Of a stretch of 64,000 bases of DNA, positions 1-64,000 are shown one piece after another. The first letter of the stretch is position 1, and each line of letters starts with the position of its first letter. The position numbers and the translations under genes are program-made. Under the pieces are notes generated by a model. It saw only the letters and a list, made by a program, of their open reading frames with translations, was not told the DNA's origin and ran no database searches. Source of the stretch: Dehalococcoidia bacterium (GTDB taxonomy: Bacteria > Chloroflexota > Dehalococcoidia > UBA6926); NCBI GenBank assembly GCA_963666115.2, contig CAXXET010000004.1, forward strand, positions 256,001-320,000. Direction: 5' to 3'.

Positions 1-1
1 G

Positions 2-187
2 CGGGCCATTGCCGCCGAAGACGGTTCCGTTCGGAACCTTGCACACCTTTACTCCTACCGTCAGGACGTCCTGCACGGCGAGTGCTTCTACCACGAATAC
101 TGCCAGCCTGAGGTGACGGAGCAACTCATCAACGAGACATTGGACTACATACAGGACGCTGAGCGGTTGGCTTCGCCCTCCTCGTAG
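2..187 (+). CDS. 3' end of a small protein, possibly PaREP1/HEPN-like (partial, runs off window)
   Basis: Open frame from base 2 to TAG 185-187: RAIAAEDGSVRNLAHLYSYRQDVLHGECFYHEYCQPEVTEQLINETLDYIQDAERLASPSS; LHxxxFY followed by a helix resembles PaREP1/HEPN C-termini. Confidence 0.45.
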   Translation, partial: RAIAAEDGSVRNLAHLYSYRQDVLHGECFYHEYCQPEVTEQLINETLDYIQDAERLASPSS

Positions 188-194
188 GGAAGTC

Positions 195-216
195 CCGTTC
201 ACCCTGAGCCTGTCGA
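195..216. repeat. REP-like palindrome family A (TCACCCTGAGCxTGTCGAAGG)
   Basis: Other copies at ~1252-1281, 22451-22474, 34196-34222, 35199-35226, 54134-54155, 63797-63819. Confidence 0.85.
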
Positions 217-226
217 GGAGACGGAC

Positions 227-439
227 ATGCCAACCGCAGTTGAGGTTCAGAAGGCGATAACCGACCTTCCAAAGGCGGAGTATGACAAGCTGATCCATTG
301 GCTCCAGGACTATGACTGGGACGTGTGGGACCGGGAGCTTGAAGAGGACGCAGAGGCCGGGAGGCTGAGGTTGGTGGCGGGCAAGGCCCTTGACAACCGT
401 GCCGCTTATCGCAATCCTGATGGAAAGGTTCCTCCCTGA
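227..439 (+). CDS. small hypothetical protein, antitoxin-like (WDRELEEDAEAGRL family)
   Basis: 70-aa ORF with GAGGAG RBS; resembles short proteins with a W-D-x-Q/E-I/L-E-x-D-x-x-A-G-K/R-L motif; the C-terminus runs into the RNA element. Confidence 0.55.
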   Translation: MPTAVEVQKAITDLPKAEYDKLIHWLQDYDWDVWDRELEEDAEAGRLRLVAGKALDNRAAYRNPDGKVPP

Positions 440-495
440 TGACAAGAGCCCAAGGGGCTCTCTCCGGAAACGGAGTAGTCGGGGAGGTCATTTTT
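425..495 (+). ncRNA. candidate DUF3800-associated structured RNA
   Basis: CCTCCC 431-436 pairs with GGGAGG 482-487; GAC 441-443 with GTC 478-480; hairpins GAGCCC-AAG-GGGCTC and CTCCG-GAAA-CGGAG; followed by TTTTT; immediately 3' of a DUF3800 gene. Confidence 0.7.
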
Positions 496-503
496 AATCG
501 CGC

Positions 504-1166
504 TCAGTAGTAGCGCCGTGTACCGTCGCGGAAGATGTCAGACTCGGTGCGGATGGCGGAATTGATCCGGTTGTAGGCAGTCTCGTCTCCTCTCTCGTGC
601 TTGCGGAAGACAGCCCAGCAACAGTAGTCGGCAATTTGGAGGCCATAATGGGAGCGCGAATCATGGTGCGCTATGCGATAGCGCGTTCCTTCCGGCAACA
701 TGTTTGCCAAGGTGACCTTAATCGCCTTTTCGACGGCCCGGCGCCTCTTCTGCACGGGAAGACTGTCAGTAATAATGATGACCTCATCGGTGTCAGGATG
801 CGATGACCTTGCGAGCAAGTCCCCAAGCAAATGCCCCAGCATCTGCGGGTAAAAGCGCCCATCGGCTCTGAGAGCCGGCTCTGTCTTGCTCTTCTCCACA
901 ATGACGCTGTCCACGTGTATGCCAGCCAAGCCGTTTGAGATGATGTCAAACACGTGCCCACGCACACGAGGGTTGTCCTCTGAACAGTGAAAGTACTCCT
1001 GTTCCACACCTTGCTCAAGAAGATCATACTTGTACGAATCGAGCGTCTCATTCAATCGAAATGGCCTCCGCATGCTGACACCGGTTAGCGCGAAGAAGCG
1101 TGTGCCGCTCACGCTAAAGTCCAGATTGCCGGATTCGTCAAGGAATACGTACAGCGCCTCGTTCAA
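504..1166 (-). CDS. DUF3800 domain protein
   Basis: N-terminal YVFLDESG and C-terminal LQIADY motifs typical of DUF3800. Confidence 0.85.
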   Translation of the reverse strand: MNEALYVFLDESGNLDFSVSGTRFFALTGVSMRRPFRLNETLDSYKYDLLEQGVEQEYFHCSEDNPRVRGHVFDIISNGLAGIHVDSVIVEKSKTEPALRADGRFYPQMLGHLLGDLLARSSHPDTDEVIIITDSLPVQKRRRAVEKAIKVTLANMLPEGTRYRIAHHDSRSHYGLQIADYCCWAVFRKHERGDETAYNRINSAIRTESDIFRDGTRRYY

Positions 1167-1251
1167 GAGATTGCCGCCCCCTCAGCCGCCCAATTGCCGC
1201 ATGGTTCACCCGCTTCCTGGGCGAGTATAGCAATCCCCAGCCCTCAGCCCC

Positions 1252-1345
1252 CCGCTCACCCTGAGCCTGTCGAAGGGCGAACCCGCCCGCACCGTCTTTC
1301 CCGCGAACGCGGGAATCCAGCCCCCGCCCTCTCATTCCGGCGAAA
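1252..1345. repeat. cluster of REP-like palindromes (families A and C)
   Basis: CCGCTCACCCTGAGCCTGTCGAAGGGCGAA, CGTCTTTCCCGCGAACGCGGGAATCCAG, and partial TCATTCCGGCGAAAG. Confidence 0.8.
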
Positions 1346-1398
1346 GACCACAGAGGGCGACGATTTGACACATCTGCTCTACAGACAGCATAGTACAC

Positions 1399-1596
1399 AT
1401 GAGCGCAGTACTTCGGAAGCCTTACGGAGGTTCGGAAATGATGGTGGGAATGATGGTCTCGCTGGGAATTCTTGGCCTGGGGTTGCTCCTAATCCTCGTC
1501 GGACTCAACAGCCCCCTCTCGCTAATTCAGGTTGGTATCGGCATCTTCTTGGCAGTGCTTGGAGCAGCGGGATTTCTCTTATCGCTGAAGAGATAA
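1399..1596 (+). CDS. small two-TM membrane protein
   Basis: 65 aa with two hydrophobic segments; TTGACA at 1365-1370 upstream. Confidence 0.55.
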   Translation: MSAVLRKPYGGSEMMVGMMVSLGILGLGLLLILVGLNSPLSLIQVGIGIFLAVLGAAGFLLSLKR

Positions 1597-1633
1597 TATG
1601 CCAGCCGCCAGCTATATGTTCCAATCCCGTCCC

Positions 1634-1661
1634 CGTCATTCCCGTGACAACGGGAATCCAG
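1634..1661. repeat. REP-like palindrome family C (GTCATTCCCGCGAAAGCGGGAATCC)
   Basis: CGTCATTCCCGTGACAACGGGAATCCAG; other copies at ~1294, 20602, 34127, 34263, 43322. Confidence 0.85.
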
Positions 1662-1837
1662 CCCGGCTCCCGTCCACGCAGGGCGAGCCACAATTCCCTC
1701 CTCCATTTCAGCGCGGTGGGCCACAATGGTGTCACGCTTGCAAACGCAGAACGTCGGAGCTATCATATGCTTTCTAGGACGACTACATCGGGGTTTCCAC
1801 CCGTGGTCAAATCGACGCCGCAACGGCAAGGGGGGCA

Positions 1838-2149
1838 GTGATGATTATTGTGCACTTAGCGATTCTGGCGCTGGGAGCCGTACTTGGCTTCCGAGCGCAC
1901 TTGCTGGCAGCAGTGCTGTCGGCGGCATACATCATGATGTGGTACGTTGCGATTGAGCCGTGGATCCAAGGGCTTGGCGGTAACACGGTATCACTTGTGT
2001 CATTGCTATTGGCCGTACCTACCGCCTTGCTGGCAGTCCTAACCGTCGTCGCGTGGTGGCTGGCCGCAGGCATCATAGTGGGGTTCGCGCTAAGGTGCCT
2101 TACAGTTGGCACGCTCCACCTTCTGGGAAACCTCGGAGGTGGGCGCTAA
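1838..2149 (+). CDS. small multi-TM membrane protein
   Basis: 103 aa, almost entirely hydrophobic. Confidence 0.55.
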   Translation: MMIIVHLAILALGAVLGFRAHLLAAVLSAAYIMMWYVAIEPWIQGLGGNTVSLVSLLLAVPTALLAVLTVVAWWLAAGIIVGFALRCLTVGTLHLLGNLGGGR

Positions 2150-2209
2150 GGCTGGTGGGCTAAACTTCCTGAACCGGAAGTTGCTTCTTTGGGGTAACCT
2201 GCCGTCCCC

Positions 2210-5200
2210 CTACCCCCGCCCACCTCTGGTGCCTGCGCGCGTGTGGCGGAACTCCACCCGTTCAATCAGGAGCGACCGTATCTCATCAAGTTTGTCCGCA
2301 AAGCCGAATTGCTTGCCGACGATTTCGTCAATGCGGAGATGGTGCTCAGTTTTTAGCTCCTCTGTGACGGGCAATGGCGATCTGTCCGCGACGCTCTTGA
2401 ACAGGGCACGCGCCTCATCGCCAAAGTCGAAATCAAAGTGGACAGGAAAGGGCTTCATGTCCGTGGCCTCCGCCTTCAGCAACCCACCTCCCAAGTTGGC
2501 CCTACCCGTGAGCTCTCTGTAGAGCCAGGCAAATGACGAGTTCATGTAGAGCCACAGGCAGTAATGCAGATCGGATTCCCAACGCCCGTCAGGCAAGTAA
2601 AGCTCTACACCACTGAATGAAAAGGCTTTGCTCTGGTTTAGGGCGCAGTAATGTCTGGTGCCGATGCCTCTAGGCATCAGGAGCGCCGGAACTTTGGAAA
2701 GCCGCGAATCGGACACATCATCTTTACGGACGTGCGCGTCCGGCTCATTGCAGCCAAACTCTGGCACGTCCACCACAACACCAATTGTGGCACCAGCTAC
2801 ATTGTGCAACTTCTTTGAGACATTGATGCCTTGCCCAAACTCAATGGTTGGCTTCTGCGGGCGTTTTTCTGAAACGGATACGTCAGCCAAGATAGCCCGG
2901 AACCAGTCGGGCATCGCAAAAAGGTGACCCCACTTCATGCCCGAGGTTATATCGATTGACCGCGTATCGGTCTGTGCCATGCTCTCATTGACGACGTGAT
3001 AGTCAATCGGCGTGTCCCTGTAGTTGCCGAAGGTGCAGACTATGGCGTTGATGTTGGGCCCGGATGCGTCAGAGAAGAACCGTGCCGAAGTATCAACGAT
3101 GCTGCGGAAGGAGAATCGCCCCTTTGTGAACTTCTGGAATACCTGACCATAATCCGAGGTAAGCCAACCGTTCTGAGTTACGAACGAAGCCGTTCCGTGA
3201 TTCGCCAAGAGTTTCGCCGCTCGCGCGAAGAAATAGATGAGGAGGTCACTGCCCCCAGCCACTGTCTCGCCCCAGTCCTTTTGTACAACACTCCTGTAAC
3301 TCTCTTTGGCGTCCTGTGCAAACAAGCTATTGCGTGCTTCAAGGTACGGCGGGTTCGCGATCACGATGTCAAAGCCGTCGCGGACTCCGAACATGAACTC
3401 CGGATCGAACCAGTCTGCCGCGTCCTGTGAGTCGGCCAGCACGCTCTGCTCCATCGGGTCCCAGTTAGCAATCTTCGATGCGCCGTCCGTTGGGAAGTCC
3501 GCCTGCATCAGGTATTGGGCAAGCAGGCCGCGGAGACGGCGATCCTCGTCGCGCAGCCGGCGCTTCTCCTGTCGCGCCGCGCCTGCGTGGAAGAATCGTT
3601 CCCGGTTGTCCAGGAGTTGCTGCTGCGTGCGGCGGACGTTCTCATCCTGGTCGCCGAACGAAAGCTGCTCGGGGCGGTCTAGGCCCAGCAGCGTATCCGC
3701 CGTGACGAACCGCGTTTCAAGGTTTGGCAGTGGGCGGATGCCGAAGTTGTCCGCCGGATCATCATTGGAGTCCTGCTCGATAGCGAGGGAGATGAAGAAG
3801 CGCAGCTTGGCGATTTCCCCCGCGTTTGGGTCGATGTCAACGCCGTAGATGCTGTTCTGGATCAGGTAGAGTTTGCGCCCAAAGTTGGACTCCTTGTACC
3901 GTTCGAACGTCCCGCTAATCTGATTCAGCGCGGCGTCCCTGTCCTGTATCTCGGATATCCAGAAGGCTTGGTCGGCCCGCGCGGACGCGATTTCACGCTG
4001 CGTTTGCTCCCATAGGGCATTGTCCGGATCCAAGCGGCGCAAAGCCAGGGTGAGCTTATGGAGGACGCCCATGGGGAACGCGCCCGAACCGACGGCGGGA
4101 TCGAGAACGCGCAGGGCCGCAATTGCGCGGACAATGCGCTCTTTCTCCGCGTCCTCAAACAACTCCCCGCCTTGCGCGTAATCGAACAGGAAGTGAAGCC
4201 GCTCCGCCCACCAGTCGTTCGGATCACCGTCCGGCGCGAGCTTGGTGAGCAGGGCGGCGACGAGGGCCTCATCCGCCATGTAATCGACGACGGGGCGGGG
4301 CGTGTAGTAGGAGCCGGCCTGCTTGCGGGCACTCTCGCCGGTCTCCGCGTTGATGGACGCCAGCAGGTTCTCAAACACTTTGCCCAACAACTCCGGGTCT
4401 AGCGCGACCTCCATATCCGTCGGTGTATTCTCCTCGACGGTGAACTTGTAGTGGTTGAAGAGCGTGATCAGCCCCTTGTCATCAAAGAAGAGGCGGTTGG
4501 GCCATGAAAGTTTGCCGTGCTCATCCGTGCCCTTTCTGAGCATGTTGTCGCTGAAGTAGTCGATGCGGTAGCCGCCGTCTCCGGCCGCCTCAAAGCTGTC
4601 CAGGCAGTCGAACAAGCCGCCGTTGATGAACGGCGTCCGGTCGAATAGCGCCCGCAGACGCGTCGGATCCGCCATCTCTTTCTCATAGCGGTACAGCGAG
4701 GTCAGGCGATGGGTCTTGTTCGCGCGGCTGCTAAAGCCGCGGTCAGCGATGCCCGTGTTCAGCGTGGCGAAGAACAGGTTCTGCAGGACGGCGCGATAGT
4801 ACGAATCGCCCTCAGCGGCGTCATAGCTCTTGAGCAGGTCCTTGATCTGGTTCTCGATGAACAGGTCCTCCGCGACGAGGCGCTTTTCCTTGATGAACCA
4901 CACGAAGAGGAGGCGTGTGATGAGTCGCAGAGTGTGCCGCTCTTTCGGCTGCTCTCTCGGCACCCCCACCGGGAACTTTGCCTCATCGATAGCGCGGTCG
5001 AACCACGCTTTGAGTTCGCTGTAGAACTTCCTGTTCAACTCCTCCGTGTCCAACTCGTCAAGCCACGCCGCAAGCAGGCCCTCAAAGTTGGGTTGCTTGC
5101 GCTCCTTATCCATCCAGTCCAGGCGCTTATCAAGCGATAGTTCGCTGATGATGTCCACGTGGGCGCGATGGGGCTTCACCGGATCAATCTCGCGGATTAG

Positions 5201-5755
5201 GGAGACTGCGCCCAGGACGTCTCGATCCGGGTTCCGTATGTTGGGGCGGCGGTGGACGAATGAGACGGTGAGGTGGCCCGTCGCTGTCCGGAAGAGGACG
5301 ACGGCGGGGATGGCGGGGAAGCGGCGGTTGACCTCCCGCGTCATGGCGGCGTAGGCGCCCCGGCGGTATTCGTCGCTCGTGAGTTCCGCAGCGACGAAGA
5401 GGAAGCTGCGTATCGAGTTGACGTCAAAGGCTGCGCCGTCCGAGAGTTTGAGACGCTGCTGCCCGCGCTCCGCGTTGATCTCCGCATCCGTGAGTTGGAA
5501 GAGCACGTGGAGGGATGAGGCATTGTTGCGCAAGAGGGTTTCATCCGCCGTCGGCGGCGTATCGGGCGGGAAGGGTTTGCCATCCGGCTTGAGGCGAGGA
5601 TACGCGGACAGGAACGCGCCCAGATCGCCCGTCTGACCCGGCGGCGTCCGGTCGCTCTTGTAGCCGAGCGTGTCCAGGAGCGCCGCCGCGCCATCGGCAA
5701 AAATCACCCTGCGATGCGTCGCGGAGCGCGTTTTGGATGGGCTGCCTCGCGGCAA
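2210..5755 (-). CDS. Eco57I/type IIG-like N6-adenine DNA methyltransferase (restriction-modification)
   Basis: Motif I VLDPAVGSGAF, motif IV DIVIANPPY, GSYYTP, PFINGGLF, LLGKVFENLL; C-terminal TRD-like region. Confidence 0.9.
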   Translation of the reverse strand: MPRGSPSKTRSATHRRVIFADGAAALLDTLGYKSDRTPPGQTGDLGAFLSAYPRLKPDGKPFPPDTPPTADETLLRNNASSLHVLFQLTDAEINAERGQQRLKLSDGAAFDVNSIRSFLFVAAELTSDEYRRGAYAAMTREVNRRFPAIPAVVLFRTATGHLTVSFVHRRPNIRNPDRDVLGAVSLIREIDPVKPHRAHVDIISELSLDKRLDWMDKERKQPNFEGLLAAWLDELDTEELNRKFYSELKAWFDRAIDEAKFPVGVPREQPKERHTLRLITRLLFVWFIKEKRLVAEDLFIENQIKDLLKSYDAAEGDSYYRAVLQNLFFATLNTGIADRGFSSRANKTHRLTSLYRYEKEMADPTRLRALFDRTPFINGGLFDCLDSFEAAGDGGYRIDYFSDNMLRKGTDEHGKLSWPNRLFFDDKGLITLFNHYKFTVEENTPTDMEVALDPELLGKVFENLLASINAETGESARKQAGSYYTPRPVVDYMADEALVAALLTKLAPDGDPNDWWAERLHFLFDYAQGGELFEDAEKERIVRAIAALRVLDPAVGSGAFPMGVLHKLTLALRRLDPDNALWEQTQREIASARADQAFWISEIQDRDAALNQISGTFERYKESNFGRKLYLIQNSIYGVDIDPNAGEIAKLRFFISLAIEQDSNDDPADNFGIRPLPNLETRFVTADTLLGLDRPEQLSFGDQDENVRRTQQQLLDNRERFFHAGAARQEKRRLRDEDRRLRGLLAQYLMQADFPTDGASKIANWDPMEQSVLADSQDAADWFDPEFMFGVRDGFDIVIANPPYLEARNSLFAQDAKESYRSVVQKDWGETVAGGSDLLIYFFARAAKLLANHGTASFVTQNGWLTSDYGQVFQKFTKGRFSFRSIVDTSARFFSDASGPNINAIVCTFGNYRDTPIDYHVVNESMAQTDTRSIDITSGMKWGHLFAMPDWFRAILADVSVSEKRPQKPTIEFGQGINVSKKLHNVAGATIGVVVDVPEFGCNEPDAHVRKDDVSDSRLSKVPALLMPRGIGTRHYCALNQSKAFSFSGVELYLPDGRWESDLHYCLWLYMNSSFAWLYRELTGRANLGGGLLKAEATDMKPFPVHFDFDFGDEARALFKSVADRSPLPVTEELKTEHHLRIDEIVGKQFGFADKLDEIRSLLIERVEFRHTRAGTRGGRG

Positions 5756-5761
5756 CCGTGT

Positions 5762-8700
5762 CTACTTGATTACCAGCCATGTGACAAGCTCGAAGTCTTC
5801 CTGTGTGGCGGGCGTTTCGCCGGCCCTGGGCAGGGTGAAGCCCCTGCCGCCTGTGCTGAGGCCCTGGGCGACGGCGGTTGCGCTGCTCTGCCGGATGTGG
5901 GCGATGACGGCTTCCACGAGGTCATTGTAGTGCGACATGTCCTGGCCCTGCTGCGTTTCGCGCGTGAACTCGTCAGAGAGCGCCGTGATGGGATCGGTCT
6001 TGCCGGCGGTCGCCGCGTCAAAGGCCTCCAGCGCCTGCCGCGCGTTGGCGCACCCGAACCGGATCGTGCCGTTGTCGCCGATGTAGACGAGGTAATAGGG
6101 GTGGACGGGGCTTGCGGGGCGTGAGCCGGGCGCGGGCCTGCCGGCGTTGCGCTGCTTGAGGAGGAAGATGACGCCGGGGCCGTGGGCGTCTTTGGGCGGT
6201 TCCGGGGTGACGGCGTACGCGCCGAACGGCATGTTTTCCAGCATGTCACGGTTCTTTTCCAGGAACTTCCGGAGTTGGACGAGGAAGTAGTCCATTGAGA
6301 AATCGCTCAGCACGACGCCGTCGCCCAGGTCGTCAATGTCCAGGATTTCGTCGCGCATTCGCCGCAGCTGCTCATCGCGGAACGTCAACTCCATCTGCGC
6401 GCCCTCCGCGAGCCCGGCTTCGGTGAAGAGTTCCTCGCCGCCGCCGGTGGTGTCCACGAGGGCCATGCGGGCCATGACGCGGTTCTCCAGGTCAAGGTAT
6501 TCCTGCATATTCGGCGTGGGCCAGTAGTTGATCATCCTGACGGAGGCGCTGCGGCTGCCGATGCGGTCAATGCGGCCAAAGCGCTGGATGAGGCGGACGG
6601 GGTTCCAGTGGATGTCATAGTTGACGACGGTATCGCAGTCCTGGAGGTTCTGGCCTTCCGAGATGCAGTCCGTGGCGATGAGGATATCGATGTCCTGCGC
6701 GATCGTGCCGTCGTCACGGCGGTTGCGGGCGACGGGCGCGAAGTCCGTGAGAATCTCCTGAAAGCGAGTTTCGTACCGCCCGCCGGCGTCCGACGGGGGC
6801 GCGGTGTCCCGCGTTTCGTCGCCGGCGACCATGGCCATGCGGACGCCGCGCGCCTCGGCCTCTTGCCGGAGGTTTTCGTAGAGGTAGAGGGCGGTGTCTT
6901 TAAAGGTGGTGAAGGCGAGCAGTTTGCGGTTCTCCTTACCGTCGTTGTCCGTGGTGGGTGATTCGATGCGCCGGCGGATTTGCGCCTGCAGGTCCTGGAG
7001 CTTGCCGTCGCGTTCGGGGGTGATGGCGGCGACGCGCTCACGGACGGCGTCCAACGTTTCACGATCACGCATGATATCCGCCCGCCAGCGGTCACGGTCA
7101 AGCTCATCAAGTCGGTATGGGCGGCGGGCGTGGTTGATGAGGAAGTCATCGTCGTCGCCGACGTCTTCTTCGTCCGGGGTTTCACCGGCGAGTTCCGCAG
7201 TGTTCTCAAAGCGGTCCATGCGCTCCAGCAGGTTGTCCATCTTGGCGATGGTGCGCTCCAGGGTGAGGGCGAGGGAGTGGGGTGAGCTTTCGAGGCGTTT
7301 GAGGAAGTTGACGCGGAGCATGGCGACCAGGTAGTGCTCGCGGTCACGCTGGTTGAAGTTGAATTTCGATTTCTCATCCTCCAGCTGCTGCCGGCGGTTC
7401 GGGTCATGGAGGTACGCGGACGGCTGGTAGATGGAGAGGGCGAATTGGCCGATGCGGTCTGAGAGGTCTTTGTAGGAGACGGGCTGTTGGGTGTCCGCCT
7501 CCGGGTAGGCATTGACGGGTTTTTCATGTGTGGGGAACTGCCCGATGCGCTCCATCTCTTCGGCGTAGGACTGCTGGATTTGGCGGCGGGAGCGGGCGAT
7601 GGAGACGGTACTGAGCAGGCGCTGGAACTCCGGCCCGAACTTTGCCATGAGCCCCGATTTGTCGCGGCGGACGCCGGCCTTCTTCGAGTCCTCCTCCCAC
7701 GACTTGAACTCGGCCTGGGCAGCGGCCATCACCGTGTTGAGGTTGGCGATGCTTTCCGTTTCCAGGAAATGGTCGGCACGCCCCTGCGTCATCAAGTGGA
7801 TCTGGTTGCGAAGATCGATGAGCGACGTGTTGACGGGGGTGGCGGACAGCATGAGAACCTGCGTCTGCGCCCCGTCTTTGATGATCTCCTCGAAGAGTTT
7901 CTTGTAACGCTTGCCGCCGTCGTTGCGGAAGTTGTGGGACTCGTCGATGACGACGAGGTCGTATGCACCCCAGTTGAAATCGCCGAGATCGATGTTGCCG
8001 GACCTGCCGCCATCACGGGACAGGTCTGTGTGGGCGAGCACGGTGTAGCCGAACTGATCATCCCGGAAGGGGTTGTTGAGGCGGTTGTTGTACCGGGGAT
8101 AGAGCGCCCAGTTTTCCCTGAGCTTGTTGGGACAGAGGACGAGGACGCTCTTGTTGCGGAGTTCGTAGTACTTGATAACGGCGAGGGCGGTGTACGTTTT
8201 GCCAAGGCCGACGCTGTCCGCGAGGATGCAGCCGTTGTTCCGCTGAAGTTGGCGGATAATGCTGCGCGCGCCTTCACGCTGGAATTCGTAGAGGTCCTGC
8301 CAGATGCGCTTTTCAGAGAGGCGGGTCTGCCGCGCGGCGTCCGCTTCCCTTTCCATGTCCGCGATCCTGTCCTTGAACATCTCGTACAGCGTCTTGAAGT
8401 ACACGATCTCCGGGGAGTAGTCGCGGCTGATGCGGCCCAGCGCGTCCAGCACCTCCTGCTTGACGTCGTAGGTGCGCGCCTCGTCGTTCCAGAGGTTGTC
8501 GAACCACTCGCGCAGTTCGTCGCGGAGGGCGGGATCGGGCATATCGACGTTGATTTCCAGGTTGGGGCGGGCGCTGCCACCCAGGCCGCTCCTGGTGAAG
8601 TTGGAACTGCCAACGATGGCGGCGTCATCCGTGATATACATCTTGCCGTGCAGGAAGTTGGCCTGGCGGATGGAGCGGATGTCCACCGCGCCGGCGGCGA

Positions 8701-9010
8701 CCCATTCCGCGCAGCGGCGGGCCAATTCCTTTTGATGGAGGATTTGGGTGGGCGCCAAGCCGCTGTCGGTCAGCCTGAAGTTCCGCCCCTCCGTCCGGCC
8801 GGGGTCCACGTCTTCGATGGACGTGGGATCGCCGAAGAGGAATCGCGTTTGGCCGACGTTGGCGAGCAGGTCAGCCAGCAATTCATAGCCGTAGATGCTG
8901 AAGTAGGCGGAGACGACGTCAAAGTTCGCCGCCGCGTCAAGATGGGTTCGCAGGCGATCCACCACGCGGCGGTCGGGGGTGTTATCCAGCAGGTAGTTGG
9001 GGTTGGACAC
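5762..9010 (-). CDS. PLD-nuclease/SNF2-type helicase fusion
   Basis: LHGKMY...GSSNFT PLD motif; LADSVGLGKT, DESH, SATP, SEGQNLQ, QRFGRIDR SF2 motifs. Confidence 0.9.
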   Translation of the reverse strand: MSNPNYLLDNTPDRRVVDRLRTHLDAAANFDVVSAYFSIYGYELLADLLANVGQTRFLFGDPTSIEDVDPGRTEGRNFRLTDSGLAPTQILHQKELARRCAEWVAAGAVDIRSIRQANFLHGKMYITDDAAIVGSSNFTRSGLGGSARPNLEINVDMPDPALRDELREWFDNLWNDEARTYDVKQEVLDALGRISRDYSPEIVYFKTLYEMFKDRIADMEREADAARQTRLSEKRIWQDLYEFQREGARSIIRQLQRNNGCILADSVGLGKTYTALAVIKYYELRNKSVLVLCPNKLRENWALYPRYNNRLNNPFRDDQFGYTVLAHTDLSRDGGRSGNIDLGDFNWGAYDLVVIDESHNFRNDGGKRYKKLFEEIIKDGAQTQVLMLSATPVNTSLIDLRNQIHLMTQGRADHFLETESIANLNTVMAAAQAEFKSWEEDSKKAGVRRDKSGLMAKFGPEFQRLLSTVSIARSRRQIQQSYAEEMERIGQFPTHEKPVNAYPEADTQQPVSYKDLSDRIGQFALSIYQPSAYLHDPNRRQQLEDEKSKFNFNQRDREHYLVAMLRVNFLKRLESSPHSLALTLERTIAKMDNLLERMDRFENTAELAGETPDEEDVGDDDDFLINHARRPYRLDELDRDRWRADIMRDRETLDAVRERVAAITPERDGKLQDLQAQIRRRIESPTTDNDGKENRKLLAFTTFKDTALYLYENLRQEAEARGVRMAMVAGDETRDTAPPSDAGGRYETRFQEILTDFAPVARNRRDDGTIAQDIDILIATDCISEGQNLQDCDTVVNYDIHWNPVRLIQRFGRIDRIGSRSASVRMINYWPTPNMQEYLDLENRVMARMALVDTTGGGEELFTEAGLAEGAQMELTFRDEQLRRMRDEILDIDDLGDGVVLSDFSMDYFLVQLRKFLEKNRDMLENMPFGAYAVTPEPPKDAHGPGVIFLLKQRNAGRPAPGSRPASPVHPYYLVYIGDNGTIRFGCANARQALEAFDAATAGKTDPITALSDEFTRETQQGQDMSHYNDLVEAVIAHIRQSSATAVAQGLSTGGRGFTLPRAGETPATQEDFELVTWLVIK

Positions 9011-9039
9011 GCTTTGGGTTCCTCTTGCGCCGGAGAGGG

Positions 9040-10119
9040 TTACTCAAGCCAGTTTAGCAGGCGGGTTTGGGGCCAATCTATTGTGATTTGGGTGGTTGTG
9101 TTTGGGTGGGGGCGTGTGGTGGCGGTTGTGATGGGGGCGCGGGCGTGGAGGGTTTCGCCTTGGACGTCCAGCGTTACGTCGTACATGCCGCCCTGGAGGG
9201 TTACTTCGACGATTGTTGCCGATAGCGCGGGGGGGTCATCGTTGGCGGCGGTGTGGGTGTCGGGCTGGTGGAGGGTTGCGGCCTCCGGGGGGATTAGGGC
9301 TGTGCATTGGGGGGTGGCGGGGATTTCTGCGGGGCGCCAGACGCCAAGGGCGCAGCGGGCTTCGTTCGTGCCGTCCTCGCGGGTTGAGAGTTCGCAGGGG
9401 AAGAGGTTTTCGTGGCCGAGGAATCTTGCGACGAAGGGGGTGGCGGGGTTGAGCCAGACTTCTTCCGGGGGGCCGTGCTGGACGGCTTTGCCTTGCTCCA
9501 AGACGAGGATGTCGTCGGCGACGGCGAATGCTTCATCGTGGTCGTGGGTGACGTAGATGAGGGTCACGCCCTCGTGGTCGCGGATATGGCGGACCTCCTG
9601 CGCCAGCTCCTCGCGGAGGCGGCGGTCTAGCGCGCCGAGCGGCTCATCGAGCATCAGGAGGCGGGGACGGGGGGCCAAGGAGCGGGCAAGGGCGACGCGC
9701 TGCTGCTCACCGCCAGAAATGGCATCGACGGAGCGGCCGGCAAGCGGCGCAATTCGCATCAGTTCCAGCAGCTCATCGACGCGTCGTTCGATTTGCCCGG
9801 CCTCCCATCGTTGGCTGCGCAGGCCGAACGCGATGTTGTCGCGGACGTTGAGGTGCGGGAAGAGGGCGAGGTCCTGGTGCATGAGGCCGAAGCCGCGGCG
9901 ATGAGGCGGGATGCCGTTCAGCGATTCGCCGTTCATGGCGGCCTCCCCGCCGTCAGGGGTTTCAAGCCCGGCGATGAGGCGGAGGAGGGTGCTTTTGCCG
10001 CAGCCGCTGGGGCCGAGGACTGCGAGAGATTTGCCTTCGTCCAGGTTGAAGGAGACATCCGCCAGGGCGAGAGAGGCGCCGGCGTCATAACTCTTGGTGA
10101 GGGCGGTTATTTGCAGCAC
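9040..10119 (-). CDS. thiQ: thiamine ABC transporter ATP-binding protein
   Basis: GPSGCGKS, ISGGEQQR, LMLDEP; in an operon under a TPP riboswitch. Confidence 0.85.
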   Translation of the reverse strand: MLQITALTKSYDAGASLALADVSFNLDEGKSLAVLGPSGCGKSTLLRLIAGLETPDGGEAAMNGESLNGIPPHRRGFGLMHQDLALFPHLNVRDNIAFGLRSQRWEAGQIERRVDELLELMRIAPLAGRSVDAISGGEQQRVALARSLAPRPRLLMLDEPLGALDRRLREELAQEVRHIRDHEGVTLIYVTHDHDEAFAVADDILVLEQGKAVQHGPPEEVWLNPATPFVARFLGHENLFPCELSTREDGTNEARCALGVWRPAEIPATPQCTALIPPEAATLHQPDTHTAANDDPPALSATIVEVTLQGGMYDVTLDVQGETLHARAPITTATTRPHPNTTTQITIDWPQTRLLNWLE

Positions 10120-10144
10120 GTGGGCTCCTGGTAATGAGTTTTTG

Positions 10145-10191
10145 GATTCTTCGCTGCGCTCAGAATGACATGTGGGGCGCTCAGAATGACA
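10145..10191. repeat. REP-like palindrome family B (GATTCTTCGCTGCGCTCAGAATGACA) plus a partial tandem copy
   Basis: Other copies at 34093, 35144, 44129, 52623, 56163, 63860; the same full+partial arrangement occurs at 56163-56208. Confidence 0.9.
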
Positions 10192-10196
10192 TTTCT

Positions 10197-11861
10197 CTAG
10201 AACTCTCCCCAGCCTCGGTAGCGGGCGCGCTCGATTAGGAAGAATCCGGCGCCGGCGACCACCATCAGCACTGTGCTCATGGCGAGGGCGCTGGCGAGAT
10301 TGGCCGCTCCCGGACGCGTCAGGTAATTCAGGATGGCGACGGGCATGGTGGTGTATTCGGGGCGATTCAGGAGGAGGGTCGCGCCGAACTCGCCGAGGGA
10401 GACGGCGAAGGCGAAGACGCTTGCGACGAGGATGGCGCGGGACAGGATGGGGAGGTCAACGCGGGCGGCGGCGGCGAGAGGGCTTGCGCCAAGCATCCAC
10501 GCGGCCTCACGCAGATGGGGGCGGATGGCTCGCATCGTCGACAACACCACCCGTATGACGAACGGGTACGCGATGAGGGTGTGGGCGAGGATGATGGGGA
10601 CGACCGTGGTTCGCACGTCGAACGCGCCGATCCTCAGGCTGAGCAGGTAGCCGAGGCCGAGCGTGACGGCGGAGACGCCGAGCGGCAGCATGTACAGGGC
10701 GTCCAGCGGGTTGCGCCACCACGCGCGGGGGTTTCTCAAGCCGTACGCGGCAAGGACGCCGAGCGGGACGGCGAGAACGACGGTCACGGCGGCAAACGCA
10801 AGCGAGTTCCTTATAGCGTTGACCGGCGAGATGTAGAAATACTCGTTGCGGTCGTTGGACATGATGGCCGTGTAGCCGTCCAGCCCAAGCCCGTCCGGCG
10901 TGATGAATGAGCGCAGGAGCAGGGCGAGCGGCGGCGACAGGACGAGGAACACGGAGGCCAGCGCGCCAAGCCGGATGATGTAGTCCGCCGGGGAACGGCT
11001 CGCGGACGCAGTTGCGCCCTGGGCGCGGAGTCGAATGCGGGTCACAGCCGCCGACTGGAGCTTGACGTACGCCCACAACATGCCGAACGTCGCAATGAGT
11101 TGGGTGAGGGCGAGGGCGGCGGCAATGTGGGGCCTGAACAGCTTTGTCATGAGTGTGTAGATTTCCACTTCCAGCGTTGCGTGCTCAGGCGCGCCGAGGA
11201 TCAGGATGATACCAAAGCTCGTGAAGGTGAACAGGAAGATGAGCGCGGATGCGGCCGCCACCGCAGGCAGCAAAAGCGGCAGTGTCACGGTGAAAAAAAC
11301 GCGGCGGGGCGACGCGCCCAACATGGCGGCGGCCTCCTGCACCGCCGGATCCATGTTCGCCCAGAACGTGGAGAGGAGGCGCACGACGATGGCGTACTCA
11401 TAGACCACGTGGGCGATGAGGATAATCGCGAACGTGTTAAGGAGGTTGACGGGAGGCGCGTCGAATCCGAACAGGCCCGTCAGCGCGTCGTTGAGCAGGC
11501 CCGACGGGCCGAGGAGGGAGAGCAAACCAAGCGCCATGACGATGGGGGGGAGGATGAACGGAATGGTGATCGCGGCAAGGAGCGCGCTCCGGCCCCGGAA
11601 CCGGTGGCGCGCGAAGACGTAGGCGGACGGCAGGCCGAAAGCGAGAGCGAGGACGGTCGATAGAGCCGCCTGCCCTACCGTAAAGGCGAAGCGGCCCCGG
11701 AGGTAGGGATCGCTCGCGGCGTCGACGAACGGCGCGAGTATGCCCTGCCCGTCCCACCCGAGGCCGACACGCATGACGCTGACAAGCGGCCACGCGAACG
11801 CCACCAGCAGGAATCCCAGGGGCAGGCCAATCCGCGCAATGCGCCACACGCCCGCCATCAT
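10197..11861 (-). CDS. thiP: thiamine ABC transporter permease
   Basis: Duplicated permease domains with two EAA motifs (QEAAAMLGAS, REAAWMLGAS); start uncertain (11894 possible). Confidence 0.85.
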   Translation of the reverse strand: MMAGVWRIARIGLPLGFLLVAFAWPLVSVMRVGLGWDGQGILAPFVDAASDPYLRGRFAFTVGQAALSTVLALAFGLPSAYVFARHRFRGRSALLAAITIPFILPPIVMALGLLSLLGPSGLLNDALTGLFGFDAPPVNLLNTFAIILIAHVVYEYAIVVRLLSTFWANMDPAVQEAAAMLGASPRRVFFTVTLPLLLPAVAAASALIFLFTFTSFGIILILGAPEHATLEVEIYTLMTKLFRPHIAAALALTQLIATFGMLWAYVKLQSAAVTRIRLRAQGATASASRSPADYIIRLGALASVFLVLSPPLALLLRSFITPDGLGLDGYTAIMSNDRNEYFYISPVNAIRNSLAFAAVTVVLAVPLGVLAAYGLRNPRAWWRNPLDALYMLPLGVSAVTLGLGYLLSLRIGAFDVRTTVVPIILAHTLIAYPFVIRVVLSTMRAIRPHLREAAWMLGASPLAAAARVDLPILSRAILVASVFAFAVSLGEFGATLLLNRPEYTTMPVAILNYLTRPGAANLASALAMSTVLMVVAGAGFFLIERARYRGWGEF

Positions 11862-11869
11862 GTGGCCGC

Positions 11870-12937
11870 CTATCCGCGCATTAGCGCAGTCCATTCATCG
11901 ATCCAGCGTTCACGCCCCTCCGCAATCGTCCTTGGGCTAAGCTGCGCCGGGTCATCGGGGATAGGAGCGAAGTCGAATACGTCCGGCAATTCCGCCTGCT
12001 CGTTCACCGGATAGACCCACATCAGGGTGGGAAAGTGCTCCTGGAACCGGCGGTCCATCATGAAGTCCACGAATTGCTGCGCGAGCTCCTCGTTGCGGAC
12101 GCCCTCCAGGATGCCGATGCCCTCGATCTGCATGAACGCGGAGTTGTCGCCCAACACGTTGGCCGTTGGCGGCTCCGTCAGCGCGCCCTCCGAGTAAAAC
12201 ACCTCTGCCGCCGGGCTGCTCGTATAGCTGACGACGATGGGACGGTCGCCCTCATACAACGAAAAGGCCGTGTAATAGGCATCCGTCCATCCGTCCGTGA
12301 CGAGAACCTCGTTGTCATGCAGGTCCGTCCAGTAGTCCTGCCACGTATAGTCCCCGTCCTCGCCAAATGCGGCGACAGTCGCAAGCAGGAACGCAAGGCC
12401 GGGCGATGACGTGGCGGGATTCTGCACGACGGTCAGGCCACTGTAGGTTTCCTCGGTCAGGGAGCCCAAATCCGTTGGCGGGGCGACGCCGTTCTCCTCG
12501 AACCACGCGATGTCGTAGTTCAGGGCGACGAAGCCAAAGTCGACGGGCATGACGTGGTTGGAGGAGTCAAGACGGTATTTGCCGGGCACCTTTTCAAGCA
12601 TCGGCGACTCATACTCGATGAATATCTCCTCGTCCAACGCCCTGCCAAGGAATGTGTTGTCGATGCCGTAGAGCAGGTCCGCAATCGGCGCGTCCTTGGC
12701 CAGGATGGCCTTGGTGAGGGCCTCGCCGGCATCGCCGGACTTGAGGATTGTGATTGTGGCGTCATGCTCAGCTTCGAACTCCGCGATGACATCTTCACCG
12801 ACATTGAAGCTGTCGTGCGACATTATGATCAGGTCACGCGGCGGCGGTTCCGTGTTGATGCTGACATTGAAGTTGTCACAGGCCGCGGCCGCCGCCGCCA
12901 GCATGATGATGAGTGCGATTGCCATTACACGATCCAT
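11870..12937 (-). CDS. thiB: thiamine ABC transporter substrate-binding lipoprotein
   Basis: Lipobox AAAC; SHDSF, NPATSSPGLAFL, VVSYTSSP motifs of ThiB/TbpA. Confidence 0.9.
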   Translation of the reverse strand: MDRVMAIALIIMLAAAAAACDNFNVSINTEPPPRDLIIMSHDSFNVGEDVIAEFEAEHDATITILKSGDAGEALTKAILAKDAPIADLLYGIDNTFLGRALDEEIFIEYESPMLEKVPGKYRLDSSNHVMPVDFGFVALNYDIAWFEENGVAPPTDLGSLTEETYSGLTVVQNPATSSPGLAFLLATVAAFGEDGDYTWQDYWTDLHDNEVLVTDGWTDAYYTAFSLYEGDRPIVVSYTSSPAAEVFYSEGALTEPPTANVLGDNSAFMQIEGIGILEGVRNEELAQQFVDFMMDRRFQEHFPTLMWVYPVNEQAELPDVFDFAPIPDDPAQLSPRTIAEGRERWIDEWTALMRG

Positions 12938-12961
12938 GATTTGCCCTCCATGACCCTCATC

Positions 12962-12992
12962 AAAAAAACAAAGCCGCTGAACATGTCAGCGG
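12962..12992 (-). terminator. intrinsic terminator of the riboswitch expression platform
   Basis: Minus strand GCCGCTGA-CATGT-TCAGCGGC followed by TTTGTTTTTTT. Confidence 0.75.
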
Positions 12993-13029
12993 CGCTCATT
13001 GCAATCCGGAAACGCCGGGGCGTTTCCGC

Positions 13030-13132
13030 AGCCTCTTCCCTCCGCTGGCATTACCCAGCTCAGGTTCCGACGGTCGCCCCGATTCATGTGTCGGGGCCTC
13101 TCAGCCGGGCTCACCCAGCTCCCGCAAGACCC
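13030..13132 (-). promoter_or_regulatory. TPP (THI-box) riboswitch
   Basis: Minus strand GGGAGC...GCTGAGAG...GACCGTCGGAACCTGAGCTGGGTAATGCCAGCGGAGGGAAG upstream of thiB. Confidence 0.93.
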
Positions 13133-13273
13133 TATTCAGTTGTTACTGGCGACCAGTTTACCTGCCAAGGCGCGCACTGTCCATCAACCCTGACGCGCCA
13201 TTCGTTCGCCAAATCGTTAGAATATGTCGCAATGGACGGAACGCGCGTGACCATGCCGTATGCGGTCTAGGAC

Positions 13274-14215
13274 ATGTTAAAGGGAGCACGACCAACCGAT
13301 ATTGCCGGCCTGCTCGGGCTGGCGTCCCGCCCCACCATGAACCACGCCTACCCGTATACGCGGCTGGGGCAGGAGGCGGGCGTGGAGCGATCCGTCGCGC
13401 GGGTGGTGGGCGCGGCGTCCCTTCCCAGGAAAGGCGAAACGCTCGCAGTCGTCCTCAAGGACGGCGACGGGCCGGGCGGGCTGGCCATCGTCCGGGGCGC
13501 GCAGGGCGGAACGTCGTGGGAAATCGAGCACCTGCTGGTTCCGCCGGACGCGGAAGGGCTGTGCGCCGAACTGCTGCCGCAGCTCGACAGGATGCTACGC
13601 CCAAAGAAAGGGACGACCATTTTTCTCCGCGTGTCGGACGATAGCCCGCTGTCCGAGACGGCAGGCAGCGCCGGATTCCGCAGCTACGCGGAGGAAGAGC
13701 TGTACGTGCGGCCCGCCGGGGACCGCGCGCCGCGTGAGATGCCCGCCGATATCAGCATCAGGGTTCTTACCGAACCTGCGGATTTCCGGTTATTCCGTCT
13801 CCACACGTCGTGGGCCCCCGTTGACATGCGCGCGGCGGACGGGATGACGGCGCCAGAGTGGGAGGCGTCGTTGGCGACGCGGTGGATCGACGTGCGAAAG
13901 ACGACGGATATTGTGGCGTCCGTGAAGGGCGGGGATGCCGGCTGGGTGAGGTTTGGGCAGGCAGGCTCCAACGCCGTGATAGCCCGATGCGCCGCGTTAG
14001 CCCATCAGCCGGAGGCCGTTGAGGCGCTCATTGAATTCGTCATCCAGTCATCGGGGCGGTCACGCACAATCATGTTCCTGACGCCAACTCACGATGGGGC
14101 CACGTCCCGCGCATTGACGCTGCGTGGATTCCGAGTAGAGGCGGCATACAAGAGCTTTGCCTGCCAAATGGGGCAGCGCGTCGTAGAGGGCGCATTCGCC
14201 CCCGTCGGTCTCTAG
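13274..14215 (+). CDS. hypothetical protein, probable tandem GNAT-like fold
   Basis: 313 aa; WEIEHL and two GF motifs (AGF, RGF) ending each half. Confidence 0.55.
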   Translation: MLKGARPTDIAGLLGLASRPTMNHAYPYTRLGQEAGVERSVARVVGAASLPRKGETLAVVLKDGDGPGGLAIVRGAQGGTSWEIEHLLVPPDAEGLCAELLPQLDRMLRPKKGTTIFLRVSDDSPLSETAGSAGFRSYAEEELYVRPAGDRAPREMPADISIRVLTEPADFRLFRLHTSWAPVDMRAADGMTAPEWEASLATRWIDVRKTTDIVASVKGGDAGWVRFGQAGSNAVIARCAALAHQPEAVEALIEFVIQSSGRSRTIMFLTPTHDGATSRALTLRGFRVEAAYKSFACQMGQRVVEGAFAPVGL

Positions 14216-14264
14216 CGCATGGCAGAATTAATGGCGTGTGCGGTAAGCTCAAAGCAGGGTATTC

Positions 14265-15887
14265 ATGGTCGAAAGGGGTACACGTTTGGAGCAGCAGGTC
14301 TACGTTGCCAGCGAGTCGGATTCCGACGATATGGAGGCGCTGTACTCCGCGCTGCCGCCGCGCATCTCCATGCCGCTTCGCGCCCACGGCAACGCGGACC
14401 AGCTCCTTGAGATCGTCCTGGACCTTGGCCGCAAGCCCGAGGCCCGCTTCCTCGACGCCGAGATTGAGTTGAACGACGCGGAGATCACGTCGGAGGACCT
14501 CGACTACATCGTCGGGCGCGTCGGCGAGTTCAACGACGACAACCGCGCGGGAATCGAGCGCACGCTGCACCGCATCTCCGCGATCAAGAACCGGCAGGGG
14601 CGCGTCGTGGGAATCACGTGCCGCGTGGGTCGGGCAATCTTCGGAACGATCACGATCATCGAAGACCTCATCACGGAGGGCGGCAATATCCTGCTGCTTG
14701 GGCGTCCGGGCATCGGCAAGACGACGATGCTCCGCGAAGTGGCGCGCGTCCTGGCGGACGATGCGCTGCGCCGCGTAATCATCGTCGACACGTCCAATGA
14801 GATTGCCGGGGACGGCGACATTCCGCATCCCTCGTTGGGTCATGCCCGGCGTATGCAGGTGCCGCAGCCGCACCAGCAGCACCGGGTGATGATCGAGGCC
14901 GTGGAGAACCACATGCCGGAGGTCATCATCATCGATGAAATCGGCACGGAAGCGGAGGCTGCCGCGGCGCGCACCATAGCGGAACGCGGCGTCCAGCTCA
15001 TCGGCACGGCGCACGGCAACCGCCTGGACAACCTGGTTCAGAACCCGACCCTCGCCGATCTTGTGGGCGGCATACAGGCCGTGACGTTGGGCGATGAGGA
15101 GGCGCGGCGGCGCCGCACACGCAAGACGGTGCTCGAGCGGAAAGCGCCGCCAACGTTCAACGTTGTGGTAGAGATTCGCAGCCGCACTGAGGTTGCCGTT
15201 CACGCCGACGTGGCGCGGACGGTGGACATGATGCTGCGCGGCGCGCCGCCGCGTCCGCAGGCCAGAAAGATCAGCGACGAAGGAGCGGTTGAGGAAACCG
15301 AGGGCGACCAGGAGTCTTTTGAGTCGATCGGCCCGGCTCGCCCGGCCTACCAGATGGACGAGGAGCGGGAACTGGATGAGACGCGCGAGGCGGACTACCG
15401 GCGAACGTCTGCCGACGTCTTTGCGCACGGCATCGGGCGGGGAAAGCTGGAGGAGACGCTGTACACGCTCAGCCTGCCGTTCCGCGTGGTGGATTCCATC
15501 AGTTCCGCAGACGTGATGCTGACGACAAAGCAACTGTACCGGCGGCGCACACCGGCGGTGAGGACGGCGGAGGAGAACCACGTTCCCGTGTACGTTCTTC
15601 GCAAGAACACGCCGATACAGCTTGAGCAGGCGCTCCAGGCCATCGCGCACTCACGCGGCATGGCGGAGGACATCGAGTCCGTCCTGGAGGACACGGAGGA
15701 ATCGCTGCAGCGGGTTGTGGCAGGGGACGTGGATGAGATCGAATTGAGGCCGCAGAACGCGTACATCCGCAGGCTCCAGCACCAGATGGCGCAGGAGGCA
15801 AGCCTGCAATCGCATTCAAACGGGCGGGAACCGAACCGGCGCGTCCGGGTCTACCGGGCAAGCGAAGCCATCGGGGCCGGGCGTTAG
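14265..15887 (+). CDS. Ycf45/SpoIIIAA-like AAA ATPase with C-terminal R3H domain
   Basis: LDLGR, GIERTLHRIS, GRPGIGKTT, IIIDEIG, TAHG; RRLQH R3H motif. Confidence 0.88.
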   Translation: MVERGTRLEQQVYVASESDSDDMEALYSALPPRISMPLRAHGNADQLLEIVLDLGRKPEARFLDAEIELNDAEITSEDLDYIVGRVGEFNDDNRAGIERTLHRISAIKNRQGRVVGITCRVGRAIFGTITIIEDLITEGGNILLLGRPGIGKTTMLREVARVLADDALRRVIIVDTSNEIAGDGDIPHPSLGHARRMQVPQPHQQHRVMIEAVENHMPEVIIIDEIGTEAEAAAARTIAERGVQLIGTAHGNRLDNLVQNPTLADLVGGIQAVTLGDEEARRRRTRKTVLERKAPPTFNVVVEIRSRTEVAVHADVARTVDMMLRGAPPRPQARKISDEGAVEETEGDQESFESIGPARPAYQMDEERELDETREADYRRTSADVFAHGIGRGKLEETLYTLSLPFRVVDSISSADVMLTTKQLYRRRTPAVRTAEENHVPVYVLRKNTPIQLEQALQAIAHSRGMAEDIESVLEDTEESLQRVVAGDVDEIELRPQNAYIRRLQHQMAQEASLQSHSNGREPNRRVRVYRASEAIGAGR

Positions 15888-15894
15888 CGCAGCC

Positions 15895-16593
15895 GTGGGC
15901 ATCTTCATCACGTTCGAGGGGTGCGACGGCGCCGGCAAGACGACGCAGGCCGCCCTGCTTGCCGAACGGCTTGCGGGACGCGAGGCGGTTATGATGCTGC
16001 GCGAACCGGGAGGCACGGAACTGGGTGATTTCATCTACTCTTACGTGCGGCACCAGAGCGACCACCCCGCGCAGCAGGGCTTCTTCCCGGAGCTTGGCAG
16101 CCCCGGCTTCCCCGGCAAGGTTGCGCCGATAGCCGAGTTGTTCCTCTTCGCCGCGGCGCGCGCCCAACTCGTCATCCAGGTTGTGCAGCCCGCGCTGGAG
16201 CGGGGAGAGGTCATCATCTGCGACCGCTTTGCGGACTCAACGACCGCGTACCAAGGCTATGGGCGGGGACTGGCCCGCGACCAGGTGGACCAGATCAACG
16301 CGATTGCCACACGCGGCGTACGGCCGGGCCTGACGATTCTGTTGGACATCGATCCTGACGAAGGGCTGTCCCGCGTTCCCCGGAAGCGCGACCGCATGGA
16401 AGAAGAGTTGAGCAGGTTCAACAATCGCGTGCGAGACGGCTACCTGGAAATCGCGGACGCCGAGCCGGATCGGTTCCTCGTGCTGGACGCGGCGCGGCCC
16501 GAACAGGAACTGCATGAACTGATCTGGGAGCGCGTGTGCCTGCTGCTCAATATCGACTCCCCCGCCGCGCAGCCCGCCCAGATGCTGCTGTAG
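15895..16593 (+). CDS. tmk: thymidylate kinase
   Basis: [29 protein letters not shown]. Confidence 0.95.
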
Positions 16594-16609
16594 CGCCCCC
16601 AAAAACGCC

Positions 16610-18082
16610 ATGACAACCGACGACGCTCTCTACCACCTGCCCGCCCATGAGGCCTCGCGCCTATTGGCCGCAGGCGAGATCAGCGCGATTGAGTTGACCG
16701 AGGCGGCGCTGGGCCGCATCGAGGCGGTCGAACCGCAGATTCGCGGCCTCGTCACGGTAACTGCGGAGCAGGCGCGCGCAGCAGCGCAGCAGGCGGATCA
16801 ACGCATCCGAGACGGCAGCGCAACGCCCCTAACCGGCATCCCGCTCGTGCTCAAGGACAACATGTGCACGGAGGGCATCCTTACGACGTGCTCCTCCCAC
16901 ATGCTGGAGAACTTCGTGCCGCCCTACACTGCGACGGCGGCGCAGAAACTGCTTGACGCCGGAGCGGTCATGGTCGGCAAGTCCAACATGGACGAGTTCG
17001 CGATGGGGTCGTCCACCGAGAACTCCGCGTTTTTCCCCACGCGCAATCCCTGGGCCGCGGACCGCGTGCCGGGGGGGTCATCGGGAGGGTCGGCGGCAGC
17101 GGTGGCGGCGGGCGAGACCCTCATCGCGCTCGGCTCAGACACCGGCGGCTCAATCAGGCAGCCGGCGTCATTCTGCGGGGTGGTCGGCATCAAGCCGACC
17201 TATGGTACGGTGAGCCGTCTCGGGCTGATCGCCTTTGCATCGTCGCTCGATCAGATTGGCCCGCTGGCGTCGAACGTGACGGACGCGGCCCTGACCCTGA
17301 ACGCCATCACGGGCTACGACTCAATGGATTCAACGTCCATACGGCGGGAGGCGCCGGACTACACGCAGGCGCTGGTCCCCGACGTGCGCGGCATGAAGAT
17401 CGGCGTCGTCAAGGAGATGTTCCGGGAGGGCGTGGAGCCGCAGGTGCGCGACACCGTGCTGGCTGCCGCGCGGGCGCTGGAAGAGGCAGGCGCGATAGTG
17501 GACTGGGAGGTCTCGCTGCCGTTGACGCAGTACGCGCTGCCCGTCTACTACATCCTCGCGCCGTCCGAGGCATCGTCCAACCTTGCGCGGTACGACGGCG
17601 TCAAGTACGGCTATTCGTGGGACGGCGCGGCGGACATGTGGGAAGGGATGGAGCGGACGCGGCAGCACGGCTTTGGACCTGAGGTGAAGCGGCGCATCCT
17701 GCTGGGCGCCTACGCGCTCTCGTCCGGGTATTACGATGCCTACTACCGCAAGGCGCAGCAGGTGCGGACGCTGATTCGCCGCGAGTACGAGGACGCTTTC
17801 ACGCGGTTTGACGTGCTGTTGACGCCAACGTCGCCGACGCTGCCGTTTGGCCTGGGGGAGCGGACGAACGACCCTCTCGCAATGTACCTGGCGGATATCT
17901 GCACGATTCCAGTGAACATCGCGGGCGTGCCGGCGATCAGTTTGCCGTGCGGGTTTGTGGACGGGCTGCCGGTGGGCTTGCAGCTCATTGGGCCGTCTCT
18001 GGGGGAGGAGGCGATACTGCGGGCGGCTTACACTTATGAGCAGGCGACGGGGTGGCATGGGATGCGGGCGGAGGTGGGATAG
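16610..18082 (+). CDS. gatA: Asp/Glu-tRNA amidotransferase subunit A
   Basis: [47 protein letters not shown]. Confidence 0.97.
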
Positions 18083-18125
18083 CGGGTTCCCGCTCATAGT
18101 CGCGCAAGAGGCGAGTTAGCAGGCG

Positions 18126-18149
18126 TATAATCTAGACAGACTGGCTAGA
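18126..18149 (+). promoter_or_regulatory. -10 box and palindromic operator of the vapBC operon
   Basis: TATAAT followed by imperfect inverted repeat CTAGACAG-A-CTGGCTAG. Confidence 0.55.
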
Positions 18150-18156
18150 TGGGAGG

Positions 18157-18408
18157 GTGAGCATGGGCGAGTGGAAACTCCAAGACGCCAAGAACCAGTT
18201 CAGTGCAGTCGTGGATGCCGCAGTGGGCGGCGAACCTCAGCAGGTGACGCGGCGCGGAAAGCCGGCGGTCGTCGTCCTTTCGTGCGACGACTACGAGCGA
18301 CTTAAGAGGATGGAGAACAAGCGCTTCGTTGAACTCCTCTTGTCCATGCCCCAGGACGATGGAGAATTCGAGCGCATACCCGTAGAACCTCGGGACGTCG
18401 AGTTCTGA
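18157..18408 (+). CDS. Phd/YefM family antitoxin
   Basis: WKLQDAKNQFSAVVD...PQQVTRRGKPAVVV. Confidence 0.9.
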   Translation: MSMGEWKLQDAKNQFSAVVDAAVGGEPQQVTRRGKPAVVVLSCDDYERLKRMENKRFVELLLSMPQDDGEFERIPVEPRDVEF

Positions 18409-18815
18409 TGTATCTGTTGGACACGGACGTGCTCTCAGCTCTGAGACGCCGTCAACGAAATCCGGCCGTTGAAGAATGGTACACGCGGCAGAGCAGTTCC
18501 GATCTGCACATAAGCGTCATCACTCTCGGCGAGGTCCAAAGGGGTGTTTCACAGGAGGCGCGGCGCAATTCCGAGTTCGCGGACGATCTTGCCAAATGGT
18601 TCCAGCGAGTTGTCACAGAGTTTGGCGATCGAGTCCTGCCGGTTGATTTGGGGGTGGCACAGTGCTGGGGGCAGTTGACTATCGATATCGGCAACAGGAA
18701 CCCTGACTTGCTGATAGCCGCGACGGCGTTGGAGCGCGGCCTGACCATCGTCACCCGCAATGTCCGCCACTTTGTGCCAACCGGCGTAAGGATCGTCAAC
18801 CCGTTCGAAGCCTAA
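18408..18815 (+). CDS. vapC: VapC PIN-domain toxin
   Basis: MYLLDTDV, E in TLGEV, DLLIAATA, VTRNVRHF; translationally coupled to the antitoxin. Confidence 0.9.
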   Translation: MYLLDTDVLSALRRRQRNPAVEEWYTRQSSSDLHISVITLGEVQRGVSQEARRNSEFADDLAKWFQRVVTEFGDRVLPVDLGVAQCWGQLTIDIGNRNPDLLIAATALERGLTIVTRNVRHFVPTGVRIVNPFEA

Positions 18816-18875
18816 CCGCAGTTCGGCCCGCCCCTGCCCTGACGTTGTTTGCATAGAATCGGTATGATTCTATGC

Positions 18876-19358
18876 ATGGATGATATTCTTCGGATTCTTG
18901 AGCAGGATGCGCGGACGCCGCCGGAACGCATTGCGGAGATGACGGGGCGGTCCGTTGAGGACGTGCGCGCCGCTATCGCGGAGGCGGAACAGAACAGCGT
19001 CATCCTGTCGTACCGTTCCCAGGTCAACTGGGACGTGGTCGGCAGCGGCGGCGTTCATGCCCTCATCGAGGTGAAAGTCGCGCCGCAGCGGGACGTCGGT
19101 TTCGATTCCGTTGCGACGCGCATCGCCCGGTTCCCGGAGGTGCGCTCCATGCACCTGGTCTCCGGCGATTTCGATCTCGCAGTCCAGGTAACCGGAGAGA
19201 GCATCTACGCCGTATCCAACTTCGTGACGAACAAGCTGGCCGTGCTCGATGCCGTGCAGGGAACGGTGACCCACTTCATCCTCAAGCGGTACAAGGAAGA
19301 CGGCACGCTGTTTGACACCCGCGACGATGGGCCGCAGCGCCTGCCGGTTTCGATGTAG
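18876..19358 (+). CDS. Lrp/AsnC family regulator
   Basis: ILEQDAR HTH; HLVSGDFDL RAM domain; THFILKRYK. Confidence 0.9.
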   Translation: MDDILRILEQDARTPPERIAEMTGRSVEDVRAAIAEAEQNSVILSYRSQVNWDVVGSGGVHALIEVKVAPQRDVGFDSVATRIARFPEVRSMHLVSGDFDLAVQVTGESIYAVSNFVTNKLAVLDAVQGTVTHFILKRYKEDGTLFDTRDDGPQRLPVSM

Positions 19359-19364
19359 GCGCTG

Positions 19365-20564
19365 ATGATGCTGTCCACCAACAACACGGCCGCGACGTCG
19401 CGGCGCCGCATCGCGCAGCGCGTGGAGGACATCCCGCCGTCCGGCATCCGCAAGTTCTTCGACCTGATCGCCGGGCAGGAGGGGATTATCTCGCTCGGCG
19501 TCGGCGAGCCGGATTTCGTTACGCCGTGGCATATCCGCGAGGCGGCGATTGATTCACTGGAACGCGGCCACACGCATTACACGTCCAACTACGGCACGCC
19601 TGAACTGCGCACGGAACTCGCCGCCTACCTTGAACGACTCTACGGCGCGCGGTTTGATCCGCAGTCGGAGTTGCTGATAACAGTGGGGGTGTCGGAGGCG
19701 TTGGACCTCGCGCTGCGGGCGACGCTCGACCCGGGCGACGAGGTGATCACGGGCGACCCGTGTTACGTGGCGTATTTCCCCGTTGTGCATATGGCGGGCG
19801 GGGCCTTGATCACCGCGCCAACGACGATGGAGGATGAGTTCCAACTGCGGGCATCCGAGGTTGAGAAACTCATCACGCCGCGCACGCGGGCGCTGCTGAT
19901 CAACAACCCGTCCAACCCGACCGGCGCGGTGCTGGACAGGGCGACGGTTGAGGAGCTGTCCGAGATGGCCACGCGCCATGATCTGTTGGTGGTTGCGGAC
20001 GAAATCTATGACCGGCTCGTCTATTCGCCTGATGAGCCGTTTACGTCGTTTGCCTCGTCAGAGGGGGCGCGGGATCGGACGCTCGTTCTCGGCGGATTCT
20101 CAAAGTCGTTTGCCATGACGGGCTGGCGCGTCGGTTATGCGGCCGGCCCTGCGGACATCATCGCGGCCATGATGAAAGTCCACCAGTACACGATGATGTC
20201 CGCGCCAACGTCGGCGCAGGCAGCGGCGCTGGAGGCGCTGCGCGACGGCGACCGCGACGTCAGCGAAATGCGCGAGGCATACGATCAGCGGCGGCGACTG
20301 CTGGTTGAAGGGCTGCGTCGCATCGGCCTGCCCTGCGTGGAGCCGCGCGGCGCGTTCTACGCATTCCCGTCCATCATGCCGACGGGCATGTCGTCAGAGG
20401 AGTTCGCGGAGAATCTGCTCAAGGAAGAGGGTGTCGCCGTCGTGCCGGGCAGCGCGTTCGGGCCGTCCGGCGAGGGCTTCGTCCGGTGCTGCTACGCTGC
20501 CAGCGTCGAGGACATCGAAGAGGCGCTCACCCGCATGGGGCGGTTCGTGGAGCGGCACGCGTGA
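19365..20564 (+). CDS. class I/II PLP aminotransferase
   Basis: SGIRKFFD, GEPDF, NPSNPTG, DEIY, SKSFAMTGWRVGY. Confidence 0.93.
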   Translation: MMLSTNNTAATSRRRIAQRVEDIPPSGIRKFFDLIAGQEGIISLGVGEPDFVTPWHIREAAIDSLERGHTHYTSNYGTPELRTELAAYLERLYGARFDPQSELLITVGVSEALDLALRATLDPGDEVITGDPCYVAYFPVVHMAGGALITAPTTMEDEFQLRASEVEKLITPRTRALLINNPSNPTGAVLDRATVEELSEMATRHDLLVVADEIYDRLVYSPDEPFTSFASSEGARDRTLVLGGFSKSFAMTGWRVGYAAGPADIIAAMMKVHQYTMMSAPTSAQAAALEALRDGDRDVSEMREAYDQRRRLLVEGLRRIGLPCVEPRGAFYAFPSIMPTGMSSEEFAENLLKEEGVAVVPGSAFGPSGEGFVRCCYAASVEDIEEALTRMGRFVERHA

Positions 20565-20601
20565 GAGACGCAGCATAAGCCGATATAGGAAACACGCCCG
20601 A

Positions 20602-20629
20602 TGGATTCCGGCTTTCGCCGGAATGACGG
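20602..20629. repeat. REP-like palindrome family C
   Basis: TGGATTCCGGCTTTCGCCGGAATGACG. Confidence 0.85.
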
Positions 20630-20664
20630 AAAAGCACCCAGGCGGAGGGAAGGTGGGCTGAGCG

Positions 20665-21393
20665 ATGGTCGAGCAGGGATCGAACGGCCACGGGAATCCG
20701 CCGACGGCGAACGGGCCGGGCGAGCCGCCGCAGGACGATGATCTCGTCGTCACATTCACCGGCGTCTCGGCCAAGCCGAATGAAGACGGCACTATCGATC
20801 TCATCATCGGCACGAACCGCGGCGAGATCCAGGCGATTCTGCACCCGAAAGAGGGGCAGGACGGGGCGGTCATCTTCGTGGGCGGCGGGCGCGAACTGAA
20901 GGGGCCGGCGGACGGCATCTACGAGGAACTGGCCGGAACCCTTACCGACAAGGGCGTGACATCGCTGAGGTTGGGGCAGCGGAGGCCGGAGGTGTTCATC
21001 GAGGCCGTCGCGGACGTGCTGGCGGGAATCTCATTCATGCGGGGCATCGGCGCGCGGCGGCTGGCCCTCGTGGGCCATTCGTCCAACGGCGCGGTGGCCA
21101 TAAAGTCCGCGGCGTTCTCGCCGGATGTCGTGGCCGTGGCATCGCTGTCTGGCCAGACGTTTGGCGCGCAGGACGTGGCGGAGATCGCGCCGCGCCGCCT
21201 GCTTGTGGTGCATGGGCAGGACGATGACGTGCTGCCGTATTCGGACGCAGAACGCATCTACGAGTGGGCGGGGGAGCCGAAGGAGTTGATCCTGTATCCG
21301 GGCGCGAACCATGGGCTGAGGGAGGCGGGGGCGGAGTTAAGGGAGAAGCTGGGGGAGTGGATCGCGGAGGTTGTGGGGCCGGCGGCGGGTTAG
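20665..21393 (+). CDS. alpha/beta hydrolase
   Basis: GHSSNG nucleophile-like elbow, HGQDDDV, GANH. Confidence 0.8.
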   Translation: MVEQGSNGHGNPPTANGPGEPPQDDDLVVTFTGVSAKPNEDGTIDLIIGTNRGEIQAILHPKEGQDGAVIFVGGGRELKGPADGIYEELAGTLTDKGVTSLRLGQRRPEVFIEAVADVLAGISFMRGIGARRLALVGHSSNGAVAIKSAAFSPDVVAVASLSGQTFGAQDVAEIAPRRLLVVHGQDDDVLPYSDAERIYEWAGEPKELILYPGANHGLREAGAELREKLGEWIAEVVGPAAG

Positions 21394-21737
21394 GGTTCGG
21401 TTTCGTCTTCGCCGAAGACGTAGCGGACGCGGACGTAGCCCTCCTGGGCGGCGGGGGCGTTGGACAGCATCTCATCCCGGCCGTATGACTCGCGGTCCGA
21501 GTCTTCCCGGTAGACGTTGGTGACGTCGATGGCGTGGCCTGTCGGCTCGACGCCCTCGGTGTCGACTTCCTGCAGCGCGGACACGCTCTCGATGATGGCG
21601 TCAAGCTGGCCGCCGAACGACTCGATTTCCTCTTCGGTCATGCCGACGCGGCTCAACTCCGCCAGCGAGCGCGCAAGCTCCGGGCCGGAGCGGGCGTTTT
21701 CCCTCTCGTCCTGGTTCATTCTCAGGATGCTCCGCAC
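21390..21737 (-). CDS. gatC: Asp/Glu-tRNA amidotransferase subunit C
   Basis: LAELSR...LQEVDTEGVEPT...REDS...LSNAP...YVRV. Confidence 0.9.
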   Translation of the reverse strand: MRSILRMNQDERENARSGPELARSLAELSRVGMTEEEIESFGGQLDAIIESVSALQEVDTEGVEPTGHAIDVTNVYREDSDRESYGRDEMLSNAPAAQEGYVRVRYVFGEDETEP

Positions 21738-21801
21738 GATTTCACTGATGGTCAGCGGTTATTGTACTCCGATTGGGGCGGGGTCTGTCTCCTTTCGGTT
21801 T

Positions 21802-22328
21802 GGGGCTTTCTGCCTGGTCTTGGAGGGAACGCATCGCTGCCGGTTCCTGGCTGTTCGTCGGTTCGGGCCGGTGGCGCGCTTGGGTCGCAGCCAGGGGACG
21901 CCTGACGCTGGGCGGGTCTGCTGCGCCTGCAGTTTCCTCGCCCCATGTTGGGTGGACACGGGCCTTTCGATGGCGTTGGCCGTGTCCGCCTCCCGCCAGG
22001 CGATCACGTCGCCGGACGGGAAGTTCGTCCCTCGCGCGCAACACGCGGTTAACGTGAGCGGCGGCGGTCCATCCTCGCACAGCCGCGATGCCACTTCACG
22101 GATGTACGGCATGCCCCTAACGCAAATGCCGATGGCACTTGACCCGCGTCGGACGTTGCGCAGGGCGGCCCGCCAGGGTCATGGCATGTTTTGGGCCGCT
22201 ACGCGCTCCCGTCAGCCCACCGTCACTGATCGCCCGTGGCCACGAGCAAACCCGTCGTGGTTTCCTGGCCGGGTATGTTGAGGAACCTTGGCAGCGATGC
22301 GTTCTCTTTTCCCGTGCAGGGGGCGCCC
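21802..22328. ncRNA. candidate large structured RNA or MITE-like element (unidentified)
   Basis: Perfect 15-bp IR 21827-21841/22290-22304 plus many nested stems; no credible ORF. Confidence 0.5.
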
Positions 22329-22487
22329 TCCTGTGCGCTCCCGGGGATGGTGGTGGCGGCGGGGTTGTCGACGTTTCCCGCCACTGGGGGTATGGCTCGA
22401 CGTGGATGACTTTAGGACAGGTGTTTGGGGCGCGTCAAATGGGGGTGTCACCCTTCGACAGGCTCAGGGTGAACTGGGGGGCATCTC

Positions 22488-25400
22488 TTACCTGTCCGCC
22501 CGCTTTTGTGTCCCTTCCCCGTCCGGCTCCAGGAAGACAACGCGCGTTTTCTTGCCGCCGTGAATCTGCGGCTCACGGGCCAGCTTGCGCCTCAGCAAGT
22601 CAATTGGCCCACCGTCGTCGCACAGGCTTTCCGGCAACCCAAGCACGTCAACCAACAAGCGGCGATCCAACTCCGCCCGCGCTGGGTCCTCATCGATCTG
22701 GTCGAACGGCAGAAAGCGGCGGTCTTGCAGAGATTCAAACGCATCTTTGGCGGCTGCAACCTGCTCTGCTGAAAGTTTCGTCGCGTCAAGTGTGGGGATG
22801 TTGGGGATGCCGGTGACCGTTGTTGTGCCACGGCCCGATTGCGTCTTGTTTGACACCCACCAGTGCAGGAGGAGGCCAAGCGTCGAGTTGCACCACAAGG
22901 CGAACGCGTACTCATGATCACGGTTTTCGAAGATTACCGACGGCCAGGCGCGGCCACCGATGGCGGGTCGTTCGGTCATGGCAACGATGAGGGATTGGGA
23001 GTTGAATCGCAGATCGCGGTTGTAATGCGCGCGGGTCGCTGTGCCCCAAATGCGGGCAGCCCGATTTCTGAGTTCATCTTCGGTCACTCCGCCAGCAGCG
23101 CGCTTGATCCTGGCTTCAGAATCGGGAACGATGACCAGGTTGCGCTCTTCCCTGGCCTCGTGCGCCCAGAGCATCGGATACGTCGGCACCGGCGTGGCAG
23201 CGGGCTTGATCAATTCGAACGGGCCGCGCGGCGTTCCATCGCGAGTCTGTTCCGTAATGTCCCGGTCAACGGGGCCGCGGTTCGCGATTTCGCCCAATGT
23301 ACTGATGGGCAGCTGAAGACCCTCTGCAAGTGACTGCCCACCCTGGATTAGCGTGCCTTGCCTCAAGCGCATTGCAGCCTTCGCCAATTCCACGTCGACG
23401 ATGCCTGCCAGTAGCCACGGGCCTGACTCCGGCAAGGGCGCATCGACCACCACACCAAATGAACTTTCGCCCAACTGAATGTCGGTTACACCATTGGCTT
23501 CCTCAAACCGCCGAACGAGGCCTGCCTCCAGCAGCCGCCTGACTTCCGTTCCAAGCAAGTCTCCCGCTGCGGCGGACTGAACTTGCCGGTTCAGTACCAC
23601 GAAGGCGGCCCGTTTCTCATTGCTAGCGCACGACGCGGACTCCGTTTCCGAAGCGCGCCTTGCCACCAGCAGACATTCGGCCATGCCCGTGCTTGCCGAG
23701 AACGATGACGCATAGCTGCCCGGACTCGCGACCGTGACGACGATGATGTCCTCATATTCTTCGCGCCACCGGGCGCGGATTGCATTCCATGAACTGCCGC
23801 TCAGGGCGCTGAGAGGCAGCACCATGGCAACCGTTCCGTCGTCGCGAACCTTGCGATGGGCCAGTTCGACGAACTCGGATGCCTCGCCGGCATTGCCGTG
23901 CGACGGCGCTCCCCTGGTCAACTCCCTGACGCGGGCTGACATCGCTTCCTGTTGCTCCGGAGTCGTCTCGAAGGCGGCGAACGAGGGTATGGGCACGTCG
24001 GCGTGACCGGCCTCATGGTTGGTGGGGCGGGTAAAGGGAGGGTTCATGATCACGAGATCGAACTTGCCGTGACCGACCCGCGACACCAGGTTCCGGACTT
24101 CCTGGGGCGCGCGCCCTCCTGCTGAAACGGCGGCGGCGGTGTCCATCAACGACCATTGCACCGGCTCCTCCAGCAGGTCCAGGGAGCCGACGGCGATCTT
24201 GTGGTTCTCCTCTTGACCGTTGGAAATATCGCCGTTGCTGCGCCTGCCGTTGGACGGGTCACCATTATTCATGTAGCCGTAGGGCATGGTCAGGAGGCAC
24301 TCGCCGTCGAATGGCGTATCAGGGTGACTGCCCGCCAGCATCGCCGCAGTCAGGTGAACGGCAATGTTGACCACATCCAGCCCAACCAGACCGTGACGCA
24401 TCATGGGGCCGTGCAGCGTGCGCGGATCCCCGCCGTGCAGTTCGTGCAATAGCGACATCCGCTGGTAGGCCGTGGAGAGCAGGGTTCCGGTGCCGCAGGC
24501 AAAATCGCCGATCTGGGCGCCGGCCAGGGTGTCGCCGTCGCCCCAGTCCGCGCCGCCGAGCGGTTTATGCGCGGGGAGAGCGAGCGACGCAAGCAAAGCC
24601 GCCGACTCGGGCCGCGTGTAGTACGTCGCGAGGAACTGCCGGTCGGCTATGAGTTTCTGGAACACGATGCCTGTCAGGTCATGGGAACGGGTGACGCCGC
24701 CGGCGACCAGCGCCCGCGCTGTTTTCCACAGATAGTCGAGAACGTCGTGCGCCGTTGCCGTCGCCATACTGCGCACGATCTCCCGCGCCGACCAGAATAT
24801 CGGCCAGTAATTGACTTTGAGAATACGCTCCCATTCGTCGCACAGGTCGCCGTGCGCAAAGAGGCCTTGCCAACGGAACGTTTCGACATCACGCACCCTG
24901 CGCTCCGTCCCTCCATCCCGTTCCCGCACCGTGAAACCGGATTCGGACAACGCTTCATGGAAGACGAGCGCGTTCGCAATGACCGTCATGGCCATCCGGC
25001 GCGTCTGTCCATCCGTGTCGTCTGATTGGCCCAGGACGTCTGCTATGCGTTCTCCCAGTTCGGCGCCGAATGCGTGGCGGCGCGTCAAGCGTTCGGCAGC
25101 TACCCGAACGCCATTCTCCAGCTCGGTAGCCAATGCCTCGATTCGTGGGGGCGGGACGGCGGCGCGATGCACGAGCATGGCCAGATCACGGACGCCGCCG
25201 CGAATCCACCCCGCTGACGGCAGGCGGTCAGGCGGACCGTCGAGCTGGTGAGTGTATAAAGCGTATTCCAGGTCACGCGTGGTATCGATGGCGTCGCGCA
25301 GCATGGGGCCGTCCAGATTGTGGATGGCGTTCGGATAGACGAGGGCAATCGCGGTCTCGATATGCCGGCCCGTGCCGGCGACGGTCTGGCCAAGGCGGTT

Positions 25401-25613
25401 CACCGCGTCGAGTTCGGCGCTCAGATGGTTGCTGCGCTCGGCCTCGATGACGACAGGCCAGCCACTGGCTTCTTCGATGAGAATGTCCGGGCGGCCACCC
25501 TCCTCCAGGACGTTGCCCGTGCGCTCAGTGCGCGTCGTCCAACTCCGGCGCAGCCCGTCCAGCACCTCGCCAAGGGCGACGTTCAGCGTGTGTTCATGTG
25601 TGGCGGTAGTCAT
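22488..25613 (-). CDS. type IIG-like restriction-modification enzyme (nuclease-MTase-TRD)
   Basis: N-terminal GRPDILI...IEAE, YYTRP, DFACGTGTLL, DLVIMNPPF. Confidence 0.8.
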   Translation of the reverse strand: MTTATHEHTLNVALGEVLDGLRRSWTTRTERTGNVLEEGGRPDILIEEASGWPVVIEAERSNHLSAELDAVNRLGQTVAGTGRHIETAIALVYPNAIHNLDGPMLRDAIDTTRDLEYALYTHQLDGPPDRLPSAGWIRGGVRDLAMLVHRAAVPPPRIEALATELENGVRVAAERLTRRHAFGAELGERIADVLGQSDDTDGQTRRMAMTVIANALVFHEALSESGFTVRERDGGTERRVRDVETFRWQGLFAHGDLCDEWERILKVNYWPIFWSAREIVRSMATATAHDVLDYLWKTARALVAGGVTRSHDLTGIVFQKLIADRQFLATYYTRPESAALLASLALPAHKPLGGADWGDGDTLAGAQIGDFACGTGTLLSTAYQRMSLLHELHGGDPRTLHGPMMRHGLVGLDVVNIAVHLTAAMLAGSHPDTPFDGECLLTMPYGYMNNGDPSNGRRSNGDISNGQEENHKIAVGSLDLLEEPVQWSLMDTAAAVSAGGRAPQEVRNLVSRVGHGKFDLVIMNPPFTRPTNHEAGHADVPIPSFAAFETTPEQQEAMSARVRELTRGAPSHGNAGEASEFVELAHRKVRDDGTVAMVLPLSALSGSSWNAIRARWREEYEDIIVVTVASPGSYASSFSASTGMAECLLVARRASETESASCASNEKRAAFVVLNRQVQSAAAGDLLGTEVRRLLEAGLVRRFEEANGVTDIQLGESSFGVVVDAPLPESGPWLLAGIVDVELAKAAMRLRQGTLIQGGQSLAEGLQLPISTLGEIANRGPVDRDITEQTRDGTPRGPFELIKPAATPVPTYPMLWAHEAREERNLVIVPDSEARIKRAAGGVTEDELRNRAARIWGTATRAHYNRDLRFNSQSLIVAMTERPAIGGRAWPSVIFENRDHEYAFALWCNSTLGLLLHWWVSNKTQSGRGTTTVTGIPNIPTLDATKLSAEQVAAAKDAFESLQDRRFLPFDQIDEDPARAELDRRLLVDVLGLPESLCDDGGPIDLLRRKLAREPQIHGGKKTRVVFLEPDGEGTQKRADR

Positions 25614-25679
25614 AGCAAGTCTGCTTAGAGACTACACCAGAAACGAAGGTCGCCCCGGCACTCCCAGAGAGTGGGGGGA

Positions 25680-27056
25680 TTACTCTTTCTGTTGGCGGCG
25701 GATGGCCTCGTCGTGCTCGATGCGGGTTTTGATTTCGGCTTCGAGGCCTTGGTCTGTCGGTTCGAAGTAGCGATGGCCCTGAACCGGGTCAGGCCGCATC
25801 TGCTGGTCAACGACGTGGCCTGGGTAGTCATGGGGGTACTTGTAGCCATTGGCGTAACCCATGCGGCTCATCAGCGGGTGGGGGGCGTTGCGCAGGTGGA
25901 GCGGCACGGGCAGCGCGCCAGTGTTGCGGACATCCTGCTGCGCGGCAAGGTAGGCCTTGTAGGCGGAGTTGCTCTTGGGCGCGGCGGCGAGGTAGAGGCA
26001 TGCCTCTGACATGGGCAGGTAGCCCTCCGGCATGCCGACAAAGTGGACGGCCTGCTGGCAGGCGGTGGCGACGCTGAGCGCCATCGGGTCGGCCAGCCCG
26101 ATGTCCTCTGCCGCAAAGATCACCATGCGCCGCACGATGAACAGCGGGTCTTCTCCGCCCTCCAGCATTCGCGCCATCCAGTAAAGGGCGGCGTCCGGAT
26201 CGGAGGCGCGCATCGACTTGATGAACGCGGAGATGATGTTGTAGTGCTCCTCGCCGCCCTTGTCGTAGCGGACGGCACGGTGCTGCATGGCGTCCTCAAT
26301 GGTGGGGAGGTCAATGACGCGGCTGCCGTCAGGCTCCGGCAGCGTGGCGCTGACGGCCACTTCGAGGGCAGTGAGAGCCGCGCGGGCGTCGCCATCCGCC
26401 ATGGAAATCAGGGCGCTTTCCGCATTGTCGTCCAGCCGCGCGTTCAAGTGGCCGAGACCCTGCTCTTCATTGGTCAGAGCGCGGTCGACGAGTTCTCGTA
26501 TCTCATCTTCGGTCAGGGCATTGAGGGTGTAGACGCGCGAACGGGAGAGGAGGGGCGCGACGATCTCAAACGAGGGGTTCTCCGTCGTTGCGCCGATGAG
26601 GGTGACGGAGCCGTCCTCGACGTGCGGCAAGACGACGTCCTGCTGCGACTTGTTGAACCGGTGGATTTCATCGATAAACAAGATGGTGCGCTGGCCGGTG
26701 AGGCCGCGGCGCTGGCGGGCGTCGGCGAGGACGCGACGCAGGTCCGCGACGCCGGATTCGACGGCGCTGACAGGCTCAAAGTGGGACTGGGTCATGTGGG
26801 CGATGATTTGCGCGAGCGTGGTTTTGCCGGTGCCCGGCGGGCCCCACAGGACAATCGAGGGAACCTGATCGGCCTCTATCGAGCGGCGGAGGACATGGCC
26901 TTCGCCGACGATGTGCTGCTGGCCGACGAATTCATCGAGGGTTGTGGGGCGCATACGGGCGGCGAGCGGCGCCTCACGGGACAGGTGGTCTTCCCGCTGC
27001 TGCTCGAACATGTCGGGCTTGACTGCGGGGGAGGGCTTTGGGGTTCGCCTTGCCAT
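25680..27056 (-). CDS. rarA: replication-associated recombination protein A
   Basis: PLAARMRP, GPPGTGKTT, DEIHRFNKSQQD, ATTENPSF, SAFIKSMR, VPLHLRNAP. Confidence 0.95.
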   Translation of the reverse strand: MARRTPKPSPAVKPDMFEQQREDHLSREAPLAARMRPTTLDEFVGQQHIVGEGHVLRRSIEADQVPSIVLWGPPGTGKTTLAQIIAHMTQSHFEPVSAVESGVADLRRVLADARQRRGLTGQRTILFIDEIHRFNKSQQDVVLPHVEDGSVTLIGATTENPSFEIVAPLLSRSRVYTLNALTEDEIRELVDRALTNEEQGLGHLNARLDDNAESALISMADGDARAALTALEVAVSATLPEPDGSRVIDLPTIEDAMQHRAVRYDKGGEEHYNIISAFIKSMRASDPDAALYWMARMLEGGEDPLFIVRRMVIFAAEDIGLADPMALSVATACQQAVHFVGMPEGYLPMSEACLYLAAAPKSNSAYKAYLAAQQDVRNTGALPVPLHLRNAPHPLMSRMGYANGYKYPHDYPGHVVDQQMRPDPVQGHRYFEPTDQGLEAEIKTRIEHDEAIRRQQKE

Positions 27057-27079
27057 TTCGTTGCCGCCTTTGGGAATCA

Positions 27080-27931
27080 TTATAGTGGGGAAGCGGGCGG
27101 CGGCATGGAGTCCAGGTTGTTTTGGACTAGTTGGGTGGCGGGGTGGGCTTCGCCGCGGGTCTGCTCCAAGATGCGGCTTGCTCGCTCAAAGAGTTCTCGC
27201 GCGCCCTCCATATCACCCATGTATTGCAGGATTCCCGCAAGGTTGTTGGCGCGGATGGCGACTAGCGGGTGGTCTGCGCCGTAGGCCGCCTCGTCGATGT
27301 CCATGGCCCGCTGATAGCCCTCACGCGCTCCTTCAAGATCACCCAAGTCTCGCAGCACTCCGGCAATGTTGTTGACCTCGGCGGCAACGACGGGATCGTT
27401 CGGGCCGCGCTGTTGCTCATCGATGGCCAATGCACGCTCGTAGTACTCCTTCGCGCCGTCCAGGTCGCCGGACTCATGCGCGAGGCCGCCGAGGTTGTTG
27501 ATGATGGAGGCCACGAGCGGATGGTCGTCGCCGTGGATATCAACCAATATGTTCAGCGCCGTCTCCAAGTGACCTTTCGCGTCGTTGAAGTGTCCGAGTT
27601 CCTGCAGGACGCCGCCGAGGTTGTTGTGGACAATTGCGACGGCCTCATCTTTCTCGCCGTAGTGTTGGCGAGCGCGGTCAAGCGCCTGCTCATAGTGCTG
27701 GCGCGCGCCGCCCATGTCTCCCAGCTCCTGGAATACGGTCGCAAGATTGTTGAGGTCCTGGATGACGTTGGGGTGGGTCTCGCCGTGATCGTGGCGGTCG
27801 ATTTCGAGAGCCTTCTGCAGATGTTCCCAAGCCGTAAGAGGTTTGTCCTGCTCACGCGCCGACTGCGCCATGGCGCGGAGTTCGTCGGTTGAGAGGTCCT
27901 CGCCCTGCCCGTTCGTCACGTCGTCCGCCAT
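27080..27931 (-). CDS. tetratricopeptide-repeat protein (42-aa kinesin-light-chain-type TPRs)
   Basis: Five repeats resembling HPxVAxxxNNLxxxxxxxGDxxGAxxxYERAL. Confidence 0.9.
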   Translation of the reverse strand: MADDVTNGQGEDLSTDELRAMAQSAREQDKPLTAWEHLQKALEIDRHDHGETHPNVIQDLNNLATVFQELGDMGGARQHYEQALDRARQHYGEKDEAVAIVHNNLGGVLQELGHFNDAKGHLETALNILVDIHGDDHPLVASIINNLGGLAHESGDLDGAKEYYERALAIDEQQRGPNDPVVAAEVNNIAGVLRDLGDLEGAREGYQRAMDIDEAAYGADHPLVAIRANNLAGILQYMGDMEGARELFERASRILEQTRGEAHPATQLVQNNLDSMPPPASPL

Positions 27932-28713
27932 GTGAGAGTCATTCCGCCGTCGACGACGATGGTCTGGCCAACGATCATCTCGGACTCCGGCAAACAGAGG
28001 AACGCCACGGCGCGGGCGATGTCCTCCGGCTCAACCATGCGGCCGGCAGGAGTTTCCTGGGTGGCCTTGGCAATCATGTTCTCCCGATCCTCAAAGTGGT
28101 CGAGCGCGTCGGTCTTGACGAGTCCGCCGGAGACCGTGTTCACGCGGATGCCCTGCGGCGCGAGTTCGACGGCGAGATAGCGGGTGAGGGATTCAAGCGC
28201 CGCCTTGGAGACGCCAACGCTGGTGTAGTCGGCCATGACGCGCGTAGAGCCAACGCTGGAGATATTGATGATTGAGCCGCCTCCCTGGGCAATCATGTGG
28301 GGGGCGGCCAGCTTCGCGGCGAGCCAGGGAGCGCGCGCGTTGATGCCCATCGTCCAGTCCCAGTGCTTTGGCTCCAGCTCCGTCGCGGCGCGCTGGATGC
28401 CGGAGGCGGCGTTGTTGATCAGGATGTCAAGCCGCCCAAAGGACTCGATGACATTGGAGATTAGCTCTTCAACCTGATCCGGTTCGCCAACATGGGCCTT
28501 GAATGATTCGGCGCGGACGCCGTACCGTTCCGTGACGCTCTCGACGGTTTCCGTCGCTTGTTTGGGATTGCGGAAGAAGTTGACGGCAACGTTCGCGCCC
28601 AAAGAGGCGAGTTCACGAGTGATGGCGCGGCCGATGCCGCGGGAGCCGCCGGTTATGAGGGCGACTGTGCCATCCAAGGGCTTGCCGGAGTTTGCGTCGC
28701 TGCGTTGCGTCAT
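27916..28713 (-). CDS. fabL: SDR oxidoreductase, FabL-like enoyl-ACP reductase
   Basis: [22 protein letters not shown] (YxxxxxxK), [10 protein letters not shown]. Confidence 0.8.
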
Positions 28714-29516
28714 GATGACTGCATTGTATCGCGGAGCATGGCGGTCTTTTGGGCGGTGATGAGCTTGGTGATGCCCTGCTGGGCGAGGTTGAGGACGGAA
28801 TCGAGTTGGGGGCGGGTGTAGGTTGAGCCCTCAGCCGTGCCCTGCACTTCCACGAGGCGGCCGGATTCTGTGGCGACGATATTGAAATCCGCTCCAGCCT
28901 CGGAGTCTTCTTCGTAGCAGAGGTCGAGGAGCATTTGCTCGTGAGATGCGCCGGCCAGAATGCCGACGGAAACGGCGGCGACAGCCTCCTTTAAGGGGAA
29001 GCTCGGGAAGGGGTCTTCGTCGCCGGCTTCCATTGCTGCGCGCTGCGCCCACTGTAGGGCCTGATAGAGCGCGACATAGGCGCCGGTGATGGCGGCGGTG
29101 CGGGTTCCCCCATCGGCCTGGATGACATCGCAGTCGACGGTGATGCTGCGCTCTCCAAGCGCGCCAAGGTCAGTGACGGCGCGGAGCGAGCGGCCAATCA
29201 GCCTCTGGATCTCTTGCGAACGCCCAACGTCCCTGCCCTGCGCCCTCGCCCGGGCCGTGCGCGTGTGGGTGGCGCGGGGAAGCATGGCGTATTCCGCCGT
29301 AACCCACCCCCGCTGCTGGCCCCGGAGCCAACCCGGCACTCGCTCTTCAATGGAGGCGGCGCAGAGCACCCGTGTATTGCCCTGCACGATGAGCGCCGAT
29401 CCCTCGGCGTGGTCAAGGTAGCCGGGGGTTATGGAGACGGGACGCAGTTCATCTGCGGCGCGGCCATCGGGGCGCTTCATCAATGTCATCCTGTCAAAGG
29501 TATCAACGTCTGTCAT
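28710..29516 (-). CDS. rph: ribonuclease PH
   Basis: [46 protein letters not shown]; start may be 29480. Confidence 0.96.
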
Positions 29517-29550
29517 ACAGGACTATACTGTGGCGAACGGGAGGCGAACA

Positions 29551-29778
29551 ATGACGACAGAGGAGCGGCTCGACAGTCTGGAAGACGCGGTCAAGAGGTT
29601 GGTTGTGTTGAACGGGGATGTTGTGGCGATGCTGAAAGCGCACGTTGAAACGTTGAAGATGCACGAGGAGCTAATCGCCGAGGTCCGGCGAGACGCGCGC
29701 TTCACGCAGAAGATCTGGGTGGCTTTCGCACAGCACTTTGGACTGCCGCCGGAGATGTGGCAGGACGATCTCCCCTAG
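29551..29778 (+). CDS. small coiled-coil hypothetical protein
   Basis: MTTEERLDSLE...; GGAGG RBS and TATACT upstream. Confidence 0.6.
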   Translation: MTTEERLDSLEDAVKRLVVLNGDVVAMLKAHVETLKMHEELIAEVRRDARFTQKIWVAFAQHFGLPPEMWQDDLP

Positions 29779-29796
29779 CCGCGAGGGTCTGGACGA

Positions 29797-30777
29797 TTGG
29801 ATAGGCGCTCCTCTGTTGATGCACCGGTAACTGCTGAAGAATCTCGTTCACTGCGGCTTAGGCCGCTCCTTGCGGCAGCGCTTCTGATAGTCGTTGCAGC
29901 CGCATTCACAATCCTGATTGTCCGAGAGTGGGCGCTTGCGCCCGCCCCCGTTGAGATACAACTTCCGCCGCCCGGGCCGGCGACAGACGAGGTTACGGTG
30001 CACATTGGGGGCGCAGTGATGACGCCCGGCGTGTATTCCCTCCCCACACGTTCGCGAGTTGCGGATGCGGTCGAAGAGGCCGGAGGAATGATCGAGGGCG
30101 CGGATGCAGACGCCGTGAACATGGCGGAGCTGCTGGAGGACGGCAGCAGCTACATCGTTCCACCAGGGGAGAACGTCCCGCCCGATGACGGCATGGTGGT
30201 TGTGCATGTTTGGGGCGAAGTTGAAAAACCCGGACTCTATGAATTGCCTTCCGGATCGCGCGTCACGACGGCATTGACCGTAGCGGGAGGCTCAACCGAG
30301 CGGGCCGATCTGTCCGGCCTGAACCTTGCCGAAGTCCTCGAAGACGGCGCGCGTTACGACGTGCCGATCCTGGCTGTCGCGGAGAGCGAAGCCGTCGGGG
30401 ACGTAACGGTTCACATGGCCGGCGCGGTGGTCACGCCGGGGATCTACACGCTGCCAAACGGCACGCGGGTCATCGACGCGATCGAGGCCGCCGGGGGCAC
30501 GCTTTCAACGGCGGACATTCATACTCTGAACCTGGCGGAACCGGTACGCGACGGGGCGCGGTACGCGATTCCCGTCTTGCGGGCCACCGTGAACGTGAAC
30601 ATCGCGGGCATGGGCGAACTGGAATCTGTGCCGGGCATCAGCCGAACCATTGCGGAGGCGATCATGAATTACCGGGAGGCGGCCGGGGCGTTCATGGCCG
30701 TGGATGACCTGCTGGACGTTCCGGGCATCGGCCCGTCCACGCTGGCGGCCATACGTCCATTCGTTTCAGTGGGCTAG
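29797..30777 (+). CDS. comEA: ComEA-like DNA receptor (TM + 3 SLBB + HhH)
   Basis: Three VHxxGxVxxPGxYxLP repeats; C-terminal VNVN...VPGI...VPGIG HhH pair. Confidence 0.9.
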   Translation: MDRRSSVDAPVTAEESRSLRLRPLLAAALLIVVAAAFTILIVREWALAPAPVEIQLPPPGPATDEVTVHIGGAVMTPGVYSLPTRSRVADAVEEAGGMIEGADADAVNMAELLEDGSSYIVPPGENVPPDDGMVVVHVWGEVEKPGLYELPSGSRVTTALTVAGGSTERADLSGLNLAEVLEDGARYDVPILAVAESEAVGDVTVHMAGAVVTPGIYTLPNGTRVIDAIEAAGGTLSTADIHTLNLAEPVRDGARYAIPVLRATVNVNIAGMGELESVPGISRTIAEAIMNYREAAGAFMAVDDLLDVPGIGPSTLAAIRPFVSVG

Positions 30778-30783
30778 CTGGCG

Positions 30784-33243
30784 ATGCGCCCGCTTGCGCT
30801 GGCCGCCGGAACGCTCTGCGGCCTAGCACTGTCGCCTGTTGTTCATCTGCCGCTCCTGATCGTCGTTTCACTCGCGGGATTGGCCGCCGCAGCCTCCTTG
30901 CTGTCACGCCGGGGCGGCCTGCTGTTGGCGTGCCTATTCGTCCTAGGAGTTCTGGCGGGAACGGCGCGGGGGGCCTTGCCGGACACGAATCCCACTTCGA
31001 TTCCCGTGGGGAGCCTCGTGGGCAGAGAGACGGCGCTGGAGAGCGTCGTGCGGGATGCTCCGTCGCGCCGCGGACAGCTAACGCGCGTCCGCGTGACGCT
31101 TCGGAGCGCGGAACTGCTTGACCAAAGGGATATTGGGGCGTTTGGCGTGGACGGGGACGCAATCGCCTGGGTGTATCCGCCGCGGTATGAACTCAGCCCC
31201 GGCGATCGCGTGCTGTTGACAGGCATCCCGGATCGTCCCGTGCCGGACAATGATGACGGGGACGGTGAGGCAGAGGCGCAAGAGACCGGGGCGTCGTGGC
31301 CGGACGATCTTGTTTTACTGATGCGGCCCAGTCTGCGGCTCGTCGAGCGCGCGCCCCCGCCAATGAGGGCGCTCAATTCCGCGCGCAGCCGCCTCAGCGC
31401 ATCACTTGAGCGGAACCTGCCGTCGCCCCAGGCCGAACTTGCGCAGGCACTGCTCCTGGGGCAGCGGGACAGCTTGCCTGCCGAACTCACCGATGCGTGG
31501 CAACGCGCGGGAACGGCGCATCTGCTGGCGATTTCCGGCCTGCACGTGAGCGTTGTGCTGGGAGTGGCTCTGGTGGCAGGCACGATGGCCTTTGGCCGGC
31601 GGCGCGGCCTATACGTGCTGCTGCCGCTGATGCTCGTCTGGGCGTACGCGATTCTTTCAGGACTGAATCCCCCTGTTGTTCGAGCGGCAATCATGGGAAG
31701 CGTGTACCTGGGCGCCATTGTCGCCGGACGGCAGCCGAGCGGCGGCTTGGCCCTGGTTCTCGCCGCAACGGCCATCGCCTTATGGAACCCTCAGGTAATA
31801 GCCACTGCATCATTCCAGATGACTGTTGCCGCGATGGCCGGGATCGTCTTCCTCACAGACCCGCTGAGACGGCTCATGCAGGCGCCGTTCGGCGGACGCG
31901 CCACCGACGCGGGCGCAAGTCTGACAGGCGGGTGGCGGCAAGTCGGGGTGGCAGGAATCTCGGCGTCATTGGGCGCGGTGATCGGGATCAAGCCGCTGCT
32001 GCTGCACTATTTCGGCGCGGCCTCGCTGTTCACCATACCGGCGAGCCTGCTGGGGACAGCGGCCTTGCCCGCCGTCCTGCTCACGTCCGCGGCGACAGGC
32101 ATCGTGGGCGTGTTTGCGGGCGGGGCGCTTGCATCCTTGATCGCGTGGGTGGCATGGCCGTTCCTCACATTCCTGGTTGGGCTGTCTTCACTGTTCTCGG
32201 CACCCGCGTTCGCCGCGATCACCATCGCGCCGCTGAGCATGGAGGCGGTGATCGTGATCTACCTCGTCATGGGCGGCCTGTTCCTCATACCAATAGCGAG
32301 GAGTCCCTCCGGGCTGCTGGGTCCGGTCGTGTCCCTGCCGAGCATCGGGATGCCAAGCGGACGGCGGCTGCTGACCTCGTGGCCGGTCATCGGCGGACTG
32401 GCGCTTATGACGGCGACAGCCGGAATTGGCGCGGCGGCTCCCTACATCGGCGATAGAGAGCAGTTGACGGTTCACGTGCTGGACGTGGGACAGGGCGACT
32501 CCATCCTGGTTGAATCACCGACGGGCCGGCGCGTTCTCATCGACGGGGGGCCGGATGGGGCATTGCTGCAACGTCGGTTGGCAGAGCAGCTGCCGTGGTG
32601 GTCGCGGCGCATCGACGTCGTAATCCTGACGCATCCGAGCGCGGACCACCTGATCGGCCTGACGGAAACCCTGCGACGCTACGACGTGGGATTCGTGGTC
32701 GATCCGCAACTGGAATCAGGCACGGTTTACGGTCGGCAATGGGCGGAGGCGTTGCGAGAACGCGGGGATTTGACCGTCGCGCGGGCGGAGCAAGGCATGG
32801 AGCTTGACCTGGGGGGAGGGGCGCTCCTGGAGATACTGCACCCGCCGTCCGAGCGGCCATTCGACACCGCCGCCGAGCACGATGACAATTCCGTCGTTGC
32901 AAAACTGTCCTATGGGGAGGTGTCATTCCTGTTTGCGGCTGACATCTACGGGCCCGGCGAGGAGTTTTTGCTGGGTTCCGGGGTGGACGTCAACGCGACA
33001 GTCCTAAAGGTCGCGCACCAGGGGAGCCGCTATTCATCGAGCATGGAGTTCCTGGAGGCGGTATCGCCGCGCATCGCGATCATCACCGCGGGCAGGGACA
33101 ACAGGTTCGGGCATCCGCATCCGGAAACGCTAGAACGGTTGGAGTCGCTGCGGCCTGCGCCTGCGGTTCTTCGGACTGATGTGCATGGGACGGTGACGGT
33201 GGTGACGGATGGGCGGGGGGTGGCGTGGGAGGGCTCAGGGTGA
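30784..33243 (+). CDS. comEC: ComEC/Rec2 DNA uptake channel
   Basis: HLLAISGLHV competence motif; LDVGQGDS, THPSADH, KVAHQGS, FGHPH beta-lactamase domain. Confidence 0.95.
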   Translation: MRPLALAAGTLCGLALSPVVHLPLLIVVSLAGLAAAASLLSRRGGLLLACLFVLGVLAGTARGALPDTNPTSIPVGSLVGRETALESVVRDAPSRRGQLTRVRVTLRSAELLDQRDIGAFGVDGDAIAWVYPPRYELSPGDRVLLTGIPDRPVPDNDDGDGEAEAQETGASWPDDLVLLMRPSLRLVERAPPPMRALNSARSRLSASLERNLPSPQAELAQALLLGQRDSLPAELTDAWQRAGTAHLLAISGLHVSVVLGVALVAGTMAFGRRRGLYVLLPLMLVWAYAILSGLNPPVVRAAIMGSVYLGAIVAGRQPSGGLALVLAATAIALWNPQVIATASFQMTVAAMAGIVFLTDPLRRLMQAPFGGRATDAGASLTGGWRQVGVAGISASLGAVIGIKPLLLHYFGAASLFTIPASLLGTAALPAVLLTSAATGIVGVFAGGALASLIAWVAWPFLTFLVGLSSLFSAPAFAAITIAPLSMEAVIVIYLVMGGLFLIPIARSPSGLLGPVVSLPSIGMPSGRRLLTSWPVIGGLALMTATAGIGAAAPYIGDREQLTVHVLDVGQGDSILVESPTGRRVLIDGGPDGALLQRRLAEQLPWWSRRIDVVILTHPSADHLIGLTETLRRYDVGFVVDPQLESGTVYGRQWAEALRERGDLTVARAEQGMELDLGGGALLEILHPPSERPFDTAAEHDDNSVVAKLSYGEVSFLFAADIYGPGEEFLLGSGVDVNATVLKVAHQGSRYSSSMEFLEAVSPRIAIITAGRDNRFGHPHPETLERLESLRPAPAVLRTDVHGTVTVVTDGRGVAWEGSG

Positions 33244-33286
33244 ACGACGACCGCGCCCCCCCATGTATACTCACCTCAGAGGCGCC

Positions 33287-34084
33287 ATGATTACGCGAGT
33301 ATCTTTGCTGGCCATCGTTGTAGCCGTGCTGGTTGCCGGTTGCTCTCTTGTGGAGAGCGATACGCCTACGCCTACTCCTTCACCGCCCTCTCCGACGCCA
33401 GACCCGTCCACACTATGGGGATCTGTTGATGGTAATGTAAGTACCGGAATTCACGATTCGGCTTGGTACGCTCCGCCAGTATTGATCGGCCAAATATACT
33501 ATGCAGATGTTATAGTGCGGGCAAGATTCGAATCGGCTAAAGCAACAACCGAAAAGGCCGTAACCAGGGCAAACTCCAGCAATTACAGCTGGCTGAACGA
33601 GGGAGTGATCAGATATCATCCGAAGCTCGAGTTGACGTTTAATGTCATCGAAACTCTAAAGGGGACGAGCGGACAGCAAATCACCGTCACCGTCTATGGC
33701 GATTACTGGCACGGTACTGCGGCCGTGGCTCAAGACTGGGCAGACGAAATGCTTTCCCACAGGGATTCGCGATGGGATAATCGCGAGGCAATTCTATTCG
33801 TAGAACAGCTTTCAGCGCGGGACGAGTTCAACGTGACCGGAGCAACGGGCGTAAACACCTTCAATCGCACCAGCCATCTGGAGTCACGGTTGAATTACAT
33901 GGTTGATTCCGATTCAGAAGTAAGCGGGGCCGAATTCTCAGTTTCACCAGGTTGGCATCCGGTTATAGACGCAAGCGCGGCTGCCGGCACTCAATCCGGC
34001 ACTCCCGGATCATATATGCTGTCGGAGTACGGAGGAACTTGGTCGAGTTTTACGGTCGCTGACATCCTCGCAGAGCTTGAATAG
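33287..34084 (+). CDS. hypothetical lipoprotein, paralogue 1
   Basis: Lipobox LVAGC, PT/PS linker; homologous to 34347-35135 and 53201-54082. Confidence 0.8.
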   Translation: MITRVSLLAIVVAVLVAGCSLVESDTPTPTPSPPSPTPDPSTLWGSVDGNVSTGIHDSAWYAPPVLIGQIYYADVIVRARFESAKATTEKAVTRANSSNYSWLNEGVIRYHPKLELTFNVIETLKGTSGQQITVTVYGDYWHGTAAVAQDWADEMLSHRDSRWDNREAILFVEQLSARDEFNVTGATGVNTFNRTSHLESRLNYMVDSDSEVSGAEFSVSPGWHPVIDASAAAGTQSGTPGSYMLSEYGGTWSSFTVADILAELE

Positions 34085-34092
34085 TTGGGCTA

Positions 34093-34288
34093 GATTCTTC
34101 GCTGCGCTCCGGATAACAGACCCGATGGATTCCGGCTTTCGCCGGAATGAGGGGGGGTAGGCCCCCGCCTGCGCGGGGGATTCGGAGGAGGGGTGCCCTT
34201 CGACTGCGCTCAGGGTGAGCGGAGGGGGGCGTTACGGGGCTTGGTTGGCACTATGAGATTCAGATTCCCGCTTTCGCGGGAATGACGG
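34093..34288. repeat. REP cluster (families B, C, A, C)
   Basis: Palindromes at 34093, 34127, 34161, 34196, 34263. Confidence 0.85.
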
Positions 34289-34346
34289 AGGGGGACGGAA
34301 ATGATGAGGCGGGGGCGCCTCCGCGTATACTGATTTTAGAGGCGTC

Positions 34347-35135
34347 ATGATGATACGAGTATCCTTGCTGGCCATTGTCGCAGCCGTGCTGGTTGCCGGT
34401 TGCTCTCTTGTGGAGAGCGATACGCCTACGCCTACTCCCCCGCCGCCCTCTCCGACGCCAGACCCGTCCACACTATGGGGATCTGTTGATGGTAATGTAA
34501 GTGTCGGAATTCACGATTCGTCCTGGTACGGTCCGCCAGTATTGTTCAGCCAAGTATACGATGCAGATGTTATAGTGCGCGCAAGATTTAGTTCGGCCAA
34601 GGCAAGTGTCGAAAAGATCGTAGGCACGATAAGCAACTCACACAGATACAAAGGGTTGAAGGTGGGAGACATCAGATATCATCCAAAGCTCGAGTTGACA
34701 TTCAACGTCATTGAGTATTTCAAGGGGTCAGGTGGACAGCAGATCACGGTGACCGTCTATAACGATTATTGGGTCGGAACTGAGGCCATAGCTCAAAGCC
34801 GGGCGGACGGAATGCTTTCCGGCAGAGATACCCGATGGGATGATCGGGAGGCGATTCTGTTCGTGGATCAGGCGTTGCGTTATCACAGAATGACCGGAGC
34901 AGAGAACGTAAACACCTTCGTTCGGCATAGTCATCTGGAGTCACGGTTGAACTACATGGCGGGTTCAGATTCGAAGCTGAGCGAGGCTGAATTCTCAGTT
35001 TCACCGGGTTGGCATCCGACTACAGACGCAGCTGCTGCCAAGTGGTCCCTGACTCCCGGACGATATACGTTGTCGGCTAACGAAGGAGATTCGACGAGCT
35101 TTACGATCGCAGACATCCTCGCAGAGCTTGAATAG
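34347..35135 (+). CDS. hypothetical lipoprotein, paralogue 2
   Basis: Tandem duplicate of 33287-34084 with near-identical 5' and 3' ends. Confidence 0.8.
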   Translation: MMIRVSLLAIVAAVLVAGCSLVESDTPTPTPPPPSPTPDPSTLWGSVDGNVSVGIHDSSWYGPPVLFSQVYDADVIVRARFSSAKASVEKIVGTISNSHRYKGLKVGDIRYHPKLELTFNVIEYFKGSGGQQITVTVYNDYWVGTEAIAQSRADGMLSGRDTRWDDREAILFVDQALRYHRMTGAENVNTFVRHSHLESRLNYMAGSDSKLSEAEFSVSPGWHPTTDAAAAKWSLTPGRYTLSANEGDSTSFTIADILAELE

Positions 35136-35143
35136 TTGGGCTA

Positions 35144-35229
35144 GATTCTTCGCTGCGCTCAGAATGACAGCCCCCTCCGCTCACAATGACAGCCCTCCCC
35201 GTTCACCCTGAGCCTGTCGAAGGGTGGAC
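35144..35229. repeat. REP cluster (families B, partial B, A)
   Basis: GATTCTTCGCTGCGCTCAGAATGACA...CGCTCACAATGACA...CCGTTCACCCTGAGCCTGTCGAAGGG. Confidence 0.85.
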
Positions 35230-35278
35230 CCCCCGTCCCCTTGCTATACTAAGGCGAGGGGTGGATTAAGGAGCTTTT

Positions 35279-36562
35279 ATGTCGCTGGTGTCGCAGGCTG
35301 ATTCGTTGGGGCGGGGTGAGTCTTTGTTGTTGCGGGCTGATCCTGAGGTTTTTGCTGCTATTGAGGGGGAGGAGGCCCGGCAGAGGGATTCGATCATTCT
35401 CATTGCGTCTGAGAATTACACTAGCCGGGCGGTTATGGAGGCGCAGGGGTCTGCGCTCACGGAGAAGTATGCGGAGGGGTATCCCGGGCGACGGTATTAC
35501 GCGGGGTGCGAGTTCGCGGACGTTGTGGAGGACCTGGCACGGGAGCGGCTCAAGGAGCTTTTTGGGGTAGAGCACGCGAACGTGCAGCCCCACAGCGGCG
35601 TGCAGGCCAACATGGCGGCGTACTTCGCGTTCGTGAAGCCGGGGGACACCATTCTCGGCATGAGGCTTGACCAGGGCGGGCATCTGTCGCACGGCAGCCC
35701 CGTCAGCTTCTCCGGCCAGTACTACCAATTCGTCTCCTACGGGGTGGACCGCGAGACGGAGATGATCGACTACGACGAAGTGGAGTCGCTGGCGCGGGAG
35801 CACCGCCCCAAGATCATCGTGGCCGGCGCAAGCTCCTATCCGCGCACTATCGATTTCGCCAACCTGCGGCAGGTCGCCGATTCCATCGACGCGCTGTTGA
35901 TGGTGGACATGGCGCACTACGCGGGGCTGATCGCGGGCGGCGTCTACCCGGACCCCGCCCCCTACGCGGACATCATGACGTCCACCACGCAGAAGACGCT
36001 GCGGGGGCCGCGCGGGGCGTTCATCCTGAGCAAGCAGGAGCACGCCGCCGCCATCGACCGCTCCGTGTTTCCCGGGGCGCAGGGCGGGCCGATGATGCAC
36101 ACCATCGCGGCGAAGGCCGTGTGCTTCGGGGAGGCGCTGAAACCGTCGTTCCGCTCCTACCAGGAGCAGGTCCTGGCCAATGCGCGGGCAATGGCAACGG
36201 AGATGGCGGCGGACGGACTGCGAATCGTCTCAGGCGGCACGGACTGCCACCTGTACCTGGTGGACGTGACCACGCTTGGCACAACAGGCAAGGCGGCGGC
36301 AGACCTTTTGGAATCGGTGGGCGTCATCACGAATCCGAATGCGATCCCGTTCGATGAGCTTCCGCCGCGCGTGGGCAGCGGCGTCAGGATTGGCACGCCG
36401 GCGATTACGAGCCGCAATTTTGATGAGGATGACGCGCGCGCCGTTGCGCGGCTGATCACGCGCGTTCTCAGGAGCCCGGAGGATGAGGCCGTCCTTGAAT
36501 CGGCGCGCGCGGAGGTCGCGGAGTTGACGGGGGCGCATCCGATACCCCAACTCTTTGACTGA
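35279..36562 (+). CDS. glyA: serine hydroxymethyltransferase
   Basis: [37 protein letters not shown]. Confidence 0.97.
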
Positions 36563-36608
36563 GCCGTCTTGTATACTTCACTAGCGAAAAGCATTAAAGG
36601 GAGGCTGA

Positions 36609-36941
36609 GTGAGTCGATACGAATTGATGGTCATCGTGGATCCTGAAATCCAGGACGAGGAGTTGAACGGGGCGGTGGACCGGATCAAGCAGGTCATTGC
36701 GGACCGGGGCGGGTCGGACGAGGCGACCGAGGTCCAGGGGCGCCGGCGGCTTGCGTATCCAATCAAGGCAAAGACGGACGGAACGATGGTGGTTTCGCGC
36801 TTCGAGATGGCGGGCGACGCCGTTGGGGCGCTCACCACGACGCTCCGCGCCAACGAAAACCTCCTGCGGTCCTTCGTAACCCGCGTCCGGCCCAAACGCG
36901 TCCAAGCCAAGCCCAAGAAGGAAGAGAGCGCCGCGTCATGA
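36609..36941 (+). CDS. rpsF: 30S ribosomal protein S6
   Basis: YELMVIVDP, GRRRLAYPI; rpsF-ssb-rpsR order. Confidence 0.95.
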   Translation: MSRYELMVIVDPEIQDEELNGAVDRIKQVIADRGGSDEATEVQGRRRLAYPIKAKTDGTMVVSRFEMAGDAVGALTTTLRANENLLRSFVTRVRPKRVQAKPKKEESAAS

Positions 36942-37354
36942 CTTTGAACAGGATGACGGCTATCGGCAATCTCGGAAGTGATCCGGAGATGCGGTACACG
37001 CCGAACGGGAATCCGGTAACGACGTTCAACGTCGCGGTCAACCGCGTGTACAACACCAGTGACGGCGAGCGTCACGAGGAGACGGAGTGGTTCCGCGTGG
37101 TTGCGTGGAATCAACTCGCCGAGCGCTGCAACCAATATCTCAGCAAGGGCCAGAAGGTCTACGTGGACGGCCGCCTGCGCACGGATCGCTGGGAGGGACG
37201 CGACGGAACGCCGCGAACGACTATCGAAATCGTCGCGCAGAACGTTGTGTTTATGAGCAGGCCCGGGGAGGGCGGCGGCGGGATGCCGCGTGAAGGGGAT
37301 TATCCCGGCGAGGCGTTCGGCGGGGGCGGGCCGGAGGACGACCTGCCCTTCTAG
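36938..37354 (+). CDS. ssb: single-stranded DNA-binding protein
   Basis: IGNLGSDPEMRYTP, ETEWFRVVAW, C-terminal DDLPF. Confidence 0.97.
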   Translation: MTLNRMTAIGNLGSDPEMRYTPNGNPVTTFNVAVNRVYNTSDGERHEETEWFRVVAWNQLAERCNQYLSKGQKVYVDGRLRTDRWEGRDGTPRTTIEIVAQNVVFMSRPGEGGGGMPREGDYPGEAFGGGGPEDDLPF

Positions 37355-37423
37355 GAGCGCGCTCATCGCCCTGCCCTATGAAAGCCGTGTAGACTTAACG
37401 GCAATCAGCCTTGGAGGAAATGA

Positions 37424-37828
37424 ATGACGACAGATTCGCCCGCCCCGCCTGAGTCAACCGGCGCGCCCGCCGCGCCGCCACCGAGGCCGGCGTCGGACAG
37501 GCCGCCGGGGGGCGGACGCCCGCCGGGGGACAGGCCGGGCGGGGGGCGCCGCGAGGGCGGCCGACGCGAGGGCGGCGGCGGTCGTCGTTTCTACCCGCGC
37601 CGGCGCGTGTGCCTGTTCTGCGCCGACAAGGACGCGGTGATGGACTTCAAGCAGCCGGAGACGCTGCGGCGGTTCATCTCTGAGCGCGCGCGGATTGAGC
37701 CGCGCCGCAAGACAAGCACGTGCTCCCGTTGCCAGCGGGCGCTGGCGCGGGAAATCAAGCGCGCGCGGCAAGCCGGACTGATACCGTTCACGACGGATAC
37801 CCTCCACGATATGCCGTCCTCGCGCTGA
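37424..37828 (+). CDS. rpsR: 30S ribosomal protein S18 (Zn-binding type, N-terminal P/G/R-rich extension)
   Basis: RRRVCLFC, LRRFISER, CSRCQR, IKRAR. Confidence 0.93.
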   Translation: MTTDSPAPPESTGAPAAPPPRPASDRPPGGGRPPGDRPGGGRREGGRREGGGGRRFYPRRRVCLFCADKDAVMDFKQPETLRRFISERARIEPRRKTSTCSRCQRALAREIKRARQAGLIPFTTDTLHDMPSSR

Positions 37829-37840
37829 GCGGCACAACGA

Positions 37841-38941
37841 ATGACCCAGCAGGACCAGAGCGCCAGCGAACAAGCCGCGTCGCCGAGCGTCGTTGGAGGA
37901 CACCGGCGCGAAACGGAGCGCCGCCGCCGGTACCGCTTCACGCGGATTCTCTCCATGGCGGGCCTCCTGCTCTTGATCACCGCCCTCGTGATTCCGGCCA
38001 CAGGGTACTTTGTGGTCTTCGTCCAGCCGCACCGCGAAACCGCGCTCGTGATCAATGACACGCGCTACACGTGGGGCGAGTACCTGACGCGGTTGAAGAT
38101 GATCATCGCGGAGGCGCAGGCGATCGGCACGTGGGCGCCGGACTCCCTGAACAACCTGATATTCGACATGGTGAACGACCTGGAACGCCGCGAAATCGTC
38201 AAGCAGTACGCGCCGCTGGAGAGCGTGGCGGTGAGCGAGACGGAGATCGACAACGAGATGAAGGCGCGGATTCTTGGCGTCTCCAACATAGACAACCCGG
38301 ACATACCGGAATCCGAGTACCGCGAACGGCTGCGGCTGCGGCTCGAAATCCTGCAGGTTTCGGAGGACTTCTTCCGGGAGATCGCCCGGGAACAGGCTCT
38401 TATGAACAAGCTGGAGGCGCTGCTGAAGGAGGATATCCCGGCCAAGCTGGAGCAGCGGCACCTGTACGAGATTCGCTTCGACAGCTCGGACACCGATCTG
38501 ATTGACGCGCGGGCGGCGATTGACCGCTACGACGCCGGCGAGTCGTTCCAAGACCTTGCCCGTGAGCTGTCGGACGACGACGCCACGGCTGCCCAGGGCG
38601 GAGACCTCGGGTGGGTACCGCGCGGCATCAAGGACGAATACGACAGCGTCCTGGCGGAACTGCCCGCCGGGGACGTGTCCGGCCCCGTCGTTACCTCCAC
38701 GGGCGTTTCGGTCTTCTATGCCGAAGGGGAGTTGGAGCTGCGCGACGTGCGCGAAGACCACATAAAGCCGCTCCAGGATAAAGCCCTACAGTCGTGGATC
38801 GCGGGGCACCGCGCAGACCTGGTGGCAGTCGGCGCGCTCAGCCGTCCGGCGGGCGGCATGAGCTCGGAGAGGTACAGTTGGGTGCTCACCCAGTTGCGGC
38901 AGGACCGCGAGTTGTTCCCAACGAGGAGCGCGAGTGAGTAA
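37841..38941 (+). CDS. membrane-anchored parvulin-type peptidylprolyl isomerase (PrsA/SurA-like)
   Basis: N-terminal TM; GESFQDLARELSDD...GGDLGW. Confidence 0.85.
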   Translation: MTQQDQSASEQAASPSVVGGHRRETERRRRYRFTRILSMAGLLLLITALVIPATGYFVVFVQPHRETALVINDTRYTWGEYLTRLKMIIAEAQAIGTWAPDSLNNLIFDMVNDLERREIVKQYAPLESVAVSETEIDNEMKARILGVSNIDNPDIPESEYRERLRLRLEILQVSEDFFREIAREQALMNKLEALLKEDIPAKLEQRHLYEIRFDSSDTDLIDARAAIDRYDAGESFQDLARELSDDDATAAQGGDLGWVPRGIKDEYDSVLAELPAGDVSGPVVTSTGVSVFYAEGELELRDVREDHIKPLQDKALQSWIAGHRADLVAVGALSRPAGGMSSERYSWVLTQLRQDRELFPTRSASE

Positions 38942-40256
38942 GGGGGCGGCGGGCCCCACTGAACGGGGATACATCGGCGTCGGACTGCTCGGCATGGGTG
39001 TCGTGGGAACGGGCGTCGCGGAGGCCCTTTCGACAGAAGGCTCATTCCTTGAGGAGTCTGTCGGACTCCCGCTGACGCTGCAAGGGATACTGGTGCGCGA
39101 TGCTACACGCAGCCGCTCTTCCGTGGTGGATGCGGCCCTGATCACGACCGAGGCCAAAGACGTCCTTGAGAACCCGGACGTCGATATTGTCATCGAGCTA
39201 ATGGGCGGGGAGGATGCCGCCCTGCCCGCCATCCGCGGCGCGCTCGCGGCAGGCCGCTCCGTTGTCACGGGGAACAAGGAAGTCATGGCCAAGCACGGCG
39301 CGGGCCTGTTGGGGATGGCGCGGGCCAAGGGGGCGAGCCTCAAGTTCGAGGCGGCGGTGGGGGGCGCAATCCCGGTCATCTCCGCGTTGGAACGGGGGCT
39401 GACGGGGGCGCGGGTTCGCGCGCTGCGGGCAATCATCAACGGCACGACGAATTACATCCTGACGCGCATGGCCGTCGACGGCATCGCCTTTGACGATGCT
39501 CTTGCGGACGCGCAGGCGCGGGGGTACGCGGAGGCAGACCCCGGCAACGACATCAGCGGCGCCGACGCCGCCTACAAGCTGGCAGTGCTCGCCACGCTCG
39601 CCTATGGGTCGCCCGTGCTGCCGGAGTCCATCCATTGCGAAGGAATCGGCGGCCTGGCGCCCCGGGATTTCCGTTACGCGCAAGAACTCGGCTACGCCAT
39701 CAAGCTGCTCGCCGTCGCAAAGGAGATCGACGACGGTGAACTGGACGCGCGGGTGCATCCGGCATTCATCGACTCAGACGCGCAGTTGGCGAAGATCGAC
39801 GGCGTGTATAACGCAGTTCAGTTCGACAGCGACTCGGCGGGAGAACTGCTCCTGTCAGGACGAGGCGCGGGGGCCGGGCCGACCACCAGCGCCGTTCTCA
39901 GCGACCTCATCGAGGTTGCGCGGGGATTGATGGCGCGGAGCGAGCCGGGGCCGCGGGAGGCATTGAGCGCAGGGCGCCGCGTGCGCCCCATCGATGAGCT
40001 GGATTTTCGTTATTATTTGCGAATGACCGTGGCGGATCAGCCGGGCGTCCTGGCGGCAATTGCGCGCATCCTGGGTGACGCATCCATTAGCATTGCCTCC
40101 GTGATCCAGCAGGAGGTCGATGAAACGGCCGGCTCCGCCGAGATCGTCATCACGACGCACCGCGCCCGGGAATCCGCGCTGCGGAGCGCGACGGGCAACC
40201 TGACGGCGCTGGACGTGGTGCGGGAGATCGGCAGCATCATCCGCGTTGAGGAATAG
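38934..40256 (+). CDS. hom: homoserine dehydrogenase
   Basis: GMGVVG, FEAAVGGAIP, NGTTNYIL, GYAEADP, C-terminal ACT domain. Confidence 0.96.
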   Translation: MSKGAAGPTERGYIGVGLLGMGVVGTGVAEALSTEGSFLEESVGLPLTLQGILVRDATRSRSSVVDAALITTEAKDVLENPDVDIVIELMGGEDAALPAIRGALAAGRSVVTGNKEVMAKHGAGLLGMARAKGASLKFEAAVGGAIPVISALERGLTGARVRALRAIINGTTNYILTRMAVDGIAFDDALADAQARGYAEADPGNDISGADAAYKLAVLATLAYGSPVLPESIHCEGIGGLAPRDFRYAQELGYAIKLLAVAKEIDDGELDARVHPAFIDSDAQLAKIDGVYNAVQFDSDSAGELLLSGRGAGAGPTTSAVLSDLIEVARGLMARSEPGPREALSAGRRVRPIDELDFRYYLRMTVADQPGVLAAIARILGDASISIASVIQQEVDETAGSAEIVITTHRARESALRSATGNLTALDVVREIGSIIRVEE

Positions 40257-40269
40257 CGGGGGCTTTGGG

Positions 40270-41319
40270 ATGGGCGTGCTCGAACGATACGGCCACCTGA
40301 TCGGGGCAGTCACGGATTCCACGCCGCAGATCACGCTGGGCGAGGGCAGCACGCCGCTGATCCGCTCCCGCCGCCTTGAGTCGCAACTGGGCGTCGGGGA
40401 ACTGTATTTCAAGCTGGAGGGGATGAACCCCACAGGCTCGTTCAAAGACCGGGGCATGGTTGTGGCAGTGGCGAAGGCGCTGGAGGACGGCTGCACAAGC
40501 GTCATCTGCGCCTCAACGGGCAATACCAGCGCGTCCGCGTCGGCGTATGGCTCGGCGTGCGGGCTGGAGAGCATCGTCGTGGTGCCCAAGGGCAACATCG
40601 CGGCGGGCAAGCTGGCGCAGGCGTCGATGTACGGCGCGCGGGTCATCGCCATCTCCGGGTTGTTTGACGACGCGCTGGACATCGTGCGCTCGTTCGCCGG
40701 GCCGGGCCCGATCAAACTCGTGAACTCGGTCAATCCCGACCGGATCGAGGGGCAGAAGACAGCGTCGTTTGAGATAGTCGATGATCTCGGCGATGCGCCG
40801 GACGACCTCTTCATCCCCGTGGGCAACGCGGGGAATATCACGGCCTACTGGAAGGGGTTTACGGAATACCACGAGGCGGGCAACGCGACCCGCCTGCCGC
40901 GGATGATGGGATTCCAGGCGGCCGGCGCAGCCCCCATCGTGCTCGGCCATCCCGTGGAGGAGCCGGACACGGTGGCGTCCGCTATCCGCATCGGCCGCCC
41001 GGCGAGCTGGGACAAGGCGGTGGCGGCGCGCGATGAGTCCGGCGGGCTGATCGACAGCGTGACGGACGAGCAGATCATGGACGCGTACTCGCTGCTGGCC
41101 GGACAGGAAGGCATCTTTGGCGAACCGGCGTCCGCCGCGTCCGTTGCGGGGCTGGCAAAATACGCCGCGGCGCGCCCGGAGATGCAAGACCGCCGCGTCG
41201 TCTGCATCATCACCGGCAACGGCCTCAAAGACCCGGACAGCGCCGCCCAGCAGGTGCTCAACGTTGAGGAGGCCCCGGCAGACCTCGCGGAGGTGCGGCG
41301 CCTGCTCGGCACCAACTGA
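40270..41319 (+). CDS. thrC: threonine synthase
   Basis: NPTGSFKDRG, CASTGNT, PVGNAGNI, TGNGLKD. Confidence 0.96.
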   Translation: MGVLERYGHLIGAVTDSTPQITLGEGSTPLIRSRRLESQLGVGELYFKLEGMNPTGSFKDRGMVVAVAKALEDGCTSVICASTGNTSASASAYGSACGLESIVVVPKGNIAAGKLAQASMYGARVIAISGLFDDALDIVRSFAGPGPIKLVNSVNPDRIEGQKTASFEIVDDLGDAPDDLFIPVGNAGNITAYWKGFTEYHEAGNATRLPRMMGFQAAGAAPIVLGHPVEEPDTVASAIRIGRPASWDKAVAARDESGGLIDSVTDEQIMDAYSLLAGQEGIFGEPASAASVAGLAKYAAARPEMQDRRVVCIITGNGLKDPDSAAQQVLNVEEAPADLAEVRRLLGTN

Positions 41320-41376
41320 CATGCGGCGGGTGCGCTACACTACTGGAAAGCAAGTGGAGCTGCGAACTATTCCCGG

Positions 41377-41949
41377 ATGATTGATCAAGAGCGTATCGTC
41401 CGCGCCGTCGAGGAGATTCTTCGCGCGATTGGAGAGGATCCAAGGCGTGACGGGCTCGACAGGACGCCTGCGCGCGTGGCGGCGATGTACGCCGAACTCT
41501 TCTCGGGCATCGACCAGGACCCGCGCGACTTCCTGACGGTGTCCTATGACGAGGGGGCGCGCGACATGGTGACCGTCACGGACATCCCGTTCGCGGCCAT
41601 CTGCGAGCACCATCTCCTGCCCTTCTTCGGTTCGGTTCACGTGGCATACGTGCCGTCGGGGCGCGTCGTCGGCATCAGCAAGCTGGCAAGGGCCATCGAG
41701 TGCCTGTCGCGTCGACCGCAGATGCAGGAGCGAATTACGAACCAGGCCGCAGACCTGTTGACCGAGGCGCTCGAACCGCAAGGGATTGCCGTTCGCGTGG
41801 AGGCGGAGCACCTGTGCATGACGATTCGCGGCGTGCGGGCGGCAGGGAGCCGGGTCATCACGACAGCGTTTCGCGGGGTGTTCAAGGATGACCCGGCGGC
41901 GCGGGCAGAGTTCCTGTCCCTCACGTCGTCCACGGGGGCAGGCTCATGA
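41377..41949 (+). CDS. folE: GTP cyclohydrolase I
   Basis: TPARVA, CEHHLLPF, GISKLAR, QERIT, HLCMTIRG. Confidence 0.96.
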   Translation: MIDQERIVRAVEEILRAIGEDPRRDGLDRTPARVAAMYAELFSGIDQDPRDFLTVSYDEGARDMVTVTDIPFAAICEHHLLPFFGSVHVAYVPSGRVVGISKLARAIECLSRRPQMQERITNQAADLLTEALEPQGIAVRVEAEHLCMTIRGVRAAGSRVITTAFRGVFKDDPAARAEFLSLTSSTGAGS

Positions 41950-42950
41950 GTCTCGCCGTGCAATGGGAATCTCTTGCGGCAGTCACGCCCGAGTGGCCGG
42001 CCCTGTTCGCCAAATCCACAACGCAGTCGATATTCCTTTCCCTGCCCTGGCAGACGGCGTGGGCGATCAACTGCTGCGGCTCAACGGATGAGCACCCCGT
42101 TCTGACCGTTCGCGACGGCGCGGACGGCTCGCTGCGCGGCATCGCGCCACTGGTTCACGGCACGGATGCCGTCACGTTCGGCCTGGACTACAACGTGACG
42201 GATTACCAGGATATTTTGTCGGACCCGGGTGAGGAGGAGGCCGTCTGGGACGCGATCCTCGACTACGGGGCGTCCGAGGGGTGGTCGTCCATCGAACTGA
42301 CGGGCGTTCGGGATGATTCGCCGTCGACACGCATATTGGAGACACGGGCCACAGAGCACGGGTGGCGGGCTGATCGCTCCGTGTGGGACGTGTCTCCGTA
42401 CGTTGAACTGCCGGAATCATGGGAGTCGCACGTGCAGAGCCTCTCCAAGAAGGATCGCCACGAACTGCGGCGAAAGCTGCGCCGGCTGGAGGCGAGCGGG
42501 GAGGCCGAATACCGCATCTACGACCACGAACATGATGAGCTGCCGGATGCCCTGGATGCCTTCGTGTCCCTGATGGGCAAGAGCAGCGAGGCGAAGTCGG
42601 ATTTCCTGACCGAAGATCGCAGATCGTTCCTGGAGACGCTGACGCAGACGATGGCGGAGGCGGATTCACTCCAGCTTGCTTTCCTGGACGTGGGGGGCAA
42701 GCCGGTTTCGGCCACGATGAGCTTCCTGGAGGGAGACCGCCTGCTGTTGTACAACAGCGGATACGACCCGGAGTATCGCCACCTGTCGGTTGGGCTGCTG
42801 CTGAAGGCGTACGGGCTGCGCGGCGCGATTGAACTGGGGCTGCGCGAGTACGATTTCCTGCGCGGGAATGAGCCGTACAAGTACGACCTCGGCGGCAATG
42901 ACCGCGTGCTGTACCGCTGGCAGCTGGCGCGGGCGGACGGGGCGGCGTGA
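41946..42950 (+). CDS. GNAT family acetyltransferase (CelD/BcsL-like)
   Basis: RHELRRKLRRL, YNSGYDP, YDFLRGNEPYKY. Confidence 0.85.
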   Translation: MSLAVQWESLAAVTPEWPALFAKSTTQSIFLSLPWQTAWAINCCGSTDEHPVLTVRDGADGSLRGIAPLVHGTDAVTFGLDYNVTDYQDILSDPGEEEAVWDAILDYGASEGWSSIELTGVRDDSPSTRILETRATEHGWRADRSVWDVSPYVELPESWESHVQSLSKKDRHELRRKLRRLEASGEAEYRIYDHEHDELPDALDAFVSLMGKSSEAKSDFLTEDRRSFLETLTQTMAEADSLQLAFLDVGGKPVSATMSFLEGDRLLLYNSGYDPEYRHLSVGLLLKAYGLRGAIELGLREYDFLRGNEPYKYDLGGNDRVLYRWQLARADGAA

Positions 42951-44152
42951 CTGTTCGATCGGTTGGGCTGCTTGCCCTGCATTCCTGCCCGTTGACTGCG
43001 CTGGGCACGGGGAAGGCGGGGGGGATGTCTTCCTATGTCCTGGGGCTTGCGCGGGAGTTTTCGCGGCGGGGGATCACCGTGAAGATCATCACGAATGAGC
43101 ATACGGAAGGGCATGGCGGCGGCGAGTTGTGTGACGGGTTTGAGGTGGTTCACGTGGCGAGTGGGGCGGCTGATGAGATTGCGGGGGCGTTGGGGGCGGA
43201 TTGTGAACTGATTCACTCTCATTATTGGGTTTCGGGGCTTGCGGGGATGGGCGTGGCGCGGCGGCTTGGGGCGCCGCACGTGACGACGTTTCACACGATT
43301 GGGGTGGTCAAGGAGGAGGCCTGGGTTCCCGCTTTCGCGGGAATGACGGAAGGGCACAGGGAGAGGGTGCAGGCGGAGGGGGTGGTTGCGCGGGGGGTGG
43401 ACGGGATCGTGGCGTGGACGCGGTTCGAGGCGGATGCGCTGGTTTCGATGCTGGGGGCTGAACGGGAGCGGATTGCGGTTGCGCCTATCGGCGTCGACAC
43501 GGACCGGTTCCGGCCACTGGATACGGCAGAGGCGCGTCGATGTCTTGGGATTGGCGCCGATGAGGAGACTTTGCTGTACGTCGGGCGGCTCGATCGAATC
43601 AAGGGGGCTGACGTGCTGCTGAGGGCGGCGGGGCTCCTTATTAAACGGCCGTGGCTGCGGGTTCGTTTCGTAGGCGGCGAGGTGGATGCGAACTATGCGG
43701 CCGGGCTGCGAACACTGGCGGCTGACCTAAACATCGCGGACAGAATCTCGTGGGTTGGGCCTGTGCCGAACGATGAATTGCCGTGGCATTATGCGGCGGC
43801 GGACGTGGTCGTCGTGCCATCGTATTCGGAGAGTTTCAGCATCGCGGCAACGGAGGCAATGGCGTGCGGCAGGCCGGTCGTGGCGTCCAACGTGCCGGGG
43901 CCGGCGTCGTTCATCGAGGACGGGGTATCGGGCCGGCTTGCGCCGGCGGGTGACGCCCCTGCCCTTGCGCGCTCCGTTGGGGAGTTGCTGGACGACGACG
44001 CGCTGCGGGAACGGCTTGGGGAAGGGGCGTTGGCGGCGGCGCGGGGGATGACGTGGGGGGCGAGCGCGGAGACGGCGCTGGGGCTGTACGAGAGGGTGAT
44101 CGAGGTGGGGGGCGAAGTGGGGTCTTTGGATTCTTCGCTGCGCTCAGAATGA
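42947..44152 (+). CDS. GT4 glycosyltransferase, MshA-like
   Basis: LHSCPL...AGGMSSYV, HSHYWVSG, FHT, VGRLDRIKG, PSYSESF...EAMACG. Confidence 0.85.
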   Translation: MTVRSVGLLALHSCPLTALGTGKAGGMSSYVLGLAREFSRRGITVKIITNEHTEGHGGGELCDGFEVVHVASGAADEIAGALGADCELIHSHYWVSGLAGMGVARRLGAPHVTTFHTIGVVKEEAWVPAFAGMTEGHRERVQAEGVVARGVDGIVAWTRFEADALVSMLGAERERIAVAPIGVDTDRFRPLDTAEARRCLGIGADEETLLYVGRLDRIKGADVLLRAAGLLIKRPWLRVRFVGGEVDANYAAGLRTLAADLNIADRISWVGPVPNDELPWHYAAADVVVVPSYSESFSIAATEAMACGRPVVASNVPGPASFIEDGVSGRLAPAGDAPALARSVGELLDDDALRERLGEGALAAARGMTWGASAETALGLYERVIEVGGEVGSLDSSLRSE

Positions 44153-44176
44153 CAGAAGTGGTTGGGGGGCTGAATT

Positions 44177-44896
44177 GTGATTGAGGAGTTTGGGGAGGTT
44201 GAGCGGGTTTTGGTGGTTTCGCCGCATCCGGATGACGCGGAGATCGGGTGCGGGGGGACGATAGCGCGGCTGATCCGGGACGGGGTCGAGGTATATTACG
44301 TGGTCGCGACGAACGGCGACAAGGGGACGGAAGACCCTACCCTGACGAACGCCGATCTCGCGGCGCTGCGCGACAAGGAGCAGCGCGCGGCGGCGGCGAT
44401 GCTCGGCGTGAAAGAGGTCACCATCCTGCAGAACGGCGACGGGGAGCTGGTGGACGGGCGGGAACTGCTCGGCGAGATCACGCGGCACGTTCGGCGGATC
44501 AAGCCGGACATCGTACTGACGACGGACCCGTTCAGGACGAGCTTCTATACTCACCGCGACCACCGCATCACGGGCATGGTGACGATGGACGCCGTGTTCC
44601 CGTTCGCGCGGGACCGGCTGCATTTCCCCGAGCACGACGCGGAGGGTTTGAAGACGCACAAGACGGCGGAAATCTACTTTTGGGGCGCGGAGACGTCCGA
44701 CGTGTTCATTGACATTTCGGACACCATCGAAACAAAAATTGAGGCGACACTGCTTCATGCGAGCCAGTTTGAGCCGGAATCCGGCGAGTGGATCCGACGT
44801 TGGTCGGCGCGCAAGGGCGAGCCGCACGGGATAGCGTACGCGGAGGAGTTCCGCCGCTACGGAATCAGCCGCATGGGAACGGATGAAGAGGACTAG
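44177..44896 (+). CDS. PIG-L/LmbE family deacetylase
   Basis: PHPDDAE, TNGDKG, HRDH, HASQ. Confidence 0.9.
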   Translation: MIEEFGEVERVLVVSPHPDDAEIGCGGTIARLIRDGVEVYYVVATNGDKGTEDPTLTNADLAALRDKEQRAAAAMLGVKEVTILQNGDGELVDGRELLGEITRHVRRIKPDIVLTTDPFRTSFYTHRDHRITGMVTMDAVFPFARDRLHFPEHDAEGLKTHKTAEIYFWGAETSDVFIDISDTIETKIEATLLHASQFEPESGEWIRRWSARKGEPHGIAYAEEFRRYGISRMGTDEED

Positions 44897-44927
44897 GACG
44901 ATTAGCACGGGGGAGACACAGAGGCAC

Positions 44928-45632
44928 ATGGTTGACACACAAGGCCGCCCCAAGAAGCTGATGGCGATCTCGGCGCATCCGGACGACATGGAGTTCGGGT
45001 GCGGGGGGACTATCGGCAAGTGGATACGCGAGGGCTGGGAGGGGGCGCTGGTCATCGCGACGGACGGCCGCGCGGGCACAGCCGACCCGGACACGAAGCC
45101 GGAGGACCTGGTCAAGACGCGCGAGGCCGAGGCGCGGGCGGCGGCGAAAGCGCTCGGCATCGAGGACGTGACGTTCCTTGGGTACCCGGACGGCGAACTC
45201 GAGGACAGCCGCGAGCTGCGCGAACACCTGGTGCGTGAAATCCGCCGGTTCAGGCCGGAGGTGGTGTTCACGTTCGATCCGTACCGTCGGGGTCACAACC
45301 ATCGCGATCACCGGAACGTGGGGCAGGCGGCGTTCGACGCGATGTACCCGTACGCGCGCGACCTGTATCATTTCCCGCATTTGGCGGAACAGGGCTTTGA
45401 GCCGCACATCGTGTCCGAGGCGTGGTCATGGAGCGAGGAGCCGGACACGTGGATCGACATCTCGGACTCGATCGATCTGAAAGTAGCGGCGCTTCGAGAG
45501 CACAGGAGCCAGATCAGCAACCCGGAAGGCCTGATGGAGCGGATTCACTCGCGTCACGAGGAGCAGGGGAAATCGCCGGGGTACCAGTACGCGGAGGGGT
45601 TCCGGGTACACCGGTTTAGGTGGCCGGGGTAA
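44928..45632 (+). CDS. PIG-L/LmbE family deacetylase (tandem paralogue)
   Basis: AHPDDME, TDGRAG, HRDH, HRSQ. Confidence 0.9.
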   Translation: MVDTQGRPKKLMAISAHPDDMEFGCGGTIGKWIREGWEGALVIATDGRAGTADPDTKPEDLVKTREAEARAAAKALGIEDVTFLGYPDGELEDSRELREHLVREIRRFRPEVVFTFDPYRRGHNHRDHRNVGQAAFDAMYPYARDLYHFPHLAEQGFEPHIVSEAWSWSEEPDTWIDISDSIDLKVAALREHRSQISNPEGLMERIHSRHEEQGKSPGYQYAEGFRVHRFRWPG

Positions 45633-45675
45633 GGGCTAGGGGCTCGCGGGGGGACACGTGTAGCCTAAGGCTGCT

Positions 45676-48600
45676 ATGAGCACAGGCAATCAGAACCGGG
45701 CGGCACTCCAGGAGTACTTGGCCAGCGTCAGGGCGACGCTGGCGACGGGGCAGGCGGGAGAACACGCATACCGTGGCACGTTTGAGAGCCTGATTCGGAG
45801 TTTCGAGGGCGGGCAGTACAGGGCTATCAACGAGCCGCGCGGCGAAACCGTCGGGCGGCCAGATTTTGTCATTCACGAGGGCGACGTACCCGTTGGCTAT
45901 GTTGAGTGCAAGGACATTGGCGCCGACCTTGAGCGGGAAGAAAGTTCCGAGCAACTTGGGCGTTACCGCGACGGCTTGCACAACCTGATCCTGACGGACT
46001 ACCTGACGTTCCGGTGGTACGTGGAGGGGGAGTTCCAGAGGGAAGTCACGCTGGCGACACGACAGCCTGACGGCACACTCAGCCGGGCTGCGCAAGGCTA
46101 TACGGACGTCGATCTGCTCCTCAAGGATTTTTTGTCTCAAGACGCAACCCTCGTCAATACGCCGCAGGAGCTAGCGCGGCGCATGGCAATCAAGACGCGG
46201 CTCCTACGAGATTCGGTTCGCAGCAGACTTGCCGAGAATCCGACGGAGGGTTCCGTTGCGGCTTTTCAGCGTCTGAGCAGGGAATTGCTGGCAGCGGAGT
46301 CCGATGTAGAGGCAGTTGCGGATACGTATGCCCAGACGGCGGCTTACGGCCTGTTTGCGGCATGGCAGAAGCGTCCTGCGGGCAGCGAATTTACGCGTCA
46401 GTCAGCGGTGTTCACGGACATGACGCCGTTCTTGGGAGACGCGCTCGACAGTGTTGCGGGACGCCGGACCGAGGGAAAGCTTGCGTGGGTTATCGACGAC
46501 CTAGCGCGGCTCCTGGACAAGACAGACCGGTCGGCAATCATGCAGGGGTTTGCCCGCGCCCCAGGGCAAGACGACCCGATTATCCACTTCTACGAGGATT
46601 TCCTGGCGGTGTACGACTCAAGCATGCGCGAGAAACGCGGCGTCTATTACACCCCGCTGCCGGTCGTGTCCTATATCGTGCGCAGCATCGACAAGCTCTT
46701 GCGGGACAGCCTGGGGATTGCCGACGGGCTGGCAGACACAGAGAAGGTCGGCAACGGGGAGCACCATAGAGTAACAATTCTCGATCCGGCGGTGGGCACA
46801 GGCACGTTCCTTCGGGAGGTTGTAGCGCACGTTCGCGGCACGATCAGAGACAAGGGTTTGGGCGGCATATGGCCGGAGTACGTTAAGGACGACCTGCTGC
46901 CACGGCTACACGGCTTTGAACTGCTGATGGCGCCGTACACGATCAGCCATCTGAGCCTTAGCGTCGCGCTATCCGCTGACGGCACCCCGGGGGACATTGG
47001 CATCGGCGACCGTGAAATAAACGTCGTGCTGACGAATTCGCTGGAGCCAGCGCATGTCGTGAGCTCCGGGCCGTCATTCTGGGATGCGTCTTCCATCGAA
47101 GCAGAGTCATCCCGCGCCGACGACGTGAAGCGGGACCGGCCAGTGATGGTCGTCCTTGGCAATCCACCCTATTTCGCAGAGTCTGCCAACGACGGACAGT
47201 GGATACGCGGTCTCTTGCGGGGCAAGGATGGGGAAGCGGACACCGGCTCATATTTCCACGTAGATGGGGAACCGCTTGGGGAACGAAACCCACGATGGCT
47301 CAACGACGACTACGTGAAGTTCATTCGCTTCGCCCAGTGGCGCATCGAGCAGACCGGAGAGGGTGTGCTGGGGTTCATCACGAATCACAGCTACCTGGAC
47401 AATCCGACGTTCCGGGGGATGCGCCACAGCCTGCTGGAGACCTTTGACGATATCTACATCCTCGATCTTCATGGGAATGCCATGAAACGAGAGAAGGCGC
47501 CAGACGGCAGCGCGGACGAAAACATCTTCAATATCCAGCAGGGTGTAGCGATCGCACTGTTCATCAAGCGGGCTGACCAGAGAGCGGGGTTGGCAACGGT
47601 GCGCCACGCAGACTTGCGGGGCAAGCAGGGAGACAAGCACGCGTGGCTGGGAGAGCACGACGTATCCGATACAGAGTGGACGGAGTTGAATCCACGGCAG
47701 CCAGGCTATTTCTTCATTCAACGCAACAATGGCGTCCTCGAAGACGAATATGAACGCGGTTACAGCGTTGCTAACATCTTTCCAATGAATTCAGTTGGTA
47801 TTGTGACGGCGCGGGATAAGCTGACCATCCAGTGGTCAGAAGAAGATATGGTGGAGGTCGTCACCGATTTCGCAGCGCGTGGGGTTGAGGATGCGCGTGA
47901 GCATTACGCCCTGAATAGCGACGCGGAAGACTGGAAAGTAGGACTGGCCCAACAGGATCTCCGAGACCACCCGAATCTTTCGGATCACGTGACGGAATTG
48001 CTCTACCGACCGTTTGATATGCGCCACACCTACTACACAGGGCAATCGAGAGGCTTTATTTGCCGACCGCGCCAGAACGTGATGCGGCACATGCTGGCGG
48101 GGCAGAACCTGGGGCTGATTTCCAGTCGGCAGGTATCTGTCGACAACGGCTACTCGCATGCCATAGCGACACGCCACATCGTTGACGCCAGGTCTGTGTA
48201 TACGAGCAGGGGCATCATGTCTCTGATGCCCCTCTACTTGTATCCGACGGATGCAGAGCGGGAGAGGGGCATCGGCGTCAGGGCGAATCTGGATGAGGGA
48301 TTCGTCGAGGCAGTAATTGAGGCTATCGGGCTGACGTTCACGCAGGACGGGCCGGGTGATTTGAAGTCGACGTTCGGGCCAGAGGACGTGTTCCATTACG
48401 TGTACGCGATCCTGCACAGCCCGGGCTATCGGACTCGCTACGGCGATTTTCTGAAGTCGGACTTTCCGCGCATCCCGTTGACGCGCAGCCAAGAACTATT
48501 CAGACGGCTCATCACGTCGGGGCGGCGGCTCACGGAATTGCATCTCATGGAGGCTGAGCCACTGACGCAGCCGAGTTTTCCCGAGCAGGGGAACTTGCGG

Positions 48601-48882
48601 GTGGACCGGACGCAGTTCGTTGAGCCGCGTGACGGCGTGATTGGCCGCGTGATGATCAACCGGGATCAGTACTTCGAGGGGGTCAGCAAGGCAACGTGGG
48701 ATTTCACGATTGGCGGGTATCGACCTGCGCAGAAGTGGCTGAAGGACCGCAAGGGTCGGACGCTGACGGCTGACGACGTGCGACATTATCGGGCAATGTG
48801 CGGGGCATTGTCGGAGACGCAGGAGTTAATGGTACAGGTAGACGGGGTTATCGAAGACGCAGGCGGGTGGCCGCTGGGGTAA
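45676..48882 (+). CDS. helicase-less type ISP-like RM enzyme (PD-ExK nuclease + N6-MTase + specificity domain)
   Basis: GRPDF...YVECK, GVYYTP, LDPAVGTGTF, GNPPY, DDYVKF, IYILDLHG, YRPFD, DFPRIP, KWLKDRK. Confidence 0.88.
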   Translation: MSTGNQNRAALQEYLASVRATLATGQAGEHAYRGTFESLIRSFEGGQYRAINEPRGETVGRPDFVIHEGDVPVGYVECKDIGADLEREESSEQLGRYRDGLHNLILTDYLTFRWYVEGEFQREVTLATRQPDGTLSRAAQGYTDVDLLLKDFLSQDATLVNTPQELARRMAIKTRLLRDSVRSRLAENPTEGSVAAFQRLSRELLAAESDVEAVADTYAQTAAYGLFAAWQKRPAGSEFTRQSAVFTDMTPFLGDALDSVAGRRTEGKLAWVIDDLARLLDKTDRSAIMQGFARAPGQDDPIIHFYEDFLAVYDSSMREKRGVYYTPLPVVSYIVRSIDKLLRDSLGIADGLADTEKVGNGEHHRVTILDPAVGTGTFLREVVAHVRGTIRDKGLGGIWPEYVKDDLLPRLHGFELLMAPYTISHLSLSVALSADGTPGDIGIGDREINVVLTNSLEPAHVVSSGPSFWDASSIEAESSRADDVKRDRPVMVVLGNPPYFAESANDGQWIRGLLRGKDGEADTGSYFHVDGEPLGERNPRWLNDDYVKFIRFAQWRIEQTGEGVLGFITNHSYLDNPTFRGMRHSLLETFDDIYILDLHGNAMKREKAPDGSADENIFNIQQGVAIALFIKRADQRAGLATVRHADLRGKQGDKHAWLGEHDVSDTEWTELNPRQPGYFFIQRNNGVLEDEYERGYSVANIFPMNSVGIVTARDKLTIQWSEEDMVEVVTDFAARGVEDAREHYALNSDAEDWKVGLAQQDLRDHPNLSDHVTELLYRPFDMRHTYYTGQSRGFICRPRQNVMRHMLAGQNLGLISSRQVSVDNGYSHAIATRHIVDARSVYTSRGIMSLMPLYLYPTDAERERGIGVRANLDEGFVEAVIEAIGLTFTQDGPGDLKSTFGPEDVFHYVYAILHSPGYRTRYGDFLKSDFPRIPLTRSQELFRRLITSGRRLTELHLMEAEPLTQPSFPEQGNLRVDRTQFVEPRDGVIGRVMINRDQYFEGVSKATWDFTIGGYRPAQKWLKDRKGRTLTADDVRHYRAMCGALSETQELMVQVDGVIEDAGGWPLG

Positions 48883-49757
48883 TGGGAGTGACGGAGCGGG
48901 TTGGCGCGGGTGGGTTTGTTGATATTCATTGCCATGTTTTGCCGGGGATAGACGATGGGGCGCGGGATCGGGCCGAGGCGGTGGAGATGGTCCACATGGC
49001 GCATGAGCAGGGCACGGTCACCATCGTCACGACACCCCACAATTTTCCCCGCTCGCACCAGACTGTCCTCGAGGAATCGCGGCATCGAATAGGATTGTTG
49101 AGGCGGGCGGCGGCGGAACGCGACCTGAACGTCGATCTGCTGACTGGGCAGGAGATACGCATCACGCGGGGACTGACACAGCAGTTGGAGTCAGGGAACG
49201 GGGCGACGATCAACGCGACGCGGTACGTGCTGGCGGAGCCGCCGTTCAATTCAATGCCGGACTATGTTGAGGAGGAGATTACGTCGATCATTTCTCTCGG
49301 CTACCGGCCGGTGTTGGCGCATCCTGAGCGTAATACGATCATCCAGCGCGATCCCGACATTGTGCGGCGGTTGATCGGCCTCGGCGCGCTTACGCAAATG
49401 AACACCGGCAGCCTGTTTGACCACTATGGGCCCGGGTCACGCGAGGCGGGGGAATACCTGTTGCAGCAGGAGATGATCCACGTGATCGCGACGGACGCGC
49501 ACGGCTCGACCGGCCCTCGCGTGCCCAATATGCGGGCGGGGTTTGACCGGGTCGCCGAACTGACGGATGAGAGCCGCGCGTGGGCGCTGGCGCGAGACAA
49601 CCCGTTGGCCATCACGGAAGAGCGGGAGATACCGTACAGGCCGGCGGGTTTGTGCAGCCGGTGCGGGAATGAGACAGCGGCGCGGGAGTTGGCGGCGTCC
49701 GGGGGACGGTGCGAGTGGTGCCGTTCGGTAGACGAGGTGCCTTGGGAGGAGGATTAG
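48882..49757 (+). CDS. CpsB/CapC (YwqE) PHP-family tyrosine phosphatase
   Basis: DIHCHVLPGIDDG, TPH, AHPERN, TDAH; extra C-terminal CxxC..CxxC. Confidence 0.88.
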   Translation: MGVTERVGAGGFVDIHCHVLPGIDDGARDRAEAVEMVHMAHEQGTVTIVTTPHNFPRSHQTVLEESRHRIGLLRRAAAERDLNVDLLTGQEIRITRGLTQQLESGNGATINATRYVLAEPPFNSMPDYVEEEITSIISLGYRPVLAHPERNTIIQRDPDIVRRLIGLGALTQMNTGSLFDHYGPGSREAGEYLLQQEMIHVIATDAHGSTGPRVPNMRAGFDRVAELTDESRAWALARDNPLAITEEREIPYRPAGLCSRCGNETAARELAASGGRCEWCRSVDEVPWEED

Positions 49758-50665
49758 GCGAGGGTTAGCCAGTGGGCGTATTGGTCACGTTCGCCTTTTA
49801 CTACTTCGAAGTAGAGTTTTTGGAGTTCGGCGGTGATGGGGCCGATTCCGCCGCTGCCAATGGGCCTGCCGTCCACCTCGGTAACGGGCGTGACGTGGGC
49901 GGCGGTGCCCGTCATGAATAGCTCGTCGGTCACGTAGACCTCGGTCTTGGGGATGGTTCGTTCCTCGACGCGCAGCCCAAGAACGTCACGCGCCAGTTCC
50001 ATGACGGTGTTCCGCGTGATGCCGTCAAGGATGCCGTCGGTCTGCGGCGGGGTGCTGATAACCCCGTCCTCGATCAGGAAGATGTTCTCGCCGCTGCCCT
50101 CGGATATATTGCCGTCGTCGGTCAGGAGGATCGCCTCATCGTACCCGCGCCAGACGGCTTCGCTCTTGGCCATGCTGTTGGCGACGTACATGCCGGTGAC
50201 CTTGGCGCTCGGCGGGATGACGTTGTCCTGGATGCGCGTCCAGCTTGAGAACGTGCAGCGGATTCCGGCGTCGGAGTCGAGGTAGTTGCCGAACGGGACG
50301 ATGTAGATGAGGAACTGATCGTCAAGATCGTGGATGCGGAGCCCGACGATGTCCGATGACTTGTAGGCGAGGGGGCGGATGTAGACATCCTCCTTGAAGC
50401 CGCACTGCTGCACGAGGTCAAGCGTGATTCGCTCAAAGTCGTCAAGGGAATAGGGGAGCTTGATGTTGAGCATTGCGCAGGAACGGAGAAGGCGCGCGTA
50501 GTGCTCCCGCACGCGGAACAGGTACATCTGCTCCTGGTCGGGGTTCCAGTTGCCGCGGATGCCCTCAAAGACGCCGGTGCCGTAGTTGAATGCGTGGGTG
50601 ACGACGCTGATTTTGGCCTCCTCAAGCGGGACGACTTTCCCTTCGAAGAAGGCTAGTGATGGCAT
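49754..50665 (-). CDS. ilvE: branched-chain amino acid aminotransferase
   Basis: YGTGVFEGIR, YIRP, AKVTGMY, EGSGEN, LDGITR, TGTAA. Confidence 0.95.
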   Translation of the reverse strand: MPSLAFFEGKVVPLEEAKISVVTHAFNYGTGVFEGIRGNWNPDQEQMYLFRVREHYARLLRSCAMLNIKLPYSLDDFERITLDLVQQCGFKEDVYIRPLAYKSSDIVGLRIHDLDDQFLIYIVPFGNYLDSDAGIRCTFSSWTRIQDNVIPPSAKVTGMYVANSMAKSEAVWRGYDEAILLTDDGNISEGSGENIFLIEDGVISTPPQTDGILDGITRNTVMELARDVLGLRVEERTIPKTEVYVTDELFMTGTAAHVTPVTEVDGRPIGSGGIGPITAELQKLYFEVVKGERDQYAHWLTLA

Positions 50666-50745
50666 TGGGCGTTTCTCCTACTGGTGATGCGGCTGCGGGT
50701 ACTGGTCAGTTTATCGCAGTTGGATTGGGGGCGGCAATTGAGCGG

Positions 50746-51378
50746 TTAGCGGCGGCGGTCTGCGAGTTCTGCGGCGACTTCATCGAGGGATACGCCGGCG
50801 TCTTCGAGGAGGATTGTGAGGTGGTAGAGGAGGTCGGCGGCCTCGGCGCGGACACGATCCGGGGCCTTGGCCATCGCCGCCAAAGCGGTCTCGCCGCCCT
50901 CTTCGATGACCTTTTGGGCGATGCGCTCCGTGCCGCGCTCAAAGAGCGAGGCGGTGTAGCTGCCCTCCGGCATGTCCTTCCTGCGCTGGGCGACGGTCAT
51001 GGCGAGTTCGGCAAGCGTCGCGCCGAGTTGATCCTGCGCGGCGGGCTCCAACTCCCACTCAGCGGCGTCGAAGTCCTGGTAGAAGCAGGTTTCGCTACCG
51101 GTGTGGCAGGCGGGGCCGTCCGGATTGACCCTGAGCAGGATGACATCGCCGTCGCAATCGGGGCGGATTTCGACGATGTTGAGGAAGTGGCCGGAGGTTG
51201 CGCCCTTGTGCCAGAGCTCTTGCCGCGAGCGGCTATAGAACCATGCCTGGCCGGATTCGATAGTGCGCGTGAGAGATTCGTGGTTCATGTAGGCGACCAT
51301 GAGGACGGCGCCGGTGCGGGCGTCCTGGGCGATGGCGGGGATGAGGGCTTTTTCATTGAGTACGAGTTGGGTTGGCAT
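50746..51378 (-). CDS. hisIE: bifunctional phosphoribosyl-AMP cyclohydrolase/phosphoribosyl-ATP diphosphatase
   Basis: [38 protein letters not shown]. Confidence 0.95.
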
Positions 51379-51427
51379 GGGGTCTTCTCCTCTGTTCAGT
51401 GACGGGAGGCTCACTCAATTGTAGGGG

Positions 51428-52213
51428 TTAGAGGGCGGGGAGGGTTTTGGAGGCGACGATGTCTACGAGGCCGAGGAGGTTGGTGATTTCGTGGTCGGGG
51501 GTTGCCGGAACGTCCCTCGGCCAGTCCGCGCCGGCACGGTTTAGCCAGACGGCGGGGATGCCGGCCATCTGCGGGCCCTGGACATCCTCCTTTGGAGTAT
51601 CGCCGACGTAGATTGCCTGGGACGGGTCATCGATGCCGAACGCAGCGAGGGCGGTTTCAAAGATGCGGGGGTGGGGCTTGTAGACGCGCACGCCTTCGGA
51701 ATGGATGACGTGGTCGAACGCCAGGCCGTGCGTCGCGATTGTGCCGTGCAGGTATTCGTGGTCGGCGTTGCTGACGATGGCGAGCGGGACGCGGGCGCGC
51801 AGGGCTTCAAGAGCCGGGGTAACGTCACGATACATTCCCCTTGCCTTTAGATCATCGTAGAACATGCCGATGGCACCGGGAATGTAGGCGGGGTCCAGGC
51901 CGAGTTCGGTTGAGGCGAGTTCAAAGGCATTGCGCCAGGCTTCGCGGTAGGGCGTGAATTGATCAGGGGGCGGGGCGTCCCATTGGCCATCGCCATCGAG
52001 CCAGACACGGGACTGGCGGAACGCGGTTTCATGCACGCGCCAGCGTTTCAGCAGGGTTTCGGAGTCGACGGGAATGTTAAACCGCTCGACGATTTCGGCA
52101 AAGATGCGGGACAGGAGACGCGGCTCGTAGTGGAAGAGCGTGCCGTAGGCGTCAAGGAGAACGGCGCGAAGCCGGAATCGTGAGCGGCGGCGGGGTCGGC
52201 CTGGAGGGTTCAC
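51428..52213 (-). CDS. HAD-family hydrolase
   Basis: [19 protein letters not shown]...D. Confidence 0.9.
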
Positions 52214-53082
52214 GCTCCCGCGCTCGCGTTCAGCCGGACGGGGACGTTTTGGCTTCGCATGTAGTCCTTGACCTGGGCGATTGTGTATTCGCCGTAGTGG
52301 AAGATGCTTGCGGCGAGCGCGGCGTCCGCCCCGCCCTGGACGGCCTCACACATGTGCTCCACGCCGCCCGCGCCGCCGGAGGCGATGACGGGGATGGTGA
52401 CGGCGTCCGCGACTGCGCGAATGAGTTCGAGATCATAACCGGACTTGGTGCCGTCGGAGTCGATGCTGTTGAGGACGACCTCGCCGACGCCGAGTTCTGC
52501 CGCGTAGATGGTCCATTTGAGGGCATCGATGCCTGCGGCACGGCCGCCATCGGCGCCGGTGTGGGTGCGGACTTCCCAGCGGGTGGATTCGTCAAAGGCG
52601 ATGGGGGATGTGGAGGGGGGAGGATTCTTCGCTGCGCTCAGAATGACAGGGTCGGGATTGATGCGACGGGGGTGGGGGTTGATGCGGCGGGCGTCCATGC
52701 CGAGGACGATGCACTGGCTGCCGAACTGTGCGGCGGACTCACGGATGAGTTCCGGGTTCTGGACGGCGGCGGTGTTGATGCTGACCTTGTCCGCGCCGGC
52801 GTTGAGCATTGTCCGGACATCTTCGACTGAGCGGATGCCGCCGCCGACGGTGAGGGGGATATAGACTTCTTCGGCGACGCGTCGGACAACATCGAGCATG
52901 ATGGCACGCCCGTCCGAGGAGGCCGTGATGTCGTAGAAGACGAGTTCATCCGCGCCCTGCTCATCGTAGAAGCGGGCGAGTTCGACGGGGTCGCCGGCGT
53001 CGCGGTGGTCCCGGAAACGGACGCCTTTGACAACACGTCCGCCCTTGACGTCGAGGCATGGGATGATTCTGCGAGAGAGCAT
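52210..53082 (-). CDS. hisF: imidazole glycerol phosphate synthase cyclase subunit (with in-frame REP insertion)
   Basis: [39 protein letters not shown]. Confidence 0.96.
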
Positions 53083-53200
53083 GGTGGTTCCATTGTAGCG
53101 GGGTATTGTGGGGGATGGGGGCTGCTTGGATAGAAGCGGCAGTCTGTTGTGCGTTTGCTTGAGCGAGAGGCTAGCCTACGATTCGAGCTCCGCAGGGATG

Positions 53201-54082
53201 TCAGCGACCATAAATGGCCAGGTCTCGTTCGATCTCTTCGAGGATGTCGCTGACCGTAAAACTCGACCAGGTCCATTCGCTAGTCTGCAACGACTCCGAC
53301 CACCTGATCTCTTCGAGGGTCCACAACATATATGGTCCGGGAACGAGGGACCGACTGGCGATAGCTGCGTCCGTAACAGGATGCCAACCCGGTGAAATTG
53401 AGAATTCTGACTGGTTTAACTCCGAATCTGAACCTGCCAAGTAATTCAACCGTGACTCGATAGGGGTATTCCGAACGAAGGTGTTTACGTTCCCTGCTCC
53501 GGTCACGTTGTAACGATCCAACGCTGGAAGTTGTTCCAGGAACAGAATCGCCTCCCGATCAGCCCATCGCGAATCTCTTTCAGAAAGCATTTCCTCCGCC
53601 CGGCTTTGAGCCACAGCCTCAGTTGCGTGCCACCAATCGTCATAGACGGTAACGGTGATCTGCTGTCCACTCGTCCCCTTTAGAGTTTCAATTACATCGA
53701 ACGTCAACTCGAGTTTCGGATGGTATGTAAATTTCGGCCATAGTTCGCCGCTTCTGGATTTTTCGACGCTCGCCTTGGCCGAGCTGAATCTTGCGCGCAT
53801 TATGATCTCTGCGCTATATACTTGCCAGTCCAATGATGGGGGCGTATCACTAATATTCGTGTGAGTTAAATCATGAGGTCGGTAAAAGCTTGGAAGAGAT
53901 CCCCTAGCAGGTCCCAAATCGGAAGGCAAAGGTATTATCTCGGGAGAGTCTGGCGTTGGGGAGGGTGTAGGTGTATCGCTCTCAACTAAAGAGCATCCGG
54001 CTATCAGCACGGCTGCGACGATGGCCAGCACGGACAGCATGGACAAGAGCAATGCTGCCAGCAGGGGGGTTCGTGTCATCAT
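53201..54082 (-). CDS. hypothetical lipoprotein, paralogue 3
   Basis: LIAGC lipobox; shares YHPKLELTF, GQQITVTVY, REAILF, ESRLNY, SPGWHP with paralogues 1 and 2. Confidence 0.8.
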   Translation of the reverse strand: MMTRTPLLAALLLSMLSVLAIVAAVLIAGCSLVESDTPTPSPTPDSPEIIPLPSDLGPARGSLPSFYRPHDLTHTNISDTPPSLDWQVYSAEIIMRARFSSAKASVEKSRSGELWPKFTYHPKLELTFDVIETLKGTSGQQITVTVYDDWWHATEAVAQSRAEEMLSERDSRWADREAILFLEQLPALDRYNVTGAGNVNTFVRNTPIESRLNYLAGSDSELNQSEFSISPGWHPVTDAAIASRSLVPGPYMLWTLEEIRWSESLQTSEWTWSSFTVSDILEEIERDLAIYGR

Positions 54083-54145
54083 GGCGCCTCTGGTGTCAGT
54101 ATACGCGGGAGGATGACTGTCGGGGGTGGTCATCCTTCGACAAGC

Positions 54146-54868
54146 TCAGGGTGACATGGCTGCGCTGATTGCGTCCGGGAGGGTGATGTCTTCGGTGTAG
54201 AGGGCGCGGCCTATTATTACTGCTTCTACGTCTGTGGCGGCGAGGGCGCGGATGTCATCGAGGGTGGTGACGCCGCCGGAGGCGATGACCGGGATGGGGG
54301 CGACGGCCTCCGCGAAACCCTGCATCGCTTCGACGTTGACACCCTGCATGGCGCCGTCGCGCGAGATGTCCGTGTGGATGAAGCGGCGAGCGCCATCATT
54401 GGCGAGACGTTGAGCCAACTCAATGGTGTCGACGCCTGAGTCCTCTGTCCATCCGCGGACGGCGACGCGGCCATCGCGGGCATCGAGGCCGACGGCTATG
54501 CGGTCGCCGTACTTGTCACAGGCTTGGCGGACGAGTTCGGGATCGGTGACGGCGACGGTGCCGAGGATTACGCGGTCAATGCCGGCGTCGATGAGGGCAT
54601 CGATATCTTTCATGGAGCGGACGCCGCCGCCGAGTTGGACGGGGACGGTGACGGCATTGGCGATGGAGGCGGCGAGCCGGGCCTGCCCCGTGCTGCCCTC
54701 TCGCGCGCCATCGAGGTCAACGAGGTGAATGCGCCCGCCGCCCTGCTCTTCCCATCTGCGGGCGACGGCTGCGGGATCATCATCGAAGACGGTCTCGCGG
54801 TCATAGTCGCCCTGGACGAGGCGGACGGCTTTGCCGTTGCGGAGGTCTATCGCAGGAATTATTTCCAT
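54146..54868 (-). CDS. hisA: ProFAR isomerase
   Basis: IIPAIDL, VRLVQG, HLVDLDGA, GGG, TDISRDG, ASGG. Confidence 0.96.
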   Translation of the reverse strand: MEIIPAIDLRNGKAVRLVQGDYDRETVFDDDPAAVARRWEEQGGGRIHLVDLDGAREGSTGQARLAASIANAVTVPVQLGGGVRSMKDIDALIDAGIDRVILGTVAVTDPELVRQACDKYGDRIAVGLDARDGRVAVRGWTEDSGVDTIELAQRLANDGARRFIHTDISRDGAMQGVNVEAMQGFAEAVAPIPVIASGGVTTLDDIRALAATDVEAVIIGRALYTEDITLPDAISAAMSP

Positions 54869-54899
54869 CATCAATTCCAGACTGTCTATACCCTCGCCG

Positions 54900-55529
54900 T
54901 TAGATCGCCCAATTGAAGAAGTCGCGGTAGAGAGCGAGGCCGGGCCTGCCGCTCTTCTCCGGGTGGAATTGCGTGGCGATGAGCTTGTCGCGCGCGACAA
55001 CGCTGGCGAAGGGGCCGCCATAGTCGGTCACGCCGAGGGCCATGTTCCCGGCGGCGGGGCGGACGTAGTAGCTGTGGACGAAATAGAACTGGTAGTTGGG
55101 GGGGATGTTGGCGGCGGCGGGGTGGTCACGAGTGAAGGCGACATCGTTCCAGCCCATGTGGGGGACGGTCAGGCTCCGGTCGAAACGGAGAACTTCACCG
55201 GGGATGAGGCCGAGGCATTGGGGGGCGTCGCCCTCTTCCGAGCGTTCGAAGAGAAGTTGGAGACCAAGGCAGACGCCGAAGAAAGGAGTTTCGCGGGCGA
55301 TGATGTCCTGGAGGGCGGCGTCCATGCCGGCGGCGCGGAGTCGTTGCATGGCGGGGCCTGCGATGCCCTGCCCCGGAAAGACGATGCCGTCCGCGCCGCG
55401 GAGATCGGCGGGCTTGTCTGTGACGCTGGGGCGAAAGCCGACGGTTTCGAGGGCTTTGGCAACGGAGCGGAGGTTGCCCGCGCCATAGTCGACGACCGCG
55501 ATGAGGGGGGCTGCGGCGTTACTGCTCAC
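54900..55529 (-). CDS. hisH: imidazole glycerol phosphate synthase glutaminase subunit
   Basis: DYGAGNLRSV, GVCLGLQ, PHMGWN, YFVHSY, QFHPEKS. Confidence 0.96.
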   Translation of the reverse strand: MSSNAAAPLIAVVDYGAGNLRSVAKALETVGFRPSVTDKPADLRGADGIVFPGQGIAGPAMQRLRAAGMDAALQDIIARETPFFGVCLGLQLLFERSEEGDAPQCLGLIPGEVLRFDRSLTVPHMGWNDVAFTRDHPAAANIPPNYQFYFVHSYYVRPAAGNMALGVTDYGGPFASVVARDKLIATQFHPEKSGRPGLALYRDFFNWAI

Positions 55530-56082
55530 CGGTCAGAAGCTCCATGGGCAAGGCGCGGTCCTGGTAGCGGGCAAGGATGAAGAGGAGATCGGCGGCGCGG
55601 TTGAGGTACGGGATGACGAGGGAGTCCTGGCGGAGATAGCCGTCCTGCATGAGGCCGACTGCGCGCCGTTCGGCGCTGCGGAGCGTGGAGCGGGCGAGAT
55701 CGAGGGCGGCAGAAGCAGGAGTCGCGCCGGGGATGATGAATGCGCGCGGCAACTCAAACGATTCCTGCAAGCTGTCTATGAGGACTTCGAGGGCATCGAC
55801 GTCCTCCTGGGTGACAGGCGAGAAGTGCTTGAGGAAGGTTTGAAAGTAGTTAACGTCGGTGGCGAGTTCGGCGCCGACGGTGAACAGTTCTCGCTGGAGG
55901 GCGATGGCGATTTCGCGGACGCGCTCGTCCTCGGAATGGCTGCGTCCCAGTCCGATGGCTGAGACGGCCTCATCGACGGTTCCGTAGGCTTCGGCGCGCG
56001 GGTCGTTCTTGGGGACGCGGCCGCCGTAGAGGAGGCCGGTCTCTCCCTTGTCGCCGTAGCGGGTGTAGACGTTGGGTGCCAT
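55519..56082 (-). CDS. PduO-type ATP:cob(I)alamin adenosyltransferase
   Basis: YTRYGDKGET, AYGTVDE, RSAER, YLNRAADLLF. Confidence 0.9.
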   Translation of the reverse strand: MAPNVYTRYGDKGETGLLYGGRVPKNDPRAEAYGTVDEAVSAIGLGRSHSEDERVREIAIALQRELFTVGAELATDVNYFQTFLKHFSPVTQEDVDALEVLIDSLQESFELPRAFIIPGATPASAALDLARSTLRSAERRAVGLMQDGYLRQDSLVIPYLNRAADLLFILARYQDRALPMELLTGEQ

Positions 56083-56121
56083 GTTCGTAGTGTAGCGCAG
56101 GCGGGGGGAGGATGTAGAAAG

Positions 56122-56149
56122 TTGACAATGGTGTTGTTAGGGGTATGAT
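56122..56149 (+). promoter_or_regulatory. sigma70-type promoter of dnaJ-hspR-clp operon
   Basis: TTGACA-N16-TATGAT. Confidence 0.6.
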
Positions 56150-56162
56150 GAATGCGTTGGTA

Positions 56163-56208
56163 GATTCTTCGCTACGCTCAGAATGACATATGGGCGCTCA
56201 GAATGACA
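56163..56208. repeat. REP-like family B full + partial copy
   Basis: GATTCTTCGCTACGCTCAGAATGACA-TATGG-GCGCTCAGAATGACA. Confidence 0.85.
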
Positions 56209-56264
56209 GTCGGGCCATGAATGACAGGGGCACGGCGAGGGCAGCGGTGGTGAGGGCCGGTGAA

Positions 56265-57203
56265 ATGGCAGGGACGGATTATTACGGGACGCTTGGGGTT
56301 TCGCGGGCGGCTTCTGAGAAGGAGATCAAGTCGGCGTTTCGTCGGCTTGCGCGGCAGTATCATCCTGACGTGAATCCGGGTAACGAGGACGCGGAACAGC
56401 GCTTCAAGGAGATCAATGAGGCGCACGAGGTCCTGGGCGACGCGGACAACCGCAAGAAGTACGACACGTACGGCGAGAACTGGATGCACGCGGGTCGCAT
56501 CGAGGAGATGCAGCAGCAGGGCGGATTCGGCACTGGGCCCGGGATGGGCGGCGCGTTCCGCTTTGGCGGCGCACAGGGCTTCAGCGGCCTGGGCGATATC
56601 CTCGGGCAGTTCTTTGGCGGGGGCGGAGGCGGAAGCGAGTCGGCATTCCGGCAGCGGCCCCAGCCTCAGCGTCCGCGCGATGTTCCCGTCGAAGTAACGC
56701 TGCACGAGGCTTTTCACGGAACGCGGCGCTCGATACGCGTGCAGGATGGCGAGGGCGGAACACGCACCATCGAGGCGCAGGTTCCGGCGGGCGTCGATAG
56801 CGGCTCCCGCGTGAGAATGAGCGGCGCAGGCCCCCGGACGCCTGCGGGCGGCAATTCCGACCTTTATCTGAAAGTAACGGTCAAGCCGGATTCGCAGTTC
56901 AGCCGCAAGGGGGCCGACCTCACGACCGAGGTCAAGGTTCCCATGCTTGACGCGCTGCTGGGCGGCGAGGTCATTGTGCCCATGATCGGCGGTTCCGGTG
57001 TGGCGCTTCGCATCCCGCCGGAGACGGACAACGGCCAGACGTTTCGCATCACGGGCAAGGGGATGCCGAAGATGCGCGGTACCGGCGCGGGCGATCTCCT
57101 TGTAAAGGTGAGCGTGACGCTGCCCAAGGGCCTGCAGGAATCCGAGCGCGAACTCTTGACACAACTGCGCGGGATGCGCGAGACGGCAGGAGGTAAGGAA
57201 TGA
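56265..57203 (+). CDS. DnaJ class B/CbpA-like chaperone (no Zn finger)
   Basis: DYYGTLGV, HPD, FKEINEAHEVL, G/F region, DnaJ_C. Confidence 0.92.
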   Translation: MAGTDYYGTLGVSRAASEKEIKSAFRRLARQYHPDVNPGNEDAEQRFKEINEAHEVLGDADNRKKYDTYGENWMHAGRIEEMQQQGGFGTGPGMGGAFRFGGAQGFSGLGDILGQFFGGGGGGSESAFRQRPQPQRPRDVPVEVTLHEAFHGTRRSIRVQDGEGGTRTIEAQVPAGVDSGSRVRMSGAGPRTPAGGNSDLYLKVTVKPDSQFSRKGADLTTEVKVPMLDALLGGEVIVPMIGGSGVALRIPPETDNGQTFRITGKGMPKMRGTGAGDLLVKVSVTLPKGLQESERELLTQLRGMRETAGGKE

Positions 57204-57535
57204 GCTTCCGCAATCCGAGTGATCCGGTGTATTCGATTCGAGTCGCGGCGCGGCTTGTCGGCCTGCACGTGCAGACGCTGCGCTATTACGAGCGCAACGG
57301 GATGGTGCAGCCGCAGCGGTCTCGCGGCAACGTGCGCTACTACAGCGATGCGGATCTGGAGCGCATTCAGAAGATCAAATCGCTCATCGATGAGCTCGGC
57401 GTGAACCTGGCCGGCGCGGAAGTGATTATGCGGATGAGCGGTCGGATGGCCGAGATGGAGCAGCGCATCAAGGACCTCGAGGGCGCGTTGGAACGGCTGA
57501 CGGGAGTGAGGGAAAACAGTCATGATGAGTCCTGA
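57200..57535 (+). CDS. hspR: HspR-like MerR-family regulator
   Basis: PVYSIRVAARLVGLHVQTLRYYER, LGVNLAG. Confidence 0.85.
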   Translation: MSFRNPSDPVYSIRVAARLVGLHVQTLRYYERNGMVQPQRSRGNVRYYSDADLERIQKIKSLIDELGVNLAGAEVIMRMSGRMAEMEQRIKDLEGALERLTGVRENSHDES

Positions 57536-60032
57536 TCGATTCACGGACGGCGCGCAAGAGGCGCTCGCCGTGGCGCAGCAGACGGTGATGGACATGAGCC
57601 ACAGCCAGATGGACGTGGAGCATATCGTCTACGCGATCTTCCAACAGCCGGACAGCCAGGCCGTGAGCGTTCTCGAACGGCTGGGCATCGACATTGACGC
57701 GATGACAGACCGGTTCGAGGGCGTGCTGAACAGCGCGCCAAAGGTGGCGGGCGGGGCGACGCAGATGTACCTGACGCCGCGCTTGCAGGGGTTGCTGACG
57801 GGCGCAACGATGGCGTCCAAGAAACTCAATTCAGAGCAGATCGGGACTGAGCACCTGCTGCTGGGCGCGGTGGGCGTGAACAACGGGGATTCGAACACAA
57901 TCTTCAAGGAGTTCAACCTGACTCAGCCGCGCCTCGAAACGGCGCTGAAAGAGGCGCAGGGCGGCGCGGGCGCGGACGGCGGCGCCGAGGGAGGGCGCGG
58001 TCGTTCGGAACAGTCGCGCCGCGCCCTGGACCGCTACACCATCGACCTGACGGCGTTGGCCGAGGAAAGCAAGCTTGACCCGGTGATCGGGCGGCAGGCG
58101 GAGATCCGGCGGGTGATGCAGATACTGACGCGGCGCACGAAGAACAATCCCGTCGTGATCGGCGAGGCAGGCGTCGGCAAGACCGCCATCGCAGAGGGGC
58201 TGGCGCAGAGGATCATTGCCGGAGACGTGCCGGAATCGTTGAGCCATGCACGCGTTCATGCGCTCGATATGGGGTCGCTCGTCGCGGGGGCGAAGTTCCG
58301 CGGGGAGTTCGAGGAGCGGCTGAAGAACGTGCTGAACGACGTGCGGAGCGCGCACGGGGACATCGTGCTGTTCATCGACGAACTGCATACGGTCGTTGGG
58401 ACAGGGGCGGCGGAGGGCGCGATGGACGCGTCCAACATGCTCAAGCCGGCACTGTCGCGGGGCGAACTACAGGCCGTCGGCGCGACGACACTCGACGAGT
58501 ATCGCAAGCACATCGAAAAGGACACGGCACTGGAGCGGCGCTTCCAGCCGGTGTATATCGAGGAGCCGTCGCTGGAGGACGCGCTTGCGATCTTGCAGGG
58601 CATCGCGCCGCGCTATGAGGCACACCACCGGGTGACGATCACGCCAGAGGCGTTGGAGGCGGCGGCGCGGCTGAGCGCGCGGTACATCACGGATCGACAA
58701 CTGCCGGACAAGGCCATCGACCTGATCGACGAGGCGGGGTCGCGCCTACGGATCGACGCGGAGTCGTTCACCCCTGAGTTGAAGCAGATGGATCAGCGGA
58801 TGCGCCAGCTTGAGATCGAGGATGAGGCGGCGTCGAACCGGGAGGATTTCGAGGAGGCGGCGCGGATCAAGCAGGCGCGGGCGCAGCTGCAGAACGACTA
58901 TGAGACGGCGCTTTCGACGTGGAAGCAGGAGAAGAGCATCCGCAACACGGTGGAGGCGGAGGACATCGCGACGTTGATCTCAGAGTGGACCGGGGTGCCG
59001 GTGAGCCGGATGATGGAGGAGGAAACGCAGCGGTTGACGCGGATGGAGTCCGAGCTTCACAGGCGCGTGATCGGGCAGGAGCAGGCGGTCACGGCGCTTT
59101 CGGACGCGGTCCGGCGGGCGCGGGCGGGGCTGAAGGACCCGGAGCGCCCCATCGGCAGCTTCATCTTCCTAGGGCCGACGGGCGTGGGCAAGACGGAGAT
59201 GGCGCGCGCGCTGGCGGAGTTCCTGTTCGGCGACGAAGAGGCGCTGGTTCGGCTGGATATGTCCGAGTACGGCGAGCGGCATGAGGTATCGCGGCTGATC
59301 GGCGCGCCGCCCGGGTACATCGGGTACGACGACGGGGGGCAGTTGACGGAACTGGTGCGGCGAAGGCCCTACCGCGTCATCCTGTTCGACGAGATCGAGA
59401 AGGCGCACCCGGACGTGTTCAACATGTTCCTGCAAATCCTGGAGGACGGGCGGCTGACAGACGGGCACGGGCGGACGGTGGACTTCCGCAACACGGTCAT
59501 CATCATGACGTCCAACCTGGGGACGGAGATATTGCAGCGGGAGAGGATCGGGCTGCTGAGGCCGTCGGACGGAGCGCAGGCGTTTCAGGACTTGCAGAAG
59601 TCCGTCGACCAGGCGTTGAAAAAGGCGTTCAGGCCGGAGTTCATCAACCGTATCGACGAGATCATCGTGTTCGAGCCGCTGAGCCAGGAGCAGATTCTGC
59701 AGATCGTGGACATGATGGTGGCGGAGGTTCAGAAGCGGCTGGAGGAGCGGAGCCTGCGGATCACGCTGACGGACGCGGCGCGGGAGTGGCTGGCGAAGGT
59801 GGGGTTCGATCCGTCGTTCGGGGCGCGACCGCTGAGGCGGGCCATCCAGCGCCACGTTGAAAACACGCTGGCGCGGGAGATACTGGAGGGGCGCATTGCG
59901 GACGGGGATGACATCATCATCGACCGCGGGGACGGGGAGGGGGAGAACGTGGATGAGTTGACGTTTGCGAAGGCGGGGGCGGACGCTGCTCCCATGCCGG
60001 TGGCGGTGGAGCGGGAGGCTGCGGGGGTGTGA
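57522..60032 (+). CDS. clpC: ClpC/ClpB-family AAA+ chaperone
   Basis: GEAGVGKT and [21 protein letters not shown]; short UVR-like middle domain suggests ClpC. Confidence 0.85.
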
Positions 60033-60073
60033 GAGGCGAATGAGTCGGGGGCGCAATAGGGGGCGGCACGATC

Positions 60074-61549
60074 ATGAACACTCTAACCAGTGAATCCAGC
60101 GAGTCGTTACGAAAGTCTGCCGTGTGCCGCGCTGCAAAAGTCCTGGCGTGTGTCTTGGGTAGCGTCACCCTGTTGATTGTTGCGCTCCTACTAGTCTGGA
60201 TTGGTTGGATTCTCATGGACATCGCGCTAGGTAATGACTCTTGGGGGCATGATGAAACTGAATGGTCCGTTCCGCTGAGATACAATCTAGAGTGGTCGCC
60301 ATCCGGCGAGTACATCGTATTTGCCGACAACTGGAACACTCTAAGTGTTTCAGCCGACGGAACCGCTTTGCACTTCCTTCAAGGTGAGGGCAGGCGCGAT
60401 GATTTTTCCATATCTATATCTCCCGACGGATCACGTGTCGCTTACTCTACTACCAGATATCCCAGAGACGTAGACCTCGCTCTGGGCATCAATTCCGAAA
60501 TTGAAACGTCAAGACTGGATGGCTCCGATACTCGGAGGCTTACAAAGACTGAGATGGATGACATATATCCCGTATGGTCGCCAGACGGCGGGCGTTTTGT
60601 GGTGATGCGTTCCGGAGACAACGATGAGGGAGTCAGTGGGCTGTACACTATGTCTGCGGATGGCTCTGACCTACAGTTGCTCCTCCCGCTCCCATACCAT
60701 GTTGCCCCCTCGGATGAACCAGAAAATGGTTCACGCATGCCCAAACTCGCACGGCGCCCGCTTGGCGATCTTCCACAGCGCGACCATGGAGGCCCCCTTT
60801 GGTCGCCAAGCGGTGATATGCTCGCTTTCTCTGGCACACTGCTTAGCTGGCAGCCCAAAGCCCATAGCATCTATGTGATCAATTCTGATGGTACAGGACT
60901 CTCTATCGTGTTCTCAGCATCCGGAGTTACAGAGAGGGACTATTCCGACAGTAGCTCACTGCTCTACGTAGCTGACCCCATCATCGGAACACCGGCCTGG
61001 TCTCCTGACGGACGGATGATCACTTTCATGCGCTACATCGAGGACGACTACCGGGGTCTGACGTCTATGGGAGAATACTACGCGATCAAGGGTGAACCCG
61101 GGCTGGCTCTCTATGCAGTAAGCGTAGACGGCACAGGCTTTCGGGAGGTCGTGAAGTTCGGCCCGCGTTTCGCATGTGATGGCGCGGTAACCTGGTCACC
61201 AGACGGGGCCGCAATCCTCACATCCTATTTTCAGCCACAAGACGCAAGATTCAGGGTCTGCGGCAACCGTAATCCTGACTCAGATCAGGGATATGTCTAT
61301 GTCGTTGACGCGAACAGTGGCAATGCGCAACGGATTGGCGAGGGCGCGCATGCGGTCTGGTCTCCTGATGGATCAAGGGTCGCCGTCTTCAATCCGTTCT
61401 CCGATGGCGTTCTCTACACCGCCAACCCGGACGGGTCCGGCGTGCATGTGCTGGTGAGGCGAAAGGACGACGGCGAGCTTGTGGCAGCCAATCGTAGGTG
61501 CGTGCTGTTCTTCTGCTGGAGTGTTGATCCGTCGGGGGATGGGGGCTGA
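60074..61549 (+). CDS. membrane-anchored TolB-like (PD40) beta-propeller protein, paralogue 1
   Basis: N-terminal TM; repeated WSPDG/WSPSG. Confidence 0.85.
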   Translation: MNTLTSESSESLRKSAVCRAAKVLACVLGSVTLLIVALLLVWIGWILMDIALGNDSWGHDETEWSVPLRYNLEWSPSGEYIVFADNWNTLSVSADGTALHFLQGEGRRDDFSISISPDGSRVAYSTTRYPRDVDLALGINSEIETSRLDGSDTRRLTKTEMDDIYPVWSPDGGRFVVMRSGDNDEGVSGLYTMSADGSDLQLLLPLPYHVAPSDEPENGSRMPKLARRPLGDLPQRDHGGPLWSPSGDMLAFSGTLLSWQPKAHSIYVINSDGTGLSIVFSASGVTERDYSDSSSLLYVADPIIGTPAWSPDGRMITFMRYIEDDYRGLTSMGEYYAIKGEPGLALYAVSVDGTGFREVVKFGPRFACDGAVTWSPDGAAILTSYFQPQDARFRVCGNRNPDSDQGYVYVVDANSGNAQRIGEGAHAVWSPDGSRVAVFNPFSDGVLYTANPDGSGVHVLVRRKDDGELVAANRRCVLFFCWSVDPSGDGG

Positions 61550-61636
61550 GAGGAATGATCGCAACGCAGGCGTCGGCTACGAGCGGCGCACCCTTGTATA
61601 GTGTGAGGGCAAACAACACGGAGGGATGGTTACGCG

Positions 61637-63133
61637 ATGATGCGTCGCATGAGCACTCCAGTCAATGACCCTGGCGAGTCGTCACGGAAGTCTGCCCGGT
61701 GCCGCGTGGCGAAAATCGTGGTGTGCGTCGTGGGCAGCCTCACCTTGCTGATACTTGCCATCCCAATAGTCTGGATTGGCTATAATGTCGTAGGCTGCTG
61801 GATGGGGCAAGGCCTCTGGTGTCCTGGGTCCGCGCATGACAAAGACGAACCGCCTTACCTCAGGTATGATCTTCAATGGTCACCAGATGGCGAGTACATC
61901 GTATTTGCCGACAACCGGAGCACTCATAGTGTTACGGCAAATGGAACCTCTCTGCATCTGATTCAAGAGAGGATCAATCACAATCAGGATGATTTTTCGA
62001 TATCCATATCGCCGGACGGATCACGAGTTGTTTACTCCACTTACGAATATCCAAAGCGAGAAACGCCACCTCTTCGTAAGAATGACGAAATCGCAACATC
62101 AAGAATGGATGGCTCTGACCGCAAAAGGATTACAGAAACCCAAGTTTTTGACAATTATCCGAGCTGGTCGCCCGATGGCAAGTTCTTCGCATTGCTCAGG
62201 TTTCCACATTCACAAAATGCAACTTCGAAAGGGGGGCTCTATATGGTCGCCGCAGATGGTTCCGATCCAAAATTGCTTCTGCTGTTGCCATACAGCCTGT
62301 CTTCCTTGACGAAACCTGTAAGTGTTTCTGGCGTACCCACTCTCGTACCCGGGCCACTTAGCGATTTTCCACAGGGTGACCATAGAGGGCCCATTTGGTC
62401 ACCAAGCGGTGAAATGCTTGCTTTCTCCGGCTCGCTGTACCATTGGCGCCCCCAAGCCCATAGTATTTATGTGATAAATTCTGATGGTACTGGCCTATCC
62501 GCCGTGTTCTCAGCATCCGGAGTTATAGAGACAAAAGACTCGGGCAGGAACTCCCTGCTCTACGCAGCTGACCTCATCATCGGAACGCCGGCTTGGTCTC
62601 CTGACAGTAAGAAACTCGCGCTCATGCGGTATATTGAGGACGACTATGGAGAGCTCATGGGAGAAGAGTACTCGATTGCAGGCGAACCCGGTCTGGCTCT
62701 CTATGAAGTAGGCGTAGATGGTACAGATTTTCGTGAGATCGTGAAGCTCGGTCCACGTTTCGCATGTGATGGCGCGGTAGCCTGGTCGCCGAATGAGCCC
62801 AGCATTCTCGTTTCTTACTTTCAGCCCAACAGACCGCAAAGCAGGTTCTGTGGAGATATTAATCATGACTCGGATCAGGGGCATGTGCATGTCGTCGACG
62901 TGACCAGTGGCAATGCGCAACGGATTGGCGAGGGCGCGCATGCAGTCTGGTCTCCTGATGGATCAAGGGTCGCCGTCTTCAATCCGTTCTCAGATGACGT
63001 CATCTACACCGCCAACCCGGACGGCTCCGACATACAGGCGCTTGTAAAGCGAAACGAGGACGGCGAGCTTGTGGCGGCCAATCGTAGGTGTGTGCTGTTC
63101 TTCTGCTGGAGTGTTGCCCCGGCTGGAGTATGA
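61637..63133 (+). CDS. membrane-anchored TolB-like (PD40) beta-propeller protein, paralogue 2
   Basis: Tandem duplicate of 60074-61549. Confidence 0.85.
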   Translation: MMRRMSTPVNDPGESSRKSARCRVAKIVVCVVGSLTLLILAIPIVWIGYNVVGCWMGQGLWCPGSAHDKDEPPYLRYDLQWSPDGEYIVFADNRSTHSVTANGTSLHLIQERINHNQDDFSISISPDGSRVVYSTYEYPKRETPPLRKNDEIATSRMDGSDRKRITETQVFDNYPSWSPDGKFFALLRFPHSQNATSKGGLYMVAADGSDPKLLLLLPYSLSSLTKPVSVSGVPTLVPGPLSDFPQGDHRGPIWSPSGEMLAFSGSLYHWRPQAHSIYVINSDGTGLSAVFSASGVIETKDSGRNSLLYAADLIIGTPAWSPDSKKLALMRYIEDDYGELMGEEYSIAGEPGLALYEVGVDGTDFREIVKLGPRFACDGAVAWSPNEPSILVSYFQPNRPQSRFCGDINHDSDQGHVHVVDVTSGNAQRIGEGAHAVWSPDGSRVAVFNPFSDDVIYTANPDGSDIQALVKRNEDGELVAANRRCVLFFCWSVAPAGV

Positions 63134-63143
63134 CGGGCGTGCC

Positions 63144-63452
63144 GTGAAATCACTTGACCAGTTGCGCAGCCATTTGATTGCGCGTGAGTTCGACTACTCC
63201 AAGCACGCGTTGGAGCGCGCGGCCTTCAGGAACATTAGTGAGCGAGAAATAAGGGAGGCGGGGGACGGTTGCACGGTCATTGAAGACTACCTGGACGACC
63301 ATTACGGGCCAAGCGCCCTCCTGCTGGGATTCACTGCGTCAGGCCGGCCGATTCACATCGTCGTTTCCTTAGCCGACACGCCGCGCGTGAAAATCGTTAC
63401 ACTGTATGAGCCTGATGAAGAGCTTTGGATCGACTACGCCACGAGGAGATAG
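63144..63452 (+). CDS. DUF4258 protein (putative toxin)
   Basis: SKHALER, IEDY, GRPIHIV, IVTLYEPD...W. Confidence 0.85.
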   Translation: MKSLDQLRSHLIAREFDYSKHALERAAFRNISEREIREAGDGCTVIEDYLDDHYGPSALLLGFTASGRPIHIVVSLADTPRVKIVTLYEPDEELWIDYATRR

Positions 63453-63454
63453 CC

Positions 63455-63685
63455 ATGTACGCGTGCGCGGTCTGTCACGGGGATAACAGCCGTGAAGAAA
63501 TCGTCGACGAGGTGCTCAACCTCGGTGGTCGCTACGCGCTCGTGAGTGGAGTGCCCGCAACTGTGTGCGGCAACTGTGGGGAGCGATCATTCAGCCCAGA
63601 AACGACGGAAAGGGTGCGCCTGCTCGTCAATTCTCCGGTTGCCTCCGGCGAATCCATCACCATGGAGCGCTACGAATTCGCTTAG
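63455..63685 (+). CDS. YgiT-type zinc finger protein (putative antitoxin)
   Basis: CAVC...VPATVCGNCGE. Confidence 0.85.
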   Translation: MYACAVCHGDNSREEIVDEVLNLGGRYALVSGVPATVCGNCGERSFSPETTERVRLLVNSPVASGESITMERYEFA

Positions 63686-63796
63686 AGCGTCTCGGCGGAC
63701 GCTTCGCCCTCAGAACCCTGCTATCCAACCAATCCCCGGCTCGAATTCCACGGCTATGGCTACTGCTATCCCCTCTTCGGCGAGGGGGGCGGTCAC

Positions 63797-63885
63797 CTTT
63801 CGACAGGCTCAGGGTGACCGGGGGGGCTGAGGGTAGTGGTTTGGGGGATAATGTTGAGGGATTCTTCGCTGCGCTCAGAATGACA
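63797..63885. repeat. REP-like families A and B
   Basis: TTCGACAGGCTCAGGGTGAC and GATTCTTCGCTGCGCTCAGAATGACA. Confidence 0.85.
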
Positions 63886-64000
63886 ACCGGGGTGGTTTGG
63901 GGTGATGGGGCTTTGGGATGAGTGATTATCCTTTGGGGGAGGGGTTTGTTTCTGTTGAGGGGATGCGGCTCCAGTTTGTGGAGGCCGGGCCTTCGAATGG

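Follow-up and report, generated by a model that had tools for sequence, protein, structure and literature searches.

A multicopy family of folded elements next to gatC in sponge-associated Dehalococcoidia, probably encoding a large structured non-coding RNA

The gap between gatC and a type IIG RM gene is occupied by one copy of a family of folded elements of approximately 620 nt, which probably represents a gene encoding a large structured non-coding RNA, read from the minus strand from its own sigma-70-type promoter and belonging to a lineage-specific multicopy family. The host of the family is one genus of sponge-associated Dehalococcoidia. The order of parts is conserved and includes a promoter, an unpaired leader, the hairpins P1 and P2, a closing helix around a domain of 280-555 nt, and an A-rich tail (Table 1). 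All coordinates refer to the window, that is, the whole stretch of 64,000 nucleotides that was analysed.

Fold and covariation of the element

The preliminary description of this gap was based on a perfect 15-nt inverted repeat GAACGCATCGCTGCC (21827-21841 / 22290-22304) with stems nested inside it. The repeat was confirmed and extends to 18 nt at 94%, its 15-mer occurs at exactly these two sites in the window, and its inward extension GGTTCCT/AGGAACC was read directly in the sequence. The inverted-repeat listing also includes GGCGATCA/TGATCGCC, GGACACGG/CCGTGTCC, GCGGCCC/GGGCCGC, and CCTGGCTG/CAGCCAGG, together with arms containing GACGGGA/TCCCGTC and ACGCGG/CCGCGT. Comparative analysis upheld the closing helix together with its inward extension, as well as the GGACACGG hairpin, but not most of the long-range nested stems: those at 21999/22227, 22015/22207, 22036/22155, 22043/22144, 22089/22133, and 22107/22126 had no comparative support and are replaced by local hairpins that carry compensatory changes.

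Table 1. Parts of the element copy located between gatC and the type IIG RM gene (window coordinates)
Feature	Position	Strand	Description
Upstream boundary box	22444..22451	-	reads GTGACACC; GTGNCAC in other copies; upstream of the -35 hexamer
Sigma-70-like promoter	22409..22438	-	TTGACG (22438-22433), 18-nt spacer, TAAAGT (22414-22409)
Predicted 5' leader, C/A-rich	22386..22408	-	positions 1-23 in alignments A2 and A3; no pairing in the consensus fold
Hairpin P1	22355..22385	-	10-bp stem 22385-22376 / 22364-22355; 11-nt loop AACGUCGACAA
P1 loop palindrome GUCGAC	22372-22367	-	6 nt
Hairpin P2	22319..22342	-	8-bp stem GGGAGCGC/GCGCCCCC; loop ACAGGAGG, Shine-Dalgarno-like
Closing helix, 5' strand	22289..22306	-	contains GAACGCAUCGCUGCC
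Enclosed multi-hairpin domain	21843..22288	-	~445 nt
Domain helices with compensatory changes (examples)	22108-22097/22087-22076; 22058-22052/22046-22038; 21987-21977/21965-21954	-	
Closing helix, 3' strand	21825..21842	-	GGCAGCGAUGCGUUC
A-rich 3' tail	21784..21824	-	holds GAAAGGAG at 21796-21789

Two checks proposed in the preliminary description, folding energy against shuffled controls and covariation among homologues, both gave a positive outcome. The fold is above chance on both strands, with -282.2 kcal/mol (z -4.75) for the plus strand and -261.0 kcal/mol (z -4.40) for the minus strand, and in neither case was any of 100 shuffles as good. Covariation is strong and includes compensatory changes. 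The consensus fold, predicted on the minus strand from 36 long copies, comprises 128 pairs in 26 helices, 23 of which lie inside the enclosed domain. In these copies 85.6% of the pair cells are paired versus 36-42% with slid partners, changes on both sides are found in 63 of the 128 pairs, and 329 cells are changed on both sides versus 122 ± 9.6 in shuffles, none of 500 shuffles reaching 329. Every covariation measure apart from the count of further pair types lay above both the shuffled and the slid controls.

The separate parts of the fold are paired in the same alignment as follows: the P1 stem at 88%, with both-side changes in 6 of its 10 pairs, the P2 stem at 95%, and the closing helix, which has 18 consensus pairs, at 92.5%, with both-side changes in 7 of them and a matched 1-nt insertion on both strands (GCGGAUGC with GCAUCCGC). 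A contiguous closing helix, 10-19 bp long with a median of 16, occurs in 47 of 48 copies, and the domain that it encloses, helix included, measures 280-287 nt in 11 short copies or 459-555 nt in the 36 long ones. The combination that marks large ornate RNAs, a size above ~400 nt with most stems covarying, is thus found in this family. The predicted transcripts range from 420 to 680 nt in length across copies.

Copies, distribution, and likeness to mobile DNA

The preliminary description had wavered between a non-coding RNA and a MITE and had pointed to dispersed copies as informative. The element is indeed not unique: BLAST of the unit against the 2.07-Mb source genome finds five copies, three of which (A, B, and C) are near-identical, with ~99% identity in the core, and are placed at unrelated loci. 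The repeat unit of the locus copy extends from 22451, where the A/B/C similarity stops, to 21784 in the comparison with copy B or to 21816 in the comparison with copy C; the left flanks differ and are unrelated between copies. Across the family the unit size is 420-750 bp.

Among the other genomes of the genus 15 of 21 carry the family, each with 2-10 copies, while it is absent from 6 of all 22, some of those being closed; among the genomes searched no other genus was found to contain it. Of the 22 genomes, 7 have a copy at the gatC locus and 2 have one at the relA locus. Several species share occupied loci, for example gatC, thiolase/ChsH2, and NAD synthase, which fits inherited genes. Model R1 was given 19 of at least 80 pattern-matching records, comprising every record among the matches listed that was titled Dehalococcoidia or Chloroflexota and two chromosome-level assemblies from elsewhere, one of a Gammaproteobacteria and one of an unclassified bacterium, and matched 16 of the 19; the records without a match were both non-Chloroflexota assemblies and one Dehalococcoidia record. 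The matches of the pattern scan include many chance ones in GC-rich genomes. In viral contigs a single pattern match (L208) was obtained, which model R1 did not recognise, and BLAST gave no match of the element in phages and plasmids. A search of published main texts found no description of the family.

The neighbours of the copies are housekeeping genes. The promoter side often adjoins a short dispersed repeat hairpin, here at 22451-22483, and a serine recombinase gene and an IS1595-type transposase fragment adjoin one copy each. At the contig level, one RNA run covers the gatC of a relative and the repeat hairpin at 22451-22483 but leaves out the element, a pattern that speaks neither for nor against expression.

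Near-identical copies at unrelated loci and a single relative with 10 copies at 89-96% identity are traits of mobile DNA, and the copy number, which varies from 2 to 10 and falls to none in 6 of the 22 genomes, looks like that of a mobile element. Together with the variable presence at the syntenic gatC and relA loci and the repeat hairpins and recombinase or transposase genes alongside, these traits favour a reading of the family as non-autonomous mobile DNA, whose repeat and hairpins would serve a trans-acting transposase or recombinase as double- or single-stranded DNA, any RNA being incidental. This reading is unlikely. The inverted repeat is internal, since the conserved sequence runs ~145 nt past one arm and 40 nt past the other. 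No target-site duplication is visible at the own copies A, B, and C, in the relA-locus comparison, or at 5 copies of a relative, although other short repeats crowd the flanks and may mask a very short duplication; in the relA-locus empty-site comparison the intergenic DNA of the nearest relative was too divergent and repeat-filled for exact insertion boundaries. No longer autonomous relative occurs in the genome, in which BLAST finds only the five units, and an all-against-all comparison of 24 copy contexts revealed no longer common unit besides syntenic flanks. The genome contains no reverse transcriptase and only one TnpB, which is dissimilar to the element, and the missing phage and plasmid matches also speak against mobility. 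Furthermore, DNA transposition does not need an inward promoter, 26 covarying helices, G-U-tolerant pairs, or palindrome switching.

The element resembles MITEs in its dispersed and partly near-identical copies, its inverted repeat, its patchy presence and copy number, and its intergenic position often adjoining short repeat hairpins, but it differs from them in being larger, in having its own inward-pointing promoter and interior covariation, and in lacking a detected parent insertion sequence. A strict MITE carries its inverted repeats at the unit ends, whereas here the arms lie at 21825-21842 and 22289-22306. Thus the strict MITE reading fails, because the inverted repeat is an internal closing helix and no target-site duplication was seen, and what stands of the earlier alternative is a large structured non-coding multicopy element.

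Promoter, strand, and coding capacity

The minus-strand promoter-like sequence TTGACG-N18-TAAAGT noted earlier at 22438-22409 is present and is the sole promoter-like site in 21300-22700 (shuffle mean 0.1). It is conserved among copies: the strict pattern TTG[AC][CT]N-18 nt-TANNNT is matched by 38 of 48 distinct copies, always with a spacer of 18 nt, and 8 of the 10 others have, by eye, a TTGCAC/TTGCGC variant with the same spacing. The left end of the element has no conserved promoter, and no minus-strand terminator-like site was seen before gatC. The predicted transcription start lies near 22402, about 7 nt past TAAAGT.

The transcribed strand is most likely the minus strand, because of the direction of the conserved promoter and of pairs that are G-U on the minus and A-C on the plus strand. 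In P1 the pair 38-69 (alignment numbering) is GC in 15 copies, GU in 13, and A-C in none, and the pair 39-68 is CG in 24 copies and UG in 6. Nine pairs have at least 8 G-U cells each, with 11 A-C cells among all nine; the pairs rich in A-C are five, mostly at helix ends. The loop variant GUCGAU is self-complementary through G-U alone. Against this, G-U exceeds A-C by only 322 cells to 230 over the whole consensus fold, itself predicted on the minus strand, and helices predicted on both strands give equal G-U counts, 88 on the plus versus 94 on the minus strand.

It is highly unlikely that the functional RNA is made from the plus strand, in which case the T-rich left end (CUCCUUUC) would mimic the 3' end of 16S rRNA. 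The single-sequence energy is lower on that strand (-282 vs -261 kcal/mol), as is the consensus-fold energy in three of four family alignments, and the folds predicted on it hold more G-U pairs; the G-U counts of the shared helices favour neither strand. However, the plus strand has 35% G and 22% T, and its richness in G and U raises chance G-U pairing. A plus-strand RNA would start from a left end with no conserved promoter and with unrelated left flanks, against the direction of the conserved promoter, the two P1 pairs would become A-C in 13 and 6 of 30 copies, and the loop variant would read AUCGAC, which is not self-complementary.

The absence of a terminator between element and gatC, as well as a same-strand gene 26-91 nt downstream of copies A and C and of the element in some relatives (gatC, relA/spoT, pdxA, hsp20, 2-hydroxyacid dehydrogenase), raises the question of a cis-acting promoter-and-leader cassette that controls the downstream gene, here gatC, and is not a free-standing RNA. 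Such a role is very improbable. These downstream genes are functionally unrelated, and among 26 assignable copies the nearest gene on the 3' side faces the element in 15 and has the same direction in 11, as counted with a codon-position GC filter that overlooks small genes, for instance the gatC of relatives. With 65 nt between it and the likely gatC start, the Shine-Dalgarno-like tail is too distant to act for gatC.

The earlier impression that the gap has no credible ORF was borne out, since in 31 of 32 copies no frame with the codon-position GC pattern of the genome overlaps the element. The 47 open frames taken from copies have no Pfam or PHROG family of their own, the sole profile matches, to GatC and to a functionally uncharacterised PHROG, coming from one frame that enters the neighbouring gatC; tblastn against 50,697 phage records and a search of one frame against a protein collection gave no match. 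Despite the open frames of 150-311 codons in many copies, the chance that the element is a decayed protein or phage gene fragment with a retained RNA fold is almost negligible, as these frames lie on both strands, in differing frames and differing places, aligned copies differ by 1- or 2-base insertions or deletions, and the family, phage, and protein searches were negative.

Conserved loop sites, proposed function, and known systems

The loop of P1 contains a palindrome of at least 6 nt in 30 of the 36 long copies versus 3.2 expected from shuffles, while the other 12 apical loops of these copies have no palindrome excess. A self-complementary 6-mer is found in this loop in all 48 copies, in one of them only via G-U ends, and its words include GUCGAC, GCUAGC, GUUAAC, and GUCGAU; in the source genome copy A carries GUCGAC and copy B GCUAGC. 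Of 8 single-sequence folds, 6 leave the loop unpaired. The palindrome covaries as only intermolecular pairing explains, which is a mark of large ornate homo-oligomeric RNAs, and its switching suggests a symmetric kissing-loop dimer. PMC12286853 argues that palindrome switching is evidence for symmetric kissing loops in OLE L9.3 and GOLLD L21a. Alternatively, the 6-bp palindrome could be a DNA site for a dimeric protein.

Two further sites are Shine-Dalgarno-like. The P2 loop, which in most copies reads AAAAAGGAGG, contains GGAGG in 47 of 48 copies (invariant in alignment A2), complementary to the 16S rRNA 3' end GGAUCACCUCCUUUCU of the source genome. In the tail, 44 of 47 copies have a GGAG not more than 80 nt past the closing helix, versus 10.1 expected from shuffles; this motif likewise complements the 16S rRNA 3' end.

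For the minus-strand RNA the following mechanism is proposed. The P1 loop palindrome would pair with the same loop of a second molecule in a symmetric kissing loop, so that the RNA would work as a homodimer, and the differing palindromes (GUCGAC, GCUAGC, GUUAAC) would decide which paralogues can pair. The P2 loop with its GGAGG and the tail with its GAAAGGAG may bind the anti-Shine-Dalgarno end of 16S rRNA in 30S subunits, a contact that could make the RNA more stable or link what it does to ribosomes, and the closing helix is a possible processing site freeing the enclosed domain. In its boldest form the proposal describes a new bacterial RNA class, a promoter-carrying and multiplying gene whose loop-addressed dimers with four Shine-Dalgarno mimics dock onto or sequester 30S subunits; this form is quite unlikely, but if true the dimers would serve a sponge symbiont as a ribosome regulator or hibernation factor made of RNA alone.

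Several known systems offer partial parallels. The dimerisation initiation site of HIV-1 has a 9-11-nt loop with a 6-nt GC-rich palindrome and unpaired flanking adenines. It shares with P1 the loop palindrome, whose variants would decide the pairing partners, but the element is bacterial and chromosomal with no retroviral relation, and the comparison concerns the mechanism only. In the STAB-SD of Bacillus thuringiensis cryIIIA mRNA a GAAAGGAGG-type site that is not followed by a start codon is located near the 5' end and has been proposed to bind 30S subunits, protecting the cryIIIA RNA. The element likewise carries an extended Shine-Dalgarno-like sequence near its 5' end without a start codon behind, but it is a non-coding RNA whose two sites occupy a hairpin loop and the 3' tail, and the stabilisation is putative. 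In rRNA operons a promoter is followed by leader hairpins and by a structured RNA enclosed in a long processing stem. The element has the same order of parts, and by analogy its stem of median 16 bp, which joins the domain ends, could be cut by RNase III; it differs in enclosing an RNA other than rRNA and in a leader where no antitermination boxes are recognised, and the processing is putative.

The closest functional parallels are OLE, GOLLD, ROOL, and raiA, which the element resembles in its length of several hundred nt, many covarying helices, and lack of coding capacity, and, in the case of OLE L9.3 and GOLLD L21a, in one apical loop with a switching palindrome. The element differs from them in having no sequence or structure match to those Rfam families, in being multicopy (2-10 per genome) and confined to one genus among the genomes searched, and in its unit-edge promoter, long closing helix, and two Shine-Dalgarno-like sites. 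Large ornate homo-oligomeric RNAs are a functional class and not a homology family, and the oligomer of the element is predicted from sequence. To our knowledge few large structured bacterial RNAs of unknown function have been found. According to PMC12286853, OLE, ROOL, and GOLLD were recently shown to form RNA-only assemblies. To this set the family would add a palindrome-switching loop that predicts dimer formation, paralogues with different loop words in one genome, and two conserved ribosome-binding-site mimics. It also bears on the question of an RNA gene acting as a repeat family without a recognisable transposase, and would mean that unannotated RNA genes are present in intergenic regions of small uncultured sponge-symbiont genomes.

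The preliminary description recognised no RNase P, tmRNA, group II intron, or T-box, and the Rfam search it recommended agrees, with no gathering threshold of Rfam 15 reached by the element, including those of OLE, GOLLD, ROOL, HEARO, raiA, 6S, and group I introns. At E ≤10 the region 21650-22600 gives three chance-level matches of 11-16 bits versus thresholds of 34-52, among them a weak RsmW match (15.3 bits versus 52). Three other candidates were rejected. A protein-sponge RNA of the CsrB/Rsm type is not supported, as PF02599 (CsrA) is absent from the genome. A retron non-coding RNA is not supported either, because the 100%-complete genome gave no PF00078 match and the neighbours are housekeeping genes. 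For an IS200/IS605 omega-RNA or palindrome-associated element, the single TnpB-type frame (C4:202220-202417) has no similarity to the element. In the 64-kb window the only Rfam match at the gathering threshold is a TPP riboswitch at 13019-13135.

The element and its distribution

On sequence analysis the element next to gatC is real, non-coding, strongly structured and multicopy and possesses its own promoter. The idea of a large structured non-coding RNA advanced in the preliminary description is supported; the best reading is a new family of large non-coding RNA genes that probably dimerise by a palindromic kissing loop. In BLAST against the own 2.07-Mb genome the segment 21779/21816-22451 recurred twice elsewhere with 95-96% identity. 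Over the core 21816-22345 the three near-identical copies differ at few positions (~99% identity) and their flanks are unrelated, while two more distant copies were first detected as partial matches. The covariance model R1, built from 30 sequences of the conserved 5' part, identified exactly 5 copies in this genome. Among the 30 genomes of the order 16 were matched, all of the same genus (15 of the 21 others and the own genome) with 2-10 copies each, and no match was obtained in the four other genera (0/3, 0/3, 0/1, and 0/1 genomes). In a 151-genome sample of the class the matches were confined to the same genus (6/7) besides one 27-bit match, which was taken as chance. R1 also matched 16 of the 19 named records tested, among the matches listed in a pattern scan; the named records with the family are ~1.85-2.0 Mb assemblies titled Dehalococcoidia bacterium and one titled Chloroflexota bacterium, and the DNA runs containing the stretch carry sponge or marine metagenome labels. 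No description of this RNA family was found in the literature searched, and the element had no Rfam match above noise.

A codon-position GC filter that does recover the neighbouring genes indicated no gene-like frame over the element in 31 of 32 copies, and indels of 1 or 2 bases separate the aligned copies. Open frames of 150-311 codons occur on both strands in shifting frames, which fits the U-poor, GC-rich sequence. When 47 frames were scanned against Pfam and PHROG (7 from the window, the other 40 from further copies), the only hits above noise were to GatC and to one PHROG without known function, both in a single frame reading on into the adjacent gatC; tblastn against phages and a search of one frame against a large protein collection gave 0 matches. 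Upstream of the GatC domain, the gatC frames of relatives continue without a stop for 173-252 codons and reach into the element tail, and as a result over-long GatC proteins may be called there by automatic annotation.

Coordinates of the features (window positions unless a contig of the same genome, C4 or C7, or a stretch around another copy, L0xx, is named)
Feature	Coordinates	Strand	Remark
TPP riboswitch	13019-13135	minus	58.2 bits, above gathering score; the window's only Rfam match
GatC gene	21390-21737	minus	Pfam GatC
Tail site	21796-21789		GAAAGGAG
Inverted repeat	21827-21841 / 22290-22304		perfect, 15 nt
P1 hairpin	22355-22385, within the divergent stretch 22346-22400
Promoter	22438-22409	minus	TTGACG-18-TAAAGT
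Dispersed repeat	22439-22483		~40 nt; core CACCCT...AGGGTG hairpin 22451-22480
1041-codon frame	22488-25613	minus	other border of the gap holding the element
Near-identical copies	C4:429317-429985; C7:131364-131995		BLAST, own genome
TnpB-type (Cas12f-like) frame	C4:202220-202417		405 codons open
Extended gatC frames	L028:431-949; L030:2150-2671; L038:408-1163		relatives
Large serine recombinase gene	L025:2091-3506		87 nt from one copy's promoter side
IS1595-type transposase fragment	L029:1824-2168		236 nt from another copy's promoter side

Anatomy, covariation and strand

The anatomy was drawn from 48 distinct copies read on the window's minus strand. At the upstream edge a boundary box GTGNCAC (minus strand) is followed by the promoter TTG[AC][CT]N, 18-nt spacer, TANNNT, where the strict pattern fits 38/48 copies and the spacer is 18 nt in all 38. 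By eye, eight of the ten non-fitting copies carry TTGCAC or TTGCGC with the spacing kept; of the remaining two, one has extra sequence inserted behind the promoter, and in the other the second hexamer lacks its last T. Then come a C/A-rich unpaired leader, the hairpin P1 (10-bp stem, 9-13-nt loop), and the hairpin P2 (8-bp stem), whose loop is ended by GGAGG in 47/48 copies. The closing helix is present in 47/48 copies with 10-19 contiguous bp (median 16) and only 14 G-U among 733 pairs. By the size of the enclosed region the copies fall into a short class (280-287 nt, 11 copies) and a long class (459-555 nt, 36 copies). The helix stays complementary across subfamilies despite sequence change (GAUGC/GCAUC, GAAGC/GCUUC), and a 1-nt insertion in one strand has its counterpart in the other. 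The A-rich tail bears GGAG within 80 nt in 44/47 copies versus 10.1 expected from shuffles, and no terminator-like site was found on the minus strand between the element and gatC.

The P2 loop reads AAAGGAGG in most copies and ACAGGAGG in the window copy, and together with the tail site it is complementary to the 3' end of the own genome's 16S rRNA, GGAUCACCUCCUUUCU. No start codon or conserved frame was read in the sequence behind either site. By this complementarity both Shine-Dalgarno-like sites would bind 30S subunits, for which STAB-SD is a precedent.

Features reported in the preliminary description were recovered at this locus: the perfect inverted repeat is present, lengthens to 18 nt at 94% complementarity and has its 15-mer at 2 sites only in the window; several of the shorter stems were also recovered; and the promoter is the sole promoter-like site within 21300-22700. 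The 529-nt core folded better than 100/100 dinucleotide shuffles (plus strand z -4.75, minus strand z -4.40). Many of the long-range nested stems proposed there are absent from the consensus, which has local hairpins with compensatory changes instead.

This consensus, obtained with RNAalifold from the 36 aligned long copies, comprises 128 pairs in 26 helices. Paired cells amount to 85.6%, versus 78.5% in shuffles and 36-42% with partners slid by 1-3 columns; both-side changes affect 63/128 pairs versus 50 +/- 3.4 in shuffles; both-side-changed cells number 329 versus 122 +/- 9.6 (reached by 0/500 shuffles); and the covariation score is 0.251 versus 0.146 in shuffles and 0.055-0.074 with slid partners. 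These measures are above both controls, except for the count of further pair types, which was not above shuffles (103/500 reach the observed value); since the copies are akin, the shuffle control overstates the case, while the slid control is free of that weakness.

The transcribed strand is probably the minus one, on which the conserved promoter points into the element. P1 pairs are G-U on this strand in 13/30 and 6/30 copies and would be A-C on the plus strand, and one P1 loop variant is self-complementary via G-U only. Nine consensus pairs are G-U-rich and almost without A-C, five are A-C-rich, mostly at helix ends, and the sense strand is rich in A (22%) and poor in U (12%). Contrary or neutral observations are the lower folding energy of the plus strand and the G-U counts in helices predicted on both strands (88 on plus, 94 on minus).

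The P1 loop and predicted dimerisation

A self-complementary word of at least 6 nt is present in the P1 loop of all 48 copies: GUCGAC in 22 and within a longer palindrome in a further 8, GCUAGC in 7, GAUAUC in 5 (loop reading GUCGAU), AGCGCGCU in 3, and CGCUAGCG, GUUAAC, and GUCGAU (self-complementary solely with G-U ends) in one each. P1 alone of 13 consensus apical loops is enriched in palindromes (30/36 copies versus 3.2 expected), and its word is unpaired in single-sequence folds of 6 of 8 representatives. A 6-nt loop palindrome allows no self-pairing inside one molecule. Within the own genome, the window copy shares GUCGAC with one of the distant copies, the two near-identical copies have GCUAGC, and the fifth has GUUAAC; the window copy differs from its near-twins on C4 and C7 almost solely in the P1 hairpin, with ~80% identity there, and this hairpin looks like a module exchanged between paralogues. 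For OLE and GOLLD, intermolecular kissing loops are argued from changing words that keep their self-complementarity (PMC12286853), and the P1 loop is alike, as its word varies and its self-complementarity stays. The family RNAs probably dimerise through this palindromic P1 loop.

Genomic context and possible mobility

Unremarkable genes of various kinds adjoin the copies (gatC, relA/spoT, pdxA, hsp20, thiolase with ChsH2, NAD synthase, and others). Several species carry copies at the same loci, and thiolase-locus copies fall in different subfamilies; the gatC locus is occupied in 7/22 and the relA locus in 2/22 genomes of the genus. One relative, G009, harbours 10 copies of 89-96% identity, in one of which (L040) a ~200-nt promoter-bearing segment stands three times in tandem, about 200-650 nt ahead of where the RNA starts. 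Such a pattern is compatible with an accessory family of RNA genes that spreads or is homogenised within genomes. Mobile DNA is a possible alternative, and a MITE had been named in the preliminary description; target-site duplication, a mark of such elements, was not seen at the copies examined (own genome, relA locus, a relative). No partner enzyme was seen, the own genome has no reverse transcriptase and no CsrA, and its single TnpB-type frame is without similarity to the element.

The serine recombinase gene and the IS1595-type fragment, each near one copy, are single cases and form no pattern. The 1041-codon frame, taken for a type IIG restriction-modification gene in the preliminary description, is without the genome's usual codon-position GC pattern, and its last 499 codons gave 0 Pfam matches at E <=1e-5; the frame may be foreign DNA. 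For the CACCCT...AGGGTG repeat, at least 37 other matches occur in the own genome. It often lies directly upstream of the element's promoter side, and here it also comes after the stop of that 1041-codon frame; it may serve to terminate transcription, to insulate, or as a target for insertions.
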